Source: Octopus vulgaris (taxonomy: Eukaryota). From it: a stretch of 64,000 nt of DNA. Each line of letters opens with the position of its first letter. The stretch's first letter is position 1. The stretch covers positions 46,624,001 through 46,688,000 of the forward strand of contig OX597825.1 of NCBI GenBank assembly GCA_951406725.2. Reading direction: 5' to 3'. The position numbers were made by a program, and so were the translations under genes. Below the pieces are notes generated by a model. The model saw nothing but the letters and a program-made list of their open reading frames with translations, searched no databases and was not told the origin of the DNA. Shown here one piece after another: positions 1 to 64,000 of this stretch.

Positions 1-480
1 GGAGGAAGCTCACAGAAATATTCTGTTGGTAAAAAAATTCTCTTTCTATGAGTGAAAGGTAAATTGTATGATGCTTGTCTATGAACAGCAATGCTACATG
101 GTAGTGAAACTTGAGCTGGGAATGTAGAAACATGTGAAGGTTAGAAAGAAATGAAACTAGCATGCTGCATAGGATGTGCAATGTTAATGTGGATATATGA
201 CAAGGTGAAAATGTATTGAGAGAAATACTGAGCATAAGAGGCATCAGAAAATAGTGTGCAAGAGAGAAGATTGCGCTGATATAGTCATGTAATGTGCATA
301 GACTATTACAGCTGCATAAAGAAGTGTTGATCACTAAATGTGGATAGAATTTGTTGAAGAGGGAGATGAAGTGGGATGAAGTAGTGAAAAATGACCTCAA
401 GATGTTAAATTTCATGGAGGAGATGACAAAGGACCTTGATAATTGATTTTCTTACTCAACAGATTCATCCATCTAAGTAA
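1..480 (+). mobile_element. Degraded RTE-clade LINE 3' fragment
   Basis: atgctacatggtagtgaaact (LHGSET motif) and decayed downstream RTE C-terminal sequence; resembles fragments at 31190-32260 and 42560-44345. Confidence 0.6.
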
Positions 481-1856
481 AAAATGAGGCTCTAAAAGCA
501 AATCATTTACATTTAATTTCCTGCACCTAATCTGTCCTCAATGACTCTCTCTCTCCATGCTACATCTCATCTTCCTAATACCCACCCCTCTATCACTCTT
601 TTGACTATGACACAACTCACTCAGCTGCTGTAATTACGAGAGTGGAACTGCACATATTTCATCCCCTCACCTGGAACCACTTTCTTTGTCTCACACATTC
701 TCAGTGTCATTCCTTATCATGTTACTTTCCACTGAACATCCTTTCCACCACCCATTTGCCCTCTACACCTCTCATTTCACCAATGGCAGTTTCTCCCATT
801 ATTTCTGTTTGTCTTCCACCTTTTTGTGCCTCTGACTTCGTCCTTGGCACTCTTGTACCTCACTCACACACTTCACATCATCTTTTATGTCACATTTTAC
901 CTCCCTAACAACACTAACTTTCTCCACTTGCCCCTCCAACTGAAATTCATGATTGACTGCACCTCTAATCATGTAGACTGTAGAATATTTACTTAGTGAT
1001 TCTCTATAATTACTTTGGCAAGAACGGTTATGTCTATGTGTCACCAATGAAGTCATGCGAAGACCAAACATGTCCAGAGTTGTTAACCATGTTTGCCTAA
1101 ACAATTAAAACAATACTAATCTTTGACTGATTTTGTTTATTATCTTCATTGTATAATTATTTCTAGTTGACTTTTAATACTACATATATATATGTTAACA
1201 CTATTTTATCTGACTGTCTGTCTATTAATCTTTTTATCTACACATTTGTCTGTCTGTCTATCTACCTGTCCATCCATCCATCCATCCATCCATCCGTCTG
1301 TCTGTCTGACTACCTTATCACATAGTTTTAGTAAACTAATTAATATTCGTCATCATCATTATTTAATGTCTGTTTTCCATACTGTTATAGGCTGCATAGT
1401 TTGACCGGAGCCAACAAACCAAAAACTGTGCCAAATGCCAATGTCTGTTTTGGCATGGTTTCAATAGCTGGATGCCCTCCTTAATGCCAACTACTTCACA
1501 GAGTGTACTGTGGGCTTTTTACATGGCATCAGCACTAGTGAGGTCACTGATATTCTATGTAATAGATTTGCCAATTTTGATAAAAATCTAAGTAAATTTG
1601 AAACTTATCTGATTGTTCAATGTATGTTCTTACTTTGTCTTTGACATTCACTTCTGAAAATGTTTTGCAAGAAAAATTTCAGTCATACTAAATGTGACTT
1701 CATGTCCAGAATTAATTATTTTTGTTTCATATTGCATTGTAGTTGTGAAATTAATTTCTACTAACAATTATATAATCTTAACAAAATAAACTTAGAAAGT
1801 ATTTTCAATCTTCTTTAGAAAAGATGCAAGTTAATATTAATATTTGTTTCCAATAG

Positions 1857-1908
1857 ATATCCCAGCAGTCATGTTCCAGTTACCACTTTTCCATGACGAC
1901 CTGCCTTT
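1857..1908 (+). CDS. M13 (neprilysin/ECE-like) gene, first coding exon visible in window (upstream exons outside window)
   Basis: caatag|AT...TT|gtaagt; translates xIPAVMFQLPLFHDDLP(L), matching the M13 segment VFPAGILQPPFF; phase joins exon at 18481. Confidence 0.85.
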
Positions 1909-2665
1909 GTAAGTTTTTTTTAATTCTCAATCATGCTCTTCCTCATTATCATCATTCCTGCCTCTTGTTCTATTTAAAACTCTTGATGCTATATTCTTAC
2001 TTGTTGAATCTGAAGACAAGATTCAACAAGTAGGAAAAATATTTTAATCCTTCTATATATCTCTCCTTGCCCCCTCTCCCTCTCTCTCCTGGGCTAGGGA
2101 GAACTGACATACATAAAAGCTATATAGAAAAAGGGAGGAGAGTGCTATTAGTGATGGCTGTGGTTTTACAACTGGATCGAAAGATGTTGCAGTCATACAC
2201 TATTAGCAGTGTTTTTTTTTTTTGCAATATGTACAACTATAGTTAAAACAGAATAAATGAATATAAAGACATATTTGCAAACAACTTTTTGAGTGATCTC
2301 AGAAACATCACAGTTGATGTAATTTTGATTATAGTATCATACTGATTTTACCTCCAGGAACTATTTGATATTGAACTTCAATAGATACATTTATTATTAC
2401 CACATAAAACTATCATTTGAATTGATGCTAGTTCAAAAAGAATAATCTTTTTTATCAATTAGTGAACTATTGAAAAAGATTACATGAATGACTGTTAGAC
2501 CAACTGAGTTTTTCCATTGAAATGGTTTACTGTATTAATTACTATTTACCTGTGTGGATGTATCAATCTGTATAATGCATACACACATGTGTGTATGTAT
2601 GTATGTATGTATGTATGTATGTATGCATTTATGTATGTATGTATGTATGTATGTATGTATGTATG

Positions 2666-2714
<49 letters not shown>

Positions 2715-2729
2715 GTATATATATATATG

Positions 2730-2779
<50 letters not shown>

Positions 2780-2780
2780 A

Positions 2781-4010
2781 CTTTGCCTTAATTAAAGCAG
2801 GTTATACAGAGAAAATTTTCTACATAGATTCTACTCAGTCTTATTCTAACTTCAATAATGTAGATATGAAATCTCGTTGTAAAAGAATTATTGATAACAA
2901 ACATAACTTATGCGCCGATACAAAGCGGATGAAGGGAGATAACCCTTATTTAATCCCCTATTATCATTCTAAAGGTAAACGTAACACTTTCAAAATTAAT
3001 TACACTAAAAATAAGATAAAAAATACTAGTAAAAATATTTGGCTAATAGTTCCATACAGGAGAAAAATTAAATCTAATCTCCCACTGCTATTTCGTCAAG
3101 CTATTGTTAGGAATTTTCCAAAGAATTCTAGGTTTTACTCTATTATCAATTTACATATGGTTAGGATTGGTTTTTCCAACACAAAAAAATCTCTTACAAA
3201 TTATCTCTTCACATAAATATTAATACATTTAGTAATACTAACATTAATTTAGCTAATACCATCCATCCCTCTAGAAATATTAATAACAAGGTTATTGTAT
3301 CTGAAGTCTATTCCAACAGAATTAAGTTTATGTCAAGTAACTCTAAAATTAAAAATTCTATGTACCAGTGTATAATCAATACTAGTAATAAAGTACGATT
3401 TTACATTGGAAGCACGTCGTTAGAGTTATCTAAAAGAATTTCTATCCATTACTCAACATTTAGGGATAGAAATAAACGTAACAGTACTGGACTCAGTAAA
3501 TTAATTTGGGATCTAAAAGACCACAATGAACAATTTAATTTAGAATGGTTGATTCTCTCAATCTCGATACCTTATGACAAAGGCATGGAATTCTGTCTTC
3601 TCTGTAATTCTGAGCTGTTTTTCATTATTTTTTTCTAAAAATCCCCTAGTAAACATGGTTATAGAGCGAGCATACCGATGTAAACATTGGACAAAAACAC
3701 ACCTTTAGTTCATATAAGTGATCTCTATCATTATATATAATTTAAACATTAATTTCCTTTATATTCAACATTCACTATAAATATCCCTACTCTTTCTATA
3801 GGCTACTTCTGATGTTATATCATATAACATTTTTTCAAACAATATTAATAGCGTTTAGTAAATCACTATACATATCCATCATTTTTTGCTAAAATGTCTT
3901 ATTGACAAGTTTCGTTTTTTCACTTCCCTGAGGAGAAGATTGCATTGTTTTATACCATTTATTCTTTTGAATAATATCAGTGAAATCTTCGAAACATGTG
4001 TCGAAAGTAA
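2781..4010 (+). mobile_element. Penelope-like element 3' part: RT thumb/linker, GIY-YIG endonuclease, terminal hammerhead
   Basis: ORF 3330-3638 MYQC...FYIGST...RISIH...LSKLIWDLKD...CLLC is a PLE-type GIY-YIG; linker IWLIVPY in ORF 2554-3216; hammerhead at 3921-4008. Confidence 0.8.
3921..4008 (+). ncRNA. Hammerhead ribozyme motif (PLE-associated)
   Basis: CTGAGGA (3928) - stem II GAAGATT/AATCTTC - GAAA (3991) - CATGT-GTC; short imperfect stem I cacttcc/gaaagt. Confidence 0.65.
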
Positions 4011-4056
4011 AAGCATTTGATTTATACCTGCGTTAAATTCCATTTATATATATATA

Positions 4057-5514
4057 TGTAAATGTAATAAGTGACAATTATTCGGTAGCAAGATAAAACT
4101 CTGAGTTTCGGATGCCTAGGTGGAAATCCACACCACCATCTCTTCAGTTATCCGGCAATCGGAAAAACGCTATGAAAAATGACCGTTATACAAAGGGAAA
4201 TTACTGTGTTATTGACCGCTATTTACAGAGGGTAATTTCAAGGCTAGGTTTAATAATCACACTTTGAGCTTTAGGCACTGGGACAAAAGGAAAACGACCA
4301 AATTATCCAGTCATATATGGTCATTAAAAGATAAAGGTGTCAGTTACAAGATCCGTTGGGAGATTTTAGCCAAATGTAAGTCCTACACCAACGGCAGCGG
4401 AAAGTGCGGTCTATGCGACATGGAAAGATGGCTCATCTGTTAAAGCAGCTTAGACCCCGCTACATGTCTAAACTCAAGGACAGAACTTTTCAGATCATGG
4501 CCATATGTGACCAAATTTTTGCTACAGATAGAATTTGCTTTCTATATTATGTCCATGCACAAGATTTTTTACCTCATTATATACCTTTTACTTTGATTTT
4601 ATTTATATATTTTTTATACATATATTTCTTACATATTATAGAGAATTTGGTTTATAGATATATTTTTTACACATAATTTTTTCTGTACAATACCTTCCAC
4701 CCTGCATTTTTTCCTATACCTATATAGATGTGTATATGGAATCCTTTGTGCGCGTGTGTGGATGTGTACGTGTGAGCGGGTATGTGTGTATATAGATATG
4801 TGCATGTGTGCGGGCATGCGAGTACGTATGTATATAGACGTATTTTACTCAGTGTTTTTACAAAATTTCCCTATATATATATGTGTGTGTGTGTGTGAGT
4901 ATGTGTGTGTGTGCACGCGTGCGTGTGTGTATTTTTTTTTAAACGTATATATAATCCTTTTTGTGCGTGCGTGTGTGTGTGCGTATATAGACGTGTGCGG
5001 GTATGTGCGTATATAAACGTGGTTTACTCTTTGTATACTTCCTTATGCCTTTTTTCTGTATTGTTACCCATAACCCTGTTTTTTCTTGTGCTTGTGCGTA
5101 TGTAGATGTATGTATGAACTTTTACGGTGGGCGTGTGAGTGTGTGGGTTTGTATGTATTTGCATATACATTTGGCGAAAGATGTGAGTGAAGATGTGTAA
5201 GTTTTTCTAGTGAGGGTGGACGAATGTATGCATACGCATGTGGGTGTGCAGGCGCACATGTATACATGTATACTATGAACTTTTTACCCTTAATTAGCGG
5301 TAAAATTACCCTTAATTAGCGGTCATTCAAATAGCTCTTTTGTCTCAATAGCAGTCAATAACACAGTTATTTCCCTTTGTATAATGGTCATTTTTCATAG
5401 CGTTTTCCCGGTGGCCGGATAACTGAAGAGATGGTGGTGTGGATTTCCACCTCAGCATCCGAAACTCAGAGTTTTATCTTGGCTACCGAATAATTGTCAC
5501 ATATTACATTTACA
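4057..5514. mobile_element. Penelope-like element with inverted terminal repeats each containing a hammerhead
   Basis: 4057-4225 is the reverse complement of about 5345-5514; internal + strand GIY-YIG remnant 4236-4510 (FKARFNNHTLSFRH...LSSHIWSLKD...CGLC). Confidence 0.75.
5417..5480 (+). ncRNA. Hammerhead ribozyme motif (second copy on - strand at 4092-4154)
   Basis: GATAA-CTGAAGA-GATG...CATC-C-GAAA-CTCAGAG-TT-TTATC: core, stems I, II and III all pair. Confidence 0.7.
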
Positions 5515-5592
5515 GATAAATTCTTCTATTTACATAATATTAAGGTCTCTTTCTTTCTTTTGTTATCTTACCATTTTTACCAATATATATAT

Positions 5593-5624
<32 letters not shown>

Positions 5625-5814
5625 CATCATCATCATCGTTTAACGTCTGCTCTCCATGCTAGCATGGGTTGGACGGTTCGACTGGGGTCTGGGAAGCCAG
5701 GAGGCTGCTCTAGGCCCAGTCTGATCTGGCAGTGTTTCTACAGCTGGATGCCCTTCCTAATGCCAACCACTCGTTTGGTGCTTTTTACGCGCCAATATAT
5801 ATATCTATATATAC

Positions 5815-5874
<60 letters not shown>

Positions 5875-5931
5875 TGACTAAACTGGCAAAATGACCATTC
5901 CGAAATATAACAATATATATATATATATATA

Positions 5932-7233
5932 CGAGGGGTGTATGAAAAGTCTTGAGCTTCAAAAAAAAAAAAACATGGTACAAGACTTCTGAAGATTTAT
6001 TTTTCAACATAATCCCCCTCAATGGCTGAACACTTTCTCCAGTGGTGCTGAAGTGCCATTATACTGTTGTAGAAGAACTCTTTTGCGTGAGACTCCAAGA
6101 AACTTCCTACGGCATCTTTGACATCATTGTTACTGGCAAAATGGTGACCAGACAGGGTTTTTTTTCATTTTTGGAGATAGATGAAAGTGAGAGAGAGCTA
6201 AGTCTGGTGAATAAAGCAGATGGGGAACAAGTTCGTATCCACAATCACTAATTGTTTCCATGGCAACAACTGAAGTGTGGAGTGGAGCATTGTCGTGATG
6301 AAAAGGACTCCTCTGGTGAGCATTCCCGGCCTTTTTTCTTTGATTGCTTCTCGGAGGCATTTCAGTAGCTGAGAATAATACAGCCTTGTTACTGTGTGAC
6401 CTTTTTCAAGGTAATCGATCAGCAAGACACCTTGAGAATCCAAAAATACGGACGCGATGACCTTGCCAGCTGAATGAATGACCCTGGCCTTCTTTGTGGT
6501 AGGAGAAGATGTGTGCTTCCACTGCTTTGATTGTTCTTTGGTTTCAGGTTGGTGGTGATGAACCCAAATGTCGTCCATAGTAATGAAATAAGCAAGAAAA
6601 TTCTCTTCATTGGTTTCAAACAGTTCCAGATTGCCCATGAAGAGAGTGCACCTGGTGCATTTCTGTCCAAGAGTCAAAAGGCTAGGGACCTACCTTGCGG
6701 AAACCTTTGAGAACCTAAGTTCATTTGTCACAATGTTGTCTGCTCTTTCAGTTGAGATGTCTAGTCTCTCGGCTATCTGATGACATAATATTCGGCGATC
6801 TTGCATTATCATTCCAAGAGTAAGGCTAAGGTTGTCCTTGGTGGTGGTAGTTGGAGGTCTCCTTGGTCTGGGATCATCTTCCACACTCTCTCTGTCACGC
6901 TTGAATTCATTTACGCGGCATTTGGCTGTTGCATATGAAGGAGCATTGTCTGTTAAGGTTCTAACCATATCTTCATGGATTTCTGATGGAGCCATGCCTT
7001 TCAAATGAAGGTACTTTATGACAGCACGATACTCAGTTTTCTCCATTTTCCTTGTAACCTCGACACTTGTTTATTCAAAAATCTGCAACAAAAAAAAAAA
7101 AAAAAATATCAGAAACATGAAAATGATTAAGAATATTCCGAAAAGACTGTACTTATCAGAAAAAATTATTTCAGCTATATAGCAGCCCCATTTCTAGGTT
7201 AGGCTCAAAACAAAACTTTTCATACATCCTTCG
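5932..7233 (-). mobile_element. Mariner DNA transposon, full length, transposase disrupted
   Basis: TIRs cgaggggtgtatgaaaagt / acttttcatacatccttcg; ORFs 6690-7046 (HTH), 6198-6677 (ITMDDIWV), 6130-6360 (HDNAPLH, YSPDLA). Confidence 0.92.
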
Positions 7234-7250
7234 TGTGTGTGTGTGTGTGT

Positions 7251-7305
<55 letters not shown>

Positions 7306-7345
7306 TATCAATATATGTATTTACATACATACATGTATGTATGTA

Positions 7346-7399
<54 letters not shown>

Positions 7400-8539
7400 G
7401 GCACCCCAATAATTCCATGTATGGCAATTCCACGCTGGCAATTTCATACATGACAATTCAGTGCAAGGACAGTTCAATGCAAAGATAATTCTCTTGGATC
7501 ATTGTTCTCAGGACATCATTTGATGCTTCAGCCCTCTCATGAATATTTGAAAGCATCTACTTCATTGCTAATACTGCTGGCTGTGGTGCATGACTATGCT
7601 CCTTGACATCTTTCCGTAAACTTCCATTAACATGGATACAACCTTTGCATTTGTCTTCAGTACATTGCCCTTTTGAAGTTTTCCATTTTGAGGTTTTCTA
7701 TCTAAACAATAGCAAAATCTATTTAATAAAATGTGTTCACACCCTTTCTCTCATAAAATTCACTCCATAGAGCTCGTTTTTTTAAATTTTTGAATTAGTA
7801 AATGTTTGTAATCAACTGAAATTCCAAAAAGGAAAAATATACCATCCTAGGTTTGTAAAGTAACAGTAATGAAATGGTATACTCATAGCATAAAATTTGT
7901 GCACCACATTTGATTATTGACTCTGATACTTAGAGATGATTGACAGTGGCCCTCATTGACACGCCAGGATTTTCATTGACAATGCTCTAGACTTACTGGG
8001 CAAACTTGACTTTACTGACTATGTCTGACTGTTAAGAATATTTCTTTCTTTTGGTTCTGAAAGACACATTCCTGCTAAAAGCTAGGAGCTCTTTTCTGGT
8101 ATTAAATATGAAATGACTTGGTGACATTTCAAATGGTCACAATTTCAGAATCACTTTGGTTGGCAGCTAAGGTGCTGAGAATGGCATGTCTTTTCATCAG
8201 CTGCATTAGATTCAGAGCTTCTATGTGGGGGCTGAAAAAGGAGAGGATCTTTAGTTAAAGTCTGGGCCACTTATGGTTCTTAAAATTTTTTTCTCAAATA
8301 CCTGACATACTCTATATATCATGAATCAACAATTCCGTGCATGACAATTCAGCACCGACAATTTCCTGCATGGCAGTTCAGTGCAAAGACAATTCAGTGC
8401 ATCGTGTTTATGTGTATATGAAGTTTTATTTCATTTATTTTGTTTTCAAAATTTCTAAACTTGTCAACTTCATGAATAAGTAGTAATATTTAGATTGTTA
8501 ATACTAATGACCATTGAATAAGTAGTAGCATTTTCAATT

Positions 8540-9200
8540 GTTATTAGTCTAAAAACCTATATTCAGTAACACCCAGGAGAACCATATGATCTGGTCAAAG
8601 TACTTACTGAACAAATTCAAGCATCTCGAGGAGCCTGACATGCTCTGAGTCTTCTCAGATAATAAGAACTTTGTCCAAGATAAAAAAAAAATGAACAAGA
8701 TAAATGATGGATGGTTTTGTTTCATTCCCACTGAAGTCCCTACTGTTATGCAGACCAAGTTCCCATCGTCAGTGATAGTTTTGGGGGTCATGAGCAATGA
8801 GGGCCATGCTATTCTGCCTTACTTTTTCATATAAGGTCTTAGGGTCACTGCAGCCAACATCAAGACAATAGTTGAGAAGGCTGTATGTGTTCTAGCAAGA
8901 CTCTGCTCCCTCTAACACAGTCTGCATGACCCCGAAGTGAATGGTTGGAAATTTTTATAATCATGTTATTCCCAACATTTGGCCTCCTAACTTTTCTGAT
9001 TTAAACCTCCGTGCTACTACATCAGGGGCATCATTGAGAGGAAGACCAACAGGCATTCTCCCAATATCAAGAACTTGTTGGTGTCTGCTATTGGGGATGT
9101 TATGGCCAATGCATTTAATCATTTCAGAAGTTGTATTGAGGCAGTAATTAAGTCTGATGGCAGTTTAATGAATAGCTGTTTGCTATGTGTAAGCAGGACT
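8540..9200 (+). mobile_element. Degraded Tc1-like transposase fragment
   Basis: FSE*KNFVQD, QDSAP and IWPPNFSDLN remnants of the DD34E domain; many stops. Confidence 0.65.
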
Positions 9201-9507
9201 ATGTGTATCAAATTTTATAAAAATATATTGGTTTTTCTAATAGATATTTTCGTTTTCCTTAGATTATAATTTTCTTCTCAAATGGCCACAATGAAACAAG
9301 TAAAAAGATAAATAGCTAATGCACCATGCATTGCATACATGAATAGATGGATTGATGGATGTACACACATACATTTAGGCAAACCCTACTTTTTTCCGTC
9401 AAGGGCTTATATGCCCCAATATTAGACTATTTACCTCAGTCAATGCATGGTGATCACTTATTAGCTTTACGCTTATAAGATAATATATTTAATATATTTA
9501 TATATTA

Positions 9508-9986
9508 CATGGAAAAATGCGAGCATGGAAAGTAATACTCTTAAGATTATAAACCTGGAAAAGTACAGGATAAGTTATAACACCTGTAAAAATATAGGAC
9601 AAACTTTTTACTTAAAATATTGCAACAAAGAATACCAGTTCTTCTAATTCATCATCTTTACAGTTCTCGTCTTTTAAATTTATTGTTCAAAACTCTTCAG
9701 CTAATTTGTAAGTTTGTCTAATTAGTCACTTTTTCCTGTATTTAATGTAGTAAATTAGCCAAATTCTACTTAAATAAGTATAGTGTTATTTGTAAACTAT
9801 AATAAAATAATTTTTAATATTGAAATTTTAATTTTAGCTGCAATATTTTAAGTAAAAGTTTCTTATTCTTTACTTTACTTGAAGTAATAGCTTGTCCTAT
9901 ACTTTTACAGGTGTAATAACTTGTCCTGTACTTTTCCAGGTTTATAATCTTAAGATTATTACTTTTCATGCTTGCATTTTTCCATG
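9508..9986. mobile_element. Foldback/MITE with long terminal inverted repeats
   Basis: catggaaaaatgcgagcatggaaagtaat... at 9508 pairs with ...attacttttcatgcttgcatttttccatg ending 9986 over more than 100 bp. Confidence 0.75.
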
Positions 9987-10159
9987 ATTTTTTCTCAAAT
10001 ACCTAAAAAAATCCATGATTTTTCCAGGCATTGCTGTTATAAGATAATTAATAATGTGTCAATTAATAATTTAGGATTTTATCTTATAAAATACTGAAAG
10101 ATAATATTTAAATTTTTCCATGTAAGTGATGATAATATTTAAATTTTTTTCATTCTTTT

Positions 10160-10338
10160 ATTTGTTTGTTTCTGTCATTTGACTGTGGCCGTGCTGGAAC
10201 ACCGCCTTTAGTCGAGCAAATCGACCCCAGGACTTATTCTATCAGTCTCTCTTGCCGAACCACGAAGTGACGGGGATATAAACACACCAGCATCGGTTTG
10301 TTGGGGGAACAAACACAGACACACAAACATATACATAC

Positions 10339-10391
<53 letters not shown>

Positions 10392-10554
10392 GACGGGCTT
10401 CTTTCAGTTTCCATCTACCAAATCCACTCACAAGGCTTTGGTTGACCCGAGGTTATAGTAGAAGACACTTGCCCAAGGTGCCACGCAATGGAACTGAACC
10501 TGGAACCATGTGGTTGGTAAGCAAGCTACTTACCACACAGCCACTCCTGCGCCT
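10160..10554 (-). mobile_element. tRNA-derived SINE (octopus-type) with internal microsatellite
   Basis: - strand begins ggcgcaggagtggctgtgtggtaag...ggttccaggttcagttcc (A/B boxes); related copies at 12911-13041 plus 13780-13980 (+) and 36890-37280 (-). Confidence 0.85.
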
Positions 10555-10749
10555 AAATGTTTGTACCTTCAATTTTACGTTTTATAAACCAAAAAAACAT
10601 TTTTAATTTCCAAATTTAAGAAAATGTTCTTGTTAATTTTTTTTTATATATGAATTTTGTTCCTAAATAATCATTAATCAATCATACAATCTATGTCTTA
10701 AATTTAATTTTTAGTTACAATTCCACTGAATTTTGTTATTTATTTTTTT

Positions 10750-11430
10750 TACATTTTTTTCCATAAATAGTAAAACAATGTCAGGCAATTTGGGAGGAAA
10801 TTTAGTATGTATTTTTGTAATGATGTTGTAACTGATTTCATCTCAAATATCATCTCCAGTCCTCTATGAATAAAAGCAGTTTGTAGAGTAAAATTTGTGC
10901 CAAATATTTGCTGCCTTTTTGAACTGAAGTTCATTATATCACATTTGATTCTATCTTCCATATCAATATTTTGATTAATTAGAAATGTATTAATTTGAAT
11001 AACGAGATATTTAAATTCAGGAGGAAATTCAATTCTGGACATAATTTCATGTTCAGTATTGAACGAACATGTTTTGCAATTTTTTGTAATTGAATATGTT
11101 GTGGTTTTAGTAATCAAAAATTTAAATTGTTGGTTGCGAAAACAACACTTCTCTTAAATCAATAGGTAGTTGTGATTGTCTGCCACAACCAGGAGTTGTA
11201 TTGCAGTTGCAAATTTCATTTTTGCAAGTATGTTGATGCAAAAGTTAACATCTAGCAGTGTCATACTTGATGAATGTAAACTTTTGTTGAAATTCCATTT
11301 CAAAATGAAGATAAATTTCTTTCCAAAATTCATGAGCACATTGTTAACTTCCATCATTAAATCTTTGACCAATAATTCATTTTAAATTTGTGACAGTGTT
11401 TTGATTATGATAAAGAATATTCGGGCATGT
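10750..11430 (-). pseudogene. Degraded ubiquitin-specific-protease (C19)-like domain, intronless, probably transposon-borne
   Basis: - strand S*QCAHEFW (QQDAHEF-like), CKTC, YLVIQINTF (LIIQLKRF-like) and FTLQTAFIHRG (His-box-like) in USP order; stops and frameshifts. Confidence 0.45.
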
Positions 11431-11534
11431 GATTTAGGTAGCTGCTATTTTTAGCGTGTTGAACGACCATGTAGAGGTTCTTTTATTGGTTCAATTGCAT
11501 TATGAGATTTTTTTACACATTTATGTAATATGTA

Positions 11535-12801
11535 CGAGGGGCGTTCAATAAGTAATGCCCCTGACCCACTTCCCATAGCAGTAGAGCAACGAGACTTGGC
11601 ACAGTTATTAGTCTTTTTCTACATAGGAACCACCCAGAGTTACGCATTTCTCCCATTGTTTGATGCAGCTCTGGAGACCGTTTTTGTAGAAGATCCCCGC
11701 TTGGTCCTCCAAACACGACATGACTTCATAAATCAAGGCTGCATCATCTTTCAAAAACAACTTCATGGCTGGGAAGAGGTGAAAATCAGAGGGTGCAAGG
11801 TCAAGAGAGTAGGGGGGCGAAGGAGGAGTTCATAGTCGCACGCCTGTGCTTCTGATCTGGGAGCAAGCGAGTTGTGGACCGGACCGTTGTCCTGCAGGAG
11901 GATGCCTTTGCTGATCTTGCTCCACCTCTTGATTTTGATAGCTTCTCTTAATTTCCTCAAAAGTGAAGCATAATAGGCTCCTGTAATTGTGGTACCCTTT
12001 GCCAGGAAATCTGTCATCACTACTCCGTCCTGGTCCCAGAAGACTGTGAGCATGACCTTGCCAGTGGAGGGCTGCACCCTTGCCTTCTTTGGAGGAGGAG
12101 AGTCATGGTGCTTCCACTGCATTGACTGGGCTTTGGTCTCTGGATCATAGTGATGGACCAAGGTTTCATCCTATGTAATCAGTCTTTTGAAAAATTTTGA
12201 CTCATCTTCTTGGCACATCTCCAAATTCATCCTCGAGCACTCGACGTGTTCTTGCTTCTGGAAAGGTGTGAGCAACCTGGGAATCCATCTGGCAGACACC
12301 TTTTGCATATGCAAATGGTCATGAATGATAGTTTCCACAGACCCAGTACTAATCTTGACCTCATGGGCTATTTGGCGAATAGTTATGCATCGATCTTCCA
12401 AAATGGCAGCCGCAACTTGACAGACAGATGCCTCATCAATGGCAGAAGTGGGGCGACCAGATCTGGGAGCTGTTTCCACAGAGTTACGACAATGTTTGAA
12501 TTCACGATGCCAGCGTTTTACAAGGTCATATGATGGGGCATCATCACCATAAGTTACTTTCATTTCATCAAAAGCCTCCCGTGGTGTGCGTCCTTTCAAA
12601 TACAAAAACCGGATCACTGCTCGACACTCAACAGGCTCCATTTCACACTTGACTCAGTTCAAACACCTGTAAATCAGAAACCACAATTGGTTCAGAGCTA
12701 CTACTTAATCTATAGAGATATAAATGATTGCACATGCAAAATTTCAGCTAGATCAAACAACTGCAAGTGGGTCAGGAACATTACTTATTGAACGTCCCTC
12801 G
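11535..12801 (-). mobile_element. Mariner DNA transposon, full length, TA TSD, transposase with stop/frameshift
   Basis: TA|cgaggggcgttcaataagtaatg...cattacttattgaacgtccctcg|TA; ORFs 12171-12641 (WIPRLL) and 11763-12161 (QDNGPVH). Confidence 0.95.
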
Positions 12802-13039
12802 TATATACATCATCGGCAGAAGTTAGAGAGTAAGTCAAAAGCTGAGAGTTTCATGTATTGGCTCTTATCAAACATGAATTTATTCATTGTCACTCTTTAA
12901 TGAAATCATAGGCGCAGGAGTGGCTTACCAACCACATGGTTCCGGGTTCAGTCCGCATGTAAGTGTCTTCTACTATAGCCTCGGGCTGACCAAAGCCTTA
13001 TGAGTGGATTTGGTAGACAGAAATGGAAAGAAGCCCGTC

Positions 13040-13099
<60 letters not shown>

Positions 13100-13151
13100 G
13101 TCAGACCACCAGCCCTCTTTCACACGCACATACATATTCTCTTATACACAC

Positions 13152-13470
13152 ACTCTCGTGGAAGCGCCATCCAACCAAAATGCAAATATATGGGAAACTA
13201 CCACCTGTGTCATCTCTTGTGAAAGGTAGGAGAGTCCAGTTTGCTGGACATTGTTGTAGAGCTGAAAAAGAAGTAATTTCTACTCTTCTCCTCTGGAAGC
13301 CATCTACTCGCAATACCAGAGGGCGCACACTCTCCTACCCTGATGTAATCTCCAGGGATACAGGCATCCAGCAACAGGACCTCCGTAATGCCATGATGGA
13401 CCGTGAAGTCTGGTGTAGCATGGTAAATTCCATTGTCTCGACCACGGTCGAACAATGATGAATGATGATG
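13152..13470 (+). mobile_element. 5'-truncated copy of the RTE LINE at 33484-36771, inserted into a SINE
   Basis: LSWKRHPTKMQ...VSTTVEQ* near-identical to the end of the 1041-aa ORF; (TGA)n tail; a shorter copy lies at 27451-27583. Confidence 0.92.
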
Positions 13471-14597
13471 ATACACACACGCACCTTTGTGTTGGGAGCT
13501 CCTTTCTATTGGAGGTCATCTTGACCTTGTAATCTCTCCTACTTTCCCCCTCCCGTCTGACCATTTTGTCCGAGTCAGACACCATGATAGATCGTTAGCC
13601 ACTACACACATTTTTTTTCTCTCCTTGTTTTTTCTGTGTACCTTTCTGTAGAACAGCATAGGCTCGAAACGTAAAAGACTTTTTCTATTCCTGAGTGCTA
13701 TACTAATACATCTGTTTGTTTTGTACACCACCTGTCTTCGTCTTTTGTTTATTTTCGTAAACTTTCCCTTTATATGTTTGTGTGTCTGTGTTTGTCCCCC
13801 CCCCCCCACATCGCTTGACAACCAATGCTGGTGTGTTTACATCCCTGTAACTTAGCGGTTCGGCAAAAGAGACTGATAGAATAAGTACTAGGCTTACAAA
13901 GAATAAGTCCTGGGGTTGATTTGCTCGACTAAAGGCGATGCTCCACAATGGCCACAATCAAATAACTGAAACAAATAAAAGAATAATGTGTATGTCAAAG
14001 TTGACTTCGGCAATATTTGAACTCAAAAACAAAAAGACAGACGAAATACAGTTAAGCATTTCACCTGGCATGTTAACATTTCTGCCAGATCACCACCTTA
14101 GAAAGTAAGCATTGATTTTAGAAATATATTCTTTATTCTTATAGCGGAAGCGTTACTCCCTTACTCTCTTACTTACTGACATGAAATTTGGTAACATTTT
14201 ACCTCATAACTCTTTTTCTACTAAATTTTGTTCAATGCGACTACTGAATTCCTCATGCATTTTTCTATCATTTAAGCATAAGAAAGGTATACTTTTAATT
14301 TACAATTAAAAAGTTTATGTTAATTGAAGGTGAATAGGTACCTTACTGCCCCACTTGAGGTCGCAGATATTTTGATGTAACTTTTTTTCTGCTGAACCAA
14401 ATCTCAAACTATTTATCGTAAAGTGTAGCTGACAAAGTGTTCTCTTTAAAACTGTCAACAGTTTGCAATTTAGTTGACAACTAAATTAGTGGTGAAGCCT
14501 GGAAACTGCTGCAATTGATGAAATGGTGGACTACCATAGTTGAATGATATATATAATCTGTGCATTAAAGGGAATGTTATTTCAATACAGTATGTGT

Positions 14598-14645
<48 letters not shown>

Positions 14646-16800
14646 CATCATCATCATTGTTTAATGTTCGTTTTCCGTGCTAGCACGGGTTGGATGGTTC
14701 GACCAGGGTCTGGGAAGCCAGGAGGCTGCATCAGGCTCCAGTCTGATCTGGCATTGTTTCTACAGCTGGATGCCCTTCCTAACGCCAACCACTCCGTGAG
14801 TGTAGTCAATACATATACATATATATATTTATATGTGTGTGTGTGTGTGTATATACTATATACTATATACATCGTTGCTATTATGCAAAAGTGTCGTAAG
14901 TCCAAAATTGCTTTTCCAGAAAATGAAAAAATAGTTTCACCATTCCATAGTAAAACCATTGTACCACACTGACAATTTTTGATATCTTGGCATCTGAAGC
15001 AGCAGGAGATACAATAGTTTGACTAAAAAAACTGACTATTGCAAGCAAAAATATTGTAAAAAAAATGCATTTGGCCAAATTTGTTTTGTACATATGACAG
15101 TTTAACATAATAGCAACAATATATATATAAATGAATTTATATCATCATCATTATCATCACCATCATCGTTTAACATTCTCCTTCCATGCTGGCATATATA
15201 TTTAATGAAGAAATTTGATATTCCACAATCTGTTTATGGTTAGTGGCAGGCTATTGGAATTTTCTACTATACTTTTGGAAACTATATTAGATCAATAGCA
15301 TGCTTTTGGCATTCACTGCTATATTTTTGAAAGCTGTGTAAAGGGGAAATATTTGCAAATATACAAACCAAAGATCAGCTATGGTATTGCGATTTAGCTT
15401 AAAGCCTGAACTATTAACATTTATCTAATTAATTATCAGGAGTTCATGTAAGTACAAAACAGTTAACAGAAATAGAACTAGTAATTAAGGGTCATAAATA
15501 GATAAATTATAAGACTTAATAAACAGTAAGACTACATGTATCCTAAATTGTCGGACTAAGTAACATTGGTACGGTTGCAATAGGAAGGTTAAGATATGAG
15601 TCTCAAATAGGGTGACGGGGTAAATTACACAATTGCTAAGTGAAGAAGATAAACCCATAACAAAATCAAACAAAGCGAAAATAAAACAAAAGTAATGAAA
15701 AGAATAAATATTAGATAAAAATGAAAGTGAAATGGGAAAAGTAGGGGAATGGATATATGAAAAAGAAAAGGGATATTTGTTTATCATCAAATAAATAGTG
15801 AGAAGAGAGAAGCAAAAGGAGTCTTCTATAATTCAAGCAATTAAGAAAATTGACAATTACCACTTAATTTTAATATGCATTATCTCTAAACTGCTGGACT
15901 AGGAAGGTGTGAAGGTGTTATCATATCTACTTGTTCATATGCTTAATTATGAAGGGAATGATCTGAAGATTTTGTTGTAAAAATGTTTACATCAAACTGC
16001 TAATTACTGTCTCTTATTTAGGATTTTATACTTTGATGTAAGTATTAACGACACTTCTAGGAAAGTTCACATTTAGTTTTCCCTCTGTCATAAGGAGGTG
16101 CACTGCTCGGTATTGACCTCTTAATATTATACTTTATTTTGTTATCTTTGAGCTCCCAAATTAGCTTGCTTAATGATGAAATGTGGTCACAATATCAAAA
16201 TTTGAAGATGGCTGCTCAATAGCTATGTAATGGTAAACTGTTTTATCCATAACAACAGAGCATCTATAAACCATGTTTACTTAAGGCATTGTTCATCTAA
16301 TGGATGTTTATTAGGGTCACCACAATTAGCACTATTATTATTATGCTGCTGGTATTGGTATTATTTTTCTTATTGTTTTTTTACTACTCATCCTAAAATT
16401 ATGCCTGTTGCTGTTATGCTTACTGTTATGCGTATCCTCATCACTATTATTATGAATTCCATCTGTACTTTTGTTACTACTGACATTGCTGCTGTCCTTA
16501 TACCTATTATTGTTCTCTTTATTATTGTCTTTATCACCATATTGTTTTTTATGAGTTCTGTTATGGTTTTTGTTATTAGTAATGTTTCCAGTATAGATTA
16601 CATGTTTAGTATCAGTGTTACTAATATTATTATTTTTTTGAATAGTGCTTTGAATAATAAGTATCACTGCTACTGATATTCTTATCATCATTGCTGTTGT
16701 TATTGTATATTTACAAATACTTTTCCCTCACATAGCTTCCAAAAATATAGCAGTAAACACCAAAGCCTTCCATTGACCTAACATGGTTTCTGAAAATATA

Positions 16801-17345
16801 TTGGGTCATCCCATAAATATGCGGTTTTTTCAATTGCATGAACTAAAAGTCAGAGGGGAATGAGATAAACTAACTGGATCAATTTACTATAAAAGCAGGT
16901 AGTAATTTTACCTTGTGCTTATTCTTAGTTCAAGGTTTGAAGAATGCTGTTCGATTTTAACAGTTATTTTTCAAAGCTATAATGGAAGTGACAAAGGTGC
17001 ATGTTCTGCATATTTTGCTTTATGAGTTCAATAAAGGCAAAATCAATGGAAAGTGCAAGGAATATAAATGCAGTATATGGGGATCGAACAATAAGCGTAA
17101 GCCAGTGTCAACAGTGGTTCCAGAAATTCTGAGCTGGAAACCACAGCCTAGAAGATGAGCCTCATCCTGGAAGATTTATAGAGCTTGATGAGGATGTGCT
17201 GTAAACTGTGGTGGAACAAAATCCCATTGTAACTGTTGAGGAACTAGTAGAGAAGCTTGGATTTGGTCGTTCAACCATTCATTGACACCTGCATGCCAGT
17301 GGAAAAGTTTAAAAATTGGATCAATAGGTTCTTCATAAACTTTCT
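16801..17345 (+). mobile_element. Truncated mariner (5' half)
   Basis: TA|ttgggtcatccc TIR-like start; MEVTKVHVLHILLYEFNKG...WFQKF*AGNHSLEDEPHPGR HTH remnant. Confidence 0.75.
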
Positions 17346-18480
17346 GATAATGTAAATTATAGATAATGTAAATTATATCTAGATACTATAAGCTGCCTAT
17401 ATGGAACCCAGTGTCCAGCAATACTTAAAATTATCTGATTTTATAATTCCATGGTAGCTTTAAAAATTATTAAAACCTACATTTTATAACTACATGATCA
17501 TCAGTTGTTGCTACCACCCTATCATTGTAGAATATCTCTTTCTATGTATTATGAAAATAAGAAACATACCTTTCAATATTTGCCTACAAATTCTTTATTC
17601 TTTTAGTAATCATAGTATAATTTAAATGATTAAGTAGTAGTGATAAATGGATTATATTTTGTGCTGGAGACATAGTTTGTTGCTGTTGCAAGCTCAACTC
17701 TCAATCCTTGCTACTATATGTACAATCACTTCAAATACTACCCTAAGAACTTGTCTACAAATTTTTGAATACTGCTACAATACCATCCCGTCATTCCCAT
17801 CTGATCCTACAGGTAAATAGGAAGAAATGGAATACCTTCTGCATTACAATAAACTATGGCATGTAAAAGTGTACAGTATGGTTTCTTTTGTTACAAGCAT
17901 GTATATGTAGAGCATTAGATTTGGTGATTGCATTAAGTCATCTGACCAATTCAATATATGCCATAGATGTAGTTATACAACACAACTGCAAAAAATTTAA
18001 CTTTTGGCCAAAGGAAATGATTCTTTATTGAAATTAATCTTTTATCATTGTCATAATACTCTGTGAATTTTCCTCTCCTTTCTATATCACTCCATCTTAT
18101 TCTGGGTTTCTTTTTGAATATATCTATAGGAATACTGACCCATGACACATTTTGATCAGAAAAACACTTGAACACAGTACTGTAATCTGAAATAACTGGC
18201 AATTAAATATAGTGTAACCAATATTTACATTTCCAGACTGTATACTTTGTACTGTACCTTCTTTTACAGTTAGATAATTCAAGCAACTGGATGCTGAATG
18301 TATTTGCCATGCAGCATTGGTAACCTGATATTAACTAGCAACTCTTTCACAGCTAAAGTGACATCCAAATAACTTGACCAGTTGATATTCTCACAGGAAC
18401 TATAATACCTAGCAGACCAATTATCTTATTAAAAATATTAAAACAAAAGTGTGAAATATTTTTTTCTCTTTCTGTTTTAG

Positions 18481-18548
18481 AGCAATGCAGTTTGGAGCTT
18501 TAGGATCTGTGGTTGGCCATGCTTATATACATTCACTGGATCTTCAAG
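18481..18548 (+). CDS. M13 gene exon carrying the zinc-binding helix (HExxH position reads HAYIH)
   Basis: polypyrimidine tract ttttag|A...G|gtattt; 68 nt; AMQFGALGSVVGHAYIHSLDLQG vs neprilysin [23 protein letters not shown]. Confidence 0.92.
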
Positions 18549-18959
18549 GTATTTTATAATTTAAAACTCTCTATATATCCCATTAATATTTATGTACTAT
18601 ATCTATCAGTGTTGGCAATCATGAACCTTCACCCATCTTGTCTCATGCACAACTTGGCAACTTTTTTGCATTATCTTTCTAGAAAGCTGGTAAAACCATG
18701 TTTTCCTTCCATCTTCCTTGGCTTCTTCTTCCTTTAAGTTTCTAGTTCTCCTTGAGTGCTTTTAGGTTTTGTCTTCTCATATAATGTCCATTGAACATAG
18801 CCTGTTGCCTCATTTTTATGTTATTAAAAAGTTTTCTGATGATTTCTTTTTGTCTAAAACCTATGTTTCTTACTCTGTTTTATCTTATTGTTCATTTTAT
18901 TTTAGCACATATTTCATGTGCATTTTTGTCAAGTGTAATTACAGTTCACAATCACTAAT

Positions 18960-20375
18960 CTGGTAATCTGTCATCCAATTCAATCAGCAATCTGGCACTA
19001 ATTTCAGCTAGAAAAATTTCAAATAATTTCAAGTTTCCCAGGTTACCACACCAACTGGCTGGTATGATTTTTGGTGCTACTTACTGCATAAGCACACTCG
19101 CATCATTTGTAAACAAAGGCAGGCCTTTCCAATTTGTTTTTTTTCCATTTATTATTATACCCTTTTCACCTTTAGACCCAGCCATGGTCCCTATGCATAA
19201 AGGAGGTGCTTCATGTGGGGTAAAGTGTAAACACTGTACTTTGTCCTTAAAAGAAAAAGTTGAGCAGATGAAAAAATTTGACAGCAGTGTGTCTGTGAAG
19301 ATTGTGTGAATTATACAACATAGGATCTTTGGCAGTTTACAACATAAAAAACTCCAGAAAGCTCAGTTATTCCATTCCTTTGCTAACAGTGAATCAAAGA
19401 AACAAATGTGTAAAAGGAAAACAATGATAGCTGGCAAAAGTGTAGAACTTGATCACACATTGATGAAGTGGTTTAAATTGTGTGAAAATGAAGATGTTGA
19501 GCTGTCAGGTGATCTTGTAAAGGAACAAGCAAAAAACATTCCATGAGGAACATGGACTGGAATAAGAGTGTGATTACAGTGAAGGTGGCTACAGTGTTTC
19601 AAGGATAGATATGGGTTAATGTTTTGTGCTGTGTGTGATGAAAAGCGATCAGCTGAAAATGCTGACCACGAAATTGTGCAGATGATTGTAAGTCCTTAAC
19701 AGCAAGACAGTGAAGGAGAAAGCAGTGATAAAAATGAGGAAGATGTAAGAGAAAAAGTTTCTATTCATCAGTTTATTCAGCCAACAGGTGAACTGCTAAA
19801 AGGTCTAGAGGAAGAAATAATGAACTGTTATATGCTGCAGGATAAGCTAATTAAAGAAAGGCCAAGATATACAAAACAGCTTAGCTTGCAAGTTATGTTA
19901 AAAAAAAGTAACTAGAAAGTATACAACAGAGGTGTCATCACTTGAAAATCTAGTGCATTCAACATCATCTTGCCCAGATGTGCTACCGCCATCACAGTCA
20001 GTTCCTGATATTTCACTTACCTTACAAGATGATGAAGATGGGAGTCCTGACAGCCCTTCACCTCAAGGTGATAATTCTGATATCCCCTCACCTCAGTGAT
20101 GATCTTTGTATATGTCAACAGAATTAGTGTACCAGTCCAGTACTTTACCACTCATTTTACCAGGGTTTTATTAAAATTTCATTTGATTTCATTAAAATTT
20201 CACTAAAAGTTCATTTGATGTTTCTCTTTTCCTTATTAACCAACTTGTACTGACTTACAGGGTATTTTACCTAACATAACCTAACCAATCATACTTAATC
20301 AATTGATAATCTAGCAAAATCACTAATCTGGCATTCTCCTGGTCATAATGATGCCGGATAAATGATTGTGTAGTG
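18960..20375 (+). mobile_element. Tigger/pogo-like DNA transposon relic (CENP-B-type HTH, internally deleted)
   Basis: LSLKEKVEQMKKFD..., ELDHTLMKWF, LSGDLVKEQAK, SEGWLQCFKDRYG across frameshifts; boundaries approximate. Confidence 0.7.
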
Positions 20376-20740
20376 TACCTACAAATATATGAGACACCGC
20401 TTTGTAAAATGCCCTCAGTTGATTAATATGTATGTTACCATCCTACTCTTTCTTGACTGGAAGGTGAACATAGATTTTAAGTCAGATACATTGGTTTCTT
20501 GAAGAATTCTAGATTCCAGAAAAACATTAACTCAATGATAATAAATCTCTGAACGAGGTATAGACAGTAACTGCACGACAATGTGAAGTATATTTGCCAT
20601 CTAAATATGGCTAACCACTAAGGGTAGATGTTCCTGTAGCTTGTAGCCCCAGGAGAAATCTTCTCCAGCTGGCTGTTGACACACTTTCTGTGCCCTATCG
20701 GTATTTGCAAAGGGAGGTCATCCCTCCCTCGTCAACCTAA

Positions 20741-20799
20741 GTGATATGCACAGACTGCAGTTTCTGGGTATTGACCCGTCATCAGCGCACGGCAATCAC
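20741..20799 (-). ncRNA. Type I hammerhead ribozyme with complete core
   Basis: - strand GTGATTGCCGTGCG-CTGATGA-C-GGGT CAAT ACCC-A-GAAA-CTGCAG-TC^TGTGCATATCAC; palindromic stem III; bulged stem I; predicted cut between 20753 and 20752. Confidence 0.8.
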
Positions 20800-20800
20800 C

Positions 20801-22387
20801 TTTCTCTTTATTATAGGCATGTAGACTGAATATAAAAAAAGGACATTACAATTTACATACAAAACAATACAAAATTTGGGGTACATAAAACAAATAATGA
20901 ATATGAAATGAGTTATGTGTAATGGGAAATGGAATGGCTTACGAGTCCCTCAAGCTCGCAGTTTCATTTATACATTTTGCAACTGTTCCACTTATCCATC
21001 AGATATATATTCGATGACATCCTCCATCCCAATCAAGTTGGGCAGGCTATCATAGCGAACGTCTATTTTACTTACTTTAATCTTTTCTTTAAATGTCTCT
21101 ACCAATTTGTCTATTTTTTCTTTTTCTATTAACACCGCTCTAGCGCTTGGATCGAACATGCCGTTTTCTAATTTCACTCGTATCAGTCCTTTTGTTTTTG
21201 TTAATCTTTTTTCAATCTCCATATTTTTTTCATAAAAAATTAAGCTTCTTATGTTTTCTCCCGTAGGTCGTCCTGTTTGTTTTACATGATTTACTCTCTA
21301 AATCACCTCCCTCCTCCATTCTCCGCATTTCTCTTTTCTGGCTTTACCCTCTTCACTCATTGTCACTGTCTTCAGTTCCTGGGTTCGAATCTCTGTACTT
21401 TTTCTAATTGCTGTTGTCTTTCTTCCTTCATTTTCTTCCACCCTTGTTCTCTTTCTTTCCGCCGTTTTTTCTTCAACTTTTTCTTCTTCCTCTTTTTCTT
21501 CTTTCTCTGCTCTCGCTGCGTCACTGCACATTTTCCCCTCTTTTGCCTGCGCTTCTCTTAGGGGACACCTTGCTTGCATATGTCCCATTCTTTTACAGTT
21601 ATAACATATTGGTGGTCTCCCCTCCACCACCACTCTCAGTCGAGTTTCGTCAGGGAGCACTAACTCTTCTGCAATGTTGTACAAATCTGGCAGGGTTATA
21701 TGTATCAATGCTTCCACACCATAACTCCACCAGTTGACGTCTCTCGATCTTTCAACCTTTAGGATGTCCACATCCTCCCTACAATTACAAATTATAGCTG
21801 CTACAAGTCTCTCTACCTCTAATTCCGGCGGCACCTTTCCTATTTTCACCTTGGTTGCTCGTTTTTCACAATAGGACGAGAGAAGCATCCACCTAGCTGT
21901 TCTTAGTATCATGGTAGCATGTTTCTTGGCCTCCTCCTCACTTTCAAACTGCACCTCCACGGTGGCGAACTTCCTTCCTCTTGCGTAGGAGGTCGTGCTG
22001 TCTTTAATTTCCGTAAGACATTCCTCAATGTCGTCTGTTTCTGCCACTTCTATTTTCTTGTTGGTCACACTCCACATTCTATATACAATAATCTTTTTCC
22101 TCGCTTTTTCTGCATCTTCCTCCGGCGGTGTGATCCGTAAGCAATCACCCTCCTTCTTGAAATTTTCGAAATATTTCTTCAAACCTTCCTTCTCAATTAA
22201 TACTTCTTTCAGCTGTAACATGTCAGCTGACAGGCTTTTGCCTGCTGCCTGGGCGTAACTTATTGTTTGCATACCCACAAAGGGTAGCTACAAAATAATT
22301 TTCAAAATTCAAACAATTTCTAATAACAATTTCTACAACTCACAATATCATAAACTCCAACTCCGCAAAAAGCAATACTTCAACGAC
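20801..22387 (-). mobile_element. ORF1-only non-LTR retroelement, unit 1
   Basis: TSD gcgcacggcaatcacc (20785-20800) / gcgcatgacaatcacc (22388-22403); AATAAA 6 nt from 3' end; no RT or endonuclease. Confidence 0.8.
20992..22272 (-). CDS. Gag-like/LINE ORF1p-like protein (RRM-like region, CCHC zinc knuckle, charged linker, unknown C-terminal domain); one in-frame TAG at 21298-21300
   Basis: MQTISYAQAAGK...GRPPICYNCKRMGHMQARCP (CX2CX4HX4C); ORF 20992-21222 is in the same frame beyond a single TAG. Confidence 0.8.
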
Positions 22388-22403
22388 GCGCATGACAATC
22401 ACC

Positions 22404-24038
22404 TTTCTCTTTATTATAGGCACAATGGCCTGAATGCAGAGGGGACATAACAATACAATACAGGACATGGGGTACATATATTAAAAATACAAAAAGGATG
22501 ATATGAAATGAAATGAAATATTAACAATGAATTAAATGAAATGACTTACGAGACCCCCAAAGCTCGCAGTTTCATTTACAATGAAATGATTACAGTTATA
22601 CTATCTGGGGTGTTCGGCCGTAATGTAAACGAGTAATTCATCTTGCTCTATAACTCCGGGCAAACTGTCATATCGAACATAATGCACCATGGCCACAGCT
22701 GTATCTGAAAACAAATTTCTTAATTTATTTACCGTCTCTTTTTCCACTATTGCAGCCTTCATTTGGTTATCGTATATTCTCGGGTTCAATTTTACTCTCG
22801 TTAGATTTTTCGTTATTGCCAATTTTTTCTCAATTTCTTTATCTTTTGTGTACAATATTACAGCTCTGAGATTCTTTCCTTTAGGTCTTCCTCCTTCCTT
22901 GCATACTTTCAGACATTTTTCCACTTTTGCTGACTATTTTTCCCATTCCTCCCACCTTGAACCTCCACTCAATTTAGTTGCTGCATCTCTCCCTTCGTGT
23001 GTTCGATCCTCTGTCTCGTCAGCATACTTCTTTTTCTTTTTTTGGTCTTTGGGTGGTGATTCCACCCGTGTTCGCTTTCTATCCTCTTTTTCTTGTTCTT
23101 TCCCCTTCCTTCTCTTTCACTAACTCGTCGTCACTTTCCATATTATCTCCTAAATCCTCTGTCAAAGCTCTTATTGCTTCCTCCAGTGTTATCTTCTTCA
23201 CTTGTATTTCTCCTTCAGGACACACATCCTTCATGTGCCCTCTTCTCTTACATTTATAACACACCGGAGGTCTCCCCTCCACCACGACTCTCAGTCGTGT
23301 CTCATCGGGGAACACCAACTCCTCCGGGATGTTATACAAATCTGGCATGGTTATGTGGATTAAGGCTTCTACCGCATAACCCCACCAGTTTATTTCATTC
23401 GACTTTTCCACCTTAAGTATGTCCACGTTCTCTTTGCAGTTGTAGATTATTGCAGCTACTATTCTTTCGGTATCAAGTTCCGGTGGAATTTTGCTTATTC
23501 GTATCCTCGCCGCTCTTTTTCCGCAATAACTAGGGAGTAATACCCATTTTTCCGATCTCAACACTGTCGTTGCGTTCCTTTTCGCTTCATCTTCATTTTT
23601 GAAACGAACGTCTACCGTAGCGTATTTTCTACCTCTATTGTAGAAGGTAGTTCTTCCTTTTATTTCTTGTAGACATTTTTCAATCTCTTCCACTTCTGCT
23701 TCTTCTAATCTTTTTGAGACCACATTCCATGTTCTGTATGTTATGGTTTTTTTCTCCTCTTTTTTCACTTCGTCTTCAGGTGGTGTAACCCTCAGACAGT
23801 CTCCTTCCTTCTTGAAGCTGTCGTAGTATTTCCTCAGATTTTCCTTCTCGATAATTATTTCTTTTAACTGTAATTCGTTCGCAGCCAGGCTTTTGCCTGC
23901 TGTTCCCGCATAAGTTTGGGCTTGCATACCCAACAAAGAATTCAACAATTCAACACGACGCAACAGTTTCCAACAACAATAATCGACAAAATTCAACTCA
24001 CAACCGCAAATCCGAAAAACCGACACAAACACCTCCGC
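22404..24038 (-). mobile_element. ORF1-only non-LTR retroelement, unit 2
   Basis: TSD 22388-22403 / gcgcgcgacaatcacc 24039-24054; 3' end tttctctttattataggca shared with unit 1; AATAAA 6 nt from end. Confidence 0.8.
22601..23927 (-). CDS. Gag-like/ORF1p-like protein, paralogue 2 (frameshift near 23100, TAG at 22934-22936)
   Basis: MQAQTYAGTAGK...GRPPVCYKCKRRGHMKDVCP; C-terminal ORF 22601-22924 homologous to that of unit 1 (RVKL...VRYDSLP). Confidence 0.78.
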
Positions 24039-24062
24039 GCGCGCGACAATCACCGGTTTTCG

Positions 24063-25922
24063 CATTTCTTTATTTGGCACTAAGGCCACAACACAGAGGG
24101 GACACTACAAGGACAGACACAACACCACAGTGGGGACAATAAACATAAAACGGATGAAAATGAATATTATATAATAATGACAAATGAAATGGCTGCATGG
24201 GCCCCACTCCACATGCAGTACCATTGGAACGTTTTTACATTCTGTTATTACAGTCTTATTTTATCTGATTTTTCCTCTTTTTTTCTGTTCATTAAATGTC
24301 ATTTTTTCTTCAGAAATACTCTTTCCTTTCTCTTTTTTCTTTTTTTAAAAAACTTTTTTGTTTTCCTTTTAACGCTTCATATACTGCTCCAGCTCTCTCA
24401 GTTCGATTACTGTTGGCAGCTCATTGAACTCCACTACCGTTCTGCCAGGGTCGATTCTATCACCGCACCTGTCTCTAAGTTTTTCATAAACCACCTTATC
24501 GGCGACCAAACCTTTCACTCTCTCAGAGTACGTGTCTCTGGGCATTTTCACCCTTACGATGTTTTTAAACTTCAAAATTTCCTTTTCCACTTCCTTGTTT
24601 AGGTAAAAAAATTCCATTGTTTCTTCCCTCCTCTAGGCTTTCTCCTTTCTTCCTCTCCCAATATAGGTTCCTCTGTACTCTTCTCTGAGGCTGGAACAAT
24701 ATTCTTCTCTATCTCCACTATAAACAGTTTCTCCATCTCACCCTCTTGTAGCTGAGTCTCTGAAACTTCTGCCAAATCACATGTCGTCCTCATCCTTGTT
24801 TCCTTCTTCTCTGGCTCATTGTCACACAACTTCTTAATTATTTTTTCACTTCCCTTCTTCGCCTTACTTTTGTTATCTTTCTTTCTCATTACGTCTTCCT
24901 TTTCCACCTCTTCTTTCTTCTTTTTCTGGTCAGTCAGTGGCGGGCTTGCCCTACCGCTCCTCCTTTTTCTTTCCACTGTCGTGAAACCCTCTTCCGCTGC
25001 TTTTTCACTACTCTCGACCGTCTCTGCCTGTTCGATATTTTCTTGATTTTCTCTCTGTTGTTTCTGTGGGCATCTCGCCTTCATATGTCCCTTTTCGCCA
25101 CATTCAAAACACACCGGCGGTCTGCCCTTCACCTTCGTTCTCAATGAGAAACCGTCAGGCAACACTATCTCCTCGGTTATTCTATTGAGGTCTTCTACTG
25201 TTGCCTGGATTGTTAATTCCAATCCATAGCCCCAGTAGTCCTGCATATATGTTCTGCTGGCCTTTAGTATTCTGGCCCCATCTTTCATGTTATACATAAT
25301 GGCTGTCATTAGCCATTCCTCCTCCAGCTGTGGGAGGGGGAGGGCACTTGACCGACCGGAACTTTCGCTACACGTTTTCCGCAATATGATGGCAAAAGGA
25401 TCCATACTTCCGAACGAATTGCCTCCATCGCATATTTTAATGCTTCCTCCTCCGATCTGAATCGCACATCCACAGTGGCATACCTTCTGCCTCTCGTTCT
25501 GAAGGTTATAAACTTTTTAATGCCTTCCAACACTTTTACAATTTCTTCTACTGCTGCTATTTCTATTTTCTTCATGGCGACCTTCGTGGTCTTGTAGGTC
25601 ACCGTTTTCTTTAGTATGCTGTTCGTCAGCTCTTCGGGTGGCGTTAATTTTATCGTTTCCCCCTCCTTCTTTATCAGCTTCTCGCAAGCTTTTATTTTCC
25701 TGTCGTCGACTAATATTCCATAAGTCTTTAGTGTTCTTTCCTCTGCTCCTCTCCCAGTTGTAGCTGCATAGCTGCGGCCGCCTGCTGGCGACTTCTCCAT
25801 TTTCCTCAATGGGAAAATATAACGACACAAAAATTAAACAATATTAACAATGATAACGACGACCAGCAAAAATGAACAATTAATTACTCACATTAACGCT
25901 CCGACTTCAACAACTCGAAAAA
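24063..25922 (-). mobile_element. ORF1-only non-LTR retroelement, unit 3 (more divergent family)
   Basis: TSD aatcaccggttttcg (24048-24062) / aatcaccagttttcg (25923-25937); AATAAA 6 nt from 3' end. Confidence 0.8.
24369..25800 (-). CDS. Gag-like/ORF1p-like protein, paralogue 3 (frameshifts near 25340 and 24620)
   Basis: MEKSPAGGRSYAA...RGRRYATVDVRF...LLPSYCGKR and GRPPVCFECGEKGHMKARCP; C-terminal ORF 24369-24617 homologous to units 1 and 2. Confidence 0.75.
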
Positions 25923-26220
25923 AATCACCAGTTTTCGGTGGAGGGTCCCAATGCAAATACATATATCCTTTTTCCAGTGGCTTTCGTCACTGATCTTGAA
26001 AAAGTGTATACAAGCAATAATAAATCTCTGAACGAGGTATAGACAATAACTGCACGACAATGTAAAGTATATTTGCCATCTAAATATGGATAACCACTAA
26101 GGGTGGATGTTGCTGTAGCTCGTAGCCCCAGGAGAACATCTTCTCCAGCTGGCTATTGACACACTTTCTGTGACCTATCGGTATTTGCAAAGGGAGGTCA
26201 TCCCTCCCTTGTCAACCTAA

Positions 26221-26281
26221 GTGATACGCGCGCACTGCAGTTTCTGGGTGGTGTAACCGTCATCACCGCACGACAATCACC
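26221..26281 (-). ncRNA. Second hammerhead copy of the retrozyme, core mutated
   Basis: GTGATGA instead of CTGATGA and GTG instead of GTC at the cleavage triplet; stem I CGTGCG/CGCGCG and GTGAT/ATCAC retained. Confidence 0.65.
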
Positions 26282-26846
26282 GGTTTTTGATTGACGAAAG
26301 CCACTGGAAAAAGGATATATGTATTTGCATTGGAACCCCTCCATTGAAAACTGGTGATTGTCGTACTCAGAAACTGCAGTCCGTGTGTATCACTTAGGTT
26401 GACGAGGGAGGGATGACCTCCCTTTGCAAATACCGATAGGGCACAGAAAGTGTGCCTATAGCCAGCTGGAGAAGATGTTCTCCAGGGGCTACAAGCTACA
26501 GTAACGTCCACCCTTAGTGGTTAGCCATATTTAGATGGCAAATATACTTCCCATTAACTCAATAGCTTTATATCAATTAACCACATAGATGTTTTATAAA
26601 ATTTCTTCTGCTGTTGCTGCTTTAAATCAAATTGGTGGCAGAAGTGGGATTTTCTCCTAGGGTGTAATTTTTCTTCCAAGTCCTTTCTCCTGTATCAAAA
26701 ATTAAAAATAATGTTCTTTTCTTTGTTCAGTCAAACACAATTTTTCTAGCTGCTATGTATGTACTAAGTTTATTCTTAAACTATTTGACTGAAGTTTGTG
26801 TGAGCTTAGTCCATGTCTACTATTTTTTTGTATAGAATTATATTAT

Positions 26847-27013
26847 TGCAGTGTGGAAGGTGTTTATAAGCCAGCACGGAATTTTGTCAGTGAAATTTTG
26901 GCGTGGTCTCAAAGCGACAAAAATATTTTGGCAAATTAAATTTAAATGCTGAAGTGAATCTAACGGATTTTGTGTGTTTCTTAAATGGCTTATAAACACC
27001 TTCCACACTGCAA
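26847..27013. repeat. Short inverted repeat pair (MITE-like)
   Basis: ttgcagtgtggaaggtgtttataagcca ... tggcttataaacaccttccacactgcaa. Confidence 0.6.
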
Positions 27014-27676
27014 TTGTTTTCGTTCCAGCACATGATCTCAGATCAGGTCACTTGCTATGCAAGTACATCTCTGTAATTATATTGTTATTTCATTGGTAAG
27101 ATTCATCTTTTGTTTCTATATTCCTTAACATGACTTGACTTGTAAGTTTCCTTTATAACTAGGCTTGTGTGACTGGTTGTCATCTTATTCTCATCTCTTA
27201 TCCTGAGAAAAGCTTCAGCCTTCTGCATTCATTACAATTAATAATTATCTTTAGTCCTGGCCCTTGCTTGAATGATTTTGTACATAAAAATTGGTATTCA
27301 GCAGACCAATCATTCTGAGAGATTTATAGTTAGCTTTATTCTATTCTCATCATGCACCCCTAATTAGATGCTTCAACTTACACAGTTGACACACAGACAA
27401 CATTAATATTGGTGCTAATCTCTTGTATTGGACATTTTAGTCCACACAGTAGGGCGCACACTCTCCTACCCTGATGTAATCTCCAGGGATACAGGCATCC
27501 AGCAACAGGACCTCTGTAATGCTATGATGGACCGTAAAGTCTGGCGTAACATAGTAAATTCCATTGTCTCGACCACGGTCGAATGGTCGAAGCTTCACTT
27601 ATCGTTCATGTTCTTTTAACAGTTTTTCAAAGCAGTAGCAATAATTTAGTTGATGCTACCATGAAGTCAATGTGAA

Positions 27677-27995
27677 GGTGCATGACTCAGTGGTTTGAGC
27701 ATCGAGTTTACAATCGTGAGGTTGTGAGTTTGAATCCCGGACCTGGCTGAATGTTGTGTTCTTGAGCTAGACATTTTATTTCATGTTGCTCCATTTCACT
27801 CAGCTGTAGAAATGAGTTGCGACCTCACAGGTGCCAAACTGTATTGGCCTTTGCCTTTCCCTTGGATAACACTGGTGGCATGGAGATGGGAGGCCAGTAT
27901 GCATGGGCAACTGCTGGTCTTCCATAAACAACCTTGCCTAGGAGCGTAACTTTCTAGGTGCAATCCCATGGTCAGTCATGACTGAAGGGGGTCTC
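27677..27995 (+). mobile_element. tRNA-derived SINE (second family)
   Basis: ggtgcatgactcagtggtttgagc...gagtttgaatccc A/B boxes followed by SINE core-like gttgctcca-ttcactcagctgtagaaatgagt. Confidence 0.65.
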
Positions 27996-30606
27996 AAAAA
28001 TCAACACGGATTCAGATCACAGGCTCAGCAGTGCATGCAGATGAATTCTGCTTCTGAATTTTCTTCATCCCATGCAAGGAAACTCTCTAAGCAGCCAGAA
28101 GATGCAACAAATTTGCCAAATCCTAATATAAACATCCACTTACTTAATGTGGATTACAGAATGTCAAAAATGACTTTAATTGATACAGGGGTTCAGGTTC
28201 CTATATTGCCTTTAATTTTTTTCCTTTTCTTTTGGTTGGGGAAGAAAATTATCCTCATCTTTTAACATCCTTGTTCTATGCTGGCATATGATAGACAATT
28301 TCTATAGGTGGATGTCCTTCATAATGCCAACCACTTTGAAGAGTGTGTGGAAAGCTTATTTTTGTAGCATCAGTACTAGTGAGATTAACATACAGCTTGC
28401 AAGACTAAGATCTTCTTTGACTGAGTGGAGCTAGGGTAGAGAGGGAGTCTGCTTTCTGCTAGGAGATGAAAGAAGGAGTCACAAGAGAATGTCTTTCTTG
28501 TTGTAGAAGGGCTACATAGCTACTCACATAGATGAGTGAGTGGAAGTAACTTGGTTAGAGTAAGAAAAAGAGGTAAAATAGTATTGTTGAAGTGTCATGG
28601 TGGACTTTCAATGAACAAGAAGGCGAACAGAAATGCATGAAGTGAGAACAAGAAGTAGTTGGATAGAGCTTGCAAGAGAATGAGAGATAGTTAGAGATGG
28701 AGAATGGGAAAAGAAAAATATAATGAATAAAGAACAAAGGTTTCAGGGGTGGTCTATGATAAATATACTTTGGAGAGAAAGTATTGAAGTGATGATTGAC
28801 AATACAGAATATGATGAAGAGAAGTAGAATAGTAACAGTAATACAGTAGACAGGAAGGATGAGAGAGGAGTGTGGGTGGGTGGGTTGCAAGAGCATGATG
28901 GGAAAGAAGGCAAACAGTGCATGGAGAGAGTGAGAGATGTCTGGTAGTAAAGAAAGATAGATAATTTGGTGGCACAGAAGATTAATCAATGTAAAATGTG
29001 AGAGAAGAGGGAAAATATTAAAAATAAAGGATGGATTTAAGTGAAATAGTTCCAGGTAGTGAGAAAGATAATTAACATTAAAGAAAGTGACAATGAAATA
29101 TACAGTTCTGCTTTCATTTAACATCAGTTGCTGTATACTACAGTAGGGCAAGTGATGGTAATGATGACTGATGATTAATAGCTTGAGGAGAAAATTCAGC
29201 TGGGGCCCCAGTTGTGTGTGTGACATACATACATACATACATACATACATGCATGCATATATGCAGGTTGTTCAGATTAAATTTGATGATAATTTATGTC
29301 TCCTCTTTTCAGGAACAGCTTGATGTATTAGTGAATAGTTAATGACATTGGAGAGCAATAACAAAGTTGTAGTTGAGAAAAAGTTGGCTAACATGGAGGA
29401 CTAGAAGTCATCTAAATATTAGAAGAGTTACTTGTATCATGATGGTTCATGCTGGGTATTAAAATAGGAACATTATAAGTGTAGTTCAATGTTCTGTGAG
29501 CACTGTAAGGGCCATGTGATGCAACATGGATAATCTTTATCTTTATCTTTATCTAGTTTCAGCTCATGAGTTGTGGCCATGCTAGAAATTTTTAGAATTT
29601 ACTATATAAAAATGACATTTGAAAAAATTGTGTTTCTTTTGTGGTTCAATGTATTTAGCTTGTGAGATAGAGAGTTTAGAGGCTCCATTTGAGAATTAAT
29701 TCAGGTGAGCCTGGTAATGGCACTTAAAATCAATGGTTCTGCCAATGTAAACCCTAGTCTGGTGGGAATGTGGGGTGATTACTTGACATTTATATATGAC
29801 GTTATAGAGTAAATGAAATCCATCTAACAGACATAGTTGGAAAACTTGAAAATTTCAGGTTTTCCTACCAGGCTTAGAATTAATTCCCATTCTGTGCTGA
29901 TTTTTATGACCAGTTATCTTCAATGTAGGACCAGAGGTGTTACCATTACTTGTATGGGATTGGGAGAGGACATCACCACTTCTGATGTGTTAGGGGTTGG
30001 TGAAGTCATAGAAATTATTTGACAACCACTTCTGCCTTTTTCTAGAAATATGGCAAAGAGCTGTATCCTGCTGCCACACATTAGGCCTTCCAGCAGCAAT
30101 CTCTCAAGTCATGGTTTGCCCAGAATCTCCAGCAGCTTCACATAGCCATCTGATTTGAACCTAAGGCCCTGTTAAAAGTTATAGGGAAGCATTTTCACTG
30201 GAGACACATTTGGGGATGAACTTGGTTTTCATGCTGTTCATGTCAATTCTAGAATTGAAGCATAAGTGTAACTATGATGTTTTAGTGATCTGATGAGCTA
30301 GCTTTTTTTATCTGCTCTGATTTACAAATGTATAATTCTATTGTATAATGTGTGGCATGCATTTAAGTGCAGACATGTAAAATTATTTATCATATACTGA
30401 AATTATTATTACATGATGAAAGCTCACATGTTACTTCAAGTCTTTTGTATAGAAATAGGTTCTGATGCATACATTTTTGTGCATTGCAGCCAAAAGAGGC
30501 TTTGTAGAAGAAGAAAAATCGTATTTAACTAACCAATTTCTAATCTGCTAATCAAAGTTCAGTAAGGATTATATGATGAATTAAATGAATGAATACACGT
30601 TATAGT

Positions 30607-31190
30607 CATCATCATCATCATTGTTTAAAGTTCATTTTCCATGCTACTGGTATGGGAGCCAGTCAGAGGTCATTGACATCGGCTACATTTGGATGGTGCT
30701 TTTTATGTGCCACCAGCACAAGGGCCAGTCAGGCAGTCCTGGCATCGATCACATTTAGATAGTGCATTTTATGTGTCACCAGTACAGGAGCCAGGAGCCA
30801 GGAGCCAGTCAAGGAGCACTGGCATCGGCCACATTCAGATGGTGCTTTTTACGTGCGACCAGTACAGGAGCCAGTCAGGTGGACTTGGCATCAACTACAT
30901 TCGGATGGTGCTTTTTATGTGCCACTGACACAGGGGCCAGTCAGGGGGCACTGGGATTGACCATGTTCAGATGATGTATTTTATGTGCCACTGGAACGGG
31001 AGCCAGTCAAGGGGCAATAGCCACAGCTACGATTTTGGTTTTACTTAACTCAACATGTCTTCTCAAGCATATCATATCGTCCGATGCATCAAGGGTACTT
31101 TTAAATAGGCCGGACACACAACACTGGCATCGGCCATGGCTGCAATCTCACTTTAGTTGCCGGGTCTTCTTAATCACAGTCTCCTGTCAT
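30607..31190 (-). mobile_element. RTE-associated SINE/3' UTR with (CAT)n tail and internal ~60-bp minisatellite
   Basis: (cat)n-gttta...ttccatgcta end; repeated atggtgcttttatgtgccac..gccagtcag units; related copies near 5623, 14640, 42062, 49756 and 58995. Confidence 0.7.
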
Positions 31191-32260
31191 TGCCTCTGTG
31201 AGGCCCAACATTTGAAGGTCCTGCTTCACCGCCTCATCGCATGTCTTCCTGGGTCTACCTCTTCCAAAGGTTTCTTCCACATTTAGGGTGTAGCACTTTC
31301 TCAACAGCTGTCCTCATCCATACATAACACATGACCATACCAGTGCAGTCATTTCTCTTGCATGCCACATTTGATGCTTCTAGTGTCAAACTTTTCTCTC
31401 AGGGTGCTCACACTCTGTTGTGTATGCACACTGACATTACACATCCAGTGGATCATACAAGCTTCATTTCTTTCAAGACTATGCATGTCCTCAGCAGTTA
31501 TTGCCTATGTTTCACAGTCGTGTAGCATGGCAGTTTGCACACATGCATCATACAGTCTACCTGTCATCCTAAGCAAGAGGCCCTTAGTTGCCAGCAGAGG
31601 TAGGAGCTCTTTGAACTTTGCTCAGATTATTCTTATTCTAGCAGCTACACTTTCAGAGCAACCCCCCCCCCCCACTACAGACTTGGTCGCCTAGATAGCA
31701 AAAGTTATCAACTACTTCTAGTTCTTCCTTCTGGCATGTGATGGAATCTGTTTTCTGCACATCTTCAATGTTTATTGCCCCAGTGCCTCCGCCACACATA
31801 AAAATTATCTTTCCAGTTAACCTTCCTTTGATATTGCTGCACCTTTTATGTGTCCATAGCTTACACCGGGTTCATCATATGGAGTTTTTACACATGCCTT
31901 TTCTACAGATTGAGCAGGGCCTTCTACCTGAAGGGGTTTGTGATTTGTCAGCCTTTCTACTTACTAAGACTTTGGTTTTTGCTAGGTTAACCCTAAAGCC
32001 CTTCAATTCTAGACCTTGCTTCCACACTCTAAACTTCATCTCTAGTTGTGGCAGTGACTCGGCTATTAGAGCAAGGTCATCAGCATAGAGGGGCAGCCTG
32101 TCTTGAATTCCTCTGTTATTGCCTGGAGGACTATAATGAATAAGAAGGGTCTGAGACTGATCCTTGGTGAACCCCAACTTCTGCCCGGAATACTTCAATA
32201 TACTTGTTGCCAACCCTCATCTTACTGACAGCATGCATCCTGTATACTGACATTACTGAC
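31190..32260 (-). mobile_element. Degraded RTE-clade LINE (RT C-terminal part)
   Basis: VGVHQGSV, LYADDLALIAES, GFRVNLAKTKV in ORFs 32131-32352 and 31875-32213. Confidence 0.85.
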
Positions 32261-32279
32261 ATATACCTTACTGACATAT

Positions 32280-32320
<41 letters not shown>

Positions 32321-33483
32321 TCAGTGAAATTCCAACTTTGTCTGGTTTTCATGTTTTATTTACAATCTCATAATAATATAATAGAAGATAATATAATATA
32401 ATGAAATGATAGAATATTAAATGTCCATTCTGATTGAACTAGATGTTTCATGCATTAAACTATGTAATCTTCTGGCTCACATAGTAGTGTTGATAGTTAT
32501 GTTTTACAATTTACAACTGTAGTAAGATGGCAAAAATGTTTGTCTTAAATACATTTGTATAGTCTCAAGTATGTTGAGTTTTGCAAACTGTATTACTTCA
32601 GATGATAGGTGTTTGGTTTAGGTATCACAGTTTATATATGGTTTGTCTTCTCTTTGCTTCATGTACTATGAAACTTTGTAATCTCTCTTGAAATATATCT
32701 TTAATATTATTGTTGAATGATAATAATAATGCTTATTTTGTTGCCTCTTACTAAAATTAATATGTACATTTATAATCATATTTTTAAATACACTTTTTTC
32801 CTATATACAGTATGCAGTTTCCTCTATGTCTAACTATTTAGAATCTATAATAAAAAATTAATTTTTCGTATTTTACTTATCTATGGGATTTGTGTATTAT
32901 ATTATCCTACCATTCTACGATTATTTTATTATCATTATTCTTATGCTCTAAATATACCCTTTACTTGTTATTATACTGTATCCTGTTATATTGCATTATT
33001 TCTTTTATCTTACTTACATTGTAATATTTCTAACCATTTTTCAATTTTTTAAAATTATTTCTATAATTACTATATGATATTTATTATTATTATATTATAT
33101 TTTTTCTGATTTATATTAAATTTTTGCCAGTTCCATTTTTATTAGTATCCAAATTCCTTCATGATGATCCCCACTCTTTTTATTGTAACCTCTCATTTCC
33201 CCTTTAATTTCCATCTATTATAATCTCTCTCTTACTATTATCCCTTTGCTTTCATATAATGGTGTTATGGTATGCTATTAATTGTATACTTTTTTTATTT
33301 AACTATTAACATGATGAATATCATCCTTATTTCTCCCTTTCCACCCTATAGTAGAATTCTAGTCTTTATTTTTTCCTTTAACCCTATATGTCTAGTTGAA
33401 TAAGTAGAATTATCTCTTTCTTAATTGTGGAGAGGAGATGTTCGGCTGTCTGTCCCCCTACCTCTTCAAGACTATAAATCTTA

Positions 33484-36400
33484 TCATCATCATTGTTCGA
33501 CCGTGGTCGAGACAATGGAATTTACTATGTTACGCCAGACTTCACGGTCCATCATAGCATTATGGAGGTCCTGTTGCTGGATGCCTGTATCCCTGGAGAT
33601 TACATCAGGATAGGAGAGTGTGCGTCCTCTGGTATTGCGAGTAGATGGCTTCCAGAGGAGAAGAGTAGAAATTACTTCTTTTTCAGCTCTACAACAATGT
33701 CCAGCAAACTGGACTCTCCTACCTTTCACAAGAGATGACACAGGTGGTAGTTTCCCATATATTTGCATTTTGGTTGGATGGCGCTTCCACGAGAGATTTT
33801 GAGCTCTCATAAGGAGGCGAGTGTAGGTTCCATCCAACCGCCTCTCAAGCTTCTTATAGTAGCCATATAGTAGAATTGGTTCGACTGTGGCTTTGAATAT
33901 TTCAAGTTTGAAGTCTCTACTTAGATTTGATGACCAGATCTTATGCATGTCATTACAGGCTGACCAGGCCATACCCTTTCTAGTTAGAAAGTCTTTTCCA
34001 GATGATGATATGTATGACCCAAGATATTTATAATCAGAAACCATATTTAAAGGCGCACTGTTGAGAGTATGGATGATGCAATCACTGTTGGACAGGCACT
34101 TGTTTATGTATTCAGTTTTGGCCTCATTGAGGTAAAGACCTACACAATTTGAGACTTGTTCAAGAGATTGTAAAAGAGACTGGGCATTGGAGAGAGAATC
34201 ACTGATAAGAGCGATGTCGTCAGCAAAGTCAGTGTCTGTCAAGTACTCAGCTGGGTGTCTGGAACTTCTTCTTGGTTTTATTTCAAAGCCCTTGCCAGAG
34301 ATGGTATCAACTGACATACATAGCACATAATCAACAACAATGATGAAAAGAAATGGGGCGAGTGTGTCTCCCTGCAGTATTCCGGCTTTGATTGAGAAAG
34401 ATGATGTTTCTCCATCAGGGGTTAAGATGGTTGGAGACGTATCTGTGTAGAGGACCTTGATGGCAGAAATAATTTTGTCTGGTATCCCATAGAGCTTAAG
34501 GATTTCAAACATCTTGTACCTATCTACAGAGTCGAACGCTTTAGAAAAGTCTACAAATACCATTGCAAGATCGCGATGAAATGCTTTTGATTCTTCAATA
34601 AGTCTGCGCAGGCATAGTATCTGGCTCAGCGTTGAGCGCCCATGTCTGAATCCATTTTGGTTCTTTCGGAGCAAAGGTTCAACAAAAAGGACAAGACGAT
34701 TTAGGATCAGTTTGTTGTACAGTTTTGCAGCAATTGACATTAGAGATATACCCCTATAGTTGGTTACGAGGGATAAATCGCCTTTTTTGGGTATTGGAAT
34801 GATTTGAGATTGGTGCCAAATCTTTGGAGCGACAAAGGTGGAAAGTGCGTGGTTCCAGAGGTTGAGCAAAAGTGTGTGAAATTTATCATCCTTCCAAATT
34901 ACAGCTGGGATGTTGTCGGGACCAAATGCTTTCGAGGCTTTTAGTTGCTTGGTGGCTGCTGTTAGTTCAAATATGGTAAAAGGGGAGGTGTTGATGTCCA
35001 GCGTGTCTGATATAGGCACACTTGGAAGAGTGGGGTTATCAGGGATTTTGGCATTCTTCTCAAGGAGGTTTTTAAAATGGGTTGACCAATTTTCTAAACG
35101 CTTCTTAGCTGATCCCCCTTTAATTCTAATTGATGACCCAGAATTTTTGCCTGATAGGTCTTTGATGGATTTCCAGGCGAGATGGTGTTTTTTACTAATG
35201 TGCTCTTTCGATAGTTTACTAATTTTGCCATTGATAAATTCGACCTCGGCGTTCAAGTAAGCCTCATCAAGATTCCTCCTGGCAGCTATGAGTTGGATCT
35301 TCAGTGACTGGGATGGAGAACGGTGGTAAGCTAGTGATATAGACTTTATATGGTTTCTGGCTTCAATGACATTTGGGGAATTAGAAGGTTTGCTCTGGCC
35401 CCTACTCTTCTTTTTGGGAAGAGTAGCCAGTGCAACTTCCTCTGTTGATTTGATGAGGCTGCTGTATACTTCTTCAATGTTCTCAGCATCTATTTCAGAA
35501 GTAGACAGAGATTGAAATGTGTTATAGACCTCAATAGTAAATTGTTTGGACATATCGGGGTTAGATAAGACTTCCTCCCAGTCGATCATTTTGATCGGGT
35601 GAGGCTTAGTTTTTTTGGATGAGCGAAGACTAAGCTTAACGGTAGCTGATACAATTCTGTGGTCAGAGCCGACAGAACTAAAGGAAGAGTAGGATCTCGA
35701 GTCTTTAACACTATTGCGCCATTTCTTTCGAAAGATGAGGTAGTCAATTTGTGCCCTATCACCAAGTGGGGACTCAAATGTCCAAAGTTGACGTTTTGGT
35801 TTCATAAAAGAATTGTTGGAGGTGTAGAGATTAAATTCCTCCAAGAAGTCTTTGAGCATTTCTCTGTTCCGATTAGTTTTAGAGTTGAAAGTAAACTTGG
35901 TCTCATCGGGTCCTAGTCTAGCATTCAGATCACCAGCTATAACTAGAAAATTATGGAGAGGTACTTGCTCAATGGTTGAACGAAGGGTTGTATAAAAATT
36001 TTCAATTTCGTCTGCCACAGACGAATTATGTGGGCTATACACACATACCAATGTTGTTTTGGGGTTTCCATCTATCTCAAGTACCATAATTCTAGGTGAG
36101 ATTGACTCTATACTCAAGAGAGTATCACTAGCTTTTGATGAAAGTAGAAATCCGATACCTCCAACTGTTGAATTAACAGTATTCTTTGATGCTAAGGAGA
36201 TTACAAGTTGATAAGAACCGACTTGATGGTATTTGAGGATGTTGTCAGGGTGGTAAAATCGGTGTTCTTGGACAGCTATTATATCAATGCCATGTGATTC
36301 TGCATTTGCACCAAGTTCTTCTAGACGGCCAAGAGAGCTGAGGGTGCGGGCATTGAGGGTGCTGAGTATCGTATGATTTTTACAGCTGATGAGGTGTTTG

Positions 36401-36771
36401 TTTGGTGTTGTTTGGTTGGGAGCTGACTCTTCTCCATCAGGTGATACCCGTCTGTTAAGATTGAGGGCATCACCGTCAATGGATGCCCTTGGAGGTGCAA
36501 CATGATCAGAGACAGGACCCGGCAAAGCAGGGGCTGGACCTACATCCGCAGGTATACCATTAGGTCTGGTTCCCTGGGGAAGAGGAACCCTGGTGCAGTT
36601 AATTGTAAATTCCATAGTCTTTTCAAATGGCTAATAATGTGTGCGCGCACCACTACTACACACATTGGAAAGCAATGTACAACCAAGTACTAAAAAAGAT
36701 CTTTCCTCCTCCATGAAACAAAGCTGTTCCCGCTGGACGTCAACCAGTATTTCTAAGCTACGGACCGAGTG
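33484..36771 (-). mobile_element. Near-intact full-length RTE-clade LINE
   Basis: 10-bp TSD ataaatctta (33474-33483, 36772-36781); (TGA)n tail; single 1041-aa ORF. Confidence 0.95.
33490..36615 (-). CDS. APE endonuclease plus reverse transcriptase of RTE LINE
   Basis: TLNARTL, AVQEHR, GDLNAR, IDY, SDH (APE); NYRGISL, DFSKAFDS, GILQGDTLAP, FADD, YKYLG (RT); no internal stop. Confidence 0.97.
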   Translation of the reverse strand: MEFTINCTRVPLPQGTRPNGIPADVGPAPALPGPVSDHVAPPRASIDGDALNLNRRVSPDGEESAPNQTTPNKHLISCKNHTILSTLNARTLSSLGRLEELGANAESHGIDIIAVQEHRFYHPDNILKYHQVGSYQLVISLASKNTVNSTVGGIGFLLSSKASDTLLSIESISPRIMVLEIDGNPKTTLVCVYSPHNSSVADEIENFYTTLRSTIEQVPLHNFLVIAGDLNARLGPDETKFTFNSKTNRNREMLKDFLEEFNLYTSNNSFMKPKRQLWTFESPLGDRAQIDYLIFRKKWRNSVKDSRSYSSFSSVGSDHRIVSATVKLSLRSSKKTKPHPIKMIDWEEVLSNPDMSKQFTIEVYNTFQSLSTSEIDAENIEEVYSSLIKSTEEVALATLPKKKSRGQSKPSNSPNVIEARNHIKSISLAYHRSPSQSLKIQLIAARRNLDEAYLNAEVEFINGKISKLSKEHISKKHHLAWKSIKDLSGKNSGSSIRIKGGSAKKRLENWSTHFKNLLEKNAKIPDNPTLPSVPISDTLDINTSPFTIFELTAATKQLKASKAFGPDNIPAVIWKDDKFHTLLLNLWNHALSTFVAPKIWHQSQIIPIPKKGDLSLVTNYRGISLMSIAAKLYNKLILNRLVLFVEPLLRKNQNGFRHGRSTLSQILCLRRLIEESKAFHRDLAMVFVDFSKAFDSVDRYKMFEILKLYGIPDKIISAIKVLYTDTSPTILTPDGETSSFSIKAGILQGDTLAPFLFIIVVDYVLCMSVDTISGKGFEIKPRRSSRHPAEYLTDTDFADDIALISDSLSNAQSLLQSLEQVSNCVGLYLNEAKTEYINKCLSNSDCIIHTLNSAPLNMVSDYKYLGSYISSSGKDFLTRKGMAWSACNDMHKIWSSNLSRDFKLEIFKATVEPILLYGYYKKLERRLDGTYTRLLMRAQNLSWKRHPTKMQIYGKLPPVSSLVKGRRVQFAGHCCRAEKEVISTLLLWKPSTRNTRGRTLSYPDVISRDTGIQQQDLHNAMMDREVWRNIVNSIVSTTVEQ

Positions 36772-37853
36772 ATAAATCTTAAATACACCCTTTACACATA
36801 TATAAAAGCACTTCTTAATTTGTTTTGTTTTGATTTGGCAAAATCATTGTGACCAGTGATGATCATGGAATCACAGAATATGTACATACTCTTACTCTTT
36901 ACTCTTTTACTTGTTTCAGTCATTTGACTGCGGCCATGCTGGAGCACCACCTTTAATCGAGCAACTCGACCTCGGGACTTATTCTTTTGTAAGCCCAGTA
37001 CTTATTCTATCGGTCTCTTTTGCCGAACCGCTAAGTAACGGGGACATAAACACACCAGCATCGGTTGTCAAGCAATGCTAGGGGGACAAACACAGACACA
37101 CACACATATATATATATATACATATATACGACGGGCTTCTTTCAGTTTCTGTCTACCAAATCCACTCACAAGACATTGGTCGGCCTGGGGCTATAGCAGA
37201 AGACACTTGCCCAAGATGCCACGCAGTGGGACTGAACCCGGAACCATATGTGGTTGGTTAGCAAGCTACTTACCACACAGGCAATCCTTAACAGTATAGT
37301 TCATGTAGTCATTTGATGAAAACAGTTTTTTATAATGATATAATGTACTCATTGATCACTTAAAAGATCTGTAGGAAACAGCTGTAATGAATTGATACCT
37401 ATCCATTGTTTGTTATTTATTTATTTATTTATGATTCACCTGTCTTCTCACATCTTCTGAAGCATATTATGGACCATATATTTAATACAATGTGTGTTTC
37501 TTAATTTGCCCAATGGTCGATGATATACTCAGTTGGGTCCAATTAATTGTATACATAACCTGAATATCTTTCTTCCTGTACTTTGGTATCAATGTTTGTA
37601 TTCATCTATAGTTGCTGTATATACATTTCAATTTAAGCACCTGATTCGCCTGAATTGGCATTCTCTATGATAGATCACTAGCTACTACACATTCTTTATT
37701 TTTTCTCCTTGTTTCTTTCTGTGTTCCTTTCTTTGGAAGAGCGTAGGCTCAAAACGTTAAAAACTTTTTCAATTCCCAAGCATTATACTAATACATCTGT
37801 TTGTTGTCTACACCACTTGTCTTCATCTTTTGTTTTTTTTTTGTGAATTCTCC

Positions 37854-37888
<35 letters not shown>

Positions 37889-38025
37889 ATGCTTTCAGAG
37901 TCTCAGTTTCACCAAGATCTCCTCAAGCAACACATATTAGCAGTCACCCTAGTCTTTTGTTATCTCCTCTTTGAAGTTCAAGGTCCTGAGTTCAGCCTTC
38001 ACAACTATGTTCCATGTCTTTCTGG

Positions 38026-38195
38026 CTCTCCCTCTTCCACAAGTTCCATCCATATTATCTGATTGGTACTTCTTTATGCATCTGCCCTCATCCATATGCA
38101 TTATGTGTATTGACACATAATGCATATGGATGAGGGCAGATGCATAAAGAAGTACCAATCAGATAATATGGATGGAACTTGTGGAAGAGGGAGAG
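38026..38195. repeat. Perfect 83-bp inverted repeat with 4-nt loop inside an RTE relic
   Basis: 38026-38108 is the exact reverse complement of 38113-38195 as read; loop attg. Confidence 0.92.
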
Positions 38196-39445
38196 ACAGT
38201 CTTGCACACTACATTTCTTGCACACTATATCTCTTTCATCTTACGCTCAATTTTTCTCTCAACATATTTGCACTTTGTTGTTCATACATACTTACATTTT
38301 ACATCCAACAGAGCATACTAGCTTCATTTCTTTCTAGTTTTCTCAAATTACCTGAATTGAAAGCTCATGCATCACTTACCAAGCAATATTATAGTTCTAA
38401 CATAAGCATTTGAGAGAAAAGACTTTTGTTACCAGGTCTCTGGTAGGAGGTCTCTGAACTTTCTGCATTTTGTTTTTACCTTGGCAATTAGTCTTTCAGA
38501 ACAACCACCTCCCCTGCTAATAATGTCCCCTAAGTAACGAAAACTATTAACAACTCCTAATGAGCCAGCCAAACATTTAAGAAAACCTATTTTCCAAATT
38601 TTCATAGTGAATACAGTGTGTCTGTCATACATAAAGCTCATTTTCTTTGTTAATCTGCCTGTGATTCTACTAAACCTCTTATGTGTCCATAACTTGCATT
38701 GGATACAACATATGGAGTTTATACTTACTCCTTTTTTGCATATTGAGCATGACCATTTCCCTAAAATACCAGGCTTCAGTTTTCTTTCCAGCTTGCTAAA
38801 ACTACAGTCTTTGCTAAATTTACCTTCTAGGTTTTACACTGTAAACTCAGCTATGAGGATGAAATCACCAGCATACAGGAGCTCCTATGGATAGCCAGTT
38901 TTCCCATTAAATCATGCTAACAGTCTGTAATGTTGTCTTTAAAAAGCATCATATTTTTAGGGGTGAGAGAAATTCATGTCTTTTTCAAAGAGCACATAGG
39001 AGGTGATATGGTTACAATCTGGTTATGGTTCACCATGTTCTTATCTATATTTTATGATGCTTACATCATAGATACCACCATACTGGTTTACTTAGATACA
39101 CTACATGAAAATAAAAATGTTTATAGTAAATTCATTTGAAAATGGACATCACAGTCTCATTGAATCATATTTTCAGTTTGATTTGCAGTTAGAATTCTTG
39201 CTGAGTTTACAAACCTGGAGCCATATATCTATAAAATCTATAAATTTTTTACAAAAATTTCCTTTTGCTTTGCAAGTAAATACATACATGTCTTGCTATA
39301 TAAGAGATCTGTGTTAAGTGACCCATGCAGTGACCCAATTTCAGTAATCAGTGGGAATGTCAGTACTTTCAAATTTTCAAAAGAATATTCCCAGTTTCCT
39401 GAGATAAATATTTATGAAGATGCTTTCTGTGATATGTCTTTAAAG

Positions 39446-39549
39446 GATCACAGTTTGATGATAATGGTAATATGAAAAACTGGTGGTCAGAACAGACTAA
39501 GAGAAACTTCTTAACAGAAGCTGAATCCTTAAATTCAGATCCTATAAAG
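39446..39549 (+). CDS. M13 gene exon (GxxFDxxGN..WW segment)
   Basis: taaag|GA...AAG|gtaaga; GSQFDDNGNMKNWWSEQTKRNFLTEAESLNSDPIK; phase-compatible with both neighbours. Confidence 0.92.
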
Positions 39550-39615
39550 GTAAGATATTTTGTACATATAGAATGAATATCTGTGACACTTTAACAGTAC
39601 TGTCATCTGAATGTA

Positions 39616-40803
39616 TTGGGTTGGCAACTAAGTTCCCGTCATTTTTTTTAATTTTGGGATTTATTGCGCTTTTAAATTTTGGAATCTTTTTTTTTCTACT
39701 TAATATTAGTTAATTTTTGTTTACTTTCAGAAAAATGAGCATTTTCAACACCTTTTTTGCTTTTAATCAAGGTTCTAAGGCTGCAAAAGGTGCTCATGAC
39801 ATTTGTACTGTGTATGGAGAGGGTGCCATAGCTGAAAGAACCGCTCATGATTGGTATGCTAAGTTCAAAAATTAAAATTTTGACCTCAAAAATGCACCTA
39901 GTCCTGGCCGTCCAGTTGAGTTCGATGAAGAGCAATTAAACCAACTTTTGCATGAAAATCCTTGTCAAACGACAAGGGAACTGGCAAAGAAAATGGAATG
40001 CTCCCACACTGCTGTAGAGAAGTATCTTCACTTGATGGGAAAGGTTCAGAAGTGTGGAGCATGGGTTCTGCATACTTTAAGTGACAACAACAAAAATCAG
40101 TGCGCCACAATCTACGCTGGTTTGCTTGCTCATCACTGCTCAACTCATGGACACAAGCAACAATTTCTTTACCGAATCGTTACTGGCGATGAAAAATGGT
40201 ACCTGTACATCAATATGAAGCAGAGTAAGGAATGGCTTAGCCCTGGTAAACAAGTGACACTGCGTAAGACGATGTTGTGCATATGGCAGGACTGGGAAGG
40301 GATTATCCATTACGAATTGCTTGAACGGAACTAAATGGTCAATGCGGAACTCTATGTTCAACAGATGGAATGACTCAACATGGCTATTCAAGAGAATAGA
40401 CTTAATCGGCAGCATGGAGTTCTTCTGCTGCACGACAAGGCCCCTCCCACCTCACATCGCCAATATGACCAAGGAAGCCATTCAAACGCATGGCTGGGAA
40501 GTGCTGCCACATCCGCCATACTCTCCTGATTTGGTACCAATGGATTCCCATCTCTTTCGATCTCTTTCAAATGCTATGTGCGGAGTTTCATTCAATACTG
40601 ATGCAGAATTGAGAGCTTCCCAATTTTTCAAGTTGAAATCAGGTGATTTCTACCAACATGGTATTGAAAATCTTGTTAAACATTGAGGAGAAGTTGTAAA
40701 CAACAAGGGTGAATACATTATTGATTAATTAGTTGTTATTTTTTATTAACCCTTTTAAAAAATTTAAATTTTGAAAACGGTGGGAACTTAGTTGCAAACC
40801 CAA
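39616..40803 (+). mobile_element. Mariner DNA transposon, full length, TA TSD, disrupted
   Basis: TA|ttgggttggcaactaagttccc...gggaacttagttgcaaacccaa|TA; IVTGDEKW and HPPYSPDLVP motifs. Confidence 0.93.
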
Positions 40804-41435
40804 TACTAATGTACTCACATGCTATTATTATTACAAAAGCCTAAAAATCACAATCCTTACTTTTCTCATCCATTAGATGTAATAGGAGTAGTCTTGTAGG
40901 TATCTCAGATCAGGGAAAATCAATGAAGGTCTTCCATTGCAATAATGTATGGGCTAAATGCATATTTAGTTGTAGCTATTTAATATCTTTGTACTACTTT
41001 AAACTTCCAACAACTTACCAAATCACAAGGGGGTTTGTTTGTAATCAATTTATCTACATGAAGTAGCAGCCAAACTACACTTAAATCACACCATGCAGTC
41101 TTAAAAAGGTGGGATGGTCACAACTGGAAAACCTCTGAACCAGACAGAGCTTGGAACTAAACAGCAATATTATGAACAACCAGCTTGCAGTTATTGCTGA
41201 TGTTGATTATTAGTACATGTCACATTGTTTTACATAAGGGATAAATGAAAAATTCAGTTTCATCAAAATATAGTTTCATATTCAAAACAGGAAAGGAAGA
41301 AAAAGATATGTGACACAAACTGGAAATATAAAAAATATTACTTTTTACCTTTTTGTATGTATGTATGTATGTATGTACATACATACATACACACACACAC
41401 ACACGCACGCGCACACACACACACACACACATATT

Positions 41436-41958
41436 GTTGTGTCTGGGGAGAGTCACACTGCCTTAATATCTAATACACTCACCAGTTCAATTTCCACCCA
41501 TTTATTATCTCTATTTTTCCTTTTCCAAAATTGTCGTTGCTTTTGCAGCCTTGTCAATGAATGTTGGCTCTGTCTGTTATCAGAGCTGCATTCCTTTTGA
41601 ATATGTACAATACATACATACATGCATGCATACACACATACATACATACATACATACATACATACATACATGCATACATACATACACACATGCATTCCTA
41701 CATATATGCATACACACACATACATACATACGTACATACATTTATGCATACACAAGTACACATGCATGCTGGCACACTCACATGCTCACAAACCGACAAA
41801 AGGAACACAACTCTAGTAATGGACTGTCAACATCCATTGACGAGGTTGAAAAAGCAACAAAAATTATGGAAAAGAAAAAATATAAATAATAAATGTATGG
41901 AAATTGAACTGGTGAGTGTGTTAGATATGAACACAGTATGTCTCTCCCCAGACACAAT
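41436..41958. repeat. Two inverted copies of a ~130-bp repeat around a (CATA)n spacer
   Basis: tgtgtctggggagag...ttgtcaatgaatgttg (41438-41568) vs caacatccattgacg...tctccccagacaca (41828-41956). Confidence 0.75.
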
Positions 41959-42020
41959 AAAATTTGTTTCAACACATGAATTCACATAAAGAATCTTGCA
42001 AATCAGACACAAAAACGAAG

Positions 42021-42053
<33 letters not shown>

Positions 42054-42559
42054 TATATATATCATCATCATCATCATCATTTAACGTTGGTTGTCCATGC
42101 AGGCATGGGTTGGACAGTGTGACTGGGCTGGAAGGCTGCACCAGACTCCAGTCTGATTTGGCGTGATTTTTTTATGCCTTGATGCCCTTTCTAATGCCAA
42201 CCACTCTGAGAGTGTAATGGGTGCTTTTACGTACCACTGGCATGGATGCCATTTGCGTGATACCGGCGTGCTTTTATGTTCCACTTGCATGGGTACTAAT
42301 TTGCATGATGCTGGTATCTGTCACAACTGTGATTTTGCTTGGCTTGATGGGTCTTCTTCTCAAGCATGACATAATGCCAAAGGTCTCAGTCATTGCCTCC
42401 ATGAGGCCCAGCACTTGAAAGGAGCTCAGCCACTTTGACTTCATAAGGAACTGAGCCACTTTGCTTCCGTGAGGCCCAACGTTTGAAAGGTGTTCTTTAT
42501 GTGCCATCAGCACAGGTGCACGTGATTTGACGGGTCCTCTCAAGCACAACACATCACCA

Positions 42560-44345
42560 AAGGTCTTGGTCACTTGTCATTACCTCTGCAAGCCTCAAAG
42601 TTTGAAGTTCATGCTTCACCACTGCGTCCCATGTTTTCCTGGGTCTACCTCTACCACAGGTTCCCTTCACAGTTAAAGATTGGCACTTCTTTACACAGCT
42701 GTCCTCATCTAGATGCATCATTTGACCATACCAGCTCATTCGTTTCCCTTGCACACCCCATCTGATGCCCCTTATATCTAACTTTTCTCTCAAGATGCTT
42801 ACACTCTGTCAAACATGCACATTGACATTGCACATTCAGCGAAGCATATTGGCTTCATTTCTTTCAAGCCTATGCATATCCTTGGCAGTCACAGCCCATG
42901 TTTCACTGCCATGCAGCATGGTTGTTCACACATAAGCATCATACAATCTGCCTGTCACTCTGAGAGTGTGGCCCATTGTTGCCAGCATGAGTTGGTTCTC
43001 TCTGAACTTTGCCCATCCTAATCTTATTCTCAGTTACACTCTTGGAGCATCCACCTCCACTACTAACTTGGTCACTTGATTCAGCAATAAGAACAAGGTC
43101 ATCATCATAGAGGAGCTTCAGGGGCAGCCTGTCTTGAATTCTTCTGTTATTGCCTGGAGGACTATGATGAACAAGAGGATCATCTCTACTTTTGTAGCAG
43201 TTGACTATGGTGCTGCTGCACCAGTCATTGGCTATGACTCTTTTGTGAACCACCTGATTAACAATATAACCCACATAACCCACACCGCCAGATATTTAAA
43301 GCTGAGCACCGATCCTTGGTGAAACCCTACTTGAACCCTGAATTCTTTGCTGTACTCATTGCCAACCCTCACCTTACTAACAGCATCCCTGTAGATAGCT
43401 TGTACAGCTCTTACCAACCACTTGTCTATCCCTAGTTTCCACATAGACCACCAGATAAGGGATCAGGGGACTCTTTCAAAGATTTTATCAAAGTCAACAA
43501 AGGCCAAGTACAGAGATTTATCTTTGGCTATGTATTTCTCCTGCAGCTGCCTTACCAGAAATATAGCATCAGTGGTGCTTCTCCTTGGCACAAAACCAAA
43601 CTGCATTTCATCTAGGCTAAGTCTCTCTGTAATTAGTTAGTCTATGACTCTTTCTAAAACTTTCGTCGCCTGATCCCACAATTTGAAACCTCTGTAATTA
43701 TTTCTATATAAGGCATCACCTCTACCTTTGTAGCAGTTGACTATGGTACTGCTACACCAGTCACTGGATATGACTCCTTCATGAACCACCTGATTTACAA
43801 TATGGGTGACTGGTCCATAACCCACACAGCCAGATATTTAAAGCATCTCAGTGGAGATTTCTAATGGGTCAAGGACTCTTCCTGTCTTCATATGTTTAAT
43901 TGCTTTACCTACATGGAACTGTCGATTTGAGTTGTCGGTCCCTCAATTAGGTCAACATTTGGCTGACTCTTCTCCTCCCGCTCATTCTCTACGTTCAGCA
44001 GTCTTTCCATAATGGTATTTCTGAGCCTTTTTCTTTGCAGAATCATTACATGTAAGTGCACCATCATCCATACAGGCACATTTCTCTCCTATGATATCAC
44101 GATTTTCTCTTACACACTGTCTTGCAATCTGAAACACTTCAGTTCTTTGGTCTTCATGTTGCTGAACATAGGCAAACTTCTTTTCTGCTTCTCCCTTGGC
44201 TAGATATACTTATCTCCTAGCATCCTTCTGGCAATCTGATACAGTTCCCTGATACCCACCATTCTTTCAGGCCTTCCTAGCCTGTTTCTTAGCTCTAATG
44301 GCCCTGTCTACCTCATTGTTCCACCACCATGTTACCCTAGGTCTA
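42560..44345 (-). mobile_element. Degraded RTE-clade LINE with internal duplication
   Basis: NNYRGFKL, VGFHQGSV, LYDDDLVL, GRGRPRKTW in ORFs 43637-43825, 43232-43444, 42939-43283 and 42554-42793. Confidence 0.85.
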
Positions 44346-44435
44346 CAGCAGAGCAAGAATGTGAGACTTCAGAAGACCAGAAGGTTTATAACCAGAAGTG
44401 GTCAAGCAACGGCCAGTTTTGCCTCACATACAAGA

Positions 44436-44491
<56 letters not shown>

Positions 44492-44849
44492 AAGAGATAG
44501 CAGTAAGTGACTTGAGGTCTTTAGTGAAGCGAAGATCGTAGGAAAGTATAGAAACACAAGGAGTATGTAAAACGATTTGAAAAGTTACTGAAAAATTTAA
44601 AGAATAATAGGCCAGAGAAGTTATTTTAGCTCAAAATACACGTTAGAAGAGGGAGAGAGAGAAGTGGCAGTAAGGGACTTGAGGCCTTTAGTGAGGCGAG
44701 GATTATAGCAAAGTGTGGAAATGATCAAATTGAAAAATTTTAAGAATTATAAGTCGAAACAGTTATTTTAACTCAAAATACATGTTAGCATCACATATAA
44801 GCATGTTAGTATTACAAGTTAGATAAGAGAATGGTGAGTGATTAAAAGC

Positions 44850-45500
44850 TAGAGAAATTTCTAGTGGTTGAATGGTATAATGCTCCATTTTCATATTCAA
44901 TAGCTTCTAATATCTCTTGTAAATTCTTTGCAGCACTAGATAGGTATTTCCCACCTTCAAGTAAATATAGGAAATTATTTAATAAGCATAGTGTTAAGTT
45001 TTCATATTCAACCACTAGAAATTTAGCTGAGATTATTGTAGCACAAAATAAACATGGAATTAGAGAATATCTAAAATCTATATCTATAAATAATTGTAGA
45101 ACTGATAATATATATAGTGAAATTAACCTTATTGATAGTCATTCAGAACAAGATTTAGATTCTATATTTGATCAAACTGCTGATAATATTGTTAGTCTTT
45201 TACTTTGTATTAATATTAATTCTAATAATAATAATTATTATTATGATCCAACCATAACACCTATTTTACAGACAGGTGCTAGTAGAAATTATTATAACTA
45301 TGAAGGCAATTTACAAGTGATCAAACCCATGTGTATTGTGTAAACAAAACTCGATACCCTTTAGGAAATCAGTGTTTAAAGAAGAATATAGTATATCAGT
45401 GTGAAGTAATAACTAGACATTGTAAGTATTGGTATATTGGTTCTCCTGCTACTAGTTGGAAATCTAGATTTTATAATCATTCTAATTCCTGCAACATAAA
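44850..45500 (+). mobile_element. Penelope-like fragment (linker plus GIY-YIG start)
   Basis: WYNAPFS...FPPSSKYRKLFNKHSVKFSYSTTRNL and PLGNQCLKKNIVYQC...YIGS...WKSRFYNH. Confidence 0.8.
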
Positions 45501-45787
45501 GTATATAAGTTTTTATTGAGCATTACATAGAATTATTATCTGTAGTTTTTATTCTTTAGTTATCTATTAAGCATCATGTAGAATTCTTGTCTGCAGTTTT
45601 TGATCTTTGGCATCATCAATTTTAGTAGATAAATATACTCATTATTTATGTTTGGTTTTTTATGCAGATTTCAAATTTTCAAAAAATTTGGAATTAGTAT
45701 GGTAATTTTTATATTTTATTTTTATAAACTAAATTAGTTATTTAATGACATTGTTCTTGGTTGAATGAATGAATGTCTAAAGTTAAA

Positions 45788-45843
<56 letters not shown>

Positions 45844-46935
45844 TGCATGTATGCATGTGTTCAAGTTGAAAATGTTCTCTCAGTCTAATCATCAGTAATT
45901 AATTTTAGCTATCCATTTGTCCTGGCAGGTAGAATGATGCCTGTAGTTTTTATAGGTACTCATCTGAATGTCATTAATACATTTAAAATTTAGTTTGGTA
46001 TTATTGAAGATTGGTAATTGGAGGAAAAAATAAAGTATCAGGGGACTGTAGTTGTACTTAGAGGGACTAGGTGGTGTATAATTCAGAAATAACTGTAGTG
46101 TATAATATTGAAAGTTGAGAAAGTAGCCAATACATTGAAATGATTTAGAGTTAATCATCTGGGAGTAACAGGAATACTATTGTAATGATAACTGAGAGGA
46201 AATTATCAATATGTAGACAGTTGAAGAGGGTGATCTGTAAGAGCATATCAGTATCTGCTATCAGTGTAAGTGAAACTACCCATATAAGCTTGTTTATTAG
46301 TGTTAATCTGTCTATTAGTATAGGTCAGTGACTTCCTTCCTGCTCACTCCAAAATCTGCTTTTCAGCAGAAGGGAAGTCATTGAGTTAATGGAAAGGCTG
46401 TGAACAACAATGAAAAAACTGACTGACAAACAAGCAACCAATCCATTCATTAAACAAATGGCTGATAAGTTACTTGGTTAGATATTTAACCAATTGACTA
46501 TCAATAAAGAAGTGAAGTTGAACTTGTGTGTGTGTTAATATTATTGGTGTAATGACTCTCTCAAGATACAACAAATATAAATCTATTAGACTCCTTAACT
46601 CAGAAACAAGATACAACAAATATAAATCTATTAACTCCTTAACTCAGAAACATTCATATACGACTTGGTACCCATTCCAATGAAATAGACAAACTAAGAT
46701 GCATAGAAGCAAAAAAAAAGTGACTCTCCGAATTCTGTATGTGTAGAGAAGAAGCTTCAAATTTGCCTGTTTGTTCACTAAGTTATTGACTCAATTAGCT
46801 AACAAACCAAAAAGTAAGTAGATTGATTTTATATGGTATAAACTTATCATTTTCTTTATCCTGTATTTACAAATTACTTTATACAAAACTTCCTTAGTTG
46901 TTTTCTACCTTATAACTTGTTCTGTCATTTCACAG

Positions 46936-47001
46936 GAATTACTTCCACAAGATATCTTAGAAAGTAGTGCTGATATTGGTGGACTCAAAATAGCCCTTCA
47001 G
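46936..47001 (+). CDS. M13 gene exon with third zinc ligand (ENIADNGG-like ESSADIGG)
   Basis: ttcacag|GAA...CAG|gtaaga; 66 nt; ELLPQDILESSADIGGLKIALQ. Confidence 0.9.
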
Positions 47002-47887
47002 GTAAGAAGTAAGATTGTAAAATACAAATGAATCATTTTTTTAATTGCTTTGTAAAACACCTAAACTTTATAGTTTATCTCTGAAAATCAAAGGTTTCCT
47101 GCATGATTGTTCTAGTTTGAGATATAGTATATCTTATCTATTCTTTTTCATTTGTAGATAATAATTTTTAAAACCACTTTCTACAAAGAAGGAACATCAG
47201 ATAAAATACTAGTTCTAAAGTACAACATTAAACTAAAGTTTCTAGACTCTTGTAACTGATTATGCTAAAGAACAACTGACATTCCTCTGTATCAAAAAAG
47301 CAGTGCTCTATTGCTTCAAAGAACATGTTAATATGTATAATAACATTTATTTTGAAATGCTTTAATGCCTTTATACTAGCTGTTATTTATAATATTCTAA
47401 TAATATTCTATAATATAATGATTGGAGTATCTAATTAATTTGGATATTTAAATTAACTTTTTAAAGTATTGCTAGAGTCCAGTTTGAATAAGTTTGTAAT
47501 GTATCTGTGGAATATTTTAAGATACTTATATTTGTTCTAATGTGTCTCTCGTGATTATGCAATTTTAAACTAACATTTGTGAATGATATTGAAATATAAA
47601 TCAATGTTAAGAAGTATCTAAAACGTTGCACAATTATTTTCAGATACTTTTAAATATAATGAAAGTATATTCAAAATTTACTGTATTATAGTAGTGAAAG
47701 ATATAGCCAAAAATATAAATGCCAGACTAATTGTATTTCCAGTAATATTATATCTTGTATTTTAACTTCAAACCTAACTGAGATTTCAGGCAGCTGGGAA
47801 ATATAAAATAAGAGACATTTTAGTGTACTAACCCTTCGCCTAAAAATTGATTTGTATCTTTTTAAATGAAGTTAATTTATTCTTCAG

Positions 47888-47986
47888 GCATATCACAAAA
47901 TGATGCAAGAATTCAACTTGGAACCACTGAGATTACCTGGAATGAATTTTACCAGTCAGCAACTGTTTTTTGTTAGTTATGCTCAT
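47888..47986 (+). CDS. M13 gene exon (LPG..T..QLFF segment)
   Basis: cttcag|GCA...CAT|gtacga; AYHKMMQEFNLEPLRLPGMNFTSQQLFFVSYAH, typical M13 motif. Confidence 0.92.
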
Positions 47987-48480
47987 GTACGATATATGTT
48001 AATATATTCTCACTTATCTTTAGTTGTTTTTTATGGTTATTAAAACTTTGTTGCTCAGCTTGTCTTAAGTTGAAGTGAGGTGACATTAAGTAAAGTAAGG
48101 CTAGATTATTTTGTCATTTGTTTATTCTACCACAACTACGTTATTAAATAAGAGATATGACTTACTAAAAAAGGTTAAGATTAATAGGGGGATCTTTTCT
48201 ATTTGGATACACCTGTGGAAATTTCAAAGTTTATTGAAAATTTTAAAGTTTGGTCTATTAATGTAATTTTCCTTGCTGAATCTCAGGAGATATTTCACTT
48301 TTTTCAGAAAAATTTGAAAAAAAATTTTAGAGGTTTAAAGTTTGATAATTTTTACCCAGTCCGAAAACAAGATTTGAAAGTTGTCATTTTGTTAACATTC
48401 TGAAAATAGCACATGTTTTAATCTGAAACTGTAAACAAATGAAATACTGGTGGAATTCTGCTTTATACACAACATTTAAC

Positions 48481-48889
48481 GGATCTTTTTGGTTTGAACG
48501 GCAGTTTTTAACATAGTTTCTAGGTAACTAAAAAATTTAAAACTTTGTATACTGGTAGAATGTGTTTATAAAACATCCTTTTCTCTTGGCTTTATTCAGA
48601 AAATTCTATAGTTTGTAAGATATTTGTTGTTTTTTGTCTTCAATTTCTGCAATTTCAACCAATCAGTGATGTCTATTGAGTTAAAAAGCATTCTGTGCCG
48701 TATAAATATGTCCCTCGTTTAAGAAACTGATTGGGTTTATTTACATTTGTGAAGAAAAAAGATACCCTTCCCCCACCCCTAACCCTAAAAGAGATTGAAA
48801 TGCAATAGATCGATTCTAGGGTCATAATTATGGGTGACAATTTCATATGACACCGCTAGAAAAAACTGCTGTTCAAACCGAAAAGATCC
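48481..48889. mobile_element. MITE with ~28-bp TIRs and 8-bp TSD, nested in an older TTAA-flanked element (about 48066-49190)
   Basis: catttaac|ggatctttttggtttgaacggcagttttt...aaaaactgctgttcaaaccgaaaagatcc|catttaac. Confidence 0.8.
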
Positions 48890-51219
48890 CATTTAACCCC
48901 TCAAAACTTTTTTTAAATTTTTGGAGCTTTCACAAAATTTTGGTGAATTTGTATTCTACACAGGCAAATCCATATGATTATGCAAAAAAAAAAAAATTTG
49001 AGAGTACGTGATTTAAGGTCTATTTAGCTTTAAAATTTGAGAGTACGTGATTTAAGGTCTATTTAGATTTAAGGTCTATTTATCAATTCAAAATGAACAA
49101 CAAAACCAAATTACACCATCCAGAAAAATACATATATTAGAAATATTAAAATTAAAATTGTTATTTTGGTACATCTCACGACCACCTTAATGACCCCTTC
49201 CCCGCTAAAAAACGAGTAAACGACACATTTTATTGTTTTAAGCATTCAATAAGCATTTAATGTGATAAACAGCACAATACAAATTAAATATTTTTCAAAT
49301 AACAAACATTTTGTTGCTCAGTTCATTGAAAACGAAATTTTGAGATACATACGAGTAATTTCTCAAGCAAATTACAATTTTCAGGATGAGGCTCATCTTC
49401 TAGGCTGTAGTTACCAGCTCAGAATTTCTGGAGCTGCTACTGACACTGGCTTATGCTTATTGTCTGATCTCCTTATACTGCACTTTCTGTTGCATTGTTG
49501 CCTTTATTGAACTCATAAAGCAAAATATGCCAAATATGCTCCTTTGTCACTTCCCTTATAGTTTTGAAAAAATAACTATGAAAATCAAACGGCACTCTTC
49601 AAAACTTTCACATAGAATAAGTACAAGGTAAAATTATTACCTGCTCTTATAGCAAGTTGATGCAGGGAGATTATTCCATCCCCCTCTAACTTTTAGTTCA
49701 TGCAATTGAAAAAACCGTATTATTTATAGGATGACTCAATATATATAAATATATATCATCATCATCATCATCATCATTTAACATCCGCTTTCCATGCTAG
49801 CATGGGTTGGAAGGTTCGACTGTGGGCTGGCAAACCAGATGACTGCACCAGGTTCCAGTCTTGATCTGGCAGAGTTTCTACTGCTGGATGCCCTTCCTAA
49901 CGCCAACCACTCCGAGAGTGTAGTGGGTGCTTTTACGGGCCACCAGCACGGGGGCCAGTCAGGCAGTACTGGCAACGACCTCGCTCGAATTTTTTACACA
50001 TGCCACCGGCACAGGTGCCAGTAAGGCGATGCTGGTAACGATCCCGCTCAAATAGTGCCTCCTACATGCCAACCGGCTCAGAAACCAATTAGCCGCTCTG
50101 GCAGCGATCACGCTTGGATGGTGCTCTTAGCACCCTACTAGCATGGGGCACAAGTGCCAGTAAGGCGAAGCTGGCAACGATCACACTCGAATGATGCCTT
50201 TTATGTGCCATAGGCACGGAAGGTGGTTGGCCACTCTGTCAACGATCACGCTAGTATGGTGCTCGTGCCCGTCATCGAATTTCACTTTGATTTTCATTTT
50301 GATTTCACTTGCCTCAACAGGTCTTCGCAAGCAGAGTTTAGTGTCCAAAGAAGGAAAAGGTATGCACAAGTGGGCTGGTTGCGTTCCTGGCACAGGCCAC
50401 GAGGTTATGGTCTCATTTGGCTTGCTGGGTCTTCTCAAGCACAGCATATTTCCTTAACCTCACTTTCATGAAATATATTATGAAACAACATATAATTAAT
50501 AAACGCACCAATAAATTTAATGAAATGCAGAAAATATAATTAAATATTTATTTGATTCTTTACAGGCAGATCATGATTTTAAAAGGTCATATGATATGCA
50601 TTGGCATGCATTTTCATGAATGTTGTTGATAAAGCAATAAACTTTGATTGACAAAAAATACATCAAAAAATAGTCAGACATAGACAACATGTATATTCCA
50701 TCTAACTGGAGTGGCTTTTTTCAGAAAAGTTTGAATAGGAAGTTCTTAATTTTCTATAGACTCTCTGATTTTAGATTTAATATATAGATTTTTAAAAATA
50801 AAAGATTAAGGGAAAATAGACATTTTGCATTTAGTGACACATATTTCTCATCATAGAGCAATTTAAATATAAAACATCAAATAAACGTTCTCATATATAA
50901 AGAATATTTTACCAACTAGTAAATTGGTTGTAAATGCAAATGTAGTATATAGCTAAGGATTAAACTTCTTTTAATTAGAACAGATTTTCACTACATTCTA
51001 CAACTTTGGCTAAGAGATGAAAACATTCCCTTTGGTGAATTGTAATTCAGGCTGGAGTCTTAAAACTGACATAGCTGTTACCATCTTTCACACTAGTTCA
51101 GTAATCTTTAGACTTATAGAATTTAGGTAATCAAAATATGAGCTGTCCCCATTCATCAAAAGTATTTCCAACCAGTTTGTCTTAACCAACTGACATATAA
51201 ATTTCTATTTCTACTTCAG

Positions 51220-51296
51220 GCATGGTGTAACAAACAAATGATGCAGAATGCAATGGATTCAAAATATACAAAATCAAATATGTCAGGTAAAAGCAG
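51220..51296 (+). CDS. M13 gene penultimate exon (WC...R)
   Basis: cttcag|GCA...AG|gtgagc; 77 nt; AWCNKQMMQNAMDSKYTKSNMSGKS(R) vs neprilysin [26 protein letters not shown]. Confidence 0.88.
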
Positions 51297-51719
51297 GTGA
51301 GCTTTGTTATAAATATTGCTGAGATTTTATTACCTTTATCTTTTAGCAGCATTTGTTAGTGGCAAAAAGACTTTGGTCAAGAAATCCAATAGATGCAAGA
51401 GCATATATTGAGTTTGGCACAAAAATATCATTGATTTAGCAGACTTATGAAAATCCTAGTGTGTAGGTGTTGTTTTGCATTTATAATAAAATAAATACAT
51501 ACAAATTATAAAAATAATAAAAAAAATATACAGTACAATACTGTTTCTACTTCACGAATTTTCACCTATCGCAGGGTGGGGGGATAGGGTGGTAGTGGTG
51601 GTGGAATGTAACACCCAAGATAGTTGAGGGATTACTGTAGGCATAGGTATAGCAGGATGAAGCTGAGAACCTCAAAATCCAGCTAAGATATATATATATA
51701 TATATATATAATTTTTTGC

Positions 51720-53225
51720 GTAATGAGATAAAAAACCAAGGCTGTATAGACATTAGAACATTTATAGATAGGTCTTACACCTGTTTCTAGGATATTAATT
51801 AATTATATCCCTTCATCAGAGACGGTGTGAGAGGAAAAATTAAGTCATAGTTAGTTTCGATGTGATACAAATAGAGAGTGAGGTGGAGGAAAGAAAATAG
51901 ATGTAAGATATGTATCGTTATTGAATTTGTAAATCCGTTTTATAGGCATAATGGTATATATGTGTAATATTCCAATATCCTTTGAGTAAAATCCAAAAGT
52001 CCAACAGAGTTTAATATGAGTCCATCCAGATGTAGAGTTTATAAGCAATGTAAGATTCTCTTACATTGTTGGTCGTTCTCAGTAGGGAATTTATATAAAG
52101 TGTAGCATATTCAAGGTTTGTGTTTAAACTGACTTAGAAATAGGGAGTGTATGGTCAAATTGAAAACAGGAAGAGTGGAATGACAAAAGAAAAAAGAAAG
52201 GGAGAGAAAAAGGAGGAGAGAAAGAAAGAATTAAAGAGAAAGAAGATTAGTAAAAAATAAAAGAATGAAACCCCTGAAACCCCTGAAGGTATGAATAAAG
52301 GGAATAAGGAAAAGAAAAGAGAAATTAAGATATAAGTTGGTCAGTGGTCAATGGAGATAGTTTGAAAGTAGGAGTGGGGATAGAGAGAGAAAGGTATAAT
52401 AGTATAAATGATAGAGGAATGGTGGGGTTAAGAGGTAGAGGAAGTACTAAGTGTAGTAGTAGCTTTTAATTGTGAGGCATATATGAAGAATTAAGAATTA
52501 AGGAAATAGTAGTGTTAATTATTCCGAGAAAATATTTATGTGAAGATGTATATACATTTATTATCAGATAAGTTACAGAGATAAGTTACAAATACAATCC
52601 TCGTGTATCATCGTTCCCACATATGCAGTTATCTATATTTTGCATGTGTACAAATGTTTACATATACCCACACGCATGCATACATGCATACCCTCACTCA
52701 TACATATATACGCATGCATGGGTGTGTGCGCGTATATATGTAAACATATATAATCAGATGCTTGCATATGTGGAAACTAGATATGGGTTATAAGTTAGAG
52801 TGTAAATTTATTGGTTAATGGGATTACCTAAGAATTATTGCAGAAATGTACCATGTGGTCATTTTGGCATTTGGATTTGTGATAGAATTTAAATGTGTGA
52901 TAAAAGCGGTGGTTGCATTTGCTTAACGCCTTGTTATGTTTATTAAGCCATGTTGGAGAGTTGTGCTTTATTATTTGGAGTGCCTCCTTCAGGCAAAGCT
53001 TGCAGATTGAGCGTTGACCTAAGTCTATCATGGACCATGATAGAGTATAGGGTATATTTGCATTTTTGAGATGATGTATGTGGTTGGCGAGTGTTGTAGA
53101 TTTACTATGTTTATCATATCTAAAAGAGTGGAGATGAGTGGCATATCGTTGGTTAAAATTTTTTGTTGATCCTATGTATATGGCTGTAGAGTTGTGTAAT
53201 TGGTTAAGGACTGTGCATTTGTAGA
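51720..53225 (-). mobile_element. Penelope-like 3' fragment with terminal hammerhead (51772-51823)
   Basis: - strand IYKCTV...IYIGSTK...RYATHLHSF...CKLCLKEAL; GTCT-CTGATGA-..GGATAT/ATATCC..-GAAA-CAGGTG-TA-AGAC. Confidence 0.75.
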
Positions 53226-53419
53226 TTACATTGTATCTTCTACAATGGGTTTGTAGTGGGTAGGTTGTTCCAGGACGGCAATTACAATTAGGTGAATTTT
53301 GAGGATCATGTTCGATAACTGAAGAGGGAGTATCATCAGAAGAGAGGTTATAGAAGGCATAATTACTAACGTTATCATTACTACCACCGCCATTACTACT
53401 ATTGTTACTGTTACTTCTG

Positions 53420-53485
<66 letters not shown>

Positions 53486-53782
53486 AGAGTTTACGATAAA
53501 GACAAAAGACGAAGACAGGTGGTGTACAAAACAAACAGATGTATGAAGAACAGGAAGAGACACCTGTGACTATCGTCTCTGCATGTACCACCTTGAACTG
53601 AAAGCATCCAAATTAGTCTTGTGGAACCCATTTCATGGTGATGTAAGAAGAGGAAAATGTTGTCACACTTAGAGCGACAACTTGATAGCAGACACTGGCC
53701 TGGAATGTATCCGGACCTCAAAGCAGTGATATATTAATATATATATATATCATCATCATCATATATATATATGTATATATAT

Positions 53783-54285
53783 AGCTGGCCGCCAACACTT
53801 TTTTCCGCAAAATAGGGGTAGCTTATCCTGTTCAGGCTATATTATTAGCATTATCCTGCGTTTGAGAATTTAAGATCACTTCTTTACCTTTCTAAGACAT
53901 CTCAACGCTTCTAAAGCAAACTTCATTTGTTTGTTTATGTTCATCATAATTTGAATTTAATGTATGATAGCGTCTCATAAAGCGAGATTTCTATATATCT
54001 TAAATTTGCAGAACAATTTGTGGTGTGGGTGGTTTAGCTTAATGATTCAGAGCACCGCGACGCGTAATCACGGAGGTGTGAGTTTGAGTCTTATAGCCAG
54101 CCACCAACACTTTTTTCTGCAAAATAGGGTTAGCTCATCTTGTTCAGACTATATTATTAGCATTATCCTGTGTTCGAGAATTTAAAATCACTTCTTTACC
54201 TTTCTAAGACATCTCAACGCTTCTAAAGCAAACTTCATTTGTTTGTTCACGTTATTATTAGCATTATCCTGTGTTCGAGAATAAT
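53783..54285. repeat. Partial tandem repeat, period about 312 bp
   Basis: ccaacact...aaaataggg...cattatcctg...ctaagacatctcaacgcttctaaagcaaacttcatttgtttg near 53791 and again near 54103. Confidence 0.8.
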
Positions 54286-54288
54286 TTG

Positions 54289-54338
<50 letters not shown>

Positions 54339-54470
54339 AAGGTTAATCCAAATGGGAAAACAGAAAAAACAACAACACGTGGAACAATTACAGTATTATT
54401 ATTATTAGGCGCTCAGGAAAATGGAAGAAGTATGACGTTTCGAGCGGAGCTCTTCGTCGGAAACATAGGA

Positions 54471-55883
<1,413 letters not shown>

Positions 55884-56269
55884 TTTTAATCATGAGTGTG
55901 GGTGATTGGGCGAGGCTTCACAAGTGGAATAGCATAGAGTCTCTCTTTATCTACATCAAGCACTATTAAATATCTCATTCTGTGAATTATTTAATTGTGT
56001 ACTGCAAGGATCTCTCTGTATGTACACATGAACAGAACATGGCCAAAGAGTTACAATTTTATATTGACCCCCTACATAAATCGCTTATAACCTACAATTT
56101 TTGCTGTGATGGACAATGAATAGTATGGCAAAAGAAAAGAATACTTAAAATGATAAGTTTTTTTAATAATTCCCTTTTTAATGCTTTCAGAAACATTCAA
56201 TTTGGACCTGCTCAAAGCAAACAGTTCAATATCTCTTGATTGGTTGAAAAACATGTATTCAGTATTCTT

Positions 56270-56785
56270 GTTTACAGTCCTAATTTAGCACCTGATATTT
56301 CTACTCTGTTGGACAGCTTTTGTGCTTGATATATTTCATCAGATATGAGTGCTATATCATCTGCGAAGTCCAGGTCTGTGGTGGTTATTACTGGTACTTT
56401 CCATGATCTTTGCTGGCCTATGGTGAAACCAAGGTCTTTGTCACTATTGTCTATAGCCTGCTGTATTGCATAATCTAATGTTGCTGAAGACTTCAAGTAT
56501 TTATGTGGTTGGGTGAGCAGTTTGGAAGTAGACATGAACAACAGGAAGAGACAGCTGTGACTATCTGGTCTCTGCATGTACCACCTTGAACTGGAAGCAT
56601 CCAAATTAGTCTTGTGGAACCCATTTCATGGTAAGAAGAAGAAAATGTTGTCACACTTACAGCGGTAACTTGATAGCAGACGCTGGCCTGGAATGTATCC
56701 AGGACCTTGAGGTAGTGATGATGGACTGAGAAGTATAGCAGGTGGACTTTGTTGTTAAAGTGGATTGGAACCCAGCCATTATAAT
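56270..56785. mobile_element. Rearranged RTE fragments (RT core on -, 3' end on +)
   Basis: TDLDFADDIALISD on - strand; + strand 3' end with (TAA)n tail, also seen at 53540-53730. Confidence 0.65.
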
Positions 56786-57798
56786 AATAATACTTGTAAT
56801 GTTTATGATTTTGATGAAATTTTAAATGAAGGCATACTGGAGAGGGTTACTTGAATTATTTACAATATAGAGAAGTTCTCTAATTGTAGCTTTTGAGAAA
56901 GACAAGTCAGAGTTGCAGATGCTTTTTAACTAAGGGGATGGCTTTAAAAGATGAGCAGTTAAAGTATGAAAGGAAGTGTATATTTACTAGTGTCTGTGGG
57001 ATATTTATGTTAAAATCATTGTAATAAATCTAATTTTAGTTTAAATATGAAATAAAAAGCAAAGGAACAACACAAGGCATACCTACACAAAGTACACTCT
57101 CCACCCCTGACTTTGTTTATTCATAACTTTTAGGAAAATGCATTTTTTTTTAATGAAGTGTTTTACAAATATGTTTCAGATGATGTAGATTCAGAGTATA
57201 TTGAAATTTGTTATGAAAAGTTTGGGGTGAGGGGCAGTGAGAAAAGAGGTTTAGATAATGTACGAACAAGCTGCCAGACGAGATGGTGAAGATGCCGACG
57301 ACCACTTTGTTCAAAGCCTCCCTTGACCTCAAGTGGCCCGAACTCTTTACATGAACACCACCCTGTACTTAACTCCATGTCCCCCTACATGGCCTTGCTA
57401 TTTGCTTTTGAGCCAAATTAACTAACTAACTAACTATGTCAATTTTATTTCCTCATAGCTTTCAGAAGATTGGTATTCCTTACTGAAATTTTCAACAAAT
57501 ACTTTTCAGATGATGTACATCAAGATTGTATTGGAATTTAATGTAAAAAAAAAAATGGTGTGTGGATGCACACACATACTGACATACATCACATACATAT
57601 CTACAAATGAAACTTGAAATTCTGAAAAAAGTTGGTGGAGGGCACATGTATGTAGATATGCCCAATATATTTTTACTCAACGAAGCTAAATTTTTTATTT
57701 GGTCTGTATGTTAGATCTTAAATATTTAAATTTTAGAGGCAAACTATCAAGTAATGAGGGCTACTAGAAACAATATGACAGACACAACATATATTTTA

Positions 57799-58475
57799 AA
57801 TTTCTAAATATCTCAGAGAGATATAAGCAGTGGTGGTATGATAGAGCAGTTGTATACTGTTAACTTAACATGACAGTCCCATAAAGGGAATCACACCACC
57901 ACTATTTAGCCCTAGGAAGCATCAAACGCTTCCTGTCGGCCTTGACACATTTCCTGTATCCTTATGTTTACAAGGGGGAGACAAGCACCCCCATCCAGCT
58001 AAGCCTGCATCCAGAGACTAGTTTCTGAGTCTTGCTCGTCATCAGTCTGGAGTAGCATGGTTTGCTAACTGCAGATGCCTGTCTAGACCTTGTAAACATA
58101 TATAATTCCAGTGAAATAAATCCACTGATCACAAAAAATAGAAATGTAAAATTTCTAAATATCTCAGAGAAATATAAGCAGTGGTGGTACGATAGAGCAG
58201 TTGTATACTGTTAACTTAACATGACAGTCCCATAAAGGGAATCACACCACCACCACTATTTAGCCCTAGGAAGCATCAACGCTTCCTGTCGGCCTTGACA
58301 CATTTCCTGTGTCCTTATGTTTACAAGGGGGAGACAAGCACCCCCATCCAGCTAAGCCTGCATCCAGAGACATGTTTCTGAGTTTTGTTTGTCATCTACT
58401 TCCTAGGGCTAAATAGCAGTAGTATGATTCCCTTTATGGGACTGTCACGATAGGTTGACAGTATACAACTGCTCT
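57799..58475 (-). mobile_element. Retrozyme-like insertion: 1.7 tandem ~351-bp hammerhead monomers plus inverted segment
   Basis: 13-bp TSD aacatatatttta (57786-57798, 58476-58488); repeat starts at 57799 and 58150; inverted piece 58398-58475. Confidence 0.85.
58010..58051 (-). ncRNA. Type I hammerhead ribozyme
   Basis: - strand TCCAGA-CTGATGA-C-GAG CAAGA CTC-A-GAAA-CTAG-TC^TCTGGA; complete core, 6-bp stem I, palindromic stem III. Confidence 0.85.
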
Positions 58476-58545
58476 AACATATATTTTATATTAGAGAAAT
58501 GTTAGTCAGTTAAATAGGGTGAATAAAAATATATAATGCATTGAG

Positions 58546-58583
<38 letters not shown>

Positions 58584-59291
58584 GGTTAAAGTAGTGAGGA
58601 AAGGCAAACAATTAGACAAAACTTGATAAGGACATTTAATTTAATATAACTACATAACTAATGGTAAAAAAAAAAGTCTCTGACAGCTGTTTCTGGGATA
58701 TCCCAGCTATTGGAACATCGTTTCGAGCGAAAACTCTATAAGTTGGGAATACTGTCATCGGAGAGATATAAGTTAGATAATGGAAGGAATTTCATCATCA
58801 ATGGTAGTTGTTGTGGATTATTATGTTGAAGAGGGAGCAGAAATCCAATTAAATCCAGTTAAATCAGGTATTCCTTAGGTAAGTCCATGATCAGAAAGAA
58901 TTGTCAGATAGTATTCTGCAGTAAGGGAAATTTTAAAATTGGTCAAATACTGAGAGGAGGAATGGATAATAATAATAATAAGATGAGTGTGATATCATCA
59001 TCATCATCATCATCATCGTTTAGCGTCTGCTTTCCATGCTAGCATGGGTTAGACGGTTCAACTGGGGTCTGGGAAGCCAGAAGGCTGCACCAGGCCCAGT
59101 TTGATCTGGCAATGTTTCTATGGCTGGATGCCCTTCCTAACGTCAACCACTCCATGAGTGTAGTGGGTGCTTTTTACGTGCCAGACGAGTCTGGCAAACG
59201 GCCACGATCAGATGGTGCTTTTTATGTGCCACCGGCATGGGGGCCAGGCGAGGCTGGCAACGGCCACGAACGAATGGATTCTAATAAATTG

Positions 59292-59679
59292 TTTGAGCAA
59301 TATTTTGACAGCTTCTCTGTCTTTATTAAGTTCAAAATGTAAAATGAAGAAACACAGAAATTCAAAAATATGACTGAGTAAATCCTGCATTCCTACTTTG
59401 AAAGAGTGATATCATCAGTCTTCAATTTAGCAATTGACAAAATGGAAAAGAAAGAAAAAAGAACAGAAAGAAGCAAAAAGAATATTTAGTCGAACATATT
59501 CTTTTCTCTGTCCTTTTTTCTTTCATTCTTTCTTTTTCCTTTTACCAGTTGCAAAATTGAAGATTGATGATGTCATTCAAAGTGGGAATGCAGGGTTTTG
59601 TAGTTTTGAATTTCTGTGTTTCTTCAATTTACATTTTGAACTTAAAAATGACAGGTGAACTGTTGAAATATCGTTCAAA
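59292..59679. mobile_element. Foldback/MITE with ~150-bp imperfect inverted arms
   Basis: ttaagttcaaaatgtaaaatgaagaaacacagaaattcaaaa pairs with ttttgaatttctgtgtttcttcaatttacattttgaacttaa. Confidence 0.75.
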
Positions 59680-60004
59680 CCAATAAATAGTATACTACAA
59701 TCACATCATGCTCTTACTGTCTATTTTCCTGTGTGAAGAGTTATGTCAATCTTTATAAAGTATAATAATCCTTTCTGTTGTTGGCAAAAGGCCTGAAATT
59801 TTGGGGGAGGGAGTAAGTTGATCACATCGACTCCAGTACTTAACTGGTACTTAATTTATCGACCCTGAAAGGATGAAAGGCAAAGTTGATCTCGGTTGAA
59901 TTTGAACTCAAAACGAGGTGATGGGTGAAAAACCACTAAGCATTTTTGCCTGGTGTGCTAATGATTCTGTCAGCTCACCACTTTAATAATGATGATGATG
60001 ATGA

Positions 60005-60685
60005 TGGCTACAAGGGACAGGTCTGAAAGGGGAAACAGAAGGTTTTGTTATTGCAGCACAAGATCAGAGCTTACCTACCAGAAACTACAATGCAAACGTC
60101 TTTATAGATGGATCTGACCCTTCATACAGAATTTGTGGAAAATTCACAGAGACAATTGATCATGTTTCTGGCTACCCAGTCCTCACTGAAAAGGAGTACC
60201 TCAAGACATGACAGACTAGGGCAGTACATCCACTGGAATGATTGTAAATACTACAAAATTAATCCTATGATAAGTGGTATAGGCACCATCCAGAGGATGT
60301 AGTAAATGGCAAGGGTATCACCATCCTTTAGAACATCCTAATACAAACAGACAAAAAAATTAACTCCAATCGACCAGACATTGTGATCAAGGACTACAAC
60401 GGAGGAACTTGTCTGTTAATGATTTTGATTTTGATTTTGATTTTTCCAGTTTCAGCTTATGAGCTGTGGCCATGCTGGGGCACCGCCATTTAGATATGTT
60501 TGTTAATAGATATGTCTGTCCCACAGGATCAAAATGTCTCAAGAAAGGAATACAAAAAGCTTTCTCATTATAAAGATCTGCAAATTGAAATCACGAAAAT
60601 GTGGAAGCTTAGTACTACAATAATACCAGTAGTAATTGGTGCATTGGGAATGATAAAGAAGGGGTCAGAGAAGTATATTAAGCAA
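60005..60685 (+). mobile_element. R4/Dong-like non-LTR retrotransposon 3' fragment (restriction-like endonuclease), interrupted by a SINE piece
   Basis: GLKGETEGFVIAAQDQSLPTRNY, RHD, NRPDIVIKD, LIDMSVP...KKLSHYKDL...IPVVIGALG. Confidence 0.8.
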
Positions 60686-61825
60686 TGTAAGCATGACCAA
60701 ACAAGTCAAATGCTTACACAGAGCAGGTTTTACAGCCACATCATCCAAACCGACTGGGTGAAACCGGTCTTAGCTGCTAGTTTATATATATGACTCTTTA
60801 GGCTCATATTTCTACAGGCCTCAATAGCAATATCTTCATTAACACTATGGCTACTCACTTCGTAATTTTAATTCTAGCTTTAATTTTAAGTGTTACTTTA
60901 TTTTTTATTATTTTTTAACATTTTTATTTATTTTTATAATATGAAGTTTCAACCTTAGTTTTTAAACTGCAAATCTGAAATCTTTTGTTTGTTAGTGTGG
61001 CATCTATTTCTAGCTTAGACACATTTAGCATTAACACAACTTGGCTGTCCTAGGTCTCTCCTCTAGTAAAATTTGGCCAAACCACTTTATTACCTACACC
61101 TCCCACCTCATTAGTACCCAACCTTGTAGGTCTGGCATCTGCTTTATTCCTTCCCTTATCTGTTTGCTCCTCCTAATTTCTTTGAATAGGAATAACCCTC
61201 ACTCATTTTTGCACTTGCTCTCTCTAATTTTCCTGGACAGGAAACCCCCCCCCCCACTACACTGATTAGTATATATCGTGTACAAAGCTCTTATCTACCT
61301 ATCTTTCTCACATCTGAGTGTATTATTTATTCCTCCTCTCAGTATTTGTCCAATTTTAGAACTGCTAGTATTCATTTTCCCTCACTATGGAGTACTATCT
61401 AACCATACTTTTTCTTTCACCATGGAGTACTATCTAATTATTCTTTCTGATCATGGATTTACCAAAGGAATACCTTATCTACCATTCGTTATGTAGCTAA
61501 AATAAATTAAATGTCCTTGTTAAATATTGCCTAAATGTTTGCTTTTCCTCACTGCTTTAATCTATACCTACTGATTCAAAGGGAAGCCACTTCTAGTTGT
61601 TTTGATCAAGACAGTCACATACCACAACTTCAACTGCTGATCAAACAGGAATTTTAGTGACACGTCTATTTGAGCACTTAGAATGCATGCCTACTAGTTT
61701 GAGTCACCCTGATGAAAACTCCTCATATCTTTTATATGTGTACATATTGATTGATAATCATATCATGCATGGTACTATTTTGATAGTCGATGAATGACTT
61801 TTATTTGTATTTATATATTTTACAG

Positions 61826-61925
61826 GGTCATCGTTACTTTGCAAAATACTGAAGAATTTGCTATGGCATTTCATTGTAAGCCAACTGATTTCATGAACCC
61901 CAAAAGAAAAACAACTCTGTGGTGA
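61826..61925 (+). CDS. M13 gene terminal coding exon
   Basis: ttacag|G; (R)VIVTLQNTEEFAMAFHCKPTDFMNPKRKTTLW* vs neprilysin [33 protein letters not shown]. Confidence 0.93.
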
Positions 61926-63842
61926 AGGCGAATGATAGTGAACTCTCAAAACAGAAGCCTTTGGTGGGACTTTCAGAATAGCTGTACCATATAAGTTGGA
62001 TTTTCTCCATTGCAACTGGGATTTTTCAAATCTTTTGTGTGCACTATGCATTTTTGAAAAATGATGGGAAGAAACCTTTTCTAAAAAATAAAATTTTGAA
62101 ATCCATGATTTGTTAATGTTGCTTCCCCTCCCTCCTTGTGCCTTCATGACAGTCATCACCATTAAAAAATTTTTCCCCTCAAGTTATAGTAACTTATATA
62201 CCGAAAAATGATGGAGGAAGCTTTTTTTTAAAGAAAAATATTCGAAATTCATGATTTTTTTTATTGTCTGTTCCCTCATTTCAGAATAACTGTCCTGCAT
62301 AAGTTAATCATTAAACTTCTACTCACCTTGTCCTAAATCATACTTTAGGAACAGCATCTTGCATTTTCTTTTTTTAATTCTTAATTCCACTTCCCTCCTT
62401 CATCATTCCCTTCATAATTAAAAAATATCAAACACCTCAAAGTGATGTGTAAAACAAAATATTTCTAAAATGATAATTTCTGTCATTTAAAATATAGAAA
62501 GGAACATATTTTTAATTGAAGAAAAGTATAGGGGTGGGGATAAATGAGTAATTTCTGATTTCTTGTTATTTTTTCCTACCAATTTGAAACTGTTACATTG
62601 CAAGTATTACATCATCATTTTGCGCTGATTCATAACCTTTGGGAGTAAAATTTTGTCAGCATAGTTGTTGAGAGTTTGAAATATAGTCAGGTGGCATAAT
62701 CTTTTTCAAAATGTTTTCCTCAAATTTGACTTGATTGTAATTGAGGTTGTTATCTGGATATTTTTTGGTGCTTAATAATCAATACTTTTCCCTATTGGAT
62801 TTTGAGTCAATTTTCCCCACACTAATATACAATTTGATAATTTTCAATTTTCAAAAAATGATGTTTAAATTGGGGCAAAATAAATAATGATTAATTTCAA
62901 TAATTTCTTCTCTTTAACTGCATGGTGCATTAATAAATCAGGAAGAGAGCAACCCAAATCTATGAAGAATGTTTTATGCTGAGATTTAGATTTAGTCAAA
63001 TTTCATTAATTTTATATAATGTACCATTTTTTCATGACCTTCTTTCATTTGACCTAGATATTTAAAATCTTTTCACATTTCTGATCTTTCTGATGTGTAT
63101 GAGTCGTTTTTCAAATGTAATTCTGAAGAATTGAAGAAGCAAAATTTACCTTATCTTGTCTTACTCATTTTATCCTATCTAAATTTCTCTTTTATATGCT
63201 CAGAGAACAGAGATAATTTTCTGAAACAGTGCTCTGAATATGTTACTGTTTTTAATGCATTTAGAGGTCATTTGCTTAGCTGATATAGTTTTTGCAAGGT
63301 AGTGAACATTTGTAAGAATTTTTTTTGTTTTTTCTTAAATTCAAAAATGCAGTAAATATTACTCGCTGTGCCCTTCCACCAAGATGACCAAAAATATCTT
63401 TTCCCCTCTCTGTCATAGCAACAGTTTGTCACAGCACCTTGTCCAGAGTAAAATAATATAATTCTATTTGCTTTTGTTTTGTGTGGGAGAGGAAAAAATG
63501 GCATGTAAAATGAAATTTGACGGGAATGTAAGTAAGTGTTAATGTAGTCTTGTTGAGAAAAATGTTTTTACAATATGGCAAAAGTAAGAAAAATAAACAG
63601 ACAAAATATAACAAATATAAAAGTTTATTATGGAGAGGAGGGGTAAGAATTATTATTATTATTATTTTGTTTTAAATATAAATTACAAATGTTTCAGAAT
63701 GTGGAATAAAGCAAAATGATTTAAAAAAAAAGAAAAATATTCATTTCAGTGGTGCTTGCTATTTTTAAAGCATTTATGGGGAGAGGAGTGACACTGAAAA
63801 TATATGGAGCTGAAATTTTTTTTCCTCTAAAAATGCAGAGTA

Positions 63843-64000
63843 GAGGGGGTGCTGAAAAGTTCCTGGCTTTGAATAAAAGAAAATACAGGAGGATCAATTA
63901 ATCATGATTTTATTCAACATATTCCCCTCTCAGATTCACACACTTATTGCAGTTTTTCTAAGCCTTGTAAAAAACTCAGCAGGTTTTGGTCTCCAACCAG
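63843..64000. mobile_element. End of a mariner-type element running out of the window
   Basis: TA|gagggggtgctgaaaagttcctggc TIR-like sequence followed by ttttattcaacatattcccc as in the 5932 element. Confidence 0.55.

Follow-up and report, generated by a model that had tools for sequence, protein, structure and literature searches.

The locus described here raises the question of what brings protein-coding retroelements into a small ribozyme repeat: in Octopus vulgaris, a 352-bp type I hammerhead repeat hosts three divergent units that encode only ORF1. An earlier note had offered two pictures, a parasite that recognizes the ribozyme of a retrozyme and a retrozyme that carries a protein. The features listed below lie in the window, the whole stretch of 64,000 nucleotides that was analyzed.

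Architecture of the locus and identity of the host repeat

20525..20536, no strand: outer 12-bp TSD, left copy, matching 26552-26563 exactly
20537..20800, minus: 3' partial retrozyme monomer (monomer positions 11-275) with an intact type I hammerhead
20753..20785, minus: hammerhead core, with CTGATGA (20779-20785), stem II, GAAA, palindromic stem III and the GTC triplet ending at 20753
20786..20800, minus: 15-bp TSD copy after unit 1, equal to the 5' strand of stem I
20801..22388, minus: unit 1, Tx1-derived, ORF1-only; ORF in two frames (21298-22287, 20992-21297); AATAAA at 20807-20812
22389..22403, minus: 15-bp TSD copy between units 2 and 1
22404..24039, minus: unit 2, ORF1-only; ORF split between frames (23079-24104 and 22601-22933); AATAAA at 22410-22415
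24040..24062, minus: overlapping TSD copies, the 15-mer at 24040-24054 (unit 2, 5' side) and CGAAAACCGGTGATT at 24048-24062 (unit 3, 3' side)
24063..25922, minus: unit 3, divergent, ORF1-only; three frames (25309-25833, 24599-25516, 24369-24632); AATAAA at 24069-24074
25923..25937, minus: TSD of unit 3, 5' copy, offset by 8 nt upstream from the 15-mer register; the junction recurs in locus L273
25938..26291, minus: upstream full retrozyme monomer; hammerhead (26233-26281) mutated in core and triplet
25954..25965, minus: TATA-like box TATATGTATTTG, a putative promoter; its place is observed and recurs across families
25975..25992, minus: short inverted repeat CAGTG-N8-CACTG, upstream of the TATA-like box
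26292..26551, plus: 5' arm of the retrozyme insertion, in inverted orientation and lacking the core (monomer 303-369, then 43-233); a Penelope-like pattern
26552..26563, no strand: outer 12-bp TSD, right copy

The retrozyme insertion is bounded, as the earlier note had claimed, by a 12-bp TSD with identical CATTAACTCAAT copies at 20525-20536 and 26552-26563. The claimed 352-bp period also held, with the 15-mer at 26267-26281 and a partial next copy ending at 25929, but the plain tandem array gave way to a partial tandem of ~1.7 monomers with an inverted 5' arm. The 3' partial monomer (20537..20800) stops where most genomic copies stop (monomer 275-285). As described before, the three gag/ORF1-only units (1586-1867 bp) are co-oriented, and each has a CCHC knuckle and no RT. 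Of the junctions, all of which had been read as duplications, three do carry the 15-mer GGTGATTGTCGTGCG (20786-20800, 22389-22403, and 24040-24054) but the fourth, the upstream-most one, retains just 7 nt of it. Unit 3 has a duplication of its own, CGAAAAC(C/T)GGTGATT, whose copies (25923-25937 and 24048-24062) are set 8 nt upstream of the 15-mer.

The minus-strand hammerhead at 20753-20785 consists of CTGATGA, stem II GGGT/ACCC, GAAA, and a palindromic stem III (20753-20764 with the GTC triplet), and its stem I has 5 bp adjoining the core; in the upstream monomer, the hammerhead is altered to a GTGATGA core and a GTG triplet. An Rfam search gave no match at the gathering threshold or at E<=5; the hammerhead call rests on the motif and on compensating stem changes between repeat families, of which there are at least 8 cases. 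The core is intact in 30 of 38 pattern matches, 11 of them from another repeat. Across 29 monomer loci, we found partial tandems, an inverted 5'-truncated copy, and a microsatellite bias, all traits of non-LTR retrozymes and non-autonomous PLEs. Judged by its sequence, the host belongs to the non-autonomous Penelope-type hammerhead repeats (retrozymes), for which self-cleavage, circular RNA, and a pLTR in common with an autonomous RT + GIY-YIG element are predicted. A terminon-type PLE is one fixed multi-ORF element with hammerhead repeats between its ORFs; that reading was rejected, the units being single, variable in number and order, and each provided with its own TSD.

The ORF1-only units and their autonomous relatives

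The CCHC knuckle was detected in each of the three units (PF00098, E 8e-5 to 3e-3), and all three window ORFs are broken over two or three frames. Intact relatives, 1.6-1.9 kb in size, contain one ORF of 424-521 aa, and the ORF1 layout is two RRM-like domains, one CCHC knuckle, and a C-terminal domain. A structure model of ORF1 (pLDDT 73) gave tandem-RRM matches filled by residues 50-219, and the structural lead from the atlas was ZCCHC3-type RBD clusters at 0.90. A PDB sequence search with ORF1 returned zinc-knuckle matches only, and a single-sequence AlphaFold model was discarded (pLDDT 39).

The units bear the marks of target-primed reverse transcription, namely a TSD, a polyadenylation signal, and 5' truncation. 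Because the unit TSDs are locus-specific and 10-21 bp long, the junction repeats are target duplications and not unit consensus, in agreement with the earlier note. By the look of their sequence, the units are HAL1-like half-LINEs, which have kept ORF1 and the 3' tail of Tx1-type LINEs and have no ORF2. HAL1 in the strict sense (mammalian, L1-derived) was excluded, as these are octopus elements with an RRM-RRM-CCHC ORF1 and no L1 Transposase_22 match.

As had been predicted, there are autonomous relatives that encode APE+RT, belong to the ORF1 family of the units, and have a 3' tail similar to theirs. The ORF1 of the units is 27-38% identical over its main stretch (best E about 1e-47) to that of autonomous Tx1-like LINEs in the same genome, and ORF1 homologues lie directly upstream of an APE-RT ORF2 in 27 of 30 endonuclease loci. 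In these elements a CCHC-knuckle ORF1 precedes an APE-RT-zinc finger ORF2 (Pfam RVT_1, Exo_endo_phos, and zf-RVT); the sole informative name among the 120 matches listed for the RT was a coral "Transposon TX1 149 kDa protein" (39%). The autonomous families target (TC)n, (ATT)n, (TATC)n, and two non-microsatellite sequences, with 1-9 ends per family. One window-type unit (L256) is located at the target of a 1132-aa autonomous family, which shares a common 3' tail with ORF1-only units and stacks with them (L214); 17 same-strand pairs within 13 kb were counted by eye. Young intact families are present, both the 1132-aa ORF2 family and near-identical ORF1-only units. Among the 41 window-type tails sampled, none belonged to an ORF2-bearing element, and the 5' junctions of L256 and L221 were absent at the expected place. 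At another locus (L238), a Tx1 3' end is nested within the 3' UTR of a unit.

Insertion sites of the units

The earlier note expected nearly all copies to abut GACAATCACC, but the sampled window-type ends that do so number just 4 of 53 and 1 of 41. When window-type ends were sampled by ORF, 46 of 53 led into a hammerhead repeat (chance 2%; the automatic count of 44 of 52 was changed by eye through addition of L078 and L116 and removal of L094); when the 3' tail alone served for sampling, the figure was 29 of 41 (25 by pattern and 4 with damaged cores by eye); 10 of the 41 tail-sampled ends are at unique sites. The hammerhead targets span several sequence families with unrelated stem I sequence. 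Ends off the 15-mer lie in other hammerhead families or at non-hammerhead sites, among them a Helentron-like repeat and LTR-like repeats, and related lineages use other repeats. One unit stops 3-7 nt short of U2 snRNA position 1, and this case has no 5' TSD. In the downstream flanks, which were those covered, a hammerhead was missing from 13 of 14 relatives of unit 3 and from 4 of 5 distant relatives of unit 1. An automatic "terminal" class for lineage B (0/26 hammerhead) was dropped because further units come after many of its members. Because few ends abut the 15-mer, other families with a different stem I and non-hammerhead sites are used, and 13/14 unit-3 relatives are hammerhead-free, the ribozyme sequence does not appear to be what is recognized. 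Insertion upstream of the hammerhead core with the ribozyme left intact was borne out at the junctions.

Next to the window's own insertions, the first T of the TATA-like box (25954..25965) lies 28 nt before the unit 3 TSD and 36 nt before the 15-mer register, and the CAGTG-N8-CACTG inverted repeat has a form common to the other hammerhead families. A TATA-like match of at least 7/8 is found at -34..-22 from the TSD in most loci of 11/11 target families, 5 of them without a hammerhead; this band was picked post hoc, after the data had been seen, labels were assigned to families by eye, and about 3 lineages account for the 6 hammerhead families. As controls, other bands gave 0, 3, and 0 families, shuffles a mean of 1.3 (maximum 6 in 2000), and random window sites 13%. 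By eye, the TSD starts have no common sequence across families, and being unrelated they define no single conserved nick-site target. The TATA-TSD distance has a spread of ~12 nt (about 24-36 nt), no tighter than the distance from TSD to hammerhead core (17-35 nt). Single sites failed the TATA test in 5/5 cases, and the unique-site ends with a visible TSD (5 of 10) have, by eye, no TATA at -30. Overall, position behind a TATA-like box seems to fit better than ribozyme sequence as an explanation of the targeting; the pattern points to transcription-start targeting, and the units are probably aimed at such putative starts.

Independent insertion, copying with the retrozyme, and related systems

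At 5 loci (about 250 aligned bases), units that differ by 0-0.2% occupy targets with 5' flanks diverged by 3-5%, and such near-identical units in diverged targets are therefore independent insertions. The corresponding values are 6% for units versus 11-13% for flanks in the window's family and 6% versus 9.5% in a third family. In two hammerhead groups, unit and flank divergence were similar (3.6 versus 4.4-5.9% and 7.8 versus 6.0-6.4%), which is what passenger copying predicts. On a tree of 88 units the target label changes 21 times (least possible 8, shuffled 61), and thus the lineages do not choose freely among TATA sites. At L097 the TSD takes in the beginning of the unit lying downstream, which places the entry of the newer unit next to the promoter. 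Truncated and inverted composites show hitch-hiking of units with the retrozyme: the passenger composite L033 (unit 2 end, monomer, unit 1 start) is cut inside units at both ends, and L070 has its inversion junction within unit 2. The separate retrozyme insertion L273 contains unit 3, joined at its 5' end as in the window and placed directly before the hammerhead; units 2 and 1 were therefore either added downstream of unit 3 or lost by recombination. Support exists for both earlier pictures, the retrozyme parasite and the protein-carrying retrozyme. A search of 77 segments for 5' tags gave 18 matches, compared with 0-7 in shuffles; many came from UTRs of the units themselves. Contigs of four runs contained neither a piece that crosses the locus nor an empty-site joint fit for use.

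These data allow other readings to be weighed. With little targeting, insertion would be near-random, and units caught between the retrozyme start and the cleavage site would be expressed and multiplied as Penelope passengers. This agrees with the 13/14 unit-3 relatives at unrelated sites, a single retrozyme event common to the window and L273, the passenger composites (L033, L070, L074, and L098), the equal unit and flank divergence in two groups, and the one junction shared by 9/9 autonomous 3' ends in the Helentron-like target. We nevertheless consider it unlikely in view of about 35 distinct 3' junction strings in hammerhead families, some differing by point changes only, units far younger than their flanks in three groups, the 21 target changes on the unit tree, and multiple TSD registers inside one family.

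Homology homing, in which unit RNA bearing target sequence (a 5' tag from the host start, and hammerhead-cut 3' read-through) pairs with nicked DNA of the same family and each lineage would thereby go back to its family of origin, is in our judgment even less likely. Close relatives use unrelated junction families, unit 2 being nested among units of another hammerhead family (98/98 support), foreign tags indicate jumps between families, and 2-7 linker bases part the tail from the TSD; on the other side, target labels group by lineage, 5' ends hold remnants of earlier targets (L022, L006, L209, L213, and L219), and hammerhead-side 3' junctions are without the poly(A) often present on the Helentron-like side. 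R2 targeting is also said, in a passage of PMC4494074, to gain from co-transcribed target sequence. We give slightly less credence still to the view of the earlier note, that a partner endonuclease recognizes ribozyme-encoding sequence or structure as Tx1L does Tx1D. It would account for the strong hammerhead-repeat enrichment of window-type tails, Tx1-clade endonucleases are often sequence-specific (as stated in a part of PMC4494074), and sister autonomous families end in (TC)n, (ATT)n, and (TATC)n. Against it, stem I and nick-site sequences vary among families, two registers 8 nt apart occur inside the window, sister lineages on the same tree use hammerhead-free targets, and a tight pattern of tail, 15-mer, and core has just 1 exact genome-wide match.

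We favor, with a probability of roughly 0.55, the reading that half-LINEs insert behind the TATA-like box of the retrozyme, stack there, and are copied with it, and that several lineages prefer that interval. The units insert, as the junctions show, by target-primed reverse transcription with 10-21-bp TSDs, and would borrow APE-RT from an autonomous Tx1-type LINE. Several lineages favor the narrow interval about 22-36 nt downstream of the TATA-like box, in multicopy repeats and in sense orientation. This interval would be the transcription start, where TBP-containing initiation machinery or the opened start site may place the integration complex; in retrozymes it falls just before stem I, so that insertion would leave the ribozyme intact and gain the host promoter. 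Repeated insertion stacks units with one TSD copy between neighbors, as seen here. The loaded retrozyme would then be copied whole by Penelope machinery, and composites may recombine via their common junction repeats, in keeping with the truncated and inverted composites. The triple stack of the window was probably built by both routes, repeated insertion and composite copying or recombination.

More tentatively, and at somewhat less than even odds, an animal Tx1-type LINE and its ORF1-only parasites may integrate by position at TATA-directed starts of other mobile elements (hammerhead retrozymes, Helentron-like and LTR-like repeats, and possibly U2), need no promoter of their own, gather short 5' tags from every host start, and make retrozymes into protein-coding composites spread by Penelope machinery, a three-level parasitism of Penelope, retrozyme, and half-LINE. 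If true, this would be a promoter-positioned route of LINE integration in animals, a counterpart of TRE5/Ty3 directed at selfish repeats through their core promoters. The promoter and start site of animal retrozymes, left undefined in those parts of the retrozyme literature considered here, would be pinpointed as well. The locus also shows that retrozymes are able to carry coding cargo and to spread it. Should just the weaker reading be correct, the retrozymes would still be a class of host not described before for Tx1 parasites, and the annotation of octopus repeats would call for caution.

The octopus system extends known TE-on-TE targeting by a new form. HeT-A of Drosophila is a Jockey-type element. 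Like the octopus units, it is Gag/ORF1-only, forms head-to-tail arrays, and needs a partner RT and an upstream promoter, but it is telomeric, has no TSD, and takes its promoter from a neighboring copy, whereas the octopus units have TSDs (passages on HeT-A in PMC5537684). HAL1 elements, as treated in part of PMC5753468, are likewise non-autonomous, ORF1-only, L1-group derived, and of several independent origins; their descriptions come from mammals and from L1, whereas the octopus units are Tx1-type, with a target preference and head-to-tail stacks. Tx1 target choice is explained by endonuclease sequence preference, whereas the related octopus elements enter unrelated sequences whose spacing from a TATA-like box is similar. 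In the Tx1 sections of PMC4494074, Tx1L enters Tx1D (Xenopus), Tx1-Mar enters Mariner-N4_AMi, Tx1-8_Crp and Tx1-4_AMi enter LTR elements, and Tx1-9_AMi enters Harbinger. As here, Tx1-type machinery favors mobile elements, SINEU partners are mobilized to the same target, and host-driven transcription is proposed; the targets there are DNA transposons and LTR elements, read as endonuclease sequence preference, whereas here they are retrozymes of several families and unrelated repeats behind a TATA-like box. According to portions of PMC5911963, TRE5-A and NLTR-A (amoebae) and Ty3 (yeast) insert position-specifically through transcription factors; the ORF1 of TRE5-A, a member of the L1 group, binds TFIIIB, and Ty3 inserts 1-4 nt from the start site. 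The octopus units appear to share this fixing of position, but the microbial elements use pol III genes, whereas the octopus targets are animal repeats, entered in sense orientation by units with AATAAA ends. Animal non-LTR retrozymes have a 170-400-nt type I hammerhead, a long TSD, a partial tandem, and an inverted 5'-truncated copy, as here, and the Penelope start site lies in the pLTR (parts of PMC7229834; bioRxiv 10.64898/2026.07.22.740005; PMC8557442). The same parts describe retrozymes as non-coding and do not mention LINE cargo or nesting, whereas the octopus retrozyme carries ORF1 units.

Anatomy of the composite

Each unit has the anatomy of half a LINE, and three of them are stacked in one retrozyme. 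Consistent with the earlier note, the composite is bounded by a 12-bp target site duplication (TSD):

20525-20536 and 26552-26563: outer 12-bp duplication, two copies flanking the composite

On the minus strand, the stretch between these copies begins with an inverted partial monomer, followed by a full 352-bp monomer whose hammerhead is mutated and then by units 3, 2 and 1, and closes with a partial monomer with an intact hammerhead. The hammerhead consists of CTGATGA, a 4-bp stem II, GAAA, a palindromic stem III and GTC and had no Rfam match; in eight cases from other repeat families, the stems differ in sequence but keep their pairing. The 15-mer that overlaps the 5' strand of stem I is present at three junctions of the window; the 15-bp duplication that belongs to unit 3 is a separate one, shifted 8 nt upstream. 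The three units are far diverged from one another and all are frameshifted; in an 88-unit tree, the best identity to other rows is at most 63% for unit 1 and at most 52% for unit 3.

A protein search with unit 2 gave 14,816 candidates, of which 150 were scored, and a second ORF1-only lineage (lineage B) gave 124 scored matches; the loci examined were the top 30, 20 larger regions and 60 further unit-2 matches. Intact unit ORFs span 424-521 aa. The unit ORF holds one CCHC knuckle, its Atlas lead is to ZCCHC3-type domains, and its alignment-based structure model (pLDDT 73) matches tandem RRM proteins. Among 7,999 scored candidates, its sole protein homologue was from Octopus bimaculoides. Nine further loci (L228, L235, L239, L240, L243, L250, L251, L257 and L258) represent more lineages with the window-type tail, mostly inside hammerhead repeats; their 3' UTR is unrelated, and the 560 bp examined do not match the C-terminal domain of lineage A.

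Elsewhere in the window, positions 19190-20380 hold a decayed reading frame with an LSLKEKV motif, which we take to resemble the N-terminal HTH of Tigger/pogo transposase; 26845-27014 is a MITE-like 29-bp perfect inverted repeat with a 112-bp spacer, and 54472-55881 is a 1.4-kb (TA)n tract.

Insertion sites and the TATA-like box

Units end in AATAAA and a few bases, followed by a TSD of 10-21 bp that is specific to each locus; the junction repeat is therefore part of the target and not of the unit consensus. A hammerhead repeat follows 46 of the 53 window-type 3' ends that have no further unit behind them (44 of 52 automatically, to which inspection by eye added L078 and L116 while taking out L094; the count excludes 12 duplicate loci, 3 ends of non-canonical form and every unit whose 3' end was not detected). 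A tail pattern that does not depend on the ORF gave 116 exact matches (control, 0), from which 41 ends in 40 additional loci were sampled. Here the hammerhead was found at 25 ends by pattern and at 4 more, damaged, by eye; the remainder comprised 1 end before U2 snRNA, 1 at a target of the 1132-aa family (an autonomous Tx1-like LINE named for its ORF2 length) and 10 at unique sites. The chance rate of the loose hammerhead pattern is 2%. Enrichment right before stem I recurs in several families. The ribozyme sequence, however, is not the target: the prediction that nearly all copies would abut the 15-mer failed, as it occurs at only 4/53 and 1/41 ends, and TSD-start sequences are unrelated across target families.

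The sister tail type had a hammerhead at none of 5 ends; its targets are presumably a Helentron-like repeat and LTR-like repeats. Further, when 14 unit-3 and 6 unit-1 relatives of 40 scored matches were examined, 3' flanks were unrelated in 13/14 and in 4/5 distant unit-1 relatives, which we count against general targeting. At L241:1-103 (with L272 and L260), a window-type unit stops a few bases short of position 1 in what looks like a full-length copy of U2 snRNA (Rfam, 97.5 bits), and no matching 5' TSD was found for the L241 unit. The unit-3 relative at L284 ends ∼45 nt before a TGGCG motif, which looks to us like an LTR primer-binding site, and may sit in an LTR.

What the targets share is a TATA-like box. 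Scored against TATAWAWR, which we take as the consensus, a 7/8 or 8/8 match starts 22-34 nt upstream of the TSD start at most loci in 11/11 target families (49 loci), where the band was set after inspection, families were assigned by eye and the six families with a hammerhead may reduce to three lineages. The counts were 0, 3 and 0 families in other bands, shuffles averaged 1.3 with at most 6, and a match was present at 13% of random window sites and 0/5 single sites. The window's own box precedes the TSD of unit 3 by 28 nt and the 15-mer by 36 nt. At L097, a stacked locus, the TSD takes in the first part of the unit that follows, which places the entry of the newer unit beside the box. Overall, the phenomenon is real and broader than the earlier note supposed: the units are Tx1 derivatives with ORF1 only, which insert preferentially in the start region of retrozymes and of other repeats and later travel with these.

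Proposed mechanism, alternatives and composite movement

The best overall explanation, to which we give a probability of roughly 55%, is that the insertion zone would be the host's transcription start site, with the nick placed by initiation factors or by the opened start site, and that the units would use the host promoter. At the 5' end, a few units keep 12-17 nt left over from other targets (L022, from offset 0; L006, L209, L213 and L219), as expected if transcripts begin at the TSD, although their count is not decisive. A T run at 25997-26002 (minus strand, monomer ∼290-295), lies between the usual retrozyme 3' end, which it closely follows, and the promoter-like region; it may act as a polymerase III terminator, in which case the TATA-like box would be of the polymerase III type.

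Alternatively, passengers carried along with their repeats may have inflated the hammerhead association. In two groups, unit and target divergence is about equal; elsewhere, units that differ by 0-0.2% occupy targets that differ by 3-5%, and in the window's family the values are 6% versus 11-13%. The target label changes 21 times in the 88-unit tree (least possible, 8; shuffled, 61), where unit 2 is nested among units of another hammerhead family. Independent insertion and hitch-hiking both occur, and we consider inflation an unlikely account. Homing through RNA homology, to which the 5' remnants are also relevant, appears more doubtful still. Recognition of the ribozyme sequence itself is, by a narrow margin, the least probable of these readings.

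Composites also move as wholes. At L033, a full monomer lies between units and both ends are cut within units; at L070, the inversion junction falls inside unit 2; and at L273, unit 3 has the same 5' junction as in the window but in a separate retrozyme insertion. L098 (G000:C12:47661028-47665528), a composite of unit 1 in head-to-head arrangement that lies 1 Mb away from the window, has unit-1 3' ends 98-99% identical to those of the window but only 92% identity over the full unit, which suggests conversion or recombination. The stack in the window thus probably arose as a mosaic, through insertion as well as through recombination between retrozymes that carried units.

Autonomous relatives and the host retrozyme

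The earlier note advised looking for an autonomous APE+RT partner with the same ORF1 and 3' end. A Pfam endonuclease search returned LINEs with a 1132-1149-aa ORF2 of APE-RT-zinc-finger architecture; in 27/30 loci, the identity between their ORF1 and the unit ORF is 27-38%, and the 3' tail pattern is common to both. They would belong to the Tx1 clade, as judged by architecture and one named match rather than a reference tree. Three intact-ORF2 families (1138, 1145 and 1149 aa; L203/L204, L207/L208 and L206) terminate in (TC)n, (ATT)n and (TATC)n, with 1-2 ends each, and the 1145-aa family also forms 5.9-kb head-to-tail arrays. The 1132-aa family has 3' ends at two non-microsatellite targets, lies downstream of ORF1-only units in 17 same-strand pairs (by eye) and at L214 directly precedes such a unit; the window-type lineage may have this family, or an extinct relative, as its partner. 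One repeat, presumably non-autonomous and Helentron-like, houses long stacks in which two ORF1-only lineages are mixed with the 1132-aa LINE, young and near-identical units among them (L061, L062, L072, L106-L112 and L263-L271). Some lineage B arrays exceed 15 units, and L238 holds the 3' end of a Tx1-like ORF2 element lodged within the 3' UTR of a window-type unit.

Tx1L and Tx1-Mar likewise target other mobile elements (PMC4494074), HAL1 (PMC5753468) and HeT-A (PMC5537684) work like the octopus units, and TRE5-A and Ty3 (PMC5911963) would resemble them if insertion is indeed positional. Full-text literature searches brought up no account of hammerhead repeats that harbour Tx1 or ORF1-only elements; Repbase and Dfam lay outside this comparison, and prior cataloguing is possible. 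In an octopus repeat annotation from 2026 (PMC13282606), L1-Tx1 accounts for 80 families, and the available parts of its text and one supplement, apart from the consensus library, do not mention hammerheads, nesting or ORF1-only elements.

A monomer search gave 3,972 first-look candidates, a figure that is not a copy number. The 29 distinct loci are partial tandems of 1-2 monomers. An inverted 5' arm is frequent, and most of the loci stop at monomer position 270-290, adjoining (TA)n; 6 of the 29 carry units. This is the Penelope-type layout (PMC8557442) and fits retrozymes as non-autonomous Penelope-like elements (PLEs) (bioRxiv 10.64898/2026.07.22.740005; PMC7229834), and multimeric PLE transcripts from the promoter of the PLE repeat (pLTR) are supported (PMC11167929). 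At L038:1962-2708, a tandem minisatellite (50-bp period, ∼14 copies) is built of the hammerhead 5' part (monomer 2-53). The L031-L060 flanks contain a second abundant hammerhead-like core from another repeat, CTGATGA ... GAAACTCGAAA, with 11 matches.

Follow-up and report, generated by a model that had tools for sequence, protein, structure and literature searches.

ORF1-only LINE units with tail-less 3' ends, stacked in a hammerhead-bearing repeat of Octopus vulgaris

A stretch of 64,000 nucleotides from Octopus vulgaris (contig OX597825.1, positions 46,624,001 to 46,688,000, hereafter the window) carries three units in a row on its minus strand, and raises the question of how their 3' ends were made. 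As the initial annotation had pointed out, all three units close with AATAAA, another 6 nt and then target sequence, with no A tail (plus-strand tttatt at 20807, 22410 and 24069), and a ribozyme cut was placed about 48 nt beyond unit 1. The proposal was that self-cleavage by this ribozyme, or poly(A) cleavage inside the target, defines the end of the RNA.

Three stacked units and their target repeat

Unit 1 occupies positions 20801-22387 (minus strand), with its AATAAA at 20807-20812, a terminal hexamer at 20801-20806 and a reading frame that is broken near 21298. A 16-nt target duplication (22388-22403, minus) parts it from unit 2 (22404-24038, minus; AATAAA at 22410-22415, frame broken near 23079), whose 5' boundary has an uncertainty of about 5 nt because the start of the element resembles the target. 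Between units 2 and 3 lies a target stub (24039-24062, minus) of overlapping duplications in two insertion registers 8 nt apart. Unit 3, a frameshifted member of a more distant ORF1-only subfamily, extends over 24063-25922 (minus; AATAAA at 24069-24074) and was inserted 8 nt upstream of the site used by units 1 and 2. Its 15-nt 5' target duplication (25923-25937, minus) starts at the predicted transcription start of the target repeat, as judged from a spacing counted by eye. The units measure 1.6-1.9 kb between duplications and show no ORF2 from ORF1 to the 3' end. It is likely that they were inserted serially, with target duplications of 15-16 nt, into a 354-nt retrozyme.

The terminal 6 nt read GAGAAA in units 1 and 2 and GAAATG in unit 3, and the bases that follow are retrozyme sequence with no A run. 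Since tttatt occurs five more times within 20400-27000 (four times inside units and once outside), the hexamer alone is common, and the specific trait is its position at the element end rather than the hexamer as such. For units 2 and 3, the boundary at +6 is fixed independently by the bases before the 5' duplication, which differ from the hexamer. For unit 1 we infer it, because its 5' neighbor is the end of unit 2 itself.

Each unit codes for one protein with a CCHC knuckle (zf-CCHC), which in unit 1 is accompanied by an RRM-like region, a charged linker and a C-terminal domain, and this protein resembles a ZCCHC3-like cluster with high confidence. The frames are broken in all three units of the window; elsewhere in the family many frames of 440-480 aa were found (150 matches scored among 14765 candidates). 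Compared to the ORF1 proteins of autonomous LINEs from this genome, unit 2 shows 28-40% identity over 180-234 residues, with E-values down to 1e-53, and the ORF2 of these relatives has the order APE-RT-zf-RVT, its best solved relative being human L1 ORF2p. A protein search with a full ORF1 returned no match at E<=0.001 among 7995 candidates. Judged from the similarities to autonomous LINEs, the units derive from L1/Tx1-type LINEs and retain ORF1 only; "Tx1" is a working label that we assume from the ORF1 type and the targeting, as no named Tx1 reference turned up in the searches.

The DNA downstream of unit 1 is recognizable as a separate 354-nt hammerhead repeat, retrozyme A, the first ~263 nt of whose monomer form the downstream part of the target (20538-20800, minus). 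Retrozyme A is a multi-copy monomer with a single hammerhead, of which tandem copies and dimers occur; 3868 candidates were counted in the 2.8-Gb genome (40 scored, yielding 58 matches), mostly without a unit. Its copies frequently stop at the position that corresponds to window 20538, probably the start point of its own reverse transcription. The type I hammerhead motif in the window is situated at 20740-20800 (minus, core 20785-20753), with a predicted cut at 20753/20752, i.e. 48 nt past the unit end at 20801, in agreement with the distance first given. The motif has a 4-bp stem II and a 2-bp stem III with a palindromic loop, and its stem I is weakened by two changes relative to the family majority. 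An Rfam scan gave no match at the gathering threshold. The type I assignment is based on the core motif, on stems I and II and on covariation across families: of 126 hammerhead motifs from fetched loci, 100 have C-G at positions 3 and 8, and 20 have the compensatory U-A. Stem III is palindromic in 81 of these motifs, or in 99 when G-U pairs are counted. The active fold of the window copy was computed at -9.0 kcal/mol against a minimum of -20.1 (11 kcal/mol above), and the folding z-scores of the monomer, -1.26 to 0.43, are not diagnostic. Hammerheads with a palindromic stem III are described, in the passages cited here, as cleaving poorly as monomers and being active as dimers (PMC4209133), and in a single-copy transcript the ribozyme would probably be left uncut.

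On the other side of the units, an upstream retrozyme monomer (25938-26281, minus) contains a hammerhead at 26266-26233 that is predicted to be inactive. Next to it are inverted and truncated retrozyme segments (I1, I5 and I6, at 26282-26555), in the manner of a Penelope-style 5' inversion. The same inverted layout is common among empty retrozymes, i.e. those without a unit. Overall, the target repeat fits the non-LTR retrozymes as outlined in part of PMC7229834.

Unit ends with and without an adjacent ribozyme

The initially proposed model, in which hammerhead self-cleavage ends the RNA 48 nt inside the target and a second hammerhead upstream can free a multi-kb monomer able to circularize, has several points in its favor. 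By classing the context of 100 listed ends (out of 138 exact family ends) by eye, we found 65 just 5' of a hammerhead, 11 followed by a target stub, 22 in unrelated DNA and 2 unclear. The hammerhead-adjacent ends fall in at least six repeat families, at 47-68 nt from the predicted cut, a distance that varies by subfamily. A genome search for the element-end pattern with the core heptamer at most 30 nt further on gave 53 matches, as compared to none for the reversed control; the association between element end and hammerhead is not a matter of chance. The motifs also look selected as catalysts, as suggested by the C3-G8 and compensatory U3-A8 pairs counted above.

However, the identical end occurs where no ribozyme follows. 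No A tail was present at any of the 100 listed family ends or at any of 136 ends in fetched loci, irrespective of context. Out of 20 fetched off-target loci (of the 22), with inserts identified by end motif and duplications, eight had duplications of 11-19 nt starting from +4 to +6 and no piece of retrozyme. Among 20 LINE loci chosen only by their zf-RVT domain, 16 end in AATAAA plus 6 nt with neither tail nor hammerhead, and this end was not seen in the other four. A LINE inserted in an abundant SINE-like repeat (L198-L226) ends in this way, tail-less, in 26 of 29 copies at one position, and the host repeat, a putative SINE, has a 3' end of the same type. Likewise, two of 30 U2 loci (L346 and L353) have such a LINE end 3 nt before U2 +1. 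The tail-less AATAAA+6 end is evidently common to autonomous LINEs, ORF1-only units and the SINE-like repeat, regardless of target. In the window itself, only unit 1 has an adjacent ribozyme motif; behind units 2 and 3 there are 16-24 nt of target before the next unit begins.

The position of the ends relative to the cut also argues against a ribozyme-made end. None of the hammerhead-adjacent copies examined by eye stops at the cut, and the repeat continues past it; the corresponding script-made class of 87 ends includes two false calls, and a few ends were missed. Duplications were found at 59 of 149 family ends. They start at +6 in 19, at +5 in 13 and at +4 in 27 cases (two mismatches were allowed, which leans early) and end at +14 to +17 in 41 of the 59. 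Accordingly, "+6" is to be read as the usual family boundary with an ambiguity of 1-2 nt. In a sister subfamily, a long run of A is found within the terminal hexamer at three of 28 ends, representing either true tails or homopolymer expansion. One locus of this subfamily (L061, G000:C4:70042600-70052500) consists of five near-identical ORF1-only units head to tail, with a period of ~1.79 kb, one of them with a long A run.

A religated circle would likewise give copies through the cut site, and at L033, L037, L044 and L055 the upstream motif is intact, so that dimer cleavage is possible there. The active upstream hammerhead and multi-kb circle once proposed for the window locus are not supported: the upstream motif (26266-26233) has two core changes, C3-to-G and C17-to-G, and a disturbed stem II. 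Because its core is mutated twice and stem III is of the dimer type, neither dimer cleavage nor release of a circle is expected in the window. As for rolling-circle signatures, an element-monomer-element order was seen at four of 113 ends, none of them a clear product.

Read-through into the target, in turn, was borne out, as the downstream DNA is target rather than element and some insertions are palindromic chimeras that bear retrozyme sequence. In the tail-out palindromes L077, L038, L117 and L180, both arms pass from element sequence over the junction, then over the cut site, and continue for 130-265 nt in the retrozyme; the arms of L077 are 98.2% alike over 451+223 nt. No duplication was seen before the truncated arm in these four. 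Chimeric element-retrozyme sequence has evidently been copied beyond the ribozyme cut site. Given the palindrome arms, and a PLE protein that according to the portion of PMC11167929 used here extends both DNA strands, the chimeric RNA is likely to have been copied as a whole, having been religated or never cut, which suggests a Penelope-style co-mobilization of LINE sequence at the four loci. Two further candidates were left out of this count, namely L307, with a 10-nt duplication at its short arm, and the only partly palindromic L109.

With the same end found in the absence of a ribozyme, no copy that stops at the cut and chimeras that run 130-265 nt into the retrozyme, the idea that ribozyme cleavage sets the 3' end and explains the missing tail is not supported, and we regard the model of a ribozyme-made end with circles as very improbable. 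The ribozyme appears not to be needed for the tail-less end. Since the family ends are tail-less also where no ribozyme follows, it is likely to belong to the landing site rather than to produce the unit ends.

The chimeras bring up a different reading of the locus, with the hammerhead repeat as the pseudo-LTR of units that would themselves be non-autonomous Penelope-like elements. The order repeat-unit-repeat with inverted 5' segments is consistent with this, and the four palindromic insertions imply that a chimera can be moved in Penelope style. Yet the units have duplications of 15-17 nt, stacked units are parted by a duplication alone, one and the same unit clade is found in different repeats, and ORF1 is homologous to that of APE-type LINEs. 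Off-target copies without any repeat, some of them with duplications, largely refute a Penelope identity, which we give hardly any credence, and Penelope-style movement would be a secondary route for the units. An autonomous PLE with retrozyme A as its pLTR was not found in the 30 examined of 148 GIY-YIG loci.

Choice of insertion site and mobilization

A young autonomous LINE (ORF2 of 1140 aa, copies 97-99% alike; loci L132, L133, L137-L141 and L303-L310, and a tandem array on G000:C2 near 73.05 Mb) is found at a single base position of retrozyme E, flanked by a 17-nt duplication, and the family includes a 5'-truncated copy (L304) at that site. Target duplications together with such an independent 5'-truncated copy are traits of TPRT-type targeting. 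The retrozyme E hammerhead bears the compensatory U3-A8 pair. In A-type retrozymes, ORF2 fragments were present at two of 24 ends, with a 3' UTR unlike that of units 1-3. From the autonomous family at retrozyme E and these fragments we conclude that endonuclease partners exist. Units 1-3 could not be matched to an exact autonomous partner among the ORF2-bearing elements examined at A-type retrozymes. A 3' end in common with an autonomous partner was found for the sister subfamily, while units 1-3 have only AATAAA and the hexamer in common. L167 was considered as a partner and rejected, as the RT fragment there turned out to be part of a different LINE, one that has an end of its own.

What distinguishes the sites within the repeats may be the position of a promoter. 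A hexamer common to U2 upstream regions, putatively PSE-like, is located at 25989-25994 (minus), 57 nt before the unit 3 site; in an snRNA-type promoter the PSE would lie about 60 nt before +1. By eye, this hexamer was counted at -57 to -60 of U2 in four loci, and the insertion sites of families D, E (with two mismatches) and F, like that of unit 3, have it at -55 to -59, which would place unit 3 at the predicted snRNA-type transcription start of the retrozyme. Units 1 and 2 sit 8 nt past this predicted start, and the registers of other subfamilies lie 15-34 nt before the core. As registers differ among units and subfamilies, one promoter position cannot account for all sites.

A tree was made for 52 endonuclease-less units out of 136 (ends that offered a minimum of 700 nt upstream and of 400 nt that could be aligned to unit 2). 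Target labels change 14 times on this tree, as compared to 34.9 in shuffles (none of 200 as low), and the register steps along it from about -33 over -25 to -18/-15 relative to the core. These patterns are what would be expected if RNA guided the targeting, i.e. if read-through and 5' target bases paired with nicked DNA and were the main cause of a subfamily's return to its own repeat and register, with a loosely specific endonuclease. Off-target sites having little sequence in common point the same way, as does L125, whose 5' duplication has a base typical of the targets of other copies. Downstream target RNA is moreover reported to make R2Ol more efficient and to be required by R1Bm, in the sections cited of PMC6795142 and PMC7265360. 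However, kin share labels, different ORF2 partners would produce the same pattern, autonomous elements are present at two retrozyme families, and three targets are intermixed inside the GAGAAA clade. The 22 off-target ends among the 100 listed, eight of them with clear duplications and precise ends, also count against guiding, as does the endonuclease specificity that PMC1919474, in the part referred to, reports for Tx1L. At the level of single bases the hints point both ways. The base at position 9 of the 3' duplication is changed in window unit 1 as in L077, and in one of 24 other retrozyme copies, which hints that the donor can be a source of copied target bases, whereas the first target base of L304 and L305 is that of the recipient. 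As the main cause, RNA guiding seems to us possible but doubtful; homology guiding can coexist with trans-mobilization by ORF2.

We consider such trans-mobilization the probable explanation: an L1/Tx1-type ORF2 that acts serially in trans, recognizes the 3' UTR, starts at AATAAA+6 on a longer RNA and uses a site at or behind a borrowed promoter. The enzyme, borrowed from an autonomous relative, would insert the units one after another. In the sequencing runs compared, all of them contigs, no RNA end or cleavage was seen. Cleavage and polyadenylation usually take place 10-30 nt after AATAAA. Reverse transcription would begin about 6 nt past AATAAA on an RNA that extends into the target, with the 3' UTR and its AATAAA as the putative recognition and start signal, and the RNA past +6, i.e. 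target bases and then any poly(A) tail, would normally not be copied. The favored site, at or just behind the snRNA-type start of the retrozyme, may provide the element with a promoter. More tentatively, read-through bases may pair with the nicked target and so keep repeat family and register heritable.

A wider role for the target was also considered. Here the target would do the RNA work: it would supply the promoter, and its own 3' processing, by dimer cleavage of the hammerhead in retrozymes and by snRNA processing in U2, would trim read-through into a guide. Endonuclease-less elements would pass on target and register by their RNA flanks and would ride on the Penelope machinery as element-retrozyme chimeras or circles, in a three-level chain of parasites. 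This scheme we hold to be unlikely. The locus is part of a natural experiment on target choice and target switching in LINEs, in which near-identical endonuclease-less elements inherit repeat family and register by descent. Endonuclease versus RNA homology is thereby turned into a testable question, which bears on programmable retrotransposon insertion, and the chimeric palindromes add LINE sequence moved by retrozyme or Penelope machinery.

Known systems and other repeats

Non-autonomous LINEs that retain ORF1 include HAL1, HeT-A and Ag-Sponge, from the clades Jockey, L1 and CR1 (PMC5786205 and PMC5753468, in the passages used). As in those, the octopus units have ORF1 only and no RT, and their 3' end is of the type found in the autonomous LINEs of the genome. 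Unlike them, as far as these passages describe them, the units are of L1/Tx1-type lineage with an RRM and CCHC ORF1, are tail-less and are concentrated in hammerhead repeats. Target-specific elements treated in part of PMC4494074 are e.g. Tx1L in Tx1D, Tx1-Mar and SINEU-3 in Mariner-N4_AMi, and Keno in U2. With Tx1-Mar and SINEU-3 the units have in common a host that is another mobile element, a 16-nt duplication, tandem copies that sandwich the duplication, and independent 5'-truncated insertions. In contrast to the Tx1 LINEs and SINEU-3 as described there, the octopus target is a hammerhead retrozyme entered at or behind its predicted start, in several registers, and 22 of 100 listed ends are off target.

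Non-LTR retrozymes and the hammerheads of PLE pLTRs are covered in the cited portions of PMC7229834, PMC4209133 and bioRxiv 10.64898/2026.07.22.740005. The octopus repeat resembles these in its monomer of ~350 nt, in a type I hammerhead whose short stem III is palindromic, and in having inverted segments as well as both tandem and dispersed copies, but differs from those described in hosting LINE insertions and sometimes carrying LINEs along. As in R2Ol and R1Bm, the RNA may pair with the nicked target through target-derived bases at its 3' end (PMC6795142 and PMC7265360, same sections). In R2, going by those sections, the ribozyme is at the 5' end and owned by the element, whereas the octopus ribozyme motif is owned by the target and any role of it is hypothetical. 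A literature search, with most subscription journals and Repbase outside its scope, returned no paper on Tx1-type or ORF1-only LINEs that target hammerhead repeats, and the part of the octopus genome paper used (PMC13282606) names L1-Tx1 and Penelope among its families and uses neither "ribozyme" nor "retrozyme". The present analysis adds a test of the claim on the 3' end, along with the drift in register and the palindromic chimeras.

Hammerhead-like motifs were also found away from the units. A motif of retrozyme family B with palindromic stem III lies at window 58045-58016 (minus), and two near-identical motifs with a long stem II, at 5423-5473 (plus) and 4147-4097 (minus), are ~1.3 kb apart and form a possible PLE pLTR pair. 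The elements at L045 and L199 differ from each other but end in one further repeat, which 50-60 nt downstream has a hammerhead-like heptamer and may represent an additional family of retrozymes. A 1046-aa open frame with endonuclease and RT domains, unrelated to the units, extends over window 33490-36630 (minus) and is, by its look, presumably an RTE-type LINE. Lastly, a degenerate array of 66-nt repeats is located at window 30630-31137, and the region 54001-56000 has a very low GC content (10-16%), is repetitive and contains long open frames.

Follow-up and report, generated by a model that had tools for sequence, protein, structure and literature searches.

Three ORF1-only retroelements stacked in the head of an octopus hammerhead repeat, probably inserted by related L1/Tx1-group LINEs at Pol II start sites

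How did three retroelements come to lie head to tail in one short repeat, at two slightly different insertion points and next to copies of the same repeat that hold no insert? We addressed this question in a 64,000-nt stretch of Octopus vulgaris DNA (contig OX597825.1, positions 46,624,001 to 46,688,000; hereafter the window). The array and its surroundings comprise:

20538..20800, minus strand: downstream retrozyme monomer body, with the hammerhead at 20738-20800
20785..20800, minus strand: 16-mer 3' of unit 1, forming the 5' arm of stem I of the hammerhead
20801..22387, minus strand: unit 1, ORF1-only non-LTR element, 1587 nt, inner offset class
20992-22287, minus strand: ORF of unit 1, interrupted by one stop
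22388..22403, minus strand: 16-mer separating units 1 and 2, composed of target duplication and unit-1 leader
22404..24038, minus strand: unit 2, ORF1-only element, ~1635 nt, inner offset class
24039..24062, minus strand: 16-mer leader of unit 2 (24039-24054) and, overlapping with it, the unit-3 duplication in its 3' copy (24048-24062)
24063..25922, minus strand: unit 3, ORF1-only element, 1860 nt, outer offset class
25923..25937, minus strand: 5' copy of the 15-nt unit-3 duplication
25938..25995, minus strand: retrozyme segment preceding the array on its 5' side, which contains a TATA-like box and has a putative promoter role
25996..26289, minus strand: upstream retrozyme monomer, empty, beginning at the putative start site (~26289)
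26290..26555, plus strand: inverted retrozyme copy adjoining the 5' end of the dimer, hammerhead core deleted

On the minus strand, positions 26338-26372 of the inverted copy read ...ACGACAATCACC|AGTTTTCAATGGAGG, an uninterrupted junction with no insert. Rereading this interval bears out the preliminary description of the locus, according to which the sequence left of 20800 is continuous, in the inverted copy, with the sequence right of 25930. The same description called this an empty allele. The unbroken site is real, but it belongs to a paralogous copy of a dispersed repeat family rather than to an allele. This copy has a TATA-like box at 26316 and its empty site at 26343-26364, and ~19 nt with the hammerhead core are missing between 26364 and 26365. 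Another empty site, in direct orientation, occupies 26267-26289; in the upstream empty monomer, the first base of the hammerhead core is mutated.

The 16-mers at 20785-20800, 22388-22403 and 24039-24054 differ from one another at one or two positions. Unit 3 is bracketed by 15-mers (24048-24062 and 25923-25937) with one difference between them, and these coordinates uphold the 8-nt shift that had been proposed between the unit-3 duplication and the 16-mers of units 1 and 2. Duplicated 16-mers are indeed present at units 1 and 2; they are not purely target-derived, each being partly carried by the element. Unit 1 ends at its 3' side in AATAAAGAGAAA. In the segment upstream of the array, the first T of the TATA-like box is at 25965, 28 nt before the unit-3 duplication.

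The hammerhead at 20738-20800 has, in order, a stem I arm, CTGATGA, stem II, GAAAC, a palindromic stem III and GTC. Its core has 83 distinct matches in the fetched loci against one in the reversed sequence, and 66 of the 83 have the stem III palindrome. Stem I pairing reaches 91%, as against 75% (maximum 81%) with shuffled arms, a contrast open to inflation by kinship of the copies; compensatory pairs are seen, one position alternating among G-C, A-U and C-G. When folded as a single strand, the hammerhead does no better than shuffled sequences (z -0.6 to -1.1), and the case for it thus rests on motif and covariation. A search of window positions 19000-28000 against Rfam gave no hit at E<=1, and we therefore rejected a tRNA, snRNA or rRNA as the target of the array; a sub-threshold HH9 hit, in one of six loci, was the only Rfam match to the repeat.

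Judged by its sequence, the host is an abundant type I hammerhead repeat similar to retrozymes and Penelope pLTRs, with 3208 first-look candidates in the 2.8-Gb genome. Published accounts of animal retrozymes and Penelope pLTRs agree with it in size, motif and arrangement (PMC7229834, PMC8557442, 10.64898/2026.07.22.740005). As in those accounts of non-LTR retrozymes and pLTRs, the repeat is short (~360 bp), has a palindromic helix III, and occurs at the fetched loci both head to tail and as inverted truncated pairs. In contrast to those systems, the host is known here from sequence, and no autonomous Penelope-like partner was found among six fetched GIY-YIG loci (of 148 matches), none of which contains the repeat. 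At one of these loci (L266, ~1950-2250, matched strand), ~70-nt tandem repeats lie downstream of the GIY-YIG frame and have no canonical hammerhead match. The window itself contains a second hammerhead repeat, from another retrozyme family, at 57985-58063 on the minus strand; this copy is empty and has a TATA-like stretch upstream.

The three units are 1.6-1.9 kb long with one ORF each. The ORF of unit 2 is disrupted near 23100 and 22934 and that of unit 3 is spread over three frames; in a unit-1 relative (L033) it is open for 431 aa. The encoded protein is predicted to contain two RRM-like domains and a CCHC knuckle (pLDDT 85), followed by a charged linker and a ferredoxin-like domain of ~95 aa. 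This C-terminal domain has no Pfam family and no Atlas hit, and its model (pLDDT 69.5) gave generic ferredoxin-like matches (best Z 5.9). It has 33 homologues, with Octopus names in nine of the ten looked up, and the named homologues of the unit proteins are likewise from Octopus species. We found no endonuclease, reverse transcriptase (RT) or ORF2 match in any of the three units. The preliminary description had the units cutting their own target; lacking both enzymes, they must leave the cutting to a partner, for which we identified a candidate family (see below).

Target duplications of 13-21 nt flank full-length and 5'-truncated relatives of the units, as expected of target-primed reverse transcription. 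On sequence criteria, we classify the units as ORF1-only, HAL1-like non-LTR retroelements. HAL1 (half-L1) is described as a non-autonomous derivative that encodes ORF1p only (PMC5753468). The octopus units are similarly non-autonomous and encode only an ORF1-like protein; they differ from the HAL1 of that account in an independent origin in an octopod, in their target preference and in the additional C-terminal ferredoxin-like domain.

A pattern joining the element tail to the target head matched the genome 67 times and a reversed control 10 times, and the junction is thus not due to chance. We fetched 60 stretches from these matches and identified 13 (L121-L133) that represent one autonomous family, mostly spanning ~5.3 kb. 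In 11 of the 13, the 5' part encodes an ORF1 related to those of the units. The family's ORF1 has a zinc knuckle and is without the ~95-aa C-terminal domain; its ORF2 has APE, RT and zf-RVT domains (Pfam). The best solved relative of ORF2 is human L1 ORF2p (1.7e-57, versus 1.4e-23 for R2). No named Tx1 sequence occurred among 120 listed homologues or ten clusters looked up; the Tx1 label is used here for resemblance, and the membership features that the sequence displays are those of the L1/Tx1 group. Related autonomous elements of this group likely supplied the endonuclease and RT for the units.

The window also contains an RT element at 33490-36630, which we considered as the partner and rejected because its RT is unmatched inside the 5.3-kb autonomous copies. 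It is a different LINE, with a 1046-aa APE and RT frame on the minus strand. A 309-nt inverted repeat pair (13153-13461 and 33487-33795, 98% identity) overlaps the end of this frame.

We identified 481 candidate copies of the autonomous family in a search with its 3' end, and the best 30 all abut a retrozyme head, 29 directly and one through the head-derived leader of another element. The query came from a filled site; these 30 copies are its nearest relatives, picked solely on element sequence, and share 94-96% identity with it. At 27 of the 29 loci other than the query, identity of the 150-nt flank is 52-94%; the flanks of the remaining two, a distant retrozyme family and an array case, did not align. 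By simple arithmetic, 10,000 hosts with a 12-bp window each would make up ~4 in 100,000 of the genome. The preference for a multicopy target that is typical of the Tx1 clade is thus seen in all of the 30 best copies.

The relatives of the three units differ in their sites (each count includes the window's own copy, and the classes for units 1 and 3 were read by eye). Three retrozyme families account for 27 of the 30 unit-2 relatives, which sit there on heads or on leaders derived from heads. Unit-1 relatives with a 3' end (27; three of 30 loci without one were left out) occupy ten heads, two leaders, three copies of one LTR and 12 sites elsewhere. The 27 unit-3 relatives that remain after the same exclusion of three of 30 loci are found at two heads, four copies of the same LTR, three other LTR-like heads, the 5' end of another ORF1 element (3) and 15 sites elsewhere. 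By the sequence around their insertions, the element families target retrozyme heads. The earlier idea of one small target does not hold, since other retrozyme families, LTRs and a U1 gene are also used.

Unit-3 relatives recur in a short LTR that precedes a primer-binding-like site and a gag-like frame (L072, L075, L246-L252, L256, L258), and several copies are clustered on one contig. Other unit-3 relatives (L073, L077, L078, L245, L248) share one common AT-rich target and are partly segmental copies.

In 62 junction records, the tail signal is separated from the target head by 4-8 nt in 44 cases and by 12-14 nt in the other 18, and gaps of 9-11 nt are absent; the pattern ends at 14 nt, and two of the records (L167, L180) are not element junctions. 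Two offset classes ~8 nt apart, with nothing between, thus exist well beyond the window, as the array had suggested. Inner-class tails are of the GAGAAA type, and outer-class tails are of the GATTT, GAATTAA or GAAATG type. The offset had been expected to separate a clade of units 1 and 2 from that of unit 3. In an ORF1 tree of 62 of the 102 elements (40 had too little ORF1 and were dropped), both classes occur inside the unit-1 clade and likewise inside the unit-2 clade, with tails that match the class. The offset therefore follows the 3' tail and is probably set by the autonomous partner that recognises it. Elements of the unit-2 family with outer-class tails are nested together within it (support 0.72-0.95); truncated autonomous copies also fall into both classes, a weak split (support 0.6, nine rows).

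Full-length copies have 5' leaders that match a former target. One copy (L043) has the leader of one retrozyme family and is seated in another, and two more (L214, L227) show a comparable mismatch of leader and host. The 5' end of a unit-2 relative (L226) corresponds to U1 snRNA from +1 to ~+20. This stretch is of the U1 variant present in L261, and such a head is SINEU-like. Because the duplications are partly element-borne, the three 16-mers in the window differ. Such leaders suggest that transcription began at the start site of the preceding host.

Several observations place the insertions near putative transcription start sites. Of 18 retrozyme sites inspected, 15 have a TATA-like box whose first T precedes the duplication by 25-41 nt, with distances of ~25-32 nt in the outer class and 34-41 nt in the inner class. 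Unit-3 relatives in the short LTR family lie 27-33 nt past TATAGA. TATAWA occurs 30-31 nt upstream at four of 19 further sites (background 4%, P = 0.006, for a window picked after cases had been seen); all four are among the six full-length copies, truncated copies giving 0 of 13, and two of the four look LTR-like. Four retrozyme copies begin at positions 62-65, which is the putative start. Finally, a junction with U1, predicted beforehand from the leader of L226, was found once among 42 U1 matches, with none in the control: at this locus, within a U1 cluster, the tail of an autonomous relative directly adjoins +1 of a complete U1 snRNA. This is a single 5'-truncated copy with no duplication and no U1 promoter on its upstream side, and the U1 evidence is thus one-sided. 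Further points against a start-site reading are unit-1-like copies ~50 nt past TATAGA in an LTR (L045) and the sites with no recognised target (12 of 27 unit-1 and 15 of 27 unit-3 relatives).

The insertion site immediately precedes the hammerhead on its 5' side, at a distance of 25-41 nt downstream from a TATA-like box. We consider it probable that the units, stacked in the head of the hammerhead repeat, were inserted by related autonomous L1/Tx1-group elements that home on Pol II start sites; sequence comparison demonstrates that retrozyme heads are targeted, and from promoter distances and junctions we infer that start sites are. The first nick would fall at about +1 to +3 in the outer class (unit 3, autonomous family) and at about +8 to +11 in the inner class (units 1 and 2). 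The duplication would place the element directly behind the host start site, so that the host promoter would drive it and the first 10-25 nt of the host would travel with it as a leader. New insertions would always enter beside the promoter, and the order unit 1, unit 2, unit 3 follows from this model. The likeliest route would be tethering to the pre-initiation complex, by analogy with TRE5-A at Pol III genes. Somewhat more tentatively, but still as the view we favour, octopod L1/Tx1-group LINEs and their ORF1-only satellites may be hyperparasites that have no promoter of their own, exploit those of other mobile elements and integrate by position at Pol II starts (retrozyme heads, LTRs, U1), with new copies stacking on the promoter side.

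Sequence specificity of the Tx1 type offers a different account, which we regard as less likely although it retains real weight. Partner endonucleases would read a loose motif in the retrozyme head, with registers and targets that differ by partner, and proximity to start sites would only reflect selection for transcribable masters, to which we give the same limited credence. Target choice is reported to be mainly set by the endonuclease, and Tx1 targets include transposons and U2 (PMC4494074). A loose AT-N7-YGG is common to the outer-class junctions of four retrozyme families and U1, and sequence reading may thus contribute. However, this motif fixes ~5-6 bases and by arithmetic has about a million occurrences in 2.8 Gb, too many for the motif alone to yield 30 of 30 copies on retrozyme heads. 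It is absent from LTR heads, and an outer-class subfamily of unit 2, inserted in another retrozyme family, is off register yet keeps the 26-30 nt TATA spacing.

Start-site targeting must also be weighed against composite spread, in which a few founder insertions (retrozyme plus cargo) were copied by Penelope-type machinery and the targeting is only apparent. We think this improbable as a general explanation. In L179 (2125-4785) and at the L123/L124 junction, an inverted truncated element has been copied together with its host at 97-98% identity, an arrangement described for Penelope-like elements (PMC8557442); these loci suggest that such machinery can copy filled retrozymes. Since L179 and L123/L124 were co-duplicated with their host, not every filled copy is an independent event. 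Against composite spread as the main route, near-identical elements occupy hosts far more divergent than themselves, elements and hosts are incongruent in the 30-copy sample, 5'-truncated autonomous copies (L182, L196, L199) have duplications of their own, and the element lineages and junctions are numerous and distinct. Local tandem duplication with later divergence, to which the shared 3' junction and 62% identity of units 1 and 2 might point, can be dismissed, because each unit has relatives of 91-99% identity elsewhere, alone in the same target, as against 62%, 49% and 52% among the units (unit 3 also differs in length, tail and offset), which bears out three separate insertions.

Parts of the preferred reading, insertion at Pol II start sites, have precedents. 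The account of the target-specific Tx1 clade in PMC4494074 already describes preferences for transposons, LTR elements and snRNA genes: Tx1 inserts in Tx1D, Keno in U2, and Tx1-Mar, Tx1-8_Crp and Tx1-4_AMi in LTR elements, and transcription of SINEU from flanking target sequence is proposed there. The octopus elements resemble this clade as APE-type L1-group elements with multicopy targets that include other transposons and snRNA genes. They differ from that account in having the head of a hammerhead repeat as target, and in that one lineage group, labelled Tx1 by resemblance, uses unrelated targets (retrozymes, LTRs, U1) at a common promoter distance.

Position-specific insertion is likewise known, from Pol III genes: Dictyostelium TRE5-A and NLTR-A and yeast Ty3 insert at a fixed promoter distance, and the TRE5-A ORF1p binds TFIIIB subunits (PMC5911963). 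The octopus elements would share insertion at a set promoter distance, judging from TATA spacing and one U1 junction. In contrast to those elements, which are described as inserting upstream at Pol III genes, they lie at or just after the putative Pol II start, in sense orientation and mostly in mobile elements. The available text of an octopus repeat annotation reports active L1-Tx1 and Penelope families, and the terms 'hammerhead' and 'target site' are absent from that text (PMC13282606). A full-text search, with Repbase reports and subscription papers outside its reach, returned no title or abstract start on LINEs that target hammerhead repeats or Pol II starts.

For APE-type LINEs, target choice is commonly attributed to the sequence preference of the endonuclease, and the position-specific cases covered in the review PMC5911963 are confined to Pol III genes. 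One element group on unrelated sequences at a common promoter distance makes tethering to Pol II start sites directly testable, and the natural offset variants and ORF1-only versions provide built-in comparisons. Filled sites also mark likely retrozyme start sites. The ORF1-only copies also speak to the question of why ORF1 is retained in such elements. Six other loci (L141, L144, L146, L174, L175, L253) contain additional head-to-tail arrays of ORF1-only elements, with up to three or four units.
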